Of a stretch of DNA of 64,000 nucleotides, positions 1 through 64,000 are shown one piece after another. The position numbers were made by a program, and so were the translations under genes. The stretch comes from Squalus acanthias. Its lineage: Eukaryota. Where the stretch lies: NCBI GenBank assembly GCA_030390025.1, contig CM059432.1, forward strand, positions 93,436,001 through 93,500,000, read 5' to 3'. The notes below the pieces were generated by a model. It did not search any database. It saw only the letters and a program-made list of their open reading frames with translations, and was not told the DNA's origin. How positions within the stretch are numbered: position 1 is the first letter of the stretch; each line of letters opens with the position of its first letter.

Positions 1-302
1 GCACTGCAGCAACTTGCCAAGGCTTCTTCAGCAGCACCTCCCAAACCCGCGACCTCTTCCATCTAGAAGGACAAGAGGAGCAGGCGCAAGGGAACACCAC
101 CACCTCCAAGTTCCTCTCCGAGTCACACACCATCCTGGGTCGAAATCCTGGAACTCCCTAACAGCACTGTGGGAGTACCTTCACCACACGGACTGCAGCG
201 GTTCAAGAAGGCGGCTCACCACCACCTTCTCAAGGGCAATTAGGGATGGGCAATAAATGCTGGCATTGCCAGTGACGCCCACCATCCCATAAATGAATTT
301 TT
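1..302 (+). mobile_element. 3' end of CR1-group LINE (family B in this report)
   Basis: Same 3' sequence (...agggcaattagggatgggcaataaatgctggc...) as RT-bearing copies at 11505, 46780 and 50886. Confidence 0.85.
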
Positions 303-1264
303 CAAAAATGGCGCAAGTTCTGTAATGGTTTGGCCAATCCGCAATGATGGTTTTACACCTGAGCGACAAGTTAAAAATCTACCCCCATCGGTCCAGAAAG
401 TCCCACTTTGTCCAAACAGTTGTATCTGATTGCATGTTATTTTTCAAAATATTGTAATTGCCCGATTTTGCCATGAATAAATCTAAGCTACTTGCCTCAA
501 CAACCTCTCATAGGCAAGTCTTAGTTCTCTACAACCTCAAGAGGTTTTTTTAATGGTTCTGATGAAATCTAGATGAATTTTGATAGTGTACTCAGGGAAA
601 CAAGCAGAAAACCTTTCTGTTGAATCCACGGGATTCTGCTTGCATCTTCCAAGAAGTGGCAGACTATCACAACACCAGAATTCAATTTAGGCTTTAACTA
701 CTTTATTAATTTACCAGAAGATGAACACACAGATAAATAAACAGTAGTAATAGTACAGTATATATTAGAAACAAGAGATGTAATAAATGGTTCAGAATAT
801 CTATTCTAAACTATATTTTTATTATTGATTTTTATATATGCAGTTATTCTTTTCTTACATTCTTATCAACTGCTCTAATTAATCCCTTAGAAAGTTACAA
901 ACTGGCTTGACACATTGATTTGAATAGCATAGGCTCATTAAATACCCCCCAAATACTTGCCATTGCTTTGAGAGTTTGAATAATTGTCAGCTAAATTGAA
1001 AAGGATCTATTCATCACACACATAACTGAACAGATCACAGTTGTATGTGTTTGAATTGTATGGCTTCGCTCCTCCCTGAAGCTATCTGCTTGGAGACCAG
1101 ACGGAACAGTCCTTGCAACATCTGCATCAATTTTGTTCGGTGATTTTTTTTTTAGCTGCTTATTTATTGTGACTGAATTAAAGGAATTTCTACAAAACTA
1201 AAATTAAACATGCTTCATTTTTGCCACTGGTATCTTAGGAAAATCTTTACAAAAGTGTAAGCAT

Positions 1265-2100
1265 ATCACATGTCTTCACTCAGACGGTTGTGAGTCTTTG
1301 GAATTCCCCAGCCCAAAGGGCTGTGGATGTTGAGTCTTTGAGTATATTCAAGGTGGAGATGGATAGATTTTTGGGGGGTTTTAGCGCCCCGAAAAAGTTA
1401 GCGCCCCCGCGGCCAATTTTCCCAGGTAGTGCCCCGAGGGGGAGGAGAGGCGCTACTGGAAGCGTCTCGCGTCCCTCTTGGGACGCTGTGAGCCAATATC
1501 GCGGCGCTGTGGCATGTCGCGCCGCGGTACTGCAGGCCTTCCTCCCCTTCTTAAAGGGGAGGGGCCTGGCGCAGCACAACCCGGGGCCCAGCTGGGCCCC
1601 CGGGGATTGGGAGTGCCGGCAAATGAGCCTGGCACTCAAGAGGTGTGCCGGGCTCACGGAGAGCAGCCGGCACCCCGCGGGAGGGCTTCACGGGGGCCGG
1701 GGACAGGTGCTGGCAGGCAGCCAGCAACAAAAATGGCCGCCCGCCACCTCCCCAATATTACAGCCGGGGCGCCGTGCACGGCGATGACATCATCGTCGGC
1801 GTTGCGGCACTAACGGTTAGCGCCGCCGCTAACCTCCCGCTGAATTTCACGGGAGGCGTTAGCGGCGCCACGCCCAAGCGCTAGCTGATTTGCGCCCCGT
1901 TAGTGCCCTCTTGGGGCGCTAATGGGGTCGCAAATCAACCGAATTTAGCCCCCTTGGACTCTAGGGGAATCAAGGGATATGGGGATCGGGCAGAAAAGTG
2001 GGGTTGAGGTCGAAGATCAGCCATGATCTTATTGAATGGTGGAGCAGGCTCGATGGGCCGGAAGGTCTACGCCTGCTCCTAATTCTTACGCTATGTGTTC
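1265..2100 (+). mobile_element. CR1 (HER1-like) 3' fragment split by a MITE
   Basis: SLWNSP..AVDVESLSIFKVEMDRFL is a CR1 ORF2 C-terminus; the sequence resumes at 1954 (ttggactctagggg) and ends in a CR1 tail. Confidence 0.8.
1374..1953. mobile_element. GC/CpG-rich PIF/Harbinger-type MITE
   Basis: GGGGG...CCCCC ends, TTG duplication (1371-1373, 1954-1956), interrupts a LINE; inverted relative at 59072-59527. Confidence 0.8.
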
Positions 2101-2301
2101 TTGCCCTTACCCACATCTTCGTTACTTTATCAAAAAATTCTATTAAATTTCTCTGGCATAGCTTCCCATTTGTAAATCCAAACTGATGCTTTCCTACTAA
2201 TTTATATTTCTCGAAGTGTTCTACTACTTTGTCCTGAACAATTGATTCCAGAATTTTATTACCCTGGATTCCTCCCAATCCTCTTTTTCAAATAAGTCAC
2301 T

Positions 2302-3205
2302 TGGCCATATTTTGCTGAACAAATAACAGCGTGTGAACCAATGTTCCCGTTAAGCTGTGTGGCTGCGCAGCAGTCTGGAGGTCCCGCGCAGGTTGCTCAA
2401 TGGCTTTGCAAGGGGAAAAACTGCGCATGTGCGGAAATTTGAATGGGCCACGTACCAAAAAAAGAGGGAACATTGGTGTGAACGCTGCACGCTGATATTA
2501 ATGCGCAAATCCTCCAGCAACTTGTAGAGAGGAAGAGATACTCCGTGATTTGTGAATCGCCACAAATTGCTGGCTGCTTTGTGGAGCGCTGCCGTTAGTT
2601 TTGTGAAAACAGAATCTCACGCTTAACCGTCCCGTGAGTTTCATGAAGTTGCCGCATTTACACGTTAATTGCCCATTAAAAGTTAAGTCTTGTAATTAAC
2701 AGCGCAAATACCCTTTTGACGGTGTGATAAATGTTAATGACTGCCAATCAATCTCTCTTACCCGGAAAGTAAATAAGTATAAGTGTGGAGTCTCATTCCT
2801 TCTTGTTGTGAATTGTTTTAGGAGATTTAAAAAATGCCAAATTTTTAATTTTTATTCTTACTTTTCCTTTGTCTTTTTTTTCCTCACTCTCTTAATCCAA
2901 TCCTTATTTCCCTCCCTTTATTTCTCTTTCTGTACCTGATTTGAAATTGAATTCACCCACTCTAATTCACCTTCCTTCTCAGTCCTTTGTCTGTTTATTT
3001 CTCAATCCTTTAATCTCATTGGTTAAGGAGATACACTGTTTGTCCTATTGTTCATCAAGATCCCAGATGTCCTGTTGCCCTCGCTGCGCCATTATCAGCT
3101 CACACTTCCAGCAACTTTGTGGGCAAAAAATTTAAACCCTAAACATGCACGAACAAGTCTAACTAACTAACTAACATGATGTCCCACTCCAGCAAAATTT
3201 GGCCC
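2302..3205. mobile_element. Harbinger-type MITE
   Basis: TIRs tggccatattttgctg / cagcaaaatttggccc; ACT 3-bp duplication on both sides. Confidence 0.7.
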
Positions 3206-3429
3206 ACTATATTTGCCCTTCTGCAGTTATCCTATATTACCCTTTTCTAGAAAATTCCAAACTATTTATGCCAGTGACGTTGCTAGCACGTCATCGATGT
3301 CTTTAAAAACCTTTGGGTGGCTCCCTTCTGGCCCAGGTGCTTTATTGACTTGGATCTTACTCAAGTCTCCAGCTACCAATTTAGTACTAATGCTAATTTT
3401 ATTACAGCCCTCAGTCAATTAAAACTAAT

Positions 3430-4015
3430 TTTTAGTCATCCTTCTCGAACTCTCTGCAGCCTTTAACATAGCCCAACTACACCATCCTCCTCCAGTCACT
3501 CTTCCATTGTCCAGCTGAGTGGCAGGGCCCTTGCTTGTTTCTTCTTTCACCCATCCAATCATAGCCAGAGCATCATGAGCAATGGCTTCTCTTGCTGCTC
3601 CTGCACCATCATCTCTGGAGTCTCCCCAGGATCTATCTTTGGCCCCCTCCTCTTCCTCATCTACATGCTGCCCATTGGCGACATCATCCAAAGACATGGT
3701 GACATGTTCCACATGTACGCTGATGACACCCAGCTCTACTTCTCTACCACCTCTCTTGTTCCTGTATTGTAAGCCTGCTTCTCCGGCATCCAGTCCTGGA
3801 TGGGCTGCAATTTCCTCCAGTTAAACATTGGGAAGACCGAAGCCATCATCTTCGACCCCTGCCACAAACTCCATACCCTAACCTGAACCAAGTCTCGCTC
3901 ATTCATCACCAACGCCTCCAATTTAAGATTCCCATCCTCGTGTTACAGCCCCTTCTTGACCTCACCCCTACCTATCTCTGTAACTTCCTCCAGTCCTACA
4001 AGCCTCCTAAAACTC
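3430..4015 (+). mobile_element. Decayed L2 LINE RT fragment
   Basis: SGVSPGSIFGPLLFLIYMLP...HMYADDTQLY; similar to 14918-16515. Confidence 0.85.
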
Positions 4016-4307
4016 TGCTCGAGGGGCTGAATGGCCTACTCCTGGTCCTAATGTTCCTATGTTCTTTCTCGTCCTCCTAAGGAGAGTACAGTTAAGAACA
4101 CAATTTTTTTTGTTGCTTCCCAGCCAGTCTACAGGGTGGTAGTTGAAACCATTAGTTGAGGTTTAACACTGGAAGTCATTTGATACCAGTTTGGGTCAAA
4201 CAACTAATACGATAGCAAAATACTGCAGATGCTGGAAATCCGAAATAACAACAGAAAACGCTGGAAAAACTCAGCAGGCCAGGCAGCATCCGTGGAGAGA
4301 GAAAGAG

Positions 4308-4344
4308 AGTTGACGTTTCAGGTCGATGACCTTTCATCAGAACT
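4308..4344 (-). ncRNA. Mirror copy of the minimal hammerhead ribozyme
   Basis: Exact reverse complement of 5576-5612. Confidence 0.85.
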
Positions 4345-5575
4345 GGGAAGAGCTGGAAATCAAATAGATTTAAGGCCAGGGTAAAGCTGGGAAAAGGGGG
4401 AGGGGATAAAGGAACAAAGGAGGAGATGAAGAGACATTAAGAGACATTAAGAGATATGCAAGGCTAGAGGTGGTGTTAATGTGACAGATTAAGGCTGAAT
4501 GAAGTGTGAAATCTACTGGCAGAATGAAGGACAGCTGCCAGCTTCTAGGAGGAAAAAAAAGGTGGGGGGGACAAATAAAAGGGTGGATAAAATAAAATAT
4601 AAATGTGATTGGAGCTGAGGTTATGATCTAAAATTGTTGAACTCGATATTGAGTCCAGAGGGCTGTAGCGTGCCTAAACGAAAGATGAGGTGCTGTTCCT
4701 CGAGCTTACGCTGAGCTTCCGTGGAACAGTGTATTAGGCCGAGGACGGTGAGGTCAGAGTGGGAGTGAAGCGGTGAATTAAAGTGACAGGCCACCGGGAG
4801 CTCGGGGTCCCCCTTACGGACTGAACGGAGGTGTTCCGCAAAGCGGTCACCCAATCTGCGTTTGGTCTCCCCAATGTAGAGGAGTCCACATCGTGAGCAG
4901 CGAATACAGTATACTAAATTGCAGGAAGTACAAGTAAATCGCTGTTTCACCTGGAAACACCCCTTCCAGGTGAAACAGCGATTTACTTGTACTTCCTGCA
5001 ATTTAGTATACTGTATTCGCTGCTCACGATGTGGACTCCTCTACATTGGGGAGACCAAACGCAGATTGGGTGACCGCTTTGCGGAACACCTCCGTTCAGT
5101 CCGTAAGGGGGACCCCGAGCTCCCGGTGGCCTGTCACTTTAATTCACCGCTTCACTCCCACTCTGACCTCACCGTCCTCGGCCTAATACACTGTTCCACG
5201 GAAGCTCAGCGTAAGCTCGAGGAACAGCACCTCATCTTTCGTTTAGGCACGCTACAGCCCTCTGGACTCAATATCGAGTTCAACAATTTTAGATCATAAC
5301 CTCAGCTCCAATCACATTTATATTTTATTTTATCCACCCTTTTATTTGTCCCCCCCACCTTTTTTTTCCTCCTAGAAGCTGGCAGCTGTCCTTCATTCTG
5401 CCAGTAGATTTCACACTTCATTCAGCCTTAATCTGTCACATTAACACCACCTCTAGCCTTGCATATCTCTTAATGTCTCTTAATGTCTCTTCATCTCCTC
5501 CTTTGTTCCTTTATCCCCTCCCCCTTTTCCCAGCTTTACCCTGGCCTTAAATCTATTTGATTTCCAGCTCTTCCC

Positions 5576-5612
5576 AGTTCTGATGAAAGGTCATCGACCT
5601 GAAACGTCAACT
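5576..5612 (+). ncRNA. Minimal type I hammerhead ribozyme (PLE-associated)
   Basis: agtt-CUGAUGA-a-aggtc(atc)gacct-GAAA-cGUC-aact: complete core, stems I and II, self-complementary ACGT in place of stem III; predicted cleavage after 5608. Confidence 0.85.
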
Positions 5613-6688
5613 CTCTTTCTCTCTCCACGGATGCTGCCTGGCCTGCTGAGTTTTTCCAGCGTTTTCTGTTGTTATTTGGGTCAAACAACTAATTCAAATA
5701 ATATTGAATTATCTTTGTAGTTAATTGAAAAGAATTATAAAGATACAAAGCTAATAGTTATCCAATAAACACTTTGGACAAACATATTGCTTACTGGATG
5801 CTCTAACTTTTCAAGAAGAACACTACCTGCCATTTTGATAGTCTGCAAAGCTTTAATTCCAATGCAGCTTTTTTGTTTACTTATATATGACAACTCCTAG
5901 ATGATGCAGTAATTTAAAGATGTTTAATATTAAGCCAATCAGAAATGTGCAAAGAAGGAGATACAAAAATGTATTATATGAAATGACAGCATTTGGGGAA
6001 AAAAAATCACCTGCCTCCTGTAACCAAGATGATAGTGCTGATTTTCAGAAGCAATATTGCTGATGTTATGACGCACATTTCTTCAAAATGTCATATGTTT
6101 TGTTCTTTCTGAAGCTAGGATCCTTCAGCTGTTGTATTAGAAATATATTGTGCTTTTATAACCTTGCAAAGCATTTATCAGGTCAACAGTGATTGGCTGA
6201 AAATAGTACACTATTTATTTAAATAAAAATATGCTTAGAATCAAAACCAGTACTGCATTGAAGGATGGAAAAGAGAAAGAAGGACGTAACTATATTTTTT
6301 ACCACAGTGGCACACCTTCTTCTGTTTCCAGAGAACAGATTGGTAGTTTGCAAACCCAACTATAACCACCAGTACCACTCTGCAGCTCATCTGATGCCAA
6401 AAACATTTGACTTACTATGGAGTTGACAGAAATAATTTTAACATCTTCCAGTGGTCAGAAAGGGACCTGATCTGCATTCAAGAAAAATACTAGACACTCA
6501 ATCTTCTACTCAGAACTCTAAACCATGTTTCCAATGTTGCATAGAAACAAGATTATTTTTCATGCAGTATATTCTGGGCTGACATTTGGAGAAATGTTAT
6601 CTAGAAAAATTTGCAATTAATTTTGGCTTGTAATCAAAGCAATTTAATTAATTCAAACTTTCTGACAAATTACTTTTAATGGTAATTT

Positions 6689-7002
6689 AAGAAAGAACTT
6701 TCATTTATATAGCATCTTTTATGATTCAGGATGTCCCAAAAGCTGTTTTGTAAGCAAACAACAATTTCTACACAAGATCCCACAAACTGCACTGAGATAA
6801 ATGACCAGATAATCTGGTTTTTGGCAGTGTTAGTCAAGAGATAAATGTTGGCCAGAACACCAGGAGAACTCACCTGCTCGTCTTCAAATAGTGCATGGGA
6901 TCTTATACATCCACCTGAGCAGGCAGATGGGGTTTGGGTTTAACATCTCATCTGAAAGACCGCACCTCTGATAATGCAGAACTCTCAGTACTGCACTGAA
7001 GT
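6689..7002 (-). mobile_element. tRNA-derived Deu-domain-type SINE, 3' part (5' part at 10288-10380)
   Basis: Colinear with the intact copy at 17048-17506; interrupted by the CR1 at 7003 with tgaagt repeated at both junctions. Confidence 0.8.
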
Positions 7003-10000
7003 CCTGCAACAAGAATTTATGGAGCTAGGTAGCAGATTAAAAAGCAGGACCTCAAAGGTTGTAACCTCTGGATTACGCCCAGTGCCACGTGCTAGTGAGT
7101 ATAGGAATAGGAGGATAGAGCAGATGAATGCGTGGCTAAAGAGTTGGCGCAGGAGGGAGGGCTTTAGTTTCCTGGATCTGCTTCTGGGGAAGGTGAGACC
7201 TGTACAAGTCAGACGGGTTGCACCTGAACCGGAACGGGACCAACATCCTTGCGGGGAGGTTTGCTAGTACTGTTGGGGGGAGGGGGGGTTTAAACTAACT
7301 TGGCAGGGGGATGGGATACGGAGTGGAGCTATAGTAGGGGGTGATACACAGCCAAATATAGAGGAAAAAACAAGTCAGCCTGGAAGGCAGAGCAAATATG
7401 TAACGGCACAAGGGAGTATGGCAAGGCTGGATGGCATTTATTTTAATGCAAGGAGTCTTGCGAGTAAGGCAGATGAATTGAAGGTGTTGATGAACACATG
7501 GGAGTATGATATTGTTGCTATCACAGAGACATGGTTGAGGGAGGGGCAGGACTTGCAGCTCAATATTCCGGGGTATGGAATCTTCAGGCGAGACAGAGGG
7601 GGGTGTAAAAGAGGAGGGGGTGTCGCAATATTAATCAAGGAGTCAATTACTGCTGTAAGGAGGGATGATATCTTAGCAGGTTCCTCTATTGAGGCCATAT
7701 GGGTAGAACTTAAAAACAAAAAGGGGGCAAGCACTTTGCTGGGAGTGTACTATAGGCCCCCAAACAGTCAGGGGGAGATAGAGGAACAGATATGTAAGCA
7801 AATCTCAGAAGTGTAGAAATAATAGGGTAATAATAGTAGGGGATTTCAACTTCCCCAATATTAATTGGGATAGTCAGAGTGTGAAGGGCTTAGAGGGTGC
7901 GGAATTCTTAAAGTGCATCCAGGAGAGCTTTTTGAGCCAGCATGTAGAAAGTCCTACAAGAGAGGGGGCGGTACTGGACCTAATTCTAGGGAATGTAGCC
8001 GGGCAAGTGGTAGATGGGTCAGTAGGAGAGCATTTTGGTGACAGTGACCACAATTCGGTGAGATTTAAGGTAGTCATGGAAAACGACAAAGATGGACTGG
8101 AAATAAAGGTTCTAAATTGGGGGAAGGCCGATTTTAATATGATAAGGCAGGATCTGGCCAAAGTGGACTGGGATCAACCACTTGTAGGAAAATTCACATC
8201 AGAGCAGTGGGAGTCTTTCACAAAGGAAATAGAGAGTAAAATGCCAACATGTTCCCGTAAAGGTCAAGGGTGGGACCAACAAGCCCAGGGAACCCTGGAT
8301 GTCAAGGGATATACGAGAATGGATTAGGAAAAAAAGGGAGGCTTTTGGCAGATACAAAGGACTAAAAACAGTGGAAGCCCTAGAGGAGTATAGAAAGTGC
8401 AGGGGGGTACTTAAAAAAGAAATTAGGAGAGCGAAGAGGGGGCATGAAAAAACACTGGCGGGCAAAATAAAGGAAAATTCCAAGGTGTTTTATAAGTATA
8501 TTAAGGGCAAGAGGATAACCAGGGAAAGAGTAGGGCCCATTAGGGACCAAAGTGGCAATCTGTGTGTAGAGCTGGAAGATGTAGGTGAGGTTTTAAATGA
8601 ATATTTTGCATCTGTGTTCACTATGGAGAAGGACAATTTAGGCATAGAAATCAGGCAGGGGGATTGTGATATACTTGAACAAATTAGTAGAGGGAGGAGA
8701 TACTAGCGGTTTTATCGGGCTTAAAAGTGGATAAATCCCCAGACCCAGACGAGATGTGTGAGGCAAGGGAGGAGATTGCAGGGGCTCTGACACAAATTTT
8801 CAGAACCTCTCTGGCCACAGGGGAGGTGCCAGAGGACTGGAGAACAGCTAACGTAGTACCATTATTTAAGAAGGGTAGTAGGGATAAACCAGGGAATTAC
8901 AGGCCAGTGAGCCTAACATCAGTGGTAGGGAAATTATTGGAAAAAATTCTGAGGGACAGAATTAGTCTCCACTTGGAGAGGCAAGGATTAATCAAGGATA
9001 GTCAGCATGGCTTTGTCAGGGGGAGATCATGTCTAACCAATTTGATTGAATTTTGAGAGGGGGTGACTAGGTATGTGGATGAGGGTAGTGCAGTTGATGT
9101 AGTCTACATGGACTTTAGTAAGGCTTTTGACAAAGTCCCGCATGGGAGACTGGTCAAGAAGGTAAGAGCCCATGGGATCCAGGGCAATTTGGCACATTGG
9201 ATCCAAAATTGGCTTAGTGGCAGGAGGCAGAGGGTGATGGTCGAAGGTTGTTTTTGTGACTGGAAGCCTGTGTCCAGTGGTGTACCGCAGGGATCGGTGC
9301 TGGATCCTTTGCTGTTTGTAGTGTACATTAATGATTTAGATATGAATGTGGGAGGTATGATCAGTAAGTTCGCAGATGACACGAAAATTGGTGGGGTGGT
9401 AAATAGTGAGGAGGGAAGCCTCAGGCTACAGGACGATATAGACGGGTTGGTTAGATGGGCAGAACAGTGGCAAATGGAATTTAACCCTGAAAAGTGTGAG
9501 GTGATGCATTTTGGGAGGACTAACAAGGCAAGGGAATACACAATGAATGGTAGGACCCTAGGAAGGACAGAGGATCAGAGGGACCTTGGTGTGCATGTAC
9601 ATAGATCCCTGAAGGCAGCAGGACAGGTAGATAAGGTGGTTAAGAAGGCATATGGGATACTTGCCTTCATTAGTCGAGGCATAGAATATAAGAGCAGGGA
9701 GGTTATGATGGAGCTGTACAAAATGCTAGTTAGGCCACAGCTGGAATACTGTGTGCAGTTCTGGTCACCACATTATAGGAAGGATGTGATTGCATTGGAG
9801 AGGGTGCAGATGAGATTCACCAGGATGTTACCTGGGTTGGAGCGCTTCAGCTATGAAGAGAGACTGGACAGGCTGGGGTTGTTTTCCTTAGAGCAGAGAA
9901 GGCTGAGGGGGGACCTGATTGAGGTGTACAAAATTATGAGGGGCATAGATAGGGTAGATAGAAAGGAACTTTTCCCCTTAGTAGAAGGGTCAATAACCAG

Positions 10001-10287
10001 GGGGCATAGTTTCAAGGTAAGGGGCAGGAGGTTTAGAGGGGATTTGAGGAAAAACTTTTTCACCCAGAGGATGGTTGGAATCTGGAACTCACTGCCTGAA
10101 AGGGTGGTAGAGGCAGGAACCCTCACAACATTCAAGAAGCATTTAGATGAGCACTTGAAACGCCATAGCATACAAGGCTACGGACCAAGCGCTGGAAAAT
10201 GGGATTAGAATAGACAGGGCTTGATGGCCGGCGCGGACACGATGGGCCGAAGGGCCTCTTTCTGTGCTGTATAACTCTATGACTCTA
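7003..10287 (+). mobile_element. 5'-truncated CR1 (HER1-like) LINE: ORF1 C-terminus plus disrupted ORF2 (APE and RT)
   Basis: YFNARSL..DIVAITETW, YYRPP and SDH (APE); DFSKAFD, SGVPQGSVL and KFADD (RT). Split into ORFs 7418, 7881, 8299, 8727 and 9063 by stops/frameshifts. Tail ctctatgactctatga. Confidence 0.95.
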
Positions 10288-10380
10288 TGAAGTGTCAGCC
10301 TAGATTATGCAGTCAAGTCTTGCAGTTGGGTTTGACTCCTAACATTCTGACTCAGGCAAGAGTGGCAGCACTGAGCCAAC
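10288..10380 (-). mobile_element. 5' tRNA-like head of the SINE split by the CR1
   Basis: gtgtcagcctagattatg...cactgagcc continues the SINE ending at 7002; reverse strand has GGCTCAGTG A-box-like start. Confidence 0.7.
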
Positions 10381-10640
10381 TTGACATTATTAATGAACAC
10401 ACCTGTCAGTAAATGTACATATTAATATTAAAGCATTTTAATAAGATAAATTGTTAGAAAATATACATTAATTTAATAGCAGTTCAATCAGAATTTGTAA
10501 ACGGACAAGACAGATGTATGATCGTCCATCAGGAATGTGCGGATAGGAGCATCCATTTTCTTCATATGAAGGCCATTGAAAAGTAAGTATGGCATTTTTA
10601 AAATGCAGTTTCACACCAAGCTAGTTATACTGTGTCTATT

Positions 10641-11068
10641 ACATAGAAACATAGAATCTAGGAGCAGGAGTAGGCCATTCGGCCCGTCGAGCCTGCTCCG
10701 CCATTCAATACGATCATGGCTGATCATCCAAATCCAGTACCCTGTCCCTGCTTTAATCCCCACAGTACACATATCCCACCCTACCCCCGTAACCCCACGT
10801 TTTTAATTCCCCCTAACATATCCCATCCTATCCCCATAACCCCACATATTTAATCCCCCTAACACTAAGGGTCAATTTATCATAGCCAAATCAACCTAAC
10901 CCACACATTTTTGGACTGTGGGAGGAAACCGGAGCACCCGGAGGAAACCCACGCAGACACGGGGAGAATGTGCAAACTCCACACAGACAGTCACCCGAGG
11001 TCAGATTCGAACCCGGGTCTCTGGCGCTGTGAGGCACCAGTGCTAACCACTATGCCACCGTGTTGCCC
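10641..11068 (-). mobile_element. HE1-type V-SINE
   Basis: tRNA head (GGCATAGTGG...GGTTCGAATC), V-domain-like gtgtggagtttgcacattctccccgtgtctgcgtgggtttcctccgggtgctccggtttcctcccacagtcc, CR1-derived tail; short internal duplication at about 10765-10865. Confidence 0.88.
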
Positions 11069-11504
11069 ACTGACTCAGATGCATCCTACAGAACGTTTCA
11101 CTTTATTCAGAGTGCTCAGCAGTCAGATGAGAACCTGGATCCCGTGCTACACTACCACTTTCTTGTATATGTTTGTCTGAATCTACTTCACATTGACGCA
11201 TTAGTGGCAGGATACTGTTCTCTATCCTAACCTGCGAGATGAATATAATTAGTTTATGAACTTAGTATTTATTTTGAAAGGTTAACCCAGAGTTTTGCAG
11301 AAAATGTTTTATTAAGGTATCTGGCTGGGAACTAATACACTTGTAAATGGCCAAGAGGAATAAAGCTGGATATTTTAATTTAAATCAGTGAACCTGCTGG
11401 TATTTGTTACAATACTTTGAACAATGAAGTATTAGAGCAGATTACTCCACTTGTTAGCTAATTCAGGACAACACTTGAAAGACAAGTTATCGGGGAAAAA
11501 ATTA

Positions 11505-14206
11505 AATTTTTTAATTCATTCATGGGATGTGGACATCACTGGCAAGGTCAGCATTTATTGCCCATCCCTAATTGCCTTTGAGAAGGTGGTGGTGAGCCGC
11601 CTTCTTGAACCGCTGCAATTCGTATGGTGAAGGTACTCCCATAGTGCTGTTAGGGAAGGAGTTCCAGGATTTTGACCCAGCGACGATGAAGGAACAGTGA
11701 TATACTTCCAAGTCAGGATGGTGTGTGACTTAGAGGGGAACTTGGAGGTGATGGTGTTCCCATGTGCCTGTTGCCCTTGGTGGTAGAGGTCGTGGGTTTG
11801 GGAGGTACTGTCGAAGAAGCCTTGGTGAGTTGTTCTTGTAGATGGTACATACTGCAGACACGGTGCGCCGGTGGTGGAGGGAGTGAATGTTTAGATGGTG
11901 GATGGGGTGCCAATCAAGCGGGCTGCTTTGTCCTGGATGGTGTTGAGCTTCTGGAGTGTTGTTGGAGCTGCACTCATCGAGGCAGGTGGAAAGCATTCCA
12001 TCGCTCTCCTGACGTGTGCCTTGTAAATGGTGGAAAGGCTTTGGGAGTCAGGAGGTGATTCACTCGCTGCAAAATGCCCAGCCTCTGATCTGTTCTTGTA
12101 GCCACAGTATTTATGTGACTGGTCCAGTTAAGTTTCTGGTCAATGGTGTCCCCCCCAGGATGTTGATGGTGGGGGATTCGACGATGGTAATGCCATTGAA
12201 TGTCAAAGGGAGGTGGTTCGACATTGGCTTTTTGGAGATGGTCACTTGTGTGCCAGGCAAAGTGAGACGTTCTGTAGGATGTATCTGAGTTTGTAATAGA
12301 CACAATCCTGGAACTCCCTACCTAACAGCACTGTGGGAGTACCTTCACCACACGGACTGCAGCGGTTCAAGATGGCGGCTCACCACCACCTTCTCAAGGG
12401 CAACAAATGCTGGCCTTGCCAGTGACGCCCAGATCCCATAAGCGAATAAAAAAAAAGTCCAAGCCTGAATGTTGTCCAGGCCTTGCTGCATGCAGGCACG
12501 GACTGCTTCATTATGAGGAATTGCAATCATCAGCAAACATTCCCATTTCTGACCTTATGATGGAGGGAAGGTCATTGATGAAGCAGCTGAAGATGGTTGG
12601 GCCTAGGACAATGCCCTGAGGAACTGCTGCGGCGATGGCGATGTCCTAGTGCTGAGAGGATTGGCCTCCAACAACCACTTTGTGCTAGGTATGACTCCAG
12701 CCAGTGGACAGTTTTCCCCTGACTTCAATTTTACTAGGGTTCCTTGATGCCACACTCAATTAAATGCTGCCTTGATGTCAAGGGCAGTCACTCTCGCCTC
12801 ACCTCTGGAATTCAGCTCCATGTTTCGCTGTAATGAGGTCTGGAGCCGAGTGGTCCTGGCGGAACCCAAACTGAGCATCGGTGAGCAGGTTATTGGTGAG
12901 TAAGTGCCGCAAGATAGCACTGTCGACGACTCCTTCCATCACTTTGCTGATGATTGAGAGTAGACTGATGGGGTGGTAATTGGCCGGATTAGAATTGTCC
13001 TGCTTTTTGTGGACAGGAGATACCTGGGCAATTTTCCACTTTGTCGGATAGATGCCAATGTTGTAGCTGTTCTGGAAAACCTTGGCTAGAGGCACAGCTA
13101 GTTCTGGAGCACAAGTCTTCAGCACTACAACCGGGATGTTATCGGGGCCCATAGGCTTCGCTGTATCCAGTGCGCTCAGCCATTTCTTGATATCACCTGG
13201 AGTAAATTGAATTGGCTGGATACTGGCTTCTGTGATGGTGGGGTCCTCAGGAGGAGGCAGAGATGGATCGTCCACTTATCATTTCTGGCTGAAGATGGTT
13301 GCAAATGCTTCAGCCTTGTCTTTTGCACTCACGTGTTGGGCTCTGCCATCATTAAGGATGGGGATATTCATGGAGCCTCCTCCTCCCCCCATTAGTTGTT
13401 CAATTGTCCACCACCATTCACGACTGGATGTGGCAGGACTGCAGGGCTTTGATCTGATCCATTGGCTGTGGGATAGCTTAGCTCTGTCTACCGCATGCTG
13501 CTTCCACTGTTTAGCATCCACGTAGTCCTGTGTTGTAGCTTCACCAGGCTGGCAATTCATTTTTAGGTACGCCCGGACCTGCTCCTGGCATGCTCTTCTA
13601 CACTCCTCATTGAACCAGGGTTGGTCCTCTGGCTTGATGGTAATGGTAGGGTGAGAAATATGCCAGGCCATGAGGTTACAGATTGTGGTGGAATACATAT
13701 CCAGGGATGGTGATGGAGGCGTCTAGGACGTTGGCTGAAAGGTGCGAGTACGACTACGTCAGTCTATGGGACAGCTCTCCCACCGATGTTAGTGAGGGGA
13801 CTTTGCAGGGTCGACTGGGCTGGGTGTGCCTCGATCGATACCGGGTGGTGCAGCTGGTTTTACTCTTATTATAGTTTTCCAAAGTGGTTTTGATACAACT
13901 GAATGGCTTGCTAGGCCATTTCAGAGGGCAGTTAAGACTTGACCACATTGCTGTCTGGCGTCACAAATAGCCCAGACTGGGTAAGGACAGCAGAATTCCT
14001 TCCCTAAAGGGCATTAGTGAACCAGATGGGTTTTTACGACAATCTGGTAGTTTCATGGTCACCATTACTGATACTAGCTTTTTATTCCAGATTTATTTAA
14101 AAAACTGAATTTAAATTCCCCAGCTGCCGTGTTGGGATTTGAACTCATGTCTCTGGATCATTATTCCAGGCCTCTGGATTAATAGTCCAGTAACATAACC
14201 ACTATG
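11505..14206 (-). mobile_element. Internally deleted CR1-group LINE (family B) with tRNA-like 5' head
   Basis: RT-region fragments (PANYHPISLLSIISKVME, QFGFRQ, DQKLNWTSHIN), degraded APE start near 13760-13815, B box at 14135-14146. Confidence 0.85.
12305..12456 (+). mobile_element. Short 3' tail of family B LINE inserted in opposite orientation inside the larger copy
   Basis: Matches 146-300 and ends in an A-run. Confidence 0.8.
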
Positions 14207-14895
14207 AATCATAGAAAATTACAGCACAGAAGGAAGTCATATGGCCCGTCGTATCTGTGCCAGCCGAAAGAACGATCCAGCCTAATCCCACTTTCCAGCT
14301 CTTGGTCCATAGCCCTGTAGGTTACGGCTCTTCAATGCACATCCAAGTACTTTTTAAATGTGATGAGGGTTTCTGCCTCTCCCACCCTTTCAGGCAGTGA
14401 GTTCCAGACCCCCACCACCCTCTGGCTGAAAATAGTTCTCCTCAACTCCCCTCTAATCCTTCTACCAATTACTTTATATCTATGCCCCTGGTTATTGACC
14501 TCTCTGCTAAGGGAAATAGGTCCTTCCTATCCACTCTATCTAGGCCCCTCAATTTTATACACCTCAATTAAGTCTCCCTCAGCCTCCTCTGTTCCATGAA
14601 AACAACCCCAGCCTATCCAATCTTTACTCGTAGCTAAAATTCTCCAGTCCTGGCAACATCCTCGTAAATCTCCTCTGTACCCTCTCTAGTGCAATCACAT
14701 CTTTCCTGTAATGTGGTGACCAGAAGTGCACACAGTACTCTAGCTGTGGCCTAACTCGTGTCTTATACAGTTGAAGCATAACCTCCCTGCTCTTATATTC
14801 TATGCCTTGGCTAATAAAGGAAAGCATCCCGCATACCTTCTTAACCACCTTATCTACCTGTCCTGCTACCTTCAGGGATCTATGGACATGCAACC
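14207..14895 (-). mobile_element. CR1 (HER1-like) 3' fragment
   Basis: VRPQLEYCVHFWSPHYRKDVIALERVQRRFTRM in ORF 14624..15019. Confidence 0.9.
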
Positions 14896-14917
14896 AAATT
14901 CCCTCAATATATATTAA

Positions 14918-16515
14918 ATGTACCCAACTTCCTTTTCTGGCTGACATTGTTAATGGTTCTCTCTCCTCAGGTACTCTCCCCCTTTCCCTCAAATCTGCCG
15001 TCATCACCCCTCTCCTCAAAAAACCAACCCTTGACCCCTCTGTCCTTGCAAACTACCGCCCCATCTCAAACCTTCCTTTCCTCTCCAGAGTCCTTGAACG
15101 TGTTGTCGCCTCCCAAATTCGTGCCCATCTTTCCCGCAACTCCATGCTTGAATCCTTCCGATCAGGTTTCCGCCCTTGCCACAGTACCGAAACGGATCTC
15201 ATCAAAGTCACAAATGACATCCTTTGTGACTGTGACAAAGGTAAACTATTCCTCCTCGTCCTTCTTGACTTGTCTGCAGCCTTTGACACGGTTGACCACT
15301 CCATCCTTCTCCAACGCCTCTCCACTGCCGTCCAGCTGGGTGGGACTGCACTCGCCTGGTTCCATTCTTATCTATCTAATTGTAGCCAGAGAATCACCTG
15401 CAATGGCTTCTCTTCCCGCTCCCACATCGTTATCTCTGGTGTCCCCCAAGGATCTATCCTTGGCCCCCTCCTATTTCTCATCTACATGTTGCCCCTTGGC
15501 GACATCATCTGAAAACACAGAGTCAGTTTCCACATGTACACTGATGACACCCAGCTGTACCTCACTACCACTTCTCTCGACCCCTCCACGGTCTCTAAAT
15601 TGTCAGACTGCTTGTCCGACATCCAGTTCTGGATGAGCAGAAATTTTCTCCAATTAAATATTGGGAAGGCCGAAGCCATTGTTTTCGGTCTCCGCCACAA
15701 ACTCCGTTCCCTAGCCACTGACTCCATCCCTCTCCCTAACATGTGTCTGACGCTGAACCACACTGTTCGCAACCTTTGGTGTCAAATTTGACCCTGAAAT
15801 GAGCTTCCGACCACATATCCGCAGCATAACTAAGAATGCCTATTTCCACCTCCGTAACAGCGCCCATCTCCACCCTTGCCTCAGCTCATCTGCTGCTGAA
15901 ACCCTCATCCATGCCCTTGTTACCTCTAGACTTGACTATTCCAACGCACTCCAGGCTGGCTTCCCACATTCTACCCTACGTAAACTTGAGGTCATCGAAA
16001 ACTTGGCTGCCTGTGTCCTAACTCGCACCAAGTCCCGTTCACCCATCACCCCTGTGCTCGCTGACCTACATTGGCTGCCGGTTAAGCAGCGCCTCGATTT
16101 CAAAATTATCATCTAGTTTTCAAATCTCTCCATGGCCTTTCCTCCTCTATCTCTGTAATTGTCTTCAGCCACCCCCCCCCCACCGAGATATCTGCACTGC
16201 TCTAATTCTGCCCTCTTGCGCATCCCTGATTATAATCGCTCAACTATTGGTGGCCGTGCCTTCTGTTGCCTAGGCTCGAAGCTGTGGAATTCCCTGCCTA
16301 AACCTCTCTGCCTCTCTATCTTTCTTTCCTCCTTTAAGACGTTCCTTAAAACTTACCTCTTTGACCAAGCTTTTGGTCACCTGCCCTAATTTCTCCTTAT
16401 GTGGCTTGGTGTCAAATTTTGTGTCTTATAATACTCCTGTGCAGCGCCTTGGGACGTTTTACTAATTAAAGGCGCTATATAAATATAATATAAACACAAG
16501 TTGTTGTTGTTGTTA
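14918..16515 (+). mobile_element. L2 LINE 3' half (RT, disrupted)
   Basis: NYRPISNLPFLS, DLSAAFDTVDH, GVPQGSILGP, YTDDTQLY, LHWLPV; tail ggcgctatataaat...(ttg)n. Confidence 0.93.
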
Positions 16516-17047
16516 TTCCAAAAATCAAATGAAGCGACAATTTTTGCAGCTTCAAGTACAAAACACAAGAACCAAATTATCAATAGGGATTAATACCTAC
16601 TCTGAATGAGACGAGGGCTGATTAAAACTGATAGCATCAGTCATCAAGACCCATTTTCGCACTTGTCTCTGGACTGAACTTAAACTCCTCTTCAGTGGTA
16701 TTAAAGATAGCTGCCTATTCAAACGTGTTGCACCACTTTATTATTTATTAAGAGAGCCAGTCTGTCATTTATCAGTGTCGGCTCTTACATTATCGTACTG
16801 TAGGCCACCACATATAGATTACAGAATTTAAGGCACAAACATACCAAATAGCTGGCCTCATCTAAAACTAAATGAAAACTTACATTGGGCTAAAACGAAC
16901 AGATGGAAAATCATGAAGGGTCTGGGGAAATAAACCTGAATGTGCTCCCAGCAAGCAGAGCTATGCGCCAGGAATGCGAGAGATGAAAATTCACCACATG
17001 TAATAACTGGAAAAATGAATAGAACTAATTTGCAGTTGAAAGAAAAA

Positions 17048-17506
17048 GAAAAGACTTGCATTTATACAGCGCCTTTCATGACTTCAGGATGTCTCAAAGC
17101 ACGTTACAGCCAATGAAGTAATTTTTGAAGTGTAGTCACTGTTGTAGTGTAGGAAACGCGGCAGTCAATTTGCGTACAGCAAACTCCCACAAATAGCAAT
17201 GTGATACTGACCAGATAATCTGTTTTTTTAGTAATGTTGATTGAGCGATAAATATTGGCCAGGACACTGGGGATAACTCTTCTGCTCTTCTTCGAAATAG
17301 TGCCATGGGATCTTTTACATCCACTTGAGAGAGCAGACAGGGCCTCGGTTTAACGTCTTATCCAAAAGACGGCTCCTCCGACAGTGTAGCACTCCCTCAG
17401 TACTGCACTGGAGTGTCAGCCTAGAGTTTTGTCACTGGAGTGGGACTTAAACCCACAATTTCTAACACAGAGGTGAGAATGCTAACCACTGAGCCACAGG
17501 TGACAC
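17048..17506 (-). mobile_element. Full-length tRNA-derived Deu-domain-type SINE
   Basis: Reverse strand: GTGGCTCAGTGG head, core ggataagacgttaaaccgaggccc...aagatcccatggcact...gtgtcctggccaa resembling the SINE3/Deu domain, L2-like tail. Confidence 0.8.
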
Positions 17507-17624
17507 GAATAATTAAATTGGCTAGTTTACAATGAGGTTTTACTGGTTAGATTATTAAATGTCATGTAAGAAAAGGATTAACAAAGTTTCGTATAGTTAC
17601 AATAAACTAGGTAAAAAAGATATT

Positions 17625-18325
17625 GGCCCGGAATTTGCGGTCAGTGACGAAGCGAAGGCGTTCACCGCTGGCCCCGAAGTAAGCTTCACACAAAGATCTC
17701 GCCATCTCTGTGTCGAGAAGTTCGGGTTTTCCGATGTTCAATTCAAATCAATGGAGTTTAGTGGGGATCCCCTTGTGCGAGCTGCTGTGATGTCAACAAG
17801 CTGTCTAAGCAGCCAATCAAAATGCAGAATTCTCAGACAGCGAACCAGGAAGTGAGTAAGCTCTTAAAATTCTAACTTTTAAAAAATGTTAGAGAGAACA
17901 AAACAAAGATTGGGGCTCTCATATGGGGAAAAGGAAAAACTGAAATAAGATGAACAAACTAAGTTTCTTAAAAATTCTATTTTTTAATTAAAATTGATAA
18001 ATTTGACACTGCACAAAATTAAAATTAGTTTTTCAGCCCATAACCTTTGTTTAGCAGTCAATATACTGTTAAAACCCCAGTTACACCTAATCCTTTTGAG
18101 TCTAACTTTTAGTGGGGAATTTAACAGGGTAATTACTGCGGAAGAGCCAAAGTTTGTGTCAGTTTCCCTGATTTGAGTGATTTCACTGATTGTCGGCTCT
18201 GTTTGGGGGGCACAGCGCAGCCTGTGTCGGAGCTGTGAATGACAGACTGCAACTTCAGGATTTCCAAGTTGCGGTCAGTTTAAAAAGCGGCCAGTTTGCT
18301 GTCACCCGGACCGCAAATTCCAGAC
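17625..18325. mobile_element. Harbinger-type MITE
   Basis: TIRs ggcccggaatttgcggtc / gaccgcaaattccagac; related copy at 58399-58917. Confidence 0.75.
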
Positions 18326-19009
18326 AGATATATACAAGAAAGCAAATAGCATGTAAACTACAGCAAGTGCTGATAATAGATTTTTAATTATGGGCATGGT
18401 TCTTAACCACTCCCAGGATGGCTAGTCACATAAATCTGCCTGCCAGTCATTAACAGTTGTGATCATGTGACCACCCTCCAGTTACAGTCGAAAGAAAATG
18501 CTGGCAAGTGTCATTTTGGTCCAGCCAAGAGTGACAAGAGGCCTTGCAGGGAGAAATAAAACTGGCAAAGAGCTTGGGTGGGCAGTCACAGAGGTTGGAT
18601 GAAAGAGAAGGTAAACACATTTAGAATAGCAACACAGTCAACTCACTACAATATGTTACTTGGGAGCCAGCCAAAATGCACATTATAGCGAGATACACAG
18701 CATCTCAGGAGAAACAGCGTGGGCCCATTAAAGGGGCTGGGAAGAAATGCTCTAATAATGATGTTTGAAAACACTTCAAGTCCATTACTGAAGCTGAGGA
18801 GTCATTTCTGCAATAAACTGATGGCATTTCTCAGTCTCTTGTGAATTTAAACACGAGGCTGCCTTTTGCTTTTCAATTTGGTTTACGGTCTGTAAAAACC
18901 ATTATCAGTATGCGCATGCGACAATGAATGCTATCTCTCCAGCCGAAATAACCCCAGAAGCACTAATTCTGCTTTCTTCAAAGTGAGAGCTGTTTGTGGT
19001 AGGGAAATG

Positions 19010-19330
19010 GTAACCAGTGTTAGCACCAAGCACTCCCAGGTTAGGTATGAAGTGTCCTAACCTCAGAAGAGCACTCCAAACTGCTCCAGTGTGACATTTT
19101 CTATTTCCCATTCTAGCTATCCTTTGACATCTTTGAATAAGATTACCAATTTAGTGCCAAATTAGGGGCAGTTCTTTGCTGTGAAGGAATGAGATGGAGT
19201 CTGCCCAAAATCCATTTCACATTTCATTGCTCTTACACCAGCAGCCAAAGGCAACGTTCATCCCATCAGTCTGGATTTGATTCAAACCCAGTACCAGAAG
19301 TGACAGTGTCCAACCCACTCACAATCTATT
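19010..19330 (-). mobile_element. Ancient SINE remnant, family uncertain
   Basis: Reverse strand cctgggagtgcttggtgctaacactgg resembles an old vertebrate SINE motif (recalled); decayed B-box-like ggtttgaatc near 19280-19290. Confidence 0.35.
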
Positions 19331-19729
19331 GCCAATGATAAACACTTTAAATAATCACACTATTGCTAATTAGCTAGAGATGCTATTACAGTATGTTTTA
19401 AATCAGAGATTATCCCGATATCACCAAAATAAAACAAATCAGACTGCTCAGAAAACATTTACATAATCTATTTATATAAGGCTCTCATAGCCCAACTTTA
19501 CAGGAAATGCCATAACCACTAGTCTCCCACATATGTTAAACGTAATTCTCATAACTTTCCAGCTGCACCAGATCACAGGAGGTGTTTTATTAAGTTTTGG
19601 CAGTGCAATTAGGTTTTATACAGTAAGAAAAGTAAAATGTATACGTTGCGCATGATGATACAGTAAGACCATTCTTTTTTGCATCTGGTTACTTGAAAAA
19701 TTGGGATTTTAAGAATATAGATAACAGAC

Positions 19730-20105
19730 ACTATGATAGAAATGTTTAATGTTATGAAAGGATGGGACAGGGTAGAAAGAAGCAGACTGTTTCCAGCAGT
19801 TGAGGGGTCTAGAACGAGGGCGATAGATACAAGATTAAATGTAAGAGATTTAGAACAGAGAGCAGGAGAAACGTCTTCACACACGAGTTGGGAGGCTGTG
19901 GAATTCTCTTCCAGGGTTAGTGATTGAAGCACAAACTATGTCAACATTGAAGGTTAGATTGGATAGGTGGATGGAGGAAAAGAAAATGAAGAGATTCGAG
20001 AACAGGGTGGGTAAATGTGATTAGGACTATTTGCTCACGTGGAGGGTAAATGTCAATATGGACTGGTTGGGCTGAATGGCCTGTTTGTGTTGTAGCTTCT
20101 ATGTA
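19730..20105 (+). mobile_element. CR1 3' fragment
   Basis: IEMFNVMKGWDRVERSRLFP..GSRTR followed by a gggctgaatggcct tail. Confidence 0.8.
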
Positions 20106-20685
20106 CGAAGATCCCAGCCTATAGCATCAGTAGAAAAGATCTAATATTTCAACTGTTTAAAAAATATATATATATACACATGCAGGAGGAATAATCGGGG
20201 CGGGGGTGGGGGGGGGAGGAGGAAATGAGAAAGAGACAGGTCTGAAAGCAGGTTAAAGTATAGATATTTAACTGTAAAAACATTAGCAAAATAACTGCAC
20301 CACAAGACCTTGAGTAGTTGCACTCTGCTCCTGCAGGCTAATTTGCTTTGTTAAAACACTATGCAGTGTCTAACAACATAGGTGAGTCCAAGTTCTGTTC
20401 CTTGCAATACTGTTGCATTAATTTGGAGGCATTAAGATTGGTATACAAGAATAGGATGAAAGAAAAAATATTCAGAAGTAATATTTATCCTTCACCTTAT
20501 TCTTGTTAGCAAACATGAAAAATTAGCTTTTAGTGCCAAATGTGAGTTTAAAGAAAACCTCATAAGTAATATACTGAGGATCAATCACTTCTCATTTCTG
20601 ATAACTGTAATGTAGGGATTCCTGTTTTTGCCTTCTCTCTACCCGAAGAATACTCATTTTACACTTGGACCAAGTTTTTGTCTAG

Positions 20686-21063
20686 TGTTATTGTGGTAGA
20701 TATCCCTGACGTAAGAAAACTACTAGGCACTTGGTCTAGGCGTTAAACAAAGCTTTAATCAACTGTTTTACAACATGGAGGTCTAGCTGTGTCCTTCACT
20801 AGTTCCTGTTAAGAATGTCCTGTGCAAGCTGGGCCCGTGTCCGAGTATTTATACTCTCCCGGGACAGCGCCACCCGCAGGCCACTCAGTATTATTTCATA
20901 AGTCATGAATGACAGATTCATGTCACTCCCTTTAGACATCAGTCAGTGTGTATACAAAGTTTAATAGCGTAAAGTTAGAGATCCTGCAGAGCTAATTTCT
21001 GATACAATGTTGTATAGCTTGCTGTTGTGGTCTCCTTGGTAATAGACTTGAGAGAGTCTAACA
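20686..21063 (-). mobile_element. Possible solo LTR
   Basis: TGTTA...TAACA ends; minus-strand TATAAATA (20846-20853) followed by ATTAAA (20754-20759). No TSD found. Confidence 0.35.
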
Positions 21064-21067
21064 CACA

Positions 21068-23938
21068 GGCCTTGAATTTCCAGCGTGGCCACATCCCGGA
21101 AGTTAGACCTGAAAACGCTATTTTCTTTATCGATAAACGCCGGAATCCTGGCAATCTAATTAGAATACGCCCAAACGCAAAAAAAGGCATAAATTCGCAT
21201 AATTGCCCAATGAGATTTGAATGCAATTGGAACAGAACCAATGGTGTTAGGTGAGGAGAAAACATTTTTCCCGACTGAGTGAGGCAGGGGAGTAGCACAC
21301 AACTCTCGGTCCTCAAGATTTTTAAGCAATTAATTTAAATAGCTCTGTACAGAGTCTCATTTGTCTCAAATCTTTCCCTTCTCACAGATGACCTACGCAC
21401 AGGAAAAATGCAGAAAGACGAGGGCATTTATTTTCTTAGATGAGGAAGTGCAGGCCCTTCTTGAAGAAATTAAAGAAAGAAGGAATCAGCTCAATCCTCC
21501 CCAATATCCCAGTCCTCATGTGCAGTGAGGAAGAGGGTGTAGACAGAGGTACTGAGTACTACCATCCATTGTGCCCAGGATGGTGTAGCAGTGCAGAAAG
21601 AAGTTTAATGACCTGACCAGAGCAGGGAAGGTAGGGCACTCACCATGCTCTCCCTTTCATCCTCGCCCACTGTGGGCGCCACACTCAAGTCTGATCAGTG
21701 ACTTTGCATAGAAACCCCCCAAAGATGCAAACAAGTAGCTCCTTTGTAGCACAAAAGACTAATTTTTCTCTACTTTTGTGTTTGCAGGGTAAGAATGTGT
21801 GTAACACCTGGGTCCGCCCTCTGACCTCCCCCACATCCTCACCCCACCCATTAGGAGAAGGCGATGGATCTGCTGGGCTGCTGCACCACTGTGGCTGCGG
21901 TAGATGCTGAGGTTTTGGGGGGGGGGCTGCAGAGGAGGAAAGAGTTCAGATCCAGGTAAGTAAGTACCTGTCCATTTGTTAACTCTCAATGCTCCAGGAC
22001 AGGGGCACAGGCTTCCCCACCTCCCCCCCGCCCCCGCCACACCCCATTCTCCCCGTGGGGCATCTCAGTGCTGGCAATTCTAACCCTCAGTTTTTGATTC
22101 CGACAGATCACCTTAGACGCTGGAAGGCAGCCTTGAGGGATCTAACAGCTGCCATTGTTCCACCCATGAGGGTGCCGAGTGCTGCTCTAGATCAAATCTA
22201 CATTGGAAGGGTGGCTGGTGTGGTGAACGTGTCTGCTGTCTCCACCTCTCCGGGCAGCACCACCAGCCTGGTCTCTGGCCTTCCAACAGCAGGCACCATG
22301 CCACATGTCCACAGCAAGCTGCATGAGGCAGTTCTGGATCTTCCTTCTGGGATGCAGGCAGAAGCAGCCCTGGTCTTGGAACAACCACATGTCCACGTCT
22401 CATCAGGAGGATGGGGGGAGCAGCCTGGCTGGAACATTGTGACCCTCACTGGTGCTATGTGTTACTGCTGTGAATCAAAAACTCATTGTTTCAAACAGTT
22501 AAATATTTATTTAAATTATTCAAAGGTTTCAAAATATATAACAATACCCAATGTTTGCATTACTGTAACTCAGGTTGGCAACGGTTCCAAACTATTGTTA
22601 TTGCTCATTGAAAGTTGTATGTTTGTAAATAGCTGTTCATAGAGTTTAACATTGCAATAGAACTGTTGGAAGTAAAATATGTTTTTCAGGGTTGACTTAA
22701 TTTGTTGCAAGTTCCAAGTACAGTTTAACTTTTTTTTGAAAAGAATTGTATATATTTTAGCAATTTTCACCTGGTTATGAAAAATTTCTTGTAATAATAA
22801 AACTTTTAAGTTAAATAAATCTAAGTCTGTCTCTTCAGTTTGTGACCTCTACGGTAGCGCTCATTGGGTGAAAGCCTGTGCCACACTCTGACCACCTGAC
22901 CCTCTCAAACCCTGCCTCCTGCGGACACACAGCATCATTTGACTCTGGCTCCCGCAGTACAGGATCTGCTTCAATTGGCTCCTCTCCGGGTCTGTCAAGT
23001 TCCAAACCTTGTGTCATTCCATAGTTGTGGAGGACACAGTACACAATGTCTATCCTCATTACTCTCGCTGGGGAATATTGGAAGACACCCCCCTGATTTT
23101 GCTCTTCGTAGACATCCCAAATTTAATAAACTCCCCAGCCCTATGGAATAGGGTGTCAGTCTCCTGCTGGATGCAGGCCCTTTGACTAATCCTGCATAGG
23201 TCCCCCGTGGATGCCTGGAAGGATCCAAACTTGTAGAAGTTGAGAATAGTGATCACCTTCAACTGTACTCTTAATGCTCCGCAGCACTTGGACCAGGGCT
23301 TTAAGTCCTCATGGAGCATACCGCAGTCGATGGCCTCTTTTGTAAAACAAAGCCATTGCAACAGTCAGCTCCTCAGACATCTCCTCAAATGTCAGTCGAG
23401 GCCCATCAACTGTCAGGTCTGGGTACTTGCGAATTGGGTGGTGTCTCCGCAGGTGATGCCTCACTCTCCTGGCTTCCTGTCTCTGGTTCTCTTCCTCTGC
23501 CTCCATTAGTGCACAAAGCAGGCGTCAATCCAGCAAGAGACATTAATTATCTCTAAAATCAAGCTTAAATAGCTGTCTCCAGTAACAAAGATGATAAAGT
23601 CTTCATTCCTCTTGCAGCACCTAATTTGTGCCTGCTTCAGATGACTACGCATGCCTATGCGCCTGAAAATCTGGTTGCATTTGAGGGCGGCCTCTGAACC
23701 AGAGCAATTGCAGGATACTCTCATTTGTAACTGGGGGGCGAGGCCAGTTTTATGGGCGGAGATAAGTTATTGAAAGGGATCTGTAGACGAATGTAAAAAA
23801 ATGACGATATTTAGCTGTAAATTAGTTACACACGTAACTCACTCACGCCCAAAATTTCCCAATCTTTTAAGCTGCATATTTGATTTGTGCCCTGATTACG
23901 CATGTTTCTGGGCACAAATAGGCAGGAAATTCAAGCCC
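21068..23938. mobile_element. Degenerate Harbinger transposon: Myb/SANT-like gene remnant (+) and convergent transposase remnant (-)
   Basis: TIRs ggccttgaatttcc / ggaaattcaagccc (13/14). FLDEEVQALLEEIKERR...QCRKKFNDL at about 21420-21630. HARBI1-like ALRVQLKVITILNFYKFGSFQASTGDLCRISQ and C-terminal IVYCVLHN at 23000-23360; most of the DDE core is deleted. Confidence 0.88.
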
Positions 23939-23942
23939 CAAA

Positions 23943-26275
23943 GCCCCGGATTTTGTAGTCAGTGGCGAATGACCGGCGCTTGCCGTTCACCTCGCTGATA
24001 GCTGCCCACAAAGATTTGACCAGCTTTAGAGCGCAGACTTCCTGTCATCGGGCGTCTGATCCAGCACAGCGCCCTCTACAAGGGATGTGTGGCATTTGTG
24101 AACAGGACAAGAAGTGGGCTAAAAATTTGTTATAGCCAAGGAATGGTGTCAGTAGAAAAGTTGGAGAATTAGCGCCTGGTGCAAATGCTTTAGACTGCAC
24201 GAAAAATTCGTGCTCACTGCTCAATAAATTGATTGGAGCGCTAATTCAAGTCTTTGGGGTAAAAATTCACTTGGTTGCGCCACCCGTTAGCGCCTTAAGA
24301 GGGCGCTAATGGGGCGCAAAGCCGCTAACGCCTGGGCGCAGCGATGTTTGCGCCGCTCGAGAACTTAACTTGAGATTGTGCGGCGGCGCTAAAACTTACC
24401 GCTGCGACCACCTGCGCGCGCAGATTGTGACGTCATTCCATGGTGCAACGCCCTTGGGGCGCCCCGTAGCGGAAATTGAGTGGCGCCCCCTGCCTTACCG
24501 CCTGGCGCTTCCAACGACCAGAAGACTGGAACGCTATCAATCGCTGTGGGGCTGGGGGGGGCGCTATTTAAAGGGGGCCTCTTCCTGTCTTTTATTGTTG
24601 GTGGCATTTTTGAACTACGCATTCTGAGAGAGAGAGGGAGAGACTTCTGGAGAGATTCAACGTTGTGTGAAGGAGTTTTGGGTACTGAGCAGCACTTTGC
24701 AGGTTCATTTTGATTTGCCATTCCTTGTATCGATTTAGCAGAGACCGTGGGAGCTGCACTCTGAGCTCTTTGCCTGGTGCTCTCCATTGTTCTTTCCAGC
24801 ACATTTGATGTGCAAGTCTCTCCAGGCCGAGATTCAAGGCAGCAATGAACAGGATGTGGATGGAAAGCAAGATTAACCATCCCCTTTAAGAACTGGCCCG
24901 TGCCATTGTGTGTGTGTTCTATTGCTGACTGACATTACATGAGCTTCGCCAGCGCTCCGAGTTAGCGCCTCACTCCTTGGCCTTTGCGCCTTAAGAGAGG
25001 TGTGCAGCGCCTGCTTTAGCGCTCCACTCACCTCCCGGGGCGGTAAAAGTGAAGTTTCCCGTCAGTGCCGATAATTAGCGCCAGGCGCTAATATTTGCGT
25101 CCGGACGATATTTGCGCCCCAAATGGGGCGCGACCTAATTTCTACCCCTTTAAGCCCAAGCTCATTGGCGTTACCAATATTAGGGTGGACCAATATCAGG
25201 TGCAATCTAATTGCAAGTCATGATTGCCACAGGCTTTTACCAATTCTTAAAAGGGGAGGTTCATTGATGCTGCAGAACCTCATTCTCAGCATTGCTGGCT
25301 GTGCAGCTGCAGGTAAAGGAGAAGGAACCGGAGGACTGAAGCAGCTGTACTCATGGCAGATCCACACCCCAGGGAGAGAGCCCGCAGATTCAGCGATCAA
25401 GCATTGGAGGTGTTGGTGTTCGCTGTGGAGAGACGGTACAGTGGCAGGAGGCCCTCACCGCAAGTCTTCTGCCCCATGTGGAGGGAGGTGGCGCAGCACG
25501 TCTCGGGCAGCAGTGTGGTCCCCAGGACCCCCACACAGTGCAGGAAGAAATTTAATGACCTCACTCAGGTGGTCAGGGTGAGTGAATGCTTCAACAAATG
25601 ATACATACCACCATCTGAACCACAGTCTTCACGCACTGCCCAAAGCACCACACCCCCAGCACTTACACACCAACAATATCTACCTACCAACACTCACACT
25701 CACACCTTGCATACAATGACAGCTATTCAACTATGGCAGGCACATCACCCAACACATTGCTCCACACTCACTCACACACTTTCCTTTCTCTTGCAGGCCA
25801 AGGTGGTTCACAACAGGAGGGAGCAGGAGCGCACAGGCAGGGGACAAGCCAACACCCAACCACTGTCTGCGCTGGAGAATAGAGTGCTGCAGATTATTGG
25901 GTACCAGGTGGTGGGTGCCGTGGCCACCGGCGAAGTTGACCCCCTTGGGGACAACAACGGTATGTTCATTCCTACTCCTTCTTCTCACATCCCACTTCCC
26001 CCTCACCCCACAAGCGTTTCGCACTTTCCAGCTAATCATGCTGTATGCATGGATTTCTCCCTTTCTGCCCACTTCCCCTCACCTTAACCCGACTCTTGTG
26101 CCTTTATGCTTACAGATAATCAGCAAGCACCTGAGCAGCCTGTCCCGGAGGGCACCATAGAAAGCGAGGCAGGAGAAGAGGAGGAGGAAGAACACACCAC
26201 GTCACTGTATGTCTCACCCGCAGGCACCAGCTCAGATACTAGCACTACGCGTTCTTTAGAGGCTAGTATAGTATT
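23943..26275 (+). mobile_element. Second Harbinger element (right end missing) carrying a Myb/SANT-like gene and nested MITEs
   Basis: Left end gccccggatttt resembles the element at 30693; Myb-like exons at 25353-26282. Confidence 0.75.
24256..25148. mobile_element. CpG-rich Harbinger-type MITE (about 0.9-kb family)
   Basis: GGGGTAAAAATT / AATTTCTACCCC ends; TTT duplication; relatives at 30951, 35935, 43430 and 57232. Confidence 0.88.
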
Positions 26276-26282
26276 AGATTAG
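25353..26282 (+). CDS. Harbinger-derived Myb/SANT-like (NAIF1-type) DNA-binding protein, predicted spliced ORF of 184 aa (exons 25353-25577, 25797-25959, 26116-26282)
   Basis: RERARRFSDQALEVLV...WREVA...RTPTQCRKKFNDL | AKVVHNRREQERTGRG...LSALENRVLQIIG | acidic tail. Donors gtgagt and gtatgt, polypyrimidine-AG acceptors, no internal stop. Confidence 0.65.
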
Positions 26283-26927
26283 AATTACAATCTTTGTTAT
26301 TTGTCCACTTGAGATGAAAGACATTCTACTGTAAAAATTACACAGTTAAACTATTTGCTTGTTCTGGTTTCTTTAATACGTTGCTTTATAGTTCAAACTT
26401 TAAAGTCTTTTTAAACACTGAAGAAGTCTTTAGAGGTATAACGCAATCTCTTACTCAATGGCAATCTCTTACTCAACATCAATTAACAACCAAGGTTTCA
26501 TATTCATTTACCAAGGCATATTACCAATAACTTTGCTCAATTTGAAGGCAAGAACTGCCGTTCTCAAAAGGTTTGGGCAGTTGGTACTTACCCACAAGAG
26601 GGATCTAAAATAATTAGGAAAGTTTTAAAAAGACCCAAAAACATAACAGAACAGAACACAAAACAAGTCCATTCTCTACTTAAAAGGATGACGTTAAAAA
26701 GGACCTGCTCCCAGACCTTTGCTATTGTCATTCTACAACTGGCTGCTAAGAGGGCATACAGGAGCCCTCTGAGTGGCTGGCCCTCTAATTTTACCTCCTT
26801 TCCTTTGGAAGAGGGAAATCACTGACCTTTCCACATGATCAGTTCAGGAGATCAGGACTCAACATGTAGGAAACTGTGGTGCAAACTCATTCTACCGTTC
26901 CATGGCACAGAAGCTCCAAATCATTGA

Positions 26928-27585
26928 GGGGGGGGGGGGGGGAAATTTAACCCCGCAGGATGGGTGAGAGAGGGCGGGGACATTAAATTTGAAAAAATGG
27001 GAAACCGACCCAAACCCGCCATAAACGTGCCTACTTCCAGTTTAACTGGGGCGGGTTGGGGCCGGTGAGTAACCTGCCCTCGAGAGGCGGGTCAGAAATT
27101 ATAATATGTTAATGAGGCTGCATGCCTCAGATTTTAGCATCCATTTGGATTGAACGGCTGCGAGCCCGGTTTCCGAGGATTTGGAAAATCTGGCAGTTAA
27201 AGGGAGGCGAGAAATGCCGATCCAGCAGTTAAGTGCTTCTTCAGCACTGCTTGTGGGCCAGGAGGAGCAGGATTGCTTCCCCCAGCCCACCAAACTTACC
27301 TGCCACAATCAGCTGCCCTCCCCGCGATCGGCCGAACCCCCACCCCCTCCCGCGATCTCTCGTCTCCGGTCCCCGGTTGCGGCCTTGAACACCAGGCTTT
27401 CCCACATGGCAGCCAGCCGGCCTCTCAATCTGGTCAGCTGCAACATAATTCAACATTCTATTCACCTGGAGATGTTTTGGCGCTGAGAAGGAGGGAAGCG
27501 GACTGAACAATTCAAATAAGGAGTTACAAGAGAAATAGGCACGTAGCTGGAAGGCGATGTCACAGGCCCTCCCCATTTTCTATCC
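26928..27585. mobile_element. Older GC-rich non-autonomous DNA-transposon fragment
   Basis: GGGGAAATTTAACCCC start; internal similarity to 34035-34620 (gtgc..cagcactgcttg..ggagca...ttcc). Confidence 0.5.
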
Positions 27586-28812
27586 ATCCCAAGTGGCATC
27601 AACCTTCTGCTGACACACGCCGTACAGTCTCCTCTGCTCTTAAAGCCCCGCCGTAGCTATCTCCACTTACTTTATCCCATGTTCCAACCTTTAGCCCCAG
27701 TCACCACAATCTCTCCCCACAGCAGCTCTCAAGTCAGAAGTGTGATAGAATACTCATCAGTCACCTGAATGGGTGCAGCCACACACAACAACACTCAAGG
27801 AGCTCAACATCACCTGTTTGATCGGCATATCCTGCCACTGACCTCAGTATCACAAACCATACTCTAGGTCCTGGACTACCCATGAGTAACCCCACTAGAG
27901 ATCAACTGTGCATATAAAAGTTTTGAGATGTCCAACACTTAGGTATCACACTTGGTTACAAGCCTGAAGTTCTGTGTCACACTTGAAATGAATATAAAAA
28001 AGCAAGAAAGTCACTTCTTAATTTTTTTCTTGTGAGCTGTCAAAGATTTACAAGCAGCTGCCCATCGAGAGAAACTTTTCCAGCAACGGAAAGTATCTTC
28101 CAAGTGATCCTAGGTTGTGCCCAAGAGCAATTGCTCTCTAATTGACCTCAAGATGCATCTATTTACATCAATCAGACCTTGTGCCTTAAAGGGACAAGCT
28201 ACCTTATATACTGCTACACTTTGCAGTGATATGCTGTGTGTTACATAGTGCAATACGCCCTATCCTCCAACTCATTGTAAGCAACACCAACTGAGATCTG
28301 CTAGTCACTTTATTAAAAATAATTGTCCATTGGAAAAAATACCCATCTTTACACAAAGTGGGTAAAATAAATTGTAGAGAACTAAAGACCTATGCTATTT
28401 AATACAGCAGGGTTATAAATTAATCTGACCCGAGCTTGTAGTTCAAAAAATGTTTGAATTTTAGTATGAAGGTGAATAATATCCAGCTACAAATCACTTT
28501 AAATTTGGTTATGAAAATATTTTCCTAAAAAAGGTACATTGTAAAAGTTTTGTTTTGGGTGTTACGGGTATCTAAAAACAAGAAAGAAAATAAGCATCGA
28601 TATGGGATAATTCAATCACTCTGATGAGGAAATAGAAAAGGAATTCATAAACACCGTGTGCAATTTTGAAAACAACAGTATTTCAACAACACTGTTGACT
28701 AAGACGAGGAGACCCCGTTTGCCAGATCCTCCTCGACCAAATGTAGGAGAATCAGCACTTCTAAGAAACAGGCTTGAATGAGTTACAAAAAATAACAAAC
28801 AAAATGGCTCAC

Positions 28813-29339
28813 CTCTGCATCTTCACCCTCCACATGTTCATTCTCACCCAGCTCCTTTATTGGAAGTGGCGGAGGATCATCTTCGGTAATCATTATCTGC
28901 TCTGTGGAAATACTCTGCCGATTCATTTTCACCTTGCCTACTGTTGCATATTCTGCGGTACCATCAGCAAGCTCAGGATTTTGACCTTGTACCATGATAT
29001 TCAAACCTGCATTTTCTGACTGATCATAAATTTCATTGGCCACACTGCCAGATTCCTCTTTCAGGTCCTTCACAGTTTCATAGAGAGAGTCTTCAATGAT
29101 TATGTCCTGCGAAGAGCTGTCCTTTAGCACTTCATAGGTGTCATATGCTCCACGAGAGGTCTTGCCTTCAGTCACTTCTGGAGATCCTGTGTTTGGTACT
29201 GAATCATTCCCAGGTATTTGTGGCAGTTCTCTACTCTGAGGACATTTTGAAGACTTACAAGAACTATCTTGTTGGTTTGCCACAATTGGAGGCAATGCAT
29301 CTTCAGAAGAATGAACAGTTGCACTCTCATCTGAAAGAA
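28813..29339 (-). CDS. PAG1: PAG1 large cytoplasmic exon (527 nt) with YEVL, YETV and YATV motifs and a PPPLP segment
   Basis: Part of ORF 28783..29478. KCPQSRELPQIP, YEVLKDSSSQD, LYETVKDLKE, AEYATV and PPPLPIKELGENE match PAG1. Acceptor actttgacag| at 29339; donor GAG|gtgagc at 28813. Confidence 0.96.
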
Positions 29340-29805
29340 CTGTCAAAGTGAAATCATTTACCAACAGTTCCATTTTAAAAATCAATGTTATTATGAGGCA
29401 TGTAAAATTCTTTGCATTTGGGTAAAAATTACTCCAAGATCTAACAACCAACATAAAAGAAATGTAAACAGAGACCACTGTTGGTGAGAGTGAACAGAAG
29501 CAACAAATGAAAAAGTGCCAATGAGATGCTTTTGATATAAAATGAACAGAGTATCAGGCAATGACAATGACAAAAGAACCAACACTCTGACAAATACATG
29601 AAGAAATTTTAAAGTGACATTTCCCAAATGGAGCATTTAATCCGTTTTAATAACCAGGAATCTCCCCATTACAAATTAGTTTAAGAAAAAAATACTGTTA
29701 TTAAATCTTAATGTGTGCAACTTTTTTTAGGGTTGCTTCAAGCCAAATAATTAAAATGTTACTTTAAATGCCACGAGATTACTAAATACTAAATTGCTGA
29801 CTTAC

Positions 29806-29899
29806 CATCTCCATTTGCAAGACTGTCAGCGTGACCATTTGCTGGCACCTCATTTCCAAAGCTCGCGACTGAATAACTGTTGGTTTCTTTCTCTGAAGG
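29806..29899 (-). CDS. PAG1: PAG1 coding exon 3 (94 nt)
   Basis: ttttacag|CCT TCA GAG...GGA GAT G|gtaagt translates PSEKETNSYSVASFGNEVPANGHADSLANGD versus human PSDKEMFSRSVTSL...LTNGD. Confidence 0.93.
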
Positions 29900-30692
29900 C
29901 TGTAAAATATATTTGCATATCAGTGTCATGTTCTGGTAAAAAAAAGTTAATTTAAGATCTACATTAAAATGATATTACTTCAAACAAGCAAAATGAACTG
30001 TGTTTTGGAATATAGATTACAAGAGGGACTTGACTCTTCCACTTTCTCTGGTGCTTTCCCTTACAAGATTTATTTCACCTCCATACCAGCTCGGTAAAAT
30101 TTTAAAGAGAATAGGCTGCCTTTAAAAAAAAACACAAAAGAAAAGTATCTCGCAATACAGAAACTTAGCTGGTTGACTTGCAGATAATTCATGTGTTCAT
30201 GGTCTTGTCAATGTTGTGATAATTTTAATAGATATATGTTGCTTTGTAATATTGAAATTGTTCCTAGGAAATTAATATTTTGCAAGATTATGTTCCACAA
30301 AAAGAACACAGTCCCTTTAAAAGGAAACTGCAACCATTTTGAAAAGAAAAATATGAAGCAGTAGTATGGTGGCACAAATCAACAGAGTGGCAGGACATAG
30401 ATGCATGTAATTCTCCACATGGCAAGTTTAAAATTAAATCAAACTGTGACACAAGGGAAAGATGAGAGAGGCCGGACGTGTCCTCACAGTAGAAGATAGA
30501 TAGATGGTGAATCATTTTGTTTCCTCTTTTGCACCTAATAACCGACCCAAAAGTGACGCTCACAAAGTACTTGCACAGGTCATTTGCTCGCCCTCTAGGT
30601 TGGGGAAAAATATGCTGGCCAGGGCTAATTAAAAATAGGAAATAAATATGGAGACAAACTTAAAAAAAACACGTTCAAAAATTAAATATATT

Positions 30693-31774
30693 GGCCCGGA
30701 TTTTAAAGTCAGCAGTAAATGAACGGCGCTCGCCATTCATTGCACTTCTACTTGCCCACGGAATTTCTGTGGGCTTTTATATTGCAACTTGCGGTTATCA
30801 GACAGTCAAAACAGCGTAGCGCCCTCTGCAGGGGATCTGGGGCATGTGTAAATAGGGCAAGCAACAGTGTGTCTCTTCAACCAATCAGATTGAAGAATCC
30901 TCACTGAGACATGCAGAGTCTGAACCAGGAAGTATCAGTTAGAACATTTAGGGGTAAAAATTCAGTTGGTTGCGCCTCCCGTTAGCGCCTTAAGAGGGCG
31001 CTAATGGGGCGCAAAGCCGCTAACGCCCGGGCGCAGCGATGTTTGCGCCGCTCGGGAACTTAACTAGAGATTGTGCGGCGGCGCTAAACTTTACCGCTGC
31101 GACCACCTGCGCGCGCAGATTGTGACGTCATTCCATGGTGCAACGCCCTTGTGGCGCCCCGGAGCGGAAATTGAGTGGCGCCCCCTGCCTTACCGCCTGG
31201 CGCATCCAACGACCGGAAGACTGGAACGCTATCAATCGCTGTGGGGCTGGGGGGGGGGGGCGCTATTTAAAGGGGGCCTCTTCCTGTCTTTTTCTGTGGT
31301 TGACATTTTTGCACCACTCGTTCTGAGAGAGAGAGATTCGGAGAGAGAGAAAGAGAGACTTCTGCATTGAGTCAACGCTTTGTGAGGTAGTTTTCCCTAC
31401 TGATCCTAACAGTTGGCCCCCCCCCCGCTTTAAGAACTGGCCGGCGCCAGTGTGTCTGTGTTCCCTCGCTAACTGGCAGCAGCTGCGCTGCGCTCGCGCG
31501 CTGAGTTAGCGCCTCACTGCTCGGCCTTTGCGCCTTAAGACAGGTGTGCAGCGCCTGATTTAGCACTCCACTCACCTCCCGGGGCGGTAAAAGTGAAGTT
31601 TCCAGTCAGTGGCGATAATTAGCGCCAGGCGCTAATATTTGCGTCCAGACGATATTTGCGCCCCAAATGGGGTGCGACCTAATTTTCCCCCCAATATTCA
31701 ATGTAAAATCATGCACAGAAAGTGAAATAAAGAGAGGGAGAAATAAAGAGAGGGAAAGAAAGATGGGATTAAGA
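30693..31774. mobile_element. Harbinger-type MITE (left end ggcccggatttt) hosting a younger MITE and running into the gap
   Basis: Left end similar to 23943 and 17625; shares the accaggaag segment with the 17625 family. Confidence 0.6.
30951..31692. mobile_element. CpG-rich Harbinger-type MITE, shorter variant
   Basis: Both terminal regions nearly identical to 24256-25148; central segment differs. Confidence 0.88.
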
Positions 31775-31974
31775 NNNNNNNNNNNNNNNNNNNNNNNNNN
31801 NNNNNNNNNNNNNNNNNNNNNNNNNNNNNNNNNNNNNNNNNNNNNNNNNNNNNNNNNNNNNNNNNNNNNNNNNNNNNNNNNNNNNNNNNNNNNNNNNNNN
31901 NNNNNNNNNNNNNNNNNNNNNNNNNNNNNNNNNNNNNNNNNNNNNNNNNNNNNNNNNNNNNNNNNNNNNNNNNN
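31775..31974. other. Assembly gap (200 N)
   Basis: Run of N. Confidence 1.
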
Positions 31975-32395
31975 TCACTGCTTTAAATAGGTTGGACATC
32001 CTTCCTATCTTGCATAATGTTCCACAGAATTTTGGAATATAAAATTTTGATATGAAATGGACACTGTGATTTTGACTTTCTTAGAAAGCATCGAAAGAGA
32101 AGCAAGTGTCTGCTTCTAGTGAAGAAAAGTATCATCTGCGTTACTCCACGACATTGAAAAATGTGGTCCATCAAAACCACGATAAATTCCATTTTTCCTG
32201 GAGTATACCCCATTCTGATTAAAGTTTGTGTAGAATCCCCCAGACAAACTAAAGTTATAACTTACATGTGTAAGGATGTCAGGGCAATAAGTTCATTTTT
32301 AGTTGTTATGTTTAATATAATTAAGAGACCATGTACATTGGTAATTAGTACATTGCTAGATTTTAACATAGAGCAGCTAATTGTACAACACATAC

Positions 32396-32447
32396 CATAC
32401 TCATTAGATTCTCATTATCCCCATTCTGCTCGGGAGTCTTCAGGTGT
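32396..32447 (-). CDS. PAG1: PAG1 coding exon 2 (52 nt)
   Basis: tttctattaccag|A CAC CTG...AGT ATG|gtatgt translates (R)HLKTPEQNGDNENLMSM versus human REKKPRQHSGDHENLMNV; phases fit both neighbours. Confidence 0.93.
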
Positions 32448-33434
32448 CTGGTAATAGAAAGGCACATGCAACATTAGATCATCCCATATATGTACATATG
32501 ATGTGCTCAAACAAGACAGAATTTTTTTTAATAGCAGTTACCCTTCACTCCTAATTGACCCATGACAGTTAAGTGATTTGTGCATTATACTGTAATGAAA
32601 TGTGCTTGTTTGAATGCTCCATAATATAGCACAAAATACAATCTTAACATATCAGCTATACTAATGATCCCAAACCACTTTATAACGAGACTTTACGGGC
32701 GAGGGAAAAAAAGTATAAAAAAGTAAAGAGGAGCTGTCAACATTACTCCAGAATGCATCCTTGGCAATTGTCCCTTGCATGCAAAGTTTGTAATCACTTG
32801 CTGAGTCAGGTTTATCAGATCATTCATGAGGCTATCACAAATCTGAGTTACTTTTTGATACATATTAATAGAAGTCTCCTTTTTTGCATAAAAATAATAA
32901 AAATTGTGAATGGAGGTAAAAAATGGTACTTTAGCAGTTGAGATGTTCTCTGCAATCCAGCTTGGTGCATGAAGAGTTTTCCCAATCCACAGTTTCTAGG
33001 TAGAACACCTCATTAAGTTGTCCATTGTCACACGAGTGGTAGTGATAGGGAACCATGAAAAGCTGACACTATCATTCTGATTTTGTTCTGAGAGTATTTC
33101 CTGATGTTTACACAGCAGTACTGCTGCTGGTCATGAACAAGGCTACAATCTGAAGCACTCTACTTCCAAGTGAATAGCTGTAAGATAACTGGAAGCTAAG
33201 GAGCTGACTTGTGTTACATTTTTAACCCTCCCCCAACACAAACACTCAAACAAAAATAGATAAAATTTTTGGTGAGTGCGCAGAATATGATGGAATATAA
33301 TGTGTAACTGTACAGATCTTTGAACATCCGGTAGTACATGAGGCATAATAATCAGGAGGCAGTACATTCATCTGAAAATAAAAACATACTATCTCCCTCC
33401 CCAAGAGAATCACAACAAGACAGGCTCATAAATT

Positions 33435-33660
33435 ACGATAGCAAAATACTGCGGATGCTGGAGATCTGAAATAACAACAGAAAACGCTGGAAAAACTCAG
33501 CAGGCCAGGCAACATCCATGGAGAGAGAAAGAGAGTTAACGTTTCAGGTCGAAACCCTTCGTCGGAACTGAGAGAGCAAGAAATAAACAGATAAAAATGC
33601 AAGGGGGAGGCTGGGGGGAGGAATAAAAGAACAAAAGGGATGGTCTTTAGTGAGTAGAGA
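33435..33660 (-). mobile_element. Short Penelope 3'-tail insertion with variant hammerhead motif (33534-33569)
   Basis: Same terminus acgatagcaaaatactgc as 4209; TSD cataaatt (33427-33434, 33661-33668); reverse strand agtt-CCGACGA...GAAAcgtt-aact. Confidence 0.85.
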
Positions 33661-34034
33661 CATAAATTAAATGGATTACAAGATGCCTAATTTAATTAAC
33701 CATTGGTCACGATTTGCAGAGCCATTCAGTCAAAAAAACAAATGAAAAGAAATCCATTGGTCTGTGCTGACCTAGTTGACCTCAGCCAGGCAAGTAGTGA
33801 GGGCAATACAGTTAGCCCCCGATTTTCCTGGGCTATGGGAGGAGGAGGGAAAGAAACAGCTGAGGTTCCTATTTCAGATTGTTATCTAGACAAAGTCTTC
33901 AGAAGAGGAGTAGAAAAATAGGGAGAAAATTGAAGTATAAAGTAAATATTGCACCTTTTCAGACATTACTTTGTAATATATGATCATACCACTTATTACT
34001 TAAAAGCAGAAATTTTAAAAAAATTGGACTCTCG

Positions 34035-34620
34035 GTGTAATTTTAAACCCCAAAAATAGGGTGGGTTTGGGTCGGGTGGGAAATTAAAATGTTAAAAATC
34101 TACATAGGTCGGAAGAGGGGCGGGCAACCAACCCGCTCTCAGGAGGTGGGTCAGTCGTTGAAACCTTCTAAGGAGGCTACATGCCTTCAATTTAATGGGA
34201 TTTCTATTTTCAACCACAGTCGGCCTGGCTTCCCAGGCCTTGGAAAATCCGGCAGGGAAAAGAAGGCGAGAAAGGGTGGATTCATAAGGTGAGTGCCTTT
34301 ACAGCACTGCTTGAAGGTCAGAAGGAGCAAGAGTGTTTCCTCCCGGCCTAACAAGCCTACCCAGTTAAACCAACCCCCACAAGAATTCCGCCCAACACCC
34401 CAACCCATCACCGAACACCCCTGCGATTATGGACCCCCGTGATCTCCGACCCCCCCCCCCCCTCCAAACTCTCTCCAATTCCCACATCTCTGTCCCCAAT
34501 CTCCGACCCCCCTCTGATTCCTCCGACCCTCCAACCACGCTCTACCCACCCCCACGATCTCTAAACTTACCTTGTTCCTGGGGTGCGGCCTTTTCTGGAG
34601 CATTGGGTCCTTACCGTACA
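34035..34620. mobile_element. Older GC-rich DNA-transposon fragment
   Basis: Similarity to 26928-27585. Confidence 0.45.
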
Positions 34621-35934
34621 TAGTGTGTTTACTAAATGGAACACTCTTGATTTACTCATTTGAGTTTCCCTAACCTCAAGAAAAAGCTAATTATGGGAAA
34701 GATTATGCACTGCCTGCAGTCTGGGCAAGCGTGGTACTGAACAACTTGTCCCCCATTCTGGTTCACTGTACAGTATATAGCTGGGGATCATACAGTAATA
34801 TGTCTGAATGACCGTATTCTGGAGATCATTCCACAGAGCTTTCTGGACCTCTCCAATTTATTCACTTTAGGATATTGTTCTAACCATACTTGAAATGAGT
34901 TTGTTATAATGGTAGAATTAATGAACGGGGTAGGTAGTAGGTCTAAATTCCCCATTAGGACAGTACAATAAAAATATCTGGAGACAATATTACTTGCCAC
35001 TGCATTTTACATCTGGATTGTTATTTTATCTCTCTGCAAATTATATGTATATTATTACTTATGTTTTATGATGTGTACTTATTCCACTATAAAAATGCCA
35101 ACAGTGTTTAAAGTTTAAAAAACTGTTATTGAATAAGTTAATCAATGAGTGTTGGTGTTTTGCTTCTACATAATTTTCCATTAGTAATTGCACAATCCAT
35201 CTTTAATACTGCATATAAAATACTAATATTCAATATAATTAAATACTAAATATACATGAAATACTAATGCCTGCTCATTTAGTGCTAAAGAAATAGGAGC
35301 ATCTTGCATTGAATAATGTACAATTATTAAATGCTTTGTCATGCAAACAATGCATCTTGAATAAAAAACTACTCCGAAAGAATCCTTATATCATTATATG
35401 CTGGAGTTTTACATTAGGTGGATGCACAGACCTCAACAAAAAGTCAGTAAGTTGTTCAATAAATGAGTTTGCAATGCCAAAGTCTGCCCAGTTGCATTAT
35501 AACCAGACTGCCATCTACTGCAAGTCTGTATTGGCAAACTCAAAAGGAAGAGAGAATTGTAGACTCACTACAACCATAGGTTCTCAATTTCTGTTCGGGC
35601 AGATTTCATGGACTGATAATAGATTGCTGGAGAATTACCAGAAGACAGCCCTTTCTAGGTAAGCCCTTTAATCTTCTGCCTGTAATGTAACAAATATCTT
35701 ACTATAAGAAGACACTGAAATCTAGGTCACACAAGTCCTTACTGCAATGAGATTTCTTAGGGGATAATTAAAATTAAATTGACTTGGTCTCCTTTCTAAT
35801 ATACAAAGCAGGTAACAAAGGTTTGGAACTGTTCAATTCCTTAAATTTCACAGCCCAGTTAGTCAAGCGCATTGCTAAAATGTTCTCCTCACAGTAGTCA
35901 CATATTGCACACCAGCACTTAGAGAAGACATATT

Positions 35935-36935
35935 GGGGGAGAAATTCGGTATCGCCCCGTTTGGGGTGCAATTATCGGCCGGGCGCAAAGTTCAGCACCT
36001 GATGCTAATTATCGCCTCCGACTGCAAACTTGGCTTCTATCGCCCCTGGAGGTGATTGGAGCGCTAAATCAGGCGCTACACACCTCTCTTAAGGCGCTAA
36101 CGCAGAGGAGCGAGGCGCTACTTCAGCGCGCTGGCGAAGCTCATGTGATGTCAGTCAGCAATGGAACACAGACACACTGGCGCCAGCCAGTTCTTAAAGG
36201 GGAGGGTCGATCTTGCTCTCCATCCACACCCTGCTGATTGCAGCCTTGAATCTCGGCCTGGAGAGACCTGTACATCAAATCTGCTGGAAAGAACAATGGA
36301 GAGGCCCAGGGAAAGAGCTCAGAGTGCAGCCCCCAGAGTGCAAAGCTGTCAAACACTGACAATCTCTGTTCTAAGGTGAGCCCTTGCACAGAGGTGCACC
36401 AAGACCTCTCTCCTCAGCAGAAAGCAGATGGCTGCAGCATCTGAGAATGCAGCAGCCATTCTGTCATCTCTGCCGCTGAGATGAGGCACCTCCGGATCCT
36501 CAAAGGTTGAAGCCTGCAGAAAGAAGCAAAGGTAACGAAACTTTTTCCAACACTTTACACTCACCTCTCATACTTACCTGTCCACACTTGCACCCATCAC
36601 TCACCTCTACAGCTGACATTTTGACCCCTCTCACCCCCGCAGACCCACTGCTCGCCTCGCTGACCCTGGCGAGGTTCGCAGCAGTCGGGAAGCCCGCAAT
36701 TGCAGGCGTAAAATGGGGAAAAGCCTCAAAACTGCCTGTTAACAGGCAGTTATTTGGCTCTAATCCCCTTCCCGCCTCGAGGAGACGGGTCCCTGCGTGA
36801 CTCGGGGACCCGCCTCCCGGGAAGATGGCACGGAGGCGGGTTGGGAGCGGGGTCAGTACCCGCTCCCAGTTTCTGCCATTTTCCTGGCAGTCCCGCCTCC
36901 ATACTCACCTCCCTAGGGCTGGGAAAATTCCCCCC
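35935..36935. mobile_element. Harbinger-type non-autonomous element, inverted relative to the 43430 copy, with a different right half
   Basis: gggggagaaattcggtatcgcccc start shared with 57232; ends gaaaattcccccc; contains ATGGAGAGGCCCAGGGAAAGAGCT, resembling the Myb gene start. Confidence 0.75.
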
Positions 36936-37161
36936 GATGATTCCTTGTTGAAGTACAATTCCAAGGGCACTATTGCCCTCTGATGCTTTACCTAGATGCA
37001 GGGGAAGAGATGGGCAGAACTTCTGCCTGCCACTGATCCTGTCCTAAATCCTATGGTATTAATAATAGGGGCAGACACCCGCAGTGATGCAACAGGGCGC
37101 CAGACCCACAGAGGCTCTGTGACCTCGGAGTGGCAGAGACCCAGATTGGGACAAAGACAAA

Positions 37162-37888
37162 GGGCTGGATTTTGATACTGGGGCGGGTTGGGGTCGTGTC
37201 ATCCGCATTTCGTGTTATCCACCCGCCTGCAATTGGATGTGGGAGATTGATGCAATTTTCACTTAATTGGGCAATTGAGTTCCAGCATGTGGGAACCCAT
37301 GACCCAATTAGTGGTTTCAGTCTGAAAGTCGCCTCTGATGATGTCATCATTGCAGGTCAGAGACTGCCTGGTCTCAGAGATTGCCTGGCCTTTGCTGAGA
37401 GAGGACCTGGATGCAAAATGAGCAGCATAAGAGAGAGAGAGAGACAGACAGAGAGAGAGAATTTTTTTTGCAACCAAGTCCTCCCAGGCAGTCTCTGAAG
37501 ACATTCAATGCAGCAGCATCAGAGGCGACTTTTCAGACCTAATACTACTACTACCTTCATCACAATACTACTACTACCTTCATCACATCTCCGTTGTAAT
37601 AGTGGACCTGCAGCTATTCACTGGCGTGTTTCACATCAGGCGTACTTCACGTCGGAAAAGGGTTAAACTAGCTAAAACGTTTCAAAACGGCATTAGGGCT
37701 TGTTAAGGGCTTTAATGGCCTCTCCCGCCTCTTGGAGGCGGGACGGAGTCGGGAACCCCGCGACCGATTTTGTCAAAATTGCGTGGAGGCGGAATGGAGT
37801 CAGGATGGGGTCGGGACCCCCGAATCTGCAACTTTAACCCCCCACACGCCTCCAAACCCGACTCCACGGGTCATTGAAAATCCAGCCC
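37162..37888. mobile_element. Harbinger-type MITE
   Basis: TIRs gggctggatttt / aaaatccagccc; AAA 3-bp duplication. Confidence 0.8.
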
Positions 37889-38376
37889 AAAGTTAGTTAA
37901 AAAAAATCTCAAGGATCAAAGAGGTAACTTCACTTCAAAGTTTCAGCATTATTAATCCTGGAATCCCACAAAGCATTATTCACACGTCATACATTTGAAG
38001 CTAAAATCATCTTTGCTTTGATCCATTGCCAAGTCACCAGGTTCCACGCACCACTTTGCTACTGCTCTTGATACCATCGCCGCCTCACCACATTGCCCAC
38101 TACTTCCCTCTCCGAAGAAAATGTGGTCTCACTCCCCTGAAAACTCCTCGAGTGTAGTGCCAGTGACTGCTGCAGGTACCCAGAGAGCCACACTAATGTC
38201 AATTATGTTGTAAAATAGAAAAGTTGCACTTGAGCAACAGAAGAGCCATATATTGGTTATGGTGAGCTAGTGTAAGCTGGATGGTGTGGAATTGTTTAAT
38301 GCCTGCTATCATCACCTTCTAGTGTAAGAGTATGATATTGGAATCCATTTTCTCTGTTAAATGTTGTTTTTCTTAC

Positions 38377-38525
38377 CTGTCACAGCTATTGCACAGAAAA
38401 ATGAGAATGGCCAGGAGCAAAAAGGCACAAGCAATGGCAATCAGACCCCAGAGAATGAGTTGGTGTTGTCCACTGTTAAATACCCCTGGCATAGGTCTGA
38501 CAATGTCAACAGGATTTGGAGCCAT
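38377..38525 (-). CDS. PAG1: PAG1/Cbp first coding exon: short ectodomain, transmembrane helix, CxxC palmitoylation motif
   Basis: Translates MAPNPVDIVRPMPGVFNSGQHQLILWGLIAIACAFLLLAILIFLCNSCD(R), matching human PAG1 [33 protein letters not shown]. Donor AG|GTAAGA at 38377; acceptor ttttatgtgttacag| at 38588 gives 5' UTR 38526-38588. Confidence 0.95.
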
Positions 38526-38671
38526 TAGGAAAAAGGTGACAGATTTCTACTGTTCAATGACATCGGTTTAGAAATCGTTCCGTAGTACCTGTAACACATA
38601 AAAGGACACAAAGAAATCCTGATTAATTGCATTACCGACAGATTTTTAAAATGGGAGAAACTTTTGCTTAC

Positions 38672-38720
38672 CTTGAGTCAAACACTGGACATTCTTGAGT
38701 ATAATAGTGTGAGAGGGCAA
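38672..38720 (-). other. Candidate PAG1 5' UTR exon (49 nt)
   Basis: cctacttcag|...CTCAAG|gtaagc, separated from the first coding exon by an 83-nt putative intron. Splice signals only. Confidence 0.35.
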
Positions 38721-40131
38721 CTGAAGTAGGTCATTTATTGCACATAACCTATATTGCTTCATGCATTCTGGACATGTGCTGTACAAGGAAGGAGATCTGT
38801 GATGCACTTTAGGATAAGTGCATGTTAATTCCCTTAGTGCTACTTTTTGAGAGAGGATTCAAGGATTAATTTGGGGTGCAATGCCAGAGAGCTGCTTAAC
38901 CACAAAGGAAATATTTTTTGGATCCCACTCTCTGCTTCATTATTAAAGAACATCGCATCTCCTTTGAAATGCTGAACTTTAAGTACTCTATATTGCATTT
39001 GACACAGGGCAAGTGTGACTGAATTGATGGTGTACTGATCTGCCTATTATGTCGATAGTGTTAGATTTTGCATAAGGAGCCATAAACAACAGATTCTTCC
39101 AACGACAAACAGTTTCAGTTAGAAGTCTCATTCTGTAGCATTATTTACAGTGGATTTAGAATTAATTCCCTTTCTTTTCTTTTAATTATTAAAATCAATC
39201 TGTTCAGGAAAGTGCAAATAACGACACCAGCTTGTGTTTTTCTTGGTCCTACTGAGTAAATTAACATTAAGAGGAGGTTATTTTTTAAGAAGAAAACAAA
39301 AGCTGTGCAGCTGATTATTTTTGCAAAGAATTTTGAAACCACCCATTACTTATAACTTCCAAAATAAATTTTCTGGTGACCCTTTTTAATGGGATCACAA
39401 CATTACAGACTTTGTAAAACAGCTAGTTTGAACAAATGCATTCTGACAATGGAATATGACTGAGCAGAAGTTTTAGGCAATGGTTCCTTGGCACACAATG
39501 AAAGAATTTGCATTTGTTCCCCTCTCAGGTTCCAACAATGCATATTCTCATTGCAAACAGCTATTAATGCATTGGAATCAGAGTTTGATTTACGCAAATA
39601 AAAATGAATCACAGAATCTCAAATACTTTTGCAGATGAACATACTGAAGTTGTTTTATATCTCTCTAGATTTATTCTCATCTTGATTGGCTTTCCATGCA
39701 TTTCCTGTTTGATGTATTTATTTTCTGTGAAAAATAAGTTCAGTCACTTTGAAGTTTTGTCTCCATGCTTCATTGTCCTTAACCTCAATCTGGGAAGTTA
39801 CAGCGTGTCACTGATTTTGCCCAATTATCTCATTGTATCCTTTAACTTTTCTTCCTGATGCCCAGATTCATTTTGACTGCAGAAATATTTTTGACTCAAC
39901 CTGATCTGATAAGTGTTTGAAATATCTATGTTTTCAGTGAAGAAATAGTATGAAACCACAGCAAATATTATAAACAATAATTATGAATAACAAGTGGGGG
40001 GGGAAGAGAAGGAGAGGTGGTGACCATTTTCCTGCCTCCTTTTGCCTCTAAAGTAGAGGGCCCAGCAGTTTATTGTAGCTTTGCAATGACCAAAGTGACA
40101 GTTAGTTGCTTCAGTTTGAATGTGTATTCTT

Positions 40132-41550
40132 AGAATCATAGAATGGTTACAGCACAGAAGGAGGCCATTCGGCCCGTCAAGCCTGTGCTGGCTCTCTGCA
40201 AGAGCACTTCAACTAGTCCCACTCCCCGCCCTTTCTCTGTAGCCCTGCAATTTTTTTTTCCCTTCAGGTACTTATCCAATTCCCTTTTGAAAGTCACGAT
40301 TGAATCTGCCTCCACCACCCTTTCAGGCAGTGCATTCCAAATCCTAACCACTCGCTGCGTAAAAAAGTTTTTCCTCATGTTGCCTTTGGTTCTTCTGCCA
40401 ATCACTTTAAATCTGTGTCCTCTGGTTCTCGACTGATCCGCCAATGGGAACAGTTTCTCTCTATCTACTCTGTCTAGACCCCTCATGATTTTGAGCACCT
40501 CTATCAAATCTACTCTCAACCTTCTCTGCTCTAAGGAGAACAACCCCAGCTTCTCCAGTCTATCCACGTAACTGAAGTCCCTCATCCCTGGAACCATTCT
40601 TGTAAATCTTTTCTGCACCCTTTCTAAGGCCTTCACATCCTTCCGAAAGTGCGGTGCTCAGAATTGGATACAATACTCCAGTTGAGGCCGAACCAGTGTT
40701 TTATAAAGGTTCATCATAACTTCCTAGTTTTTGTACTCTATGGCCCGTATTTTCCGATCGGAGGCCTCCGACCTGGAAAAAATCTACACCCTTACCGGAG
40801 GGCTCCAGAGGTCCAGCCATTTCCGCTCCTGGGCCTCTCCACGACGTAATGCGCAGGGCCCACGTATCCCAGGGGTGCATGCGGTTCGCAAGCGTCCCTG
40901 GGATCATGTGGGCCATGGGGAACCAATGGGAGAAGGGAATCTCCCTTCATACTTTTGACAGCTTAGACCTGTCAAAAGTATGAATGGAAATCACTCCAAA
41001 AACGCATCAAAACATTAAATCATTTTTTTTTAAATCATGTTTTTAAAATTAGTTAAAATTACATTAAATTAAATATTTTAAACAAAAATTAAATTTTTTG
41101 GAAAAAAATTAAAGTTTTTTACAGGACTAAAAATAAACTTACCTTTTTAAAAGTATTTTTAAATTATAAATGAGTGGGAATTTTTTTTAAAAACTTTGTT
41201 AAACTCTTATGCTGGTAAAAGCAGGCCTTACGCCTGCTTTTACCAGGCGTAAGATTTTTAAGGGATTTCAGCAGGCGGAGGTTCTGCAGAAAGCGGAACT
41301 CTCCACCCACAGAGGCCCTTCTCCAGGGCAGGCATCCGATCTGTCAAGAGGATTCTTGACAGATCGGAAATGCCGGTTTTCAGTGCATGCGCTTCGCATG
41401 CCTGAAACCGGCACTTGCGAGGTCCCTATGGATGTGTACACAGCTCGTACACACCCGTAGGGATCGGAAAATACGGGCCAATGCCTCTATCTATGAAGCC
41501 CAGGATCTGATATGCTTTTTTTAACCACTTTCTCAACCTGCCCTGTCACC
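40132..41550 (-). mobile_element. CR1 (HER1-like) 3' fragment split by a MITE
   Basis: ORF 40136..40636 is a CR1 ORF2 C-terminus; the LINE resumes at about 41480. Confidence 0.9.
40742..41479. mobile_element. Harbinger-type MITE with internal hairpins
   Basis: TIRs ggcccgtattttccgatc / gatcggaaaatacgggcc; tat/aat flanks; inserted in CR1. Confidence 0.88.
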
Positions 41551-41598
41551 TTCTTGCTGTGTAGTACTGGGTGATTACCAAATCATACACCACATATT

Positions 41599-42340
41599 GG
41601 CCCAGAAATTGATCTCGCTCTGTTCCCGCGGGGGTAAGGCTTCCCCGCGATCTCTCACTCCGCGTGTGCTTTTTCAGATCCAGCTCGCACGAACTTGATG
41701 TTCCAGACATCAGCTGGGCAGTGCTTGCGTATCCCACCGGCGTAGTGAATTCGTGCGAGCTGTGGGATCACGTGACTCAGTTAGAGCCAATGGCAGCACA
41801 CCATCTTCCATTCATAAGTTTCACATACGTGCTGTGAAATCTATGAATCTTACACCCCCCCAAAATAACAGCTAAACCTCAATTAAATTTTAAAAAAACC
41901 ATCACATTAATAAAATAAGTATAGTTAAATAAATTAACCATTTTAAATAAAAAATTAAATTTTTGAAAAAATTTAAAATCTTTTAAAAAGTTATAAAAAT
42001 AAACTTACCTGTCTTTAAAGTCTCTAAAAAAGATATACCTGTTAAAAAAAATTCAAAAAAATACTTAATTCACTACTTACCTTGTTAAAAGTGGGTCTTA
42101 CTCCTCCTTTTTCCATTTCTAAAATCTTCCGTCCTTACCTGCGCGTCCAAAGCACGAAGTGCACAGCGTGCGCGCAGCCTGTAGCGCGCACGCGATGCAC
42201 CGAGGAACCGCCCCCTTTTCAAAAGACCAAGTGCCGGTTTTCAGCGCATGCGCAGGGCATGCAGAAAACCGGCAATTGGAGAGAGAATACGCGAGAGTAC
42301 GCAGTGCGTACTCTCGCGCAGCGGGATGAATTTTTGGCTC
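41599..42340. mobile_element. Related Harbinger-type MITE
   Basis: ggcccagaaatt / aatttttggctc ends; same layout as 40742 (AT-rich centre, aaaaataaacttacct, gccggttttcag..catgcgc hairpin). Confidence 0.75.
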
Positions 42341-42967
42341 AATGTGTAAACATTTGGGTGCAACTTTCATATTCATAGACCAGTGTTTTATACATATTTG
42401 AAAAATAAAATATGCAAACATAGCCACAACAAAACCCTTTTATAATGAAATTGTGCTAGCCACACAAATTTTTTTTGAAAATCAGTATTAGGAGGCAGCA
42501 GCCTGTGTGCTACTGACCTACTTAAAACTTGAGTTGTTGACTGTACAGAGGCCTGAACTGACTGAATTACCAGACTCACGTGATAATCATGGATGAGAAA
42601 GGGTCAATGTAATTCCATCCATCCAGACAGATCCCATCATGCAACCTGCAAGTTCTTAATTATTCTGATTTTACTCCAGCATGGGTACCCGCTGCCTAAA
42701 CCTTATCGAAAGGTTTGTGTGTGATTAATAGGTCACTTTGAATAAGCTGATCTCACTATGGTTACTTGCTCAAACTAGCCTCAGAGATCCAGTGCCTAGA
42801 GCTTGCTTAATTTAACACACCAATAAACTTACTTTGCAAATGCTGAAGTGTTCACAGTAATAAATCTATCACTTGATTAGTGTGTTTACTCAGCAATCAT
42901 CACTGGGAAAGGTACTTCAAACTAATCTTACAGTCGATGTACATAATAGCATATTTTGTATTATGTT

Positions 42968-43145
42968 CTTAAGAATATAAGAAATAGGAGCAGGAGTAGG
43001 CCATTTGGTCCCTCGAGCCTGCTCCACCATTCAATAAGATTATGGCTGATCTTCTACCTCATCTCCACTTTCCTGAACTATCCCCATATCCCTTGATTCC
43101 CTTAATATCCAAAAATCTATCGATCTCTGTCTTGAATATACTTGA
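42968..43145 (-). mobile_element. CR1/SINE 3' tail
   Basis: aggagcaggagtaggccatt...cctgctccaccattcaataagat; reverse of the tail at 1960-2090. Confidence 0.75.
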
Positions 43146-43429
43146 ATATCATGCCCAGCAAAACTTTGAGACTATGAACAATTTGTGGACATCTATTTTG
43201 CACTTTAAGCAATGTTTACAGAGTTCACTTCATTTTAACAAGCTGAACATCTCGAGTGAAATGGCCCCCGTGATTTCAGGTTATAGTGTGGCATAGTAAT
43301 TTATGTATACAAAATAGATAGCAACAGCCAGCAGCTCACCCATGTTACAGAACAAAAGCAAAATATATCTGTCTTCTTCACACATCTGTGTCTTTTTTTC
43401 TTAATGGTCAAAGTGGAATAAGAAACTAA

Positions 43430-43797
43430 GGGGGAAAAATTCAGTTGGTTGCGCCTCCCGTTAGCGCCTTAAGAGGGCGCTAATGGGGCGCAAAGCAACT
43501 AGCGCCCGGGCGCGGCGATGTTTGCGCCGCTCGTGAAATTAACTAGACATTTTGCGGCGGCGCTAAACACTACCGCCACGATCTCCTGCGCCGGCAGATC
43601 GTGACATCAGTCGAGTGCGCAACGCCCCGGTATCGCCCCGGAGCGGATATTGAGTGGCGCCCCCTGCCTTACCGCCTGCCGCTAGCAACGACAGGTTGAG
43701 GGGAGCATTTTGCAGTCAGGAAGGGACTGGGGGAGCGCTATTTAAAGGCGACCGCTTCCTGCCTTTTATTGTTGGTGACATTTTTGAACCACGCTTT

Positions 43798-43838
<41 letters not shown>

Positions 43839-44345
43839 ACTTCTGGAGAGATTCAACGCTGTGTGAAGGAGTTTTGGGTACTGAGCAGCACTTTGCAGGT
43901 TCATTTTGATTTGCCCTTCCTTGTATCGATTTAGAAGAGACTGTGGGGGCTGCACTCTGAGCTCTTTCCCTGGGCCTCTCCATTGTTCTTTCCAACAGAT
44001 TTGATGTGCAGGTCTCTCCAGGCCGAGATTCAAGGCTGCAATGAGCAGGATGTGGATGGAAAGCAAGATTAACCATCCCCTTTAAGAACTGGCCCGTGCC
44101 ATTGTGTGTGTGTTCCATTGCTGACTGACATCACATGAGCTTCGCCAGCGCTCTGAGGTAGCGCCTCGCTCCTGGGCCTTTGCGCCTTAAGACAGGTGTG
44201 AAGCGTCCTGATTTAGCACTCCAATCACCTCCAGGGGCGATAAAAGTCAAGTTTGCAGTCGGTGGCGATAATTAGCGCCAGGCGCTAATCTTTGTGCCAA
44301 GCCGATAATTGCGCCCCAAATGGGGCGATACTGAATTTCTCCCCC
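43430..44345. mobile_element. CpG-rich Harbinger-type MITE with internal (GA)n
   Basis: GGGGGAAAAATTCAGT / ACTGAATTTCTCCCCC; TAA/TTA flanks. Confidence 0.9.
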
Positions 44346-44839
44346 TTAGTTTTTTGGTGTTGACAGGATAACATCAGAGTCAGATCCACTACACTCTCCT
44401 CAGTTTGGCACCGGCACACAGTACTGTTTGACCTCCTTCTGCCAATGAGGTGCAACATAAAGGAAGCAAAAGGAAAGAAAGATAGTTTTCCATCAGAAGG
44501 AAACATTGCAGAAGATTACTGAGCAAGGAGCTGTATGCTCAGTCATTCAAGAGTTGTTCAATTACTTGCCTCCTTCCTCAGTTGGGATGGCTGTATGTAA
44601 AGAAAATTCTCAATCATTCTTTTCTCCTACAATCTAGATGGGGGCAGAGGTGGGGTGGTGGTATGAGTGGAGAGAAAGCGCGAGAGAATGCGATGTAGAC
44701 AAACCTTTTGTTGTGTCATCCCTTCCTCTTACAATCTACACACCTTTAGATCTGAAGCTGCATATCCCCTAATCACAATCTAATTTGTCTTCTCTCACAA
44801 TTTAATTTACCTACTCAAAATTTATAGCGCTTTAGTCAA

Positions 44840-45330
44840 ACTATGCCTTGAATACAGTGTCTAATTTTGGTTGCAAAGAGACAAGGGAGATATTCAACCA
44901 CTGGAGGCAGTGCAGAGAAGAGCCACATGCTGATCACTAGCGTCAGGAGTATGTTATCAAGAAAGACTGGAGGCGCTTGTGTTTTTCAGTCTAGAAAGGA
45001 GGCATCAGAAAGGTGATCTTCATGGTATATGAGATTGTTTAAGTGCATAGAAAAAGTTAACCCAGAATATTACTTTAAATTTTGGGAGTAGAACAAAGAG
45101 ACACAAATTCAAACTAGTGGAAGGCAAATACAGGACTAAAATCAGGAGATGTTCTTTACACAAAGAATGACATCACATGGAATAGACATCCAGGTAGATA
45201 AATGCAGGAAAAATCCTAGAATAATTTAAGAAACAATTCAATGCTACACTGGAGATATTGGGATCTCTCAGGATAAATGAATTAGATGAGCTGAATGACC
45301 TTCCTCATCCATAATTATTCTATGATCTTA
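44840..45330 (+). mobile_element. Old CR1 3' fragment
   Basis: cttgaatacagtgtctaattttgg (LEY..FW), gtgcagagaagagccac, ttctttacacaaaga, CR1-type tail. Confidence 0.65.
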
Positions 45331-45649
45331 CTCTTTTCAAACATGTCCTCTACTGTGGACTTTAGCTCTTCAACTTGGTTACTCAATTAAAAGAAAATGC
45401 ACTACTAAAAAACAGTCCCTTGGATACTGTTCGTTCTATTTGGAAGAGACTGAGCTCATGTTTTCCCTTTGTTCTGTAACCAAAGATCCAAAAAAGACCT
45501 ACTATGCAACAGAAAATGGCTCAGAGGGCAATTGTTTCAAAATGAAACTTGCGTAATAATCAAGCGGGTGTTTTAACACATTGCGGAATTGTTATAAGCT
45601 AAGGAAATAGGAAGTAAAGACCCGTGTGTTGATGATTTCTATAACATTT

Positions 45650-46770
45650 ATATAACACCTTCAATATGGAAAACATCCCAAGGTGCTTTACAGATGGAAA
45701 AATGAAAAGAACAGCGAACCATGGTGGGAATATTAGTAGGGGTGAACAAAAGTTTGGCCAAATACACTGGTTTCAACAAGGCCTTTGAAGGTGAAGTGAG
45801 AAATGTCGAAGGGGTTTAAGGGAGGAAACTTGAGGGTAGGGTAGAGATGCTTGAAGTCGCTGGTGAGGCAAATAGGGGGAATGTACAAATGGCCAGAGTT
45901 ACTGGACCAGAAGATAAGGAAGGGGATGCAAATCTGGAGGAAGTTACAGGGGTAGGGTGGGGCACGTCTGTAGGGGATTTGAAGTTGAGGACAAGGATTT
46001 TAAATTCTATGGGCTGGGGGAATGGAGCCAGAGTAGATCAGCAAGGAAGGTGGTTTTGGTGACTGGGCTTTGTGAAGGACAGAATATGGACAGGTGAGTT
46101 TTGGTTGTAGTTTATGGAAGGAGAAGGATGTAAAGCTGGCAAGAAGAGTGTTAGAGAAATTGAAAGACATGGATAAGGGTTTCAACAGCAGCGGGGGCAA
46201 GGTAGTGGCAAGGCAGGCAATGTTACAGAGGTAGAAATAAACAGTGATGGAAATGGAGTTTGAAACTCAGATCTGGGTCAAATAGGATGCCGAGGTTTCA
46301 TATGGTCCAATTCAGCTGATCAAATGGAGAGGGTGGGGAGGGCGGGGGGGGGGGGGTGGATGAAGTCAGTGGCAAGGAAGCAGAGTTTATGGTGAGGATC
46401 AAAAATGATGGCTTTGGTCTTCTCGATATTCAGTTGAGGAATTTTGACTCAACAACTTAACTTCAGACATGCAGTGAGAAGGTGGTGGTGGTGAAGTTCA
46501 TGTAAGTGGAGAGGTAGAGCTGGGCGTCATCAGCATGCATACAGAAACTGATGCCATGTCTGTAAATGATCTCACCAACAGGCAGAATTTGGATAAGGAA
46601 GAGGAGGGAGGTAAGGATAGATATTTGGAGAATTCCTGAGGTAACTGTCCAGGAGCATGAAGAAGCCACTGCTGGAGATGCGCTGGCTGCATTGGGACAG
46701 GTAGGTGTTGAGCCATGCAAGGGCCTTTCCATAGAGATGGGCAACAGAGGAAAGGTAGTGGAAGATAGTG
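45650..46770 (-). mobile_element. Old L2 fragment
   Basis: HGISFCMHADDAQLYL in ORF 46463..46774. Confidence 0.75.
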
Positions 46771-46779
46771 TCAAATTAA

Positions 46780-47600
46780 AAAAAAATCATTTATTGCCCA
46801 TCCCTAATTGCCCTTAAGGAGGCGGTGTTGAGCCACCTTCTTGAACCGCTGCAGTCCGTGTGGTGAAGGTACTCCCACAGTGCTGTTAGGTAGGGAGTTC
46901 CAGGATTTTGACCAAGCGATGATGAAGTATCGGCGATATACCTCTAAGTCAGGATGGTGTGTGACTTGGAGGGGAACTTGGAGGTGGTGGTGTTCCCATG
47001 TGCCTGCTGCCCTTGTCCTTTTAGGTGGAAGAGGTCAAGGGTTTGGGGAGGTGCTGACGAAGGAGCCTTGGCGAGTTGCTGCAGTGCATCTTGTAGATGG
47101 TACACACTGCAGCCACGGTACGCCGGTGGTGGAGGGAGTAAATGTTTAAGGTGGAGGGTGGGGTGCCAATCAAGTGGGCTGCTTTGTCCTGGATGGTGTC
47201 GAGCTTCTTGAGTGTTGTTGGAGCTGCACTCATCCAGGCAAGTGGAGAGTATTCCATCACACTCCTGACTTGTGCCTTGTAGATGGTGGAAAGGCTTTGG
47301 GGAGTCAGGAAGTGAGACACTCGCCACAGAATACCTAGCCTCTGACCTGCTCTTGTTGCCACAGTATTTATGTGGTTGGTCCAGTTAAGTTTCTGGTCAA
47401 TGGAGACCCCTAGGATGTTGATGGTGGGGGATATGGTGATGGTAATGCCGTTGAATGTCAAGGGGCGGTGGTTAGACTCTCGCTTGTTGGAGATATTCAT
47501 TGCCTGGCACTTCTGTGGCGCGAATGTTATCTGCAGGACATTGTGGACAGGTCATACCTGGGCAGTTTTCCACATTGTTGGAAAGATGCCAATGTTGTAG
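46780..47600 (-). mobile_element. CR1-group LINE family B, 3' part
   Basis: ORF 47021..47500 ILGVSIDQKLNW...YKAQVRSVMEYS. Confidence 0.9.
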
Positions 47601-49519
47601 AGGGATGTTGCCTGAGCAAAAGGTGTCAGAAAAGTTAATTGCGTGGTCATGATTTGGTTGGTATGGGGATTAAGGAAGAAAGCGTTGCGTCTCATGGAAA
47701 AGATGAGTTTGGACAGGATAGGACCAGACAGGAGAGGAGATGGGAGAGAAGCTGCAGAGTGACAGGGGATAGGAGACTGGAGAAGGTGGTCAGGATTGGA
47801 ATTAGGAGGTGGCATGAGAGGCAGCTGCACAGATCGTCTCCATCTTAGAGACTAAGAATGCCATGAGCTGTTCACATTTGTTATAGGTGATGAAGCCAGG
47901 GAGAAAGGAGTTTGAGGAGACAGTTTCTGTTGGAGAAAAGAAGCCATGTGTTGTGTTTGCCCTCCGGCATAATCCCGATAATGCAGCTGAGCCAGATATG
48001 GGAATGAGTGACGAGACCAGTCACGCACCAGGTGTGCTCAAGTTTGCAGCCCTCGGACCAGCAAATTAAAGTGACTGATTTGTTGGGAACTATGGAATTG
48101 AAGGCCGAGGATAGGGAGCAGTTGAGCAGGTCAACAGTGGCAGCAGTGATGTGATGGGTGGAAGGCTAAACTGGGAGTTAGGAATTTGGGAGTGAATTTG
48201 GGAGTAATTGAGGGTTTGTTTCTTTTCTAAAGAGCCGGGGATGGACAGTTGGTTGGAGGAAGGTGGGGGCATGTGGGATGCCACAAAGCAGAATCTGTTA
48301 CAACAACATAGTGGCTCCTCTATTTACATATTTTCAGATTTGTGAAATGCAATTCTGTAGTTACAAATGGAACACACTGCAAATTTATCAGCATGAAATC
48401 CTGAATAGACTTATTCAGAATTCTTGAATTTCAATCATACAATTTGTTTACAAATAGCACCGATCGACATTCTTCACCTTTAGCATATGGTTTGGCTACA
48501 ACCAGAAAGCCTGGAAACTATTTGCAAATAAATCACATGGTGCCAGAGTTTCAGCTCCACTATAAAAGCTTTTTGTTATTAAAAACTCAAACAGCTCTCA
48601 AGAAGTACTAATCCTGTGCCAAGAGAACTTTTGGATTAAAAATCTCTTTTCCTGACACCAGATCTCCATCTCACTGCACATCAGGTTTCCAGCCATCCAA
48701 CTTTTTAAGTTGTGATTTCTCATAGGCTGGAGCATTATTTTTTAAAACAATCAACTTTCACTTACTGCTTTGGCCATGCACACCACTACCCCGGTGAAGG
48801 TGGTTAATTTGTGACCATGTGTTAATGCCGACTGCCAGCAGCTACTGCCATGTTCATTTTAAATGTAACACACAGTATGTTATGTACATGACTCCTCTGG
48901 GCCATTTTAAATTTTACATTTAACACTTTTTTTTTTTAACACCTCCATTGCTGCAGTCATGCAATGTGTGTCCATTTTCAAGTTCTCCTTGTGATGTGCT
49001 CGAATTGGCTGCAGCAAATGTCACGGGAGTTGGTGTGCAGTGTGCATGAAAATAACTTGTCAGTTTATATAACTGTTTGCATATGATGAACTCATTTTTA
49101 CATGAACCTGGCCACATTTTAAAAAGAGGTTACATGATAGCCTCGCCCATGAACCTTTAAAAATATAAGCAAATTTTGGAGGCAATGTAGCTCTAAGTTA
49201 TCTAGCACAGAAGTGTTTTAAATTAGTGAAAAACAGCAGCTTTTGACCACCTTAATAAATTGCTTATACGAACAGCATGCTCTATGCTCTGTATACTGAC
49301 AAGTGTTACTGCCCCCTCAGTGTTCATACATGGAATCGCACCATCTGTATTGTCAAAACAGAGGCCGCTCATAACTTGGATCCTCCTTTCATTTCTAACC
49401 CCATGGATTATTGCTGACATTTTACATTCAGTTGGAGTTATTTTTGTTCAGTGCAATAGTGAATCACAAACACTGTGCACAAGTAGAGTCCGTAGTTACC
49501 AGAATAGTTTGGAGATTTT

Positions 49520-50300
49520 TTTTAAATGTTGGTCTCAGGATAATGCTGGCAAGGCTGCATTTATTACTCATCCCTAGTTGTCCTGAGAAGATGAAGCCAT
49601 CTCCTTGAACCACTGTGGTGAGTGCACTCTCATGCTGCTGTTAGGTACGAAACAACAGGGATACTGATCTAGTAATGATAAAGGAATAGCGATATCCAAA
49701 ATAGGGTAGCGTGTGACTTGGAGGGGAACTTGGAGCGCAACTTGGAGCGATGGTGTTCCCATGACATAGCTACACTTGTCGTTCTCCATGATAGAGGTCA
49801 CAGAGAAGGGAAGCGTTGTTGAAATAACCTTGGTGAGTTGCTGCAGTGTATCCTGTAGATTGTATGTACTGCAGCCACACTATGTCAGTGATGGAGTGCA
49901 TGGATATTAAGCCTGGTGAAAGAGCAACAATTGAGCAAACTGCCCTGTCCTGGATTGTTTAAAGCTTATTAAGTGTTGTTGTGGGTGCACCCATCTGGGC
50001 GAATGGTGGGTATTTCACACACTGAACTTGTGTTTATAGATGGTGGAGAGGCTTTGAGGGGTCCAGAGATGTGCTACTTGTTGCAGGTTACCCAGCCTCT
50101 ACCCTGCTTTTGTAACCATGGTGTTTGATATGGTTGGTCCAGTTAAGCTGCTGGAGAACGCTGATCCCCAACATGTTAATACTGGGGGACTTGGTGATGG
50201 TGGTGCCACTGAAGGTCAGATGAAGATGGCTGGGCTTTATCTTGTTCGAGTTGGTCAATACGTAGCATTTATGTGGCTCAAATGATACCTGTCATTTTGG
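49520..50300 (-). mobile_element. Diverged copy of family B LINE
   Basis: Colinear with 46780-47520 (gtgtgacttggaggggaacttgg, gtccagttaag). Confidence 0.75.
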
Positions 50301-50529
50301 AAGCAGACTATTATCATGCCCTGATTATACTGAACTGACTGTACTCTATGCACAATCATTGTCCGGTAGTAAAATTAGAAATGGAACCACAACCACGTGG
50401 GTATACTTCACAGGTTTCTATAGTGTCATTAACCATTGGTTGAGGATGTATGGTCACTATTGACAAGTCACAGGAAGACCATCTCCTGTAAGTTTCCCTC
50501 CAAGTCACACAATATCCTGACTTAAACAA

Positions 50530-53060
50530 GATCATAAAAACGTATAGCACAGCAGGAGGCCATTCGGCACATCGTGCCTGTGCTGGCTCTTTGAAAGAGC
50601 AGTCGTGCCTAGTCCTACATCCTCACCTTTTGCCCTTATCTCTAAGTTCCTCATGGTCAAGTACCTGCCCAACACGCTTTTAAAATTATCTATGGAATCA
50701 GCTTCCACCAACTTTTCAAATAGAGGGTTCCAGATCTCAACAACTCAGTGAAAAAAATTCTTACCTCCCCTCTAGCTCTTTTGCCAATGATTTTGAATCT
50801 ATGACCTCTAGTTATTGACCCACTCGCCAGAGGGAATAGAGTTTCTATATCTATTCTATCAAAACCTCTCATCATCTTGAAAACCTTTTTTTTAAATTTG
50901 TTTTTATGGGATGTGGGCATCGCTGGCAAGGCCAGCATTTATTGCCCATCCCTAATTGCCCTTGCGAAGGTGGTGGTGCACAACTTCTTGAACCGCTGCA
51001 GTCTGTGTGATGAAGGTACTCCCACAGTGTTGTTAGGGAGGGAGTTCCTGGATTTTGACCCAGTGACGATGAAGGATTGGCGATATACTTCTAAGTCAGG
51101 ATGATGTGTGACTTGGAGGGGAACTCGGAGGTGGTGGTGTTCCCATGCGTCTACTGCCCTTGTCCTTCCAGGTGGAAGAGGTCGCGGGTTTGGGAGGTGC
51201 TGCCGAAGAAGCTTTGGCGTGTTGCTGCAGTGCATCTTGTAGATGGTACACACTGCAGCCACGGTATGCCGGTGGTGGAGAGAGTGAATGTTTAAGGTGG
51301 TGGATGGGGCGCCAATCAAGCGGGCTGCTTTGTCCTGGATGATGTCGAGCTTCTTGAGTGTTGTTGGAGCTGCACTCATCCAGGCAAGTGGAGAGTATTC
51401 CATCACACTCCTTACTTGTGCCTTGTAGATGGTAGAAAGGCTTTGGGGAGTCAGGTGGTGAGACACTCGCTGCAGAATACCTAGCTTCTGACCTGCTCTT
51501 GTTGCCACAGTATGTGTGTGGCTGGTCCAGTTAAGTTTCTGGTTAATGGTGACCCCCAGGATGTTGATGGTGGGGGATTCGGCGATGGTAATGCCTTTGA
51601 ATGTCAAGGGGCGGTGGTTAGACTCTTCTATTAGGTCACCTCTTAACCTTCCCTGTTCCAAAGAGAACAGTCCTCACTTTTCCAACCTCTCCTCATAACT
51701 GAAGTCCCTCATCCCTGGTGACATCCTGGTAAACTTCTTCTGTACCCTTTCTAAGGCCTTTACATCTTTGCTGAAATGTGGTGCCCAGAATTGTCCACAA
51801 TAATCCAGCTGATTTATAATGTTATAGCATGATCTCTCTGCTTTTATATTCTATTCCTCTATTGATAAACCCAAGTAACCACCTTATCAACTTGCCCTGC
51901 CACCTTTAATGAATGGTGTATATGGACACCAAGGTCTCTCTGCTCATTTACACTTTTCAAAATCGTGCCATTTATAGTATACTGACTTTCCATATTAGTC
52001 CTCCCAAAGTGTATCACCTCACACTTCTCCACATTGAACTCCATCTGCCATGCTTCTGCCCATTTTACCATCCTGTCTGTCATCCTGAAGCCTATAACGA
52101 TCCTCATCACTATCTACTACTTTGCCAAGTTTCATATCATCTGCAACTTTATGATGTTGCTCCCTACACCTGAGTCTAGGTTGTTCATAAAAATTGAAAA
52201 GAGTAATGGACCCAAAACTGATCCTTGGGGAACACCACTGCAAACCACCTTCCAGTTGGAAAAATACCCATTCACCTCCACCTTTTGCTCCAGTCACTGA
52301 GCCAATTTTGTATCCATACTTCCACTTTCCCCTTAATTCCATGGGCTTCCATCTTCTTAATAAGCCTCCTGTGTGGCACTTTGTCAAATGACTTCCAAAA
52401 GTCTATGTATACAACATTTACTGCACTACCTTGATCAACCTTCTCTGTTACCTCAAAGAATTCAATCAAGTTAGTCAGACACTATTTGCCTTTAACAAAT
52501 CCATGCTGGCTCTCCTTGATTTAACCCATGCCTTTCCAAATTAAAGTTTATTTTGTCCCCGATAATGGTTTCCAATAACATCTCCACCACCAATGTTAGG
52601 CTGACTGGCCTGTAGTTTCCTGATTTATCCCTTTCCCCTTTATTGAATAGTGGTATAACATTAGCAACCCTCCAGTCCTCTAGCACTACTCCTATAACCA
52701 ATGAGGATTGAAAGATTGTGACCAATGCCTCTGCTATTTCTACCATTGCTTCTATTAGCAACCTAGGATGCATTCCATCTGGACCAGGTGACTTACCAAC
52801 TTTCAGTAATGCTAATCCTTTTAGTACGGCTTCTCTATCTATTACGATGCTGTCGATAAATTCCCTTTCCTCTTTTAGTGTAACCTTCACATCATTTGCT
52901 TCCTTTGTGAAGACAGATGCAAAGTACTCATTTAATATTTCAGCCATGTCTGCTGCCTCCAAATGAAAATTTCCCTTTGGGTCCTTAATAGGCCCAACTT
53001 TTTCCATAGCTAACTGCTTATACTTCATCTGTTTATAAAATGTTTTGGGGTTCAATTAAT
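50530..53060 (-). mobile_element. CR1 (HER1-like) ORF2 remnant with a nested family B insertion
   Basis: KSPGPDGMHPRLL, GNYRPVSLT, DFWKSFDKVPH, WQMEFNVEKCEVIHFG. Confidence 0.9.
50886..51627 (-). mobile_element. Family B LINE 3' part nested in CR1
   Basis: ORF 50939..51661; HER1-like sequence resumes on both sides. Confidence 0.9.
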
Positions 53061-56000
53061 GTTGCCTGCTATAAAAAAAAATTGCAGTTTCTTCATTGTT
53101 GCTGGGTCAAAATCCTGGAATTCCCTAACTAACATGATCATGGGAGTAGATCAGCACAAGGACTGCAGAAATTTAAGGAGAGGTCCCACCAAAACCTTCT
53201 CAATGCAATTAGGGATGGGGAATAAATACGGCATCACCGGACATCCCAACAAAAAATAATAAAAAAGGTATTCCTTTTTCTGCCACATTCAAGATTATTC
53301 TGTAGAAAATGGTTCTATTTATTCTTGATATATAAGCCAAGAAACGACATGGTCCAGACAAAAGGTAGGATTTACTTCTCCCTTTATACTAGTTTTCTGG
53401 CAATACTTGGGCAGCTTGCGGCAGAATATTGTTGGGTACCGACTATGCTAGATCCCCATCCATTTCTTCATGTGTCAGATTTTGTGCATCACTTCTGGCA
53501 GACACACAGGTTGGCACATTTAAAAGGAGAAGATAATTATGAAGTGTTATTATGCATCATATTTCCCATCATTTCTAACTTGGCAACTCTGGACACTAGG
53601 AAACCAAGTATTAAACAGGCATCCAGCGTTACTAAGGGAGATGGAACGGCACAAAAACTTTTAAGTGAACAAAGCATGAGCTTCAATCAATTGCAGCACC
53701 CTGGATAGGTAGTTCTAAATCAGTGTATTTTACCACTTCTTCAGTGCTGGAAATTGTTTTTTTTGAGGCTGCCCGCCCTTTAATTGATGCAAGTATTCGT
53801 CTCCTGCAGCAGCCAGCTCCCAAGTGCGGGCAGGAATCCTGCACAACTAATTTACATGGCTGACCTCAGAAACTTCCCAGGGTCAGCAGTTGGTCATTCA
53901 GATGGGCAAAAAGACTGACCCCAACCCATCTATACCGCAGATCAGGCTGGGGAGGAGAATCCTGGTTAATGTGCGAAAATGAACACAAACTGCAAATTTC
54001 AAAATTAATTATGGGTTCTCAGAAAATTAGTCATCAAAAAAATTTCATTTATTTTCATGCTCAGGGACATAACTACTTGCTGTTAGAATCAAATCAATAA
54101 TTACCGATGAAATGCGTATATGAATAGTGTGTAACTTGAACAGAACCACTGTTGCAACGTCTGCAAATAAATCAGCGCAGTGGCAGGAAAAATAGATGTC
54201 ACAAGTATACTATGGGTGGCGTAGAAATAGCTAAAGGTAAAGCAGAAAGGGATTGGTGAGTGATTGTAGATACAGCATTTCATATGCCAAGTCACTGTGA
54301 AACAGAAGTAAGCAAAGCAAACAGAATGCTTAATTATATTGTTAGCTCAGTTGAGTATAATTTGGAAGATGTCATGTTAAAATTGTTCAGCACCCAGATC
54401 AGAATGTACCTTCAACTTTGTGTTCAGATTTCATCACTAAGACGTAAGGGGAACATTCAAGCCATGGATATTGATCCATAGCATCAATGGATTGAGTTTG
54501 AAACCCTTTAGCTTTAAGAGGTGACAGAGTTAGTTAGGTGACGTGAAGGGGGAAATGTAGGGTTTTTTTTATGCTGGGTGAAGATAGATGAATGACCACA
54601 CTCATCTGTATCTACCTTTTCAGCTTAGATATGCAAGAAAATGAAACCACTCTACATACTATTGCCACTAGATGGAGCCAATGTTTTTTTTTTAAACACA
54701 ACAGATTTCAAAATTGTAATTTAAAGTTTTAATTGTCCTTTAATGCCTTTTGGGATACCCAGTGGAGATCCTTTTGAGCCATGGCTGTCTGGGAGCTGCA
54801 CATTGTTGCAATATAAAAAGATACCAAGCAACATTGCCATCATAGTCCAAAAGCCATGAAAAAAAGCAGAGTCAAGAGTTGACAATGTGTTCTCTCCAGT
54901 TAAATAAAAGACAAATTTCGGACTTCCTTACTAGAGTACTGCAAGCAGAATGCAACAGAAAACCCGGGTATGGGTGAAAACTGGCCAGCACAGACCCTAA
55001 GAGAACCTGCCAACAAGGAACAAAAGCTTGGTTTTGATCTCCAGAAGCAGTCTCTCTCCAATGGAAATTGGAAGGGTGAATTCCAGTAGTTCAACCCCAG
55101 TGCTTCACCATCTGACTTCTCAATGTACGTTTCTCATCTCTGTAGATCATTAATGTCTTAACAATATTCCCACCTATTTTACCATCCAGCTGCCGCTCAA
55201 TTTCCTGCTTCTTGGGAGCTTTCTTCTACCTCACCTATTTTTCCTATTGACGAGAAGTTTAGTTCTTCTAAATACTGTACGAGGCTACTGATGGATCCTC
55301 ACTATACTATTACACATCAAGCCCAAAGTACAAAACTTAGTTATGGCTTTGAGTCTATTTGTATTCAACGCAAACATGTACTCTATATTGACCGATCCAA
55401 TATAGATCTGCTTATTATGTTTCTTTGCAACTGTTTAACATCTAGGTGATAACATATCCAGTTCCTCTTTGTAAAATCAAAACTTCAAAAAAGAATCTAG
55501 TTGCGCATACAGTGGAACCTCTATTATCTGACAGAATGAAGGATACCATTTATTGTGTTAGATAATGGAAATTGGTATGTAACTGAGGGTTCCCCAAACC
55601 TTGTCCAACATTGAGATTTTTGTTTCGATTTGGTCTATTAGATTTGGGAAGTTGGTTAGAAAATGTGCAGCTAAGATTAACAAGATATTCTTGAAAATTT
55701 GCTGGCAGCCGAACTTCTGATAGTCTCCTGGACTTAAAGGCCTGATGTCGACTGGTCTCCTGACCCGAAGCTAAATATCAAAGCTCCATGGGTAGTAAAT
55801 TCTAGCAGGTACTGGACATCCAGATAACTACTTACCTCTCTGTATCACGAACCCAGGGTCCGTGTATTTATATTTTAAAAATCAGTTTAAACCGTTTAAT
55901 TACATTTTAGCTGATTTGTGCAAAACGAAGACCCAACTCCGATGAACAGTCATAATCAATAAATCAATGTCCAACTGTAATCAACATGTGCTGAGTGAGT

Positions 56001-56285
56001 AGCTAACTGTATGGAGAAAATACACCACTCATGACTCATGACACTTGCAACTCACTTCCACCTGGATTATTTGTGAATTATTAAGATCCAACATAACTCA
56101 AGTACATATTTTGCACCTTCCATGTTAACTAGTACATTCCGGTTACATTCATCTGCAAGGAATTTTCCTTTAACTGTCAGCATTGTGACACTTCACTTAA
56201 AAACAAGCACAGCAAATAGTATGCAGTATCTTTTCAACCTCAGAAATATATATTGAAAGCACAACACAACTAAAAGATCATCGAC

Positions 56286-56385
56286 CTGACGAAAGGTCAT
56301 CGACCTGAAACATTAACTCTCTTTCTCTCCCCACCGATGCTGCCTGACCTGCTGAGTATTTCCAGCATTTTAGTTTTTATTTTAT
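56286..56385 (+). mobile_element. Penelope tail fragment with truncated hammerhead core
   Basis: CTGACGA-aaggtcatcgacct-GAAA-catt-aactct followed by the same tail as 5612-5677; the 5' strand of stem I is replaced by a local duplication. Confidence 0.8.
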
Positions 56386-56394
56386 ATTAAAAAT

Positions 56395-56975
56395 AACAGC
56401 TTGCATTTATATAGCGCCTTTAACATAGTGAAACGTCCCAAGGCACTTCATAGGAGCGTTATCAAGCAAAATTTGACCAAGTCACATAAAGAGATATTGG
56501 GACAGGTGACCAAAAGCTTGGTCAAAGAGGTAGATTTTAAGGAGCATTTTTAAAAGGAGAAGAGAGGTTTAGGACCTAGGCAGCTGAAGGCGCGGCCGCC
56601 AATGGTGGAGCAATTAAAATGGGGGTGTGCAAGAGGCCAGAGTTGGAGGAGCGCAGAGATCTCGGAGGGTTGACGGGCTGGAGAGGTTACAGAGCTAAGG
56701 AGGGCTGAGGCCATGGAGGGATTTGAAAACAAGGATGAGAATTTTAAAATCGAGGCGTTGCCAAACCGGGAGCCATTGTAGGCCAATGAGCACAGTGAAT
56801 GGGACTTGGTGTGAGTTAGGATAAAAGGCATCAGAGTTTTGGATTAGCTAAAGTTTCTGGAGGGTGGTAGGCCAACCAGGAGATCATTGGAATAATTGAG
56901 CCTGGAGGTAACAAAAGCATGGATGAGGGTTTCAGCAGCAGATGGGCTGAGGTGGGGCGGAGACTGGCAATATAA
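56395..56975 (-). mobile_element. L2 3' fragment
   Basis: STIGGRAFSCLGPK; gcatttatatagcgcc tail. Confidence 0.85.
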
Positions 56976-57231
56976 TGTCTATTAAGAAAAGTTAAATATA
57001 CCACAATTACTTGCTTCAATTCATTCCTTTCAAGAGAAACTGTGCTTTCAAGTCACTTCGCCTTTACGCTCATGAATTAAAGCTATTATTGTCGTCTATC
57101 AGAAAAGCTATCCAATATTTAACAAAATGTAATGAATGCAGTTATAGTAATAATGACTGAAGAGGTGTAAACATAAGCAACATTTTTAGAATAGGTTCTT
57201 TGGACAGTAAAACACCACAGGTGGACAGCAA

Positions 57232-57942
57232 GGGGGAGAAATTCAGTATCGCCCCATTTGGGGCGCAATTATTGGCCGAGTGCTAATTATCGCCTCCAAC
57301 TGCAAACTTTACTTTTATCGCCCCTGGAGGTGATTGGAGCGCTAAATCAGGTGCTTCACACCTGTCTTAAGGCGCAAAGGCCGAGGAGCGAGGCGCTACC
57401 TGAGAGCGCTGGCGAAGCTCATGTGATGTCAGTCAGCAATGGAACACACACACAATGGCGCGGGCCAGTTCTTAAAGGGGAGGGTAGATCTTGCTTTCCA
57501 TCCACATCCTGCTCATTGCAGCCTTGAATCTCGGCCTGGAGAGACCTGTACATCAAATCTGCTGGAAAGAACAATGGAGAGTACCAGGGAAAGAGCTCAG
57601 AGTGCAGCCCCTACAATCTCTTCTAAATCGATACAAGGAAGGGCAAATCAAAATGAACCTGCAAAGTGCTGCTCAGTACCCAAAACTCCTTCACACAGCG
57701 TTGAATCTCTCCAGAAGTCTCTCTCTCTCTCTCTCAGAATGCGTGGTTCAAAAATGTCACCAACAATAAAAGGCAGGAAGCGGTTGCCTTTAAATCGCGC
57801 TCCCCCAGTCCCTTCCTGACTGCAAAACGCTCCCCTCAACCTGTCGTTGCTAGCGGCAGGCGGTAAGGCAGGGGGCGCCACTCAATATCCGCTCCGGGGC
57901 GATACCGGGGCGTTGCGCACTCGACTGACGTCACGATCTGCC
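57232..57942. mobile_element. Truncated inverted copy of the 43430 MITE
   Basis: Near reverse complement of about 43595-44345. Confidence 0.9.
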
Positions 57943-58398
57943 TAACTTAAAAAAAACATTGAAAAGTAAGTTTATAAAGTGCTCAAGGGGTCCAGTGGAC
58001 ATCCTGGGCACTTTTAAAATGCAGTTTCACATGAGGATGGAGTGGTACAGCATCCAATGTGAATTTAAAATGGTGTGAGACTGCCTCTTAGAAAAGGTCT
58101 TGTACACATGATGTTACTGTACTCGAGTCAGATTGAAATCTGGCTCTAAGTTTGTGTTGATGAATGCTTAAGTCTGTATTTCGTCAACATAAAGTGGCAG
58201 CGTAACTACATTCACAGTCATCAGGCAAGTGTTTGTTATTTAAAAAAAAAATCTGTCACTTTGTTGTCTATGTTGTTGCAAAAATGAGACTCTATTAGTG
58301 AATGAATAATATGACTGTAAGGACCGATTCATTTTTTTCAAAGCCCATTTTGGGTTACTTACTTCTGATGATTCTAATCCTATAAAGATATAAAGTGT

Positions 58399-58917
58399 GG
58401 ATCGGAAAATTGCACCCATAAGCAATGGATGGCAGACAGGGAACCAGGAAACAGAAATCACTAATAATCAATCACTTTTTCAAAAATTTACAGAGAGCGA
58501 AATAAAGATTGGGACATACACATTGGGTTAAGGTAGAAGCTGAAATATCATGAACAAACTTTAAAAAAAAAATTTTTTAATCGAATAATTTTTAACTTAA
58601 TGGAGAAATTTGACATTCCACCAATATAAAATTAGTTCTTCAGGGTCAGAATGGTTGTTTATCAGTAGTTATTACTCAGATCACCGTTAAAAACCCAGTT
58701 ACACCTCATTTGAATGGGTCTATCCTTTTATGGGGTTTCTAAGAGCGATATTTGTTCAGAAAAGGGGAAGTTTTCGTCAGATCACTGATTGCCGCAATTT
58801 CAGGATTTCTGCGTTAGGCTGTGCATGCACTAATTGCTGAACTTGCGGTCAGTTTCAAAGGCAGAATGACGGCGAACGGTACCAGTTTGGTGTCATCAGG
58901 ACCGGAAGTTCCGGGCC
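58399..58917. mobile_element. Harbinger-type MITE (17625 family)
   Basis: Shared aaaacccagttacacct and ttgcggtcagttt; ends ggaagttccgggcc. Confidence 0.65.
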
Positions 58918-59071
58918 ATCTAGTTCGTCTTCTACCATCCTGGTAGTCACATGATACAACAATAATGGAGTTGTTGACTATTCATAGCAATCAGTCTCTA
59001 TCAATTAGTCTACAGCAAACCTAGACATGATGCGAGGAAAACCCCAGTGTTGGGGAGCTTTAGGAATCATG

Positions 59072-59527
59072 AGGGCTAAATTTGGTTAATTTGCACCTCC
59101 GGGCGCTAACGGGGTGCAAATCAACTAGCGCCTGGGAGCGGCGCCGCTAACGCCTCCCACAAAATTCAGTGGGAGGTTAGCAGTGGCACTAACCATTAGC
59201 GCTGCGCGGCACTGCACCACCGGTGATGATGTCATTGCCGTGCGCAGCGCCCCGCTCGCGCCCTGGCTGTAATATTGGGTGGCGCCCCCCGACTTACCAC
59301 CGGACGCTATGTCCATCGGGGTCAGGGGGGCATACCTGTGGCCGGGGCAGCGCTAGTTAAAGGGGAGATGGCGCTGCGGCACGTAGCTCCGTGATATTGG
59401 CTCGCAGCGCCCCAAGAGGGACACGTGGCGCTTCCTGTAGCACCCCTCCTCCCTCTCAGGGCGCTACCTGGAAAAATTGGTCGCGGGGGCGCTAACTTTT
59501 TCGGGGCACCACCCGATTTTTACCCCT
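59072..59527. mobile_element. Harbinger-type MITE (1374 family, inverted, internally deleted)
   Basis: agggctaaattt / atttttacccct ends; ATG duplication. Confidence 0.8.
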
Positions 59528-59564
59528 ATGACTATGACTACTGTCCAAAACAATGGGAGCATTG

Positions 59565-60490
59565 GTTATGATCTGAAGTTGTTGAAATCAATGTTGAATC
59601 AGGAAGGTTGCAAAGCACCTAATTGAAAGATGAGGTGCTGTACCTCAAGCTTCCATTGAGCTTCATTGGAACAGTGCAGGAGGCCGAGGACAGAGGTCAG
59701 AGTGGGAGTGGAATGGGGAATGGGGAATTAAAGTGACAGCTGACCAGAAGCTCAGTCACGCTTGTGGACTGAACGGAGGTGCGCAGCAAAGCGATCATCC
59801 AATCTGCGTTTGGTCTCCCTAATGTCGAGGAGACTGCATCATGAGCAGCTAATACAGAAGTGAAAGGGCAGGTGTTGCATCTCCTGCACTTTCATGGGAA
59901 GGTGCCGTGGGAAGGGGAGCAGGTGTTGGGGGTGATGGAAGAGTGGACCAGGGTGTCGCGGAGCAAACGGTTTCTTCACAATGCTAAAAGTGGAGGGGAG
60001 GGGAAGATGTGTTTGGTGGTGACCGTGCTGGAGGTGGTGGAAATGACGGAGGACGATCCATTGAAGGTGGAGGCTGGTGGGGGCGGGGGGGACACAGGGG
60101 ACCCTATCATGGTTCTGGGCGGGAGGGCAAGGGGTGAGGGCAGAAGTGCGGGAAATGGGATGGACATGGTCGAGATCACCGTCAACCACAGTGGAGGGGA
60201 AACCTCGGTTGAGGAAAAAGGAAGACATATCAGAAGCACTGGTGTGGAAGGTGGCAGTGTCAGAACAGATGCAAAGAAGAAACTGGGAGAATAGAATAGA
60301 GTCCTTACAGGAAGCGGGGTGAGAGGAAGTGTAGTCAAGGTAGCTATGGGGGTCGGGGAGCTTATAGTAGATATTGGTGAACAGCCTATCCCCAGAAATG
60401 GAGATTGAGAAGGTGAGGAAGGGAAGGGAAGAGTTGGAGATGGGCCATGTGAAGCAGAGGAAGGGGTGGAAATTGGAAACAAAAAGGAAA
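59565..60490 (-). mobile_element. Decayed Penelope-like element (RT C-terminus, linker, GIY-YIG)
   Basis: LPFLTFSISISGDRLFTNIYYKLPDPHSYLDYTSSHPASCKDSI; 59565-59860 resembles 4620-4910. Confidence 0.88.
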
Positions 60491-61924
60491 GGTAAGAGCG
60501 TCTCCAGGTGATGGTTAATGTACCTAATCAGAGTTAAAATGCTGCCCATCACACTCCATATAGGTGAAAGTGCTCCAGTCTTATTCACCTTTGCAAAAAA
60601 AAACTTTGGAGGACACACTTCAATCAAATCCAAAGTGCAAATTAACTCTCATCAGCACTTACTGCCCCATGGGAAGAGAATGCCCTGAAACTACAGGATG
60701 TTTAAACAAATTTGTTTTGAAAATGAGTTATTGGATTCTGTTGTAAGGAACTACAGCTAATAATTGTGGGTATTGGGGAGGGGAATGAGGGATGAGCAGA
60801 TGGCCTAAATTTGAAGTAGTGCTAAAAAATAAACGACTGAAAAATAAATGCTCACAGCTCAGTATTTGAAAGGATTTTGAAAAGTGAGAATCTTAAACAT
60901 TTTAATAAGCTAGTGAATTTGGTAATGTCTCACCGGGGTTAGTCACACTGTAGTTGCCACTCATCTTGCAACTAGAGCTTCTATAGATTTATTGTGGTAT
61001 CACCACATTTCCAATTCAGGTCTTTTTAATATCCACTTATAAAAAAAAGTATTTTGCCTCATCAAGGTGTGACAAAGCCAGTGGCTGGGATTGGAACATT
61101 ATTCCAGAACTTCTGTCCCCCTGGGCTAGTAACGAACAATTCCAGGTCCACCGCCCCATTCAGTGCAACAGAATTCCAGCCTCCGAGGAACACCCCCTGC
61201 TGCACTAGCATCGCATTGGGTTTCCATCATTATAGCTCTCTCTGAAGGAAAGTGCCCAATTAACACCAATTCATGGCCAGTTTTATGGTGTGAAATTTTG
61301 ATGATTTGGAACTGGATTGAAATTGCTTAAACTCCTTGCACTAATGGCGCTGCTAAAATTCATTTGCTAGGTGCAGTACTCAATCAAGGTTCGTTAAACA
61401 GCCAACTCACACAGCTGTGGATGGAATGGGGGTTGACAGCACTCCTTGCACACAGAAAGCAAGACTTAGCAGCATCCAGTACTGCTGGATTTTCTACTAA
61501 CTGGAAAAAACAATGTTTTGTGTTGATGAATGCTTTAATCTGTATTTTACCAACAGAACTAAGCTATCTCTTATCAAGTACCAGAAAATCGTGTGGCTGT
61601 AAAGTAGCCTGCCAAAGTTAGAGAGAGAGAGGTGGACTTTGTACCAGCTGAAGATGTACTGCAACTGGTACAAAATCAACTTCAACATGAAATAACCGCT
61701 TGGGAGGTGGTAGCTTTGCTTCCATCAATATTTTTATTGGCATTGAAGGTGAGTTTTGATGGACCAAATGGTCTTTTCTCATCCTTGACTTTTCATATGT
61801 TCTAATATAACACATTAGGATTTTTATTGAGCTGGTAGCAGACTAATGTGACATTAACACCAAAAGTATAGCATAAAAATGGTGTTAGAACCCAGGAGAT
61901 TTATCCCATCATTCCACTCTATAT

Positions 61925-61999
61925 AGGAAGCGGGGTGAGAGGAAGTGTAGTCAAGGTAGCTGTGGGAGTCGGGGAGCTTATGGTAGATATTGGTGAAAG
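61925..61999 (-). mobile_element. Small Penelope RT fragment
   Basis: Near-identical to 60309-60381 (aggaagcggggtgagaggaagtgtagtcaaggtagct). Confidence 0.7.
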
Positions 62000-62179
62000 A
62001 TTGATGGTCTAACTCATCATACTTTTCGGAAATTATTATTTATATGTGCCACTTGAGATTTCCTTCCTCTGAATAAACTTACTTTTCTCTACAAAACAAC
62101 AATGACTAAGCTTCAAAAATAATTCACTGGTTGTGAAGAGCTTTGGGAGTCCTGTGAATGGAAAAGGCACTTTATAAAA

Positions 62180-62375
62180 AGGTAGTGGAAATGACTGTGG
62201 ATACTGGGTTAATAAAAAGTTTCAAGACCTAGATCGATAAGATTGTTAGTTAAGGGTTTCAAGGAATATGGAGCTAAGGCGGGTAAATGGAGTTGAGGTG
62301 CAGAACAGCCATAATCTAATTGAATGGCAAAACAGGTTCGAGGAGCTGAATGGCCTCCTCCTGTTCCTATCTTGG
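62180..62375 (+). mobile_element. CR1 3' tail
   Basis: gaggagctgaatggcctcctcctgttcctat tail. Confidence 0.7.
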
Positions 62376-63342
62376 TGTATATATTTAAATTGTTTTTTTC
62401 TTTTACTTCCTTCGTTTCATCGCTAGATACTACTCCAGCATTGCCTAGAGTCATCCATCCTAAACATCCGCTGGATAGATTTCTGTAAATGGCAGTTTGT
62501 CACAATAAATACTTGAATCTTCCATCATTCTTTACAATTTTACTATAAACAGGAGGAGTCACTGAAACCAAGGCCTCCATGCAATTTAGTTACTTACTTC
62601 ACTTCCATTTACCATGGCACTGAACACAAATATCATTAATAGCACGGGAAGAAATAAAAAGTGAAATCACAGGAGAGAACACAAAACTGACAGCTTTGTT
62701 AAAATGACCCATGCATGACCAACAAGCAGATATAATTTGTACAGAATTCCAGCTGAATGGAAAATCAATCTTCACAAATCTAGGCAACAATTTTCATCAC
62801 ATTGGATAAAGAGATGGCTAGGGTACAGAAAGCAAAGTGTAGGAGGCAAGTGGATGTTTTTCAGATTGACTGGATGTAGGTAGTGGAATGGGGATCTGTG
62901 CCGGGACCTCATTTGTTTGAGTTTATAAAAATGACCAGGACATAGGCACAAAAAGAATGAAAGCAAAGTTTTCTGCTATCAAATTAGGGATGTGGCAGAA
63001 TGTAAGGATGAATGCAGGAGTTTGCTGACAGATTAGCAAAATGAGCAAATGGGTGGCACACACATTTCAATGCAGAGAAGTGTGAAATAGTACATTTGGG
63101 GGAAAGAAAGTATACCCTAAAAAGCAAGATTTTAAAATTAAAAGTAATTCAGACCCCATTTTAAAGTCATACCTTATGGCCTTATTTTGTTTAATACTTT
63201 GATTTTTAATTTATAGTTAAATAGCAAAACTGAGGACAATTTGGGAAGAAGAGAAGCCAAGTTGGTTGAAGCTGAGGAACAAGGAGGCAAAACTGAGGTT
63301 CTGAAGCATCATCACTGGGAAAAAGGTGTAATTACAACTTGA

Positions 63343-63620
63343 TGCGGAGATGCCGGTGTTGGACTGGGGTGGACAAAAATGAGAAGTCGCACAACACCAG
63401 GTTATAGTCCAACAGTTTTATTTGAAATCACAAGCTTTCGGAGCTGTTGCTCCTTCGTCGGGTGAAATAAAGAGATACAGAATCGCCAAAGCATATATAT
63501 ATGCTTTGGCGATTCTGTATCTCTTTACTTCACCCGACGAAGGAGCAACAGCTCCGAAAGCTTGTGATTTCAAATAAAACTGTTGGACTATAACCTGGTG
63601 TTGTGCGACTTCTCATTTTT
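63343..63620. mobile_element. Second palindromic Penelope-type tail insertion (different family)
   Basis: Arms 63375-63497 and 63498-63620, no loop, one mismatch; 32-nt extra left tail; direct repeat taattacaacttga at 63329-63342 and 63620-63633. Confidence 0.88.
63530..63567 (+). ncRNA. Minimal hammerhead-like motif with U4C core variant (mirror at 63428-63465, minus strand)
   Basis: tcac-CCGACGA-a-ggagc(aaca)gctcc-GAAA-gctt-gtga; self-complementary AAGCTT at stem III; AATAAA just downstream. Confidence 0.7.
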
Positions 63621-63800
63621 AATTACAACTTGACAGGTTTACATAGGCAGTTTCTGTTATGAATGTGGACAGATATTTATAATTGGAAAGTTGTACAGGA
63701 AGTAAAATCTTCTAGGCAGGAAATACACACAGAAATACTATTGTTTCATATACAACAGATAAAATACTTCACTACAACTGGCTGTCAAGGCAAAGACATT

Positions 63801-64000
63801 GGGCCAGAAATTCGGCTCTCCGGCTTCCCACGGGTGCATGAATCGCGCACGTACCTACATACCGCGCCTGCCGTTGTGCTTCGGGCCCGCGTGGAATTCG
63901 GCTCCTGGGCCTCCTGCAGCTGCCGGTGCGCAGTGCTTGCAGGGGCGCAGTTAGTTCGAAGCGTCCCCTGGGATCACGTGGGCCATGGAGAGCCAATCGG
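63801..64000. mobile_element. Left part of a Harbinger-type MITE cut by the window edge
   Basis: gggccagaaattc start; aagcgtcccctgggatcacgtgggccatgg shared with 40890-40920. Confidence 0.7.

Follow-up and report, generated by a model that had tools for sequence, protein, structure and literature searches.

The palindrome at 63329..63633 is very probably a single, probably young and heavily 5′-truncated insertion of an endonuclease-bearing Penelope-like retroelement (PLE), whose two copies lie head to head. By "the window" we mean the whole 64-kb stretch of Squalus acanthias DNA that was analysed. The head-to-head layout of PLEs is already published and is not new. The first-pass annotation had read the locus as a retro-insertion, and insertion by a PLE is indeed the most likely origin, judging by the tail, the inversion, the hammerhead motif and the target-site duplication (TSD).

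Structure of the Palindromic Element

The features of the element are as follows.

63329..63342, no strand: left TSD copy of 14 nt, of which the final three letters (63340-63342) also fit the family 3′ end
63343..63374, minus strand: tail, a 3′ extension that the right arm lacks; 32 nt are unique, and the junction overlaps bring it to at most 36 nt
63375..63497, minus strand: left arm, a 5′-truncated pseudo-LTR copy with its sense on the minus strand; 123 nt, private change at 63467
63428..63467, minus strand: left-arm hammerhead motif (minimal type I), with its core CCGACGA beginning at 63461, a 5-bp stem II and GAAA
63493..63502, no strand: (AT)5, the self-complementary centre at which folding back probably occurred
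63498..63620, plus strand: right arm, an inverted tail-less copy; 123 nt, ending in a T run whose last T is common with the TSD
63528..63567, plus strand: right-arm hammerhead motif (minimal type I), with its core CCGACGA beginning at 63534; the predicted fold contains stems I and II
63620..63633, no strand: right TSD copy, 14 nt

All parts of the anatomy described in the first-pass annotation were found again, namely the 123-bp arms with one mismatch, the 32-nt tail on the left only, the 14-nt TSD and a hammerhead motif in each arm. The arms (63375-63497 and 63498-63620) adjoin with 0 nt between them, and their single mismatch is at 63467/63528. The TSD 14-mer TAATTACAACTTGA is present at both 63329-63342 and 63620-63633. 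The chance of such a 14-nt match is about 7e-9 at the given register, and this element is the one case in the whole window of a 14-mer repeated at TSD spacing. The junctions overlap the target by 3 nt on the left and by 1 nt on the right; because these overlaps blur the length of the tail, it should be given as 32-36 nt and not as an exact number. Both 3′ ends of the element face outward, and both truncation points meet at the AT run. Contigs of sister copies, whose run is RNA by guess only, align up to 63499, and the AT run is probably sequence of the family itself.

The absence of coding sequence reported earlier was also confirmed: no ORF of at least 120 aa overlaps the element, and a tblastn comparison of 41 family-1-like proteins with the window gave no match at E<=1 inside it. 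No second copy of the palindrome family was found elsewhere in the 64-kb window.

Family 1 in the Same Window

A PLE family, called here family 1, is represented in the window by three copies and a related ORF piece.

4190..5693, no strand: head-to-head PLE with arms of about 714-717 nt and a 7-nt spacer, 19-nt TSDs included
33427-33669, minus strand: single 5′-truncated tailed copy with a 9-nt TSD (33427-33435, 33661-33669); its core is also CCGACGA
56286-56385, plus strand: short tail-less copy starting just before the hammerhead core, with no clear TSD found
59553-60530, minus strand: degraded family-1-like RT-endonuclease ORF piece, 78% to family 1 over 59553-59857

The body of the first of these elements (4209-5674) has 1466 nt (1.47 kb) between its 19-nt TSDs; the "4.2-kb element" of the first-pass annotation is the element at about 4.2 kb, and the number is its position. 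Its left tail measures 34-38 nt, a range that reflects overlaps of 1 and 3 nt at the junctions. It holds the GIY-YIG end of an ORF (domain E 2.2e-05) whose closest protein relatives carry names from skates, rays and sharks, and in two of the four family-1 homologues scanned both RT and GIY-YIG are present. Among the four family-1 3′ ends in the window, two are tailed and stop at the identical base (the left end of the 4.2-kb locus and the copy at 33.4 kb), and two are tail-less (the right end of the 4.2-kb locus and the copy at 56.3 kb). The ORF piece at 59553-60530 is cut off after its stop codon by a GC-rich repeat.

Homology of the palindromic element with the family-1 3′ end was considered and rejected. 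Their local alignment scored 16, no better than shuffled sequence (mean 16.5), and 63.6% of 500 shuffles equalled or exceeded it, so the earlier statement that the two sequences are unlike each other holds. The same annotation took the common architecture for convergence of two families. Such agreement is only to be expected, since PLEs as a rule show both a 30-40 bp tail and a truncated copy in inverted orientation.

Probable Affiliation with PLEs

The element at 63329..63633 combines an optional 30-40 bp tail with two classes of 3′ end (32-36 nt here), an inverted 5′-truncated copy, a terminal repeat that carries a minimal type I hammerhead, recognised by motif and stems, and a TSD of variable length (14 nt here, whereas family 1 has examples of 19 nt and of 9 nt). 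A coding continuation was not seen in the contigs of the palindrome family, which are too short to reach an ORF; an RT/GIY-YIG ORF could be traced for family 1 only. Family 1 shares the head-to-head layout and has the GIY-YIG domain attached.

The published systems are compared here from the available portions of the respective papers. There, an inverted 5′-truncated copy and a 30-40 bp tail are given as typical of PLEs (PMC8557442), and the same traits are restated for annotators (PMC8969392). The units of Naiads and canonical PLEs resemble our element in having the inverted 5′-truncated copy by the 5′ end and a 30-40 bp tail at one end only; Naiads are described in the same text as being without canonical hammerheads, whereas the element at 63329..63633 has a minimal one (PMC8557442). 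In the PLEs of Adineta vaga a 31-bp tail and TSDs of 8-10 bp were found, and the palindromes at the junctions were read as self-priming (PMC3846280). The units Pen2a_Av and Pen2_Av have inverted pseudo-LTRs, one of them tailed, TSDs and a palindromic inverted junction, as here. They hold, however, an ORF or a long internal part, while our element consists of 123-bp terminal-repeat arms only, is loop-less and has a TSD of 14 nt instead of 8-10 bp (PMC3846280).

An experimental parallel is PAc, a PLE of the Poseidon clade from the lizard Anolis carolinensis. In vitro both strands of its target are cut and extended, and reverse transcription starts at two sites which bound the tail (PMC11167929). 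PAc resembles our element in that the tail is the stretch between two start sites, and also in its AT-rich targets and in the hammerhead within the terminal repeat. The PAc ORF begins inside hammerhead stem II; in our element ACG stands in place of that start codon, and the frame is closed after 18 codons. The inverted copy is left unexplained in the available part of the PAc paper (PMC11167929).

Among the papers listed by a literature search, none dealt with the shark-type family or with the two-primer model considered below.

Sister Copies in Public Runs

Contigs from four of the 24 runs found (X1, X5, X6 and X10, from two organisms) were placed on 62700-63525. The four runs gave 15,541, 10,949, 2,801 and 2,254 placed records, with depth concentrated on 63344-63455. 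The palindrome family is very abundant in one of the two sampled organisms and present in the other: in X1 the summed contig depth reached 6.4 million on the arm, compared with about 8.5 on a flank contig. These sums do not give a copy number and support only the words "very abundant". An exact-pattern search for the family gave no match in viral contigs and none in two metagenome scans. Four matches in genome contigs were rejected, as 4.3 were expected by chance and the likeness extended over only 19-37 nt.

One cluster of loose ends, with flanks that differ between records, lies at 63340, where 162 records in X1, 141 in X5 and 25 in X10 were counted among the best-supported rows, which leave aside 879 others. 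A second cluster lies at 63366-63382: the same kind of rows include 5 records at 63366 in X1, 28 at 63370 and 59 at 63380 in X5, 12 at 63380 in X10 and 37 at 63382 in X6, although variants at 63378, 63379 and 63381 bias the clip positions near 63380. The distance of about 30-40 nt between the clusters indicates that sister copies occur both with and without the tail. The loose-end consensus suggests that many of them extend about 5 nt or more beyond the tail end at 63340. The tail is apparently up to about 40 nt long in some sister copies, a range rather than a fixed length.

The two end clusters, taken with the two start sites of PAc, suggest that PLE integration includes a step which recurs and of which the tail is the trace. 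In this respect the first-pass annotation, which proposed a fixed step with overhangs of 32 and 34 nt, was right about the recurrence; the fixed lengths dissolve into ranges of 32-36 nt for the palindrome and 34-38 nt for family 1.

In the loose-end consensus of X1, X5, X10 and X6 an ATG in sense orientation follows the tail end (63335-63346), with low agreement (0.38-0.52). The ATG beyond the tail end is possibly the ORF start of a full-length element.

A stem-loop between hammerhead and tail, in which the tail pairs with the upstream repeat, was predicted and was not significant (z -1.5; -0.6 and -1.55 in family 1). The frequent variant sites 63378, 63379 and 63381 sit in the loop of this predicted structure, and the tail-less end lies at the loop edge (63375-63385).

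Further joints between opposite strands were detected at 63399/63436 and 63410/63455, with offsets of 37 and 45 nt, which shows that inversion points and arm lengths differ between copies. At 63467 the base is G in 244,859 of 245,415 summed depth in X1, and this almost universal G means that the mismatch is private to the left arm.

A 464-nt contig of X1 and a 242-nt contig of X5 align to the left flank exactly up to 63342 and then continue for 187 and 114 letters, respectively, which are unlike the tail. These contigs probably represent the empty allele, where X1 may be the assembly's own sample. A probable empty allele in turn suggests that the insertion is young and polymorphic.

Hammerhead Motifs

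In the motifs of both arms the palindromic AGCU occupies the place of stem III, and the core reads CCGACGA against the consensus CUGANGA, that is, U4 is changed to C. A search of the whole window with Rfam returned no matches at the gathering score. At position 63460 the canonical core base accounts for 269,060 of 431,085 summed depth (62%) in X1 and for 61,060 of 144,792 (42%) in X5. Since the canonical base is common there in other copies, the U4-to-C core of both arms is a subfamily trait that was copied from the template.

As far as the available text of PMC4209133 goes, the minimal hammerheads of metazoan PLEs share with these motifs an extra base before stem II, a G-C closing pair and a palindrome replacing stem III, and differ from them at core position 4, which is C in our element. 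The same source describes pairs of minimal hammerheads 100-700 bp apart on opposite strands in metazoans, and reports that such motifs depend on a partner in tandem for cleavage, which is weak (PMC4209133). The U4C change reduces the in vitro activity of a viroid hammerhead ribozyme, according to the part of PMC3088659 available.

The hammerheads of both arms are probably inactive at this locus. Read-through RNA is predicted to fold into one long duplex; the opposite strands, the U4C core and the burial of the motifs in this 123-bp duplex are the grounds on which we regard them as probably idle. The "twin hammerheads" of the first-pass annotation are therefore twins in a restricted sense: each arm does carry the motif, with U4 changed to C in the core, and because the motifs lie on opposite strands no tandem dimer can arise from one transcript of the locus.

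Alternative Origins

It is unlikely that the element is instead a non-autonomous, hammerhead-bearing short retroelement (SINE-like or related to retrozymes) which has no ORF of its own and borrows a PLE enzyme; the mechanism of insertion would be unchanged in that case. Such PLE derivatives have been described (available parts of PMC8557442 and bioRxiv 10.64898/2026.07.22.740005), and no ORF was seen in the element at 63329..63633 or in the short contigs of its family. The contig depth also drops steeply upstream of the hammerhead, with subfamilies diverging at 63444-63466, but 5′ truncation alone explains this fall in depth. In other genomes most minimal hammerheads are thought to be truncated PLEs, as stated in the accessible text of PMC4209133. 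The non-LTR retrozymes are similar to our element in being non-coding, in their type I hammerhead and in their kinship with PLE terminal repeats; as presented in the available portion of bioRxiv 10.64898/2026.07.22.740005, however, they form tandem arrays, whereas we see one inverted pair with a TSD. The retrozyme version of this explanation suffers from the same difference: where head-to-tail tandem copies were looked for, two inverted copies were found. We also count against a non-autonomous origin that related shark terminal repeats presumably sit downstream of a GIY-YIG ORF.

That the whole palindrome moves as a fixed unit, whether as a MITE, a fold-back DNA transposon or a re-mobilised hairpin, is very improbable, even though it is short and non-coding and its inverted arms are nearly perfect. 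MITEs and other TIR DNA transposons have symmetric terminal inverted repeats and short, superfamily-specific TSDs. Here the ends are unequal, with a 32-nt segment outside the left arm only, the TSD has 14 nt, and a hammerhead motif is present in each arm. Other copies invert elsewhere and have varied ends, with the reservation that contigs show perfect palindromes poorly, and the depth in X5 is almost nil beyond the centre (just 1.52 at 63512-63525), which weighs little, as contigs break at palindromes. Least credible of all is an artefact of sequencing or assembly (a fold-back chimera) or an inverted duplication after insertion. None of the contigs listed bridges the filled allele, as such an artefact would have it, and repeats do break contigs; against this, the whole unit is flanked by a perfect 14-nt TSD, one base distinguishes the arms, the right arm has an end that is typical of the family, and family 1 is built on the same plan.

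Possible Mechanism of Insertion

If the locus is a PLE insertion, then we can ask: How were one tailed and one tail-less copy placed head to head? The TSD suggests that the GIY-YIG enzyme would nick both target strands 10-14 nt apart. Each free 3′ end of the target may then have become connected with one of the two sites at which the element preferably starts, as the geometry and the overlaps indicate: with the tail end on the left (3-nt overlap) and with the T run 32-36 nt upstream on the right (1-nt overlap). Two start sites and the extension of both strands have been demonstrated in vitro for PAc alone. Only one arm would be tailed because the two target ends join at two different start points. 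The cDNA would halt at the self-complementary AT run, fold back and copy itself into a loop-less palindrome, and repair would afterwards duplicate the target. The hammerheads would be passengers of the copied terminal repeat.

For two independent cDNAs, truncation at coinciding points is estimated roughly at 0.4-7.5% per element under a uniform model. Since independent truncations seldom coincide so closely, snap-back is favoured at 63329..63633. Joints offset by 37 and 45 nt in sister copies indicate that tight snap-back is not the sole route. Which strand folded is masked by the AT run at 63493..63502. Arkhipova et al. 2013 preferred self-priming on an antisense template (PMC3846280, available part), a route with which the present data are also compatible.

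The centre spacer of the family-1 element (4955-4965) provides some polarity. In the endonuclease reading frame it goes better with the tail-less arm, where it gives K-H-P-F, than with the tailed arm, where it gives K-G-C-F; in 34 homologues the third place of this motif is T in 13, S in 9, P in 2 and C in 1. Snap-back from the tailed end alone cannot yield a spacer on the tail-less arm. If the spacer of this one element does belong to the tail-less arm, the strand that folded was started at the tail-less site, and the tail needs a second primer. We therefore propose, quite tentatively and with the odds still against it, that PLE head-to-head insertions arise by two primers plus snap-back, in which both target nicks prime, one per start site; the cDNA begun at the tail-less site would fold back, and the second primer would supply the tail.

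Neighbourhood and Significance

The remaining features of the window are the following.

7268-10208 and 12799-15636: remains of LINEs, in which domains of AP-endonuclease and RT are recognised
28786-29553, minus strand: ORF encoding a PAG (PAG1-like) domain (E 7.9e-40), probably an exon of a host gene
31775-31974: uninterrupted (AT)n, about 200 nt long

An upstream transmembrane exon of the PAG1-like gene was searched for and not found. The left flank of the palindrome contains, at 63145-63260, an AT-rich repeat of greater age, numerous copies of which have diverged.

As a single locus with a published PLE layout the insertion is of small importance. Its family, however, is abundant and has young, probably polymorphic copies, in which tail ends, junction overlaps and fold-back points can be read base by base. 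Such reading bears on how PLE inverted copies are formed, a process which the available text of PMC8557442 calls undefined. If the polarity seen in family 1 holds across many young copies, the origin of PLE inverted copies could be readable from an assembly alone. For annotators the locus is a warning that palindromes of this kind, 250-300 bp long, may be retro-insertions rather than MITEs or genes for microRNAs.
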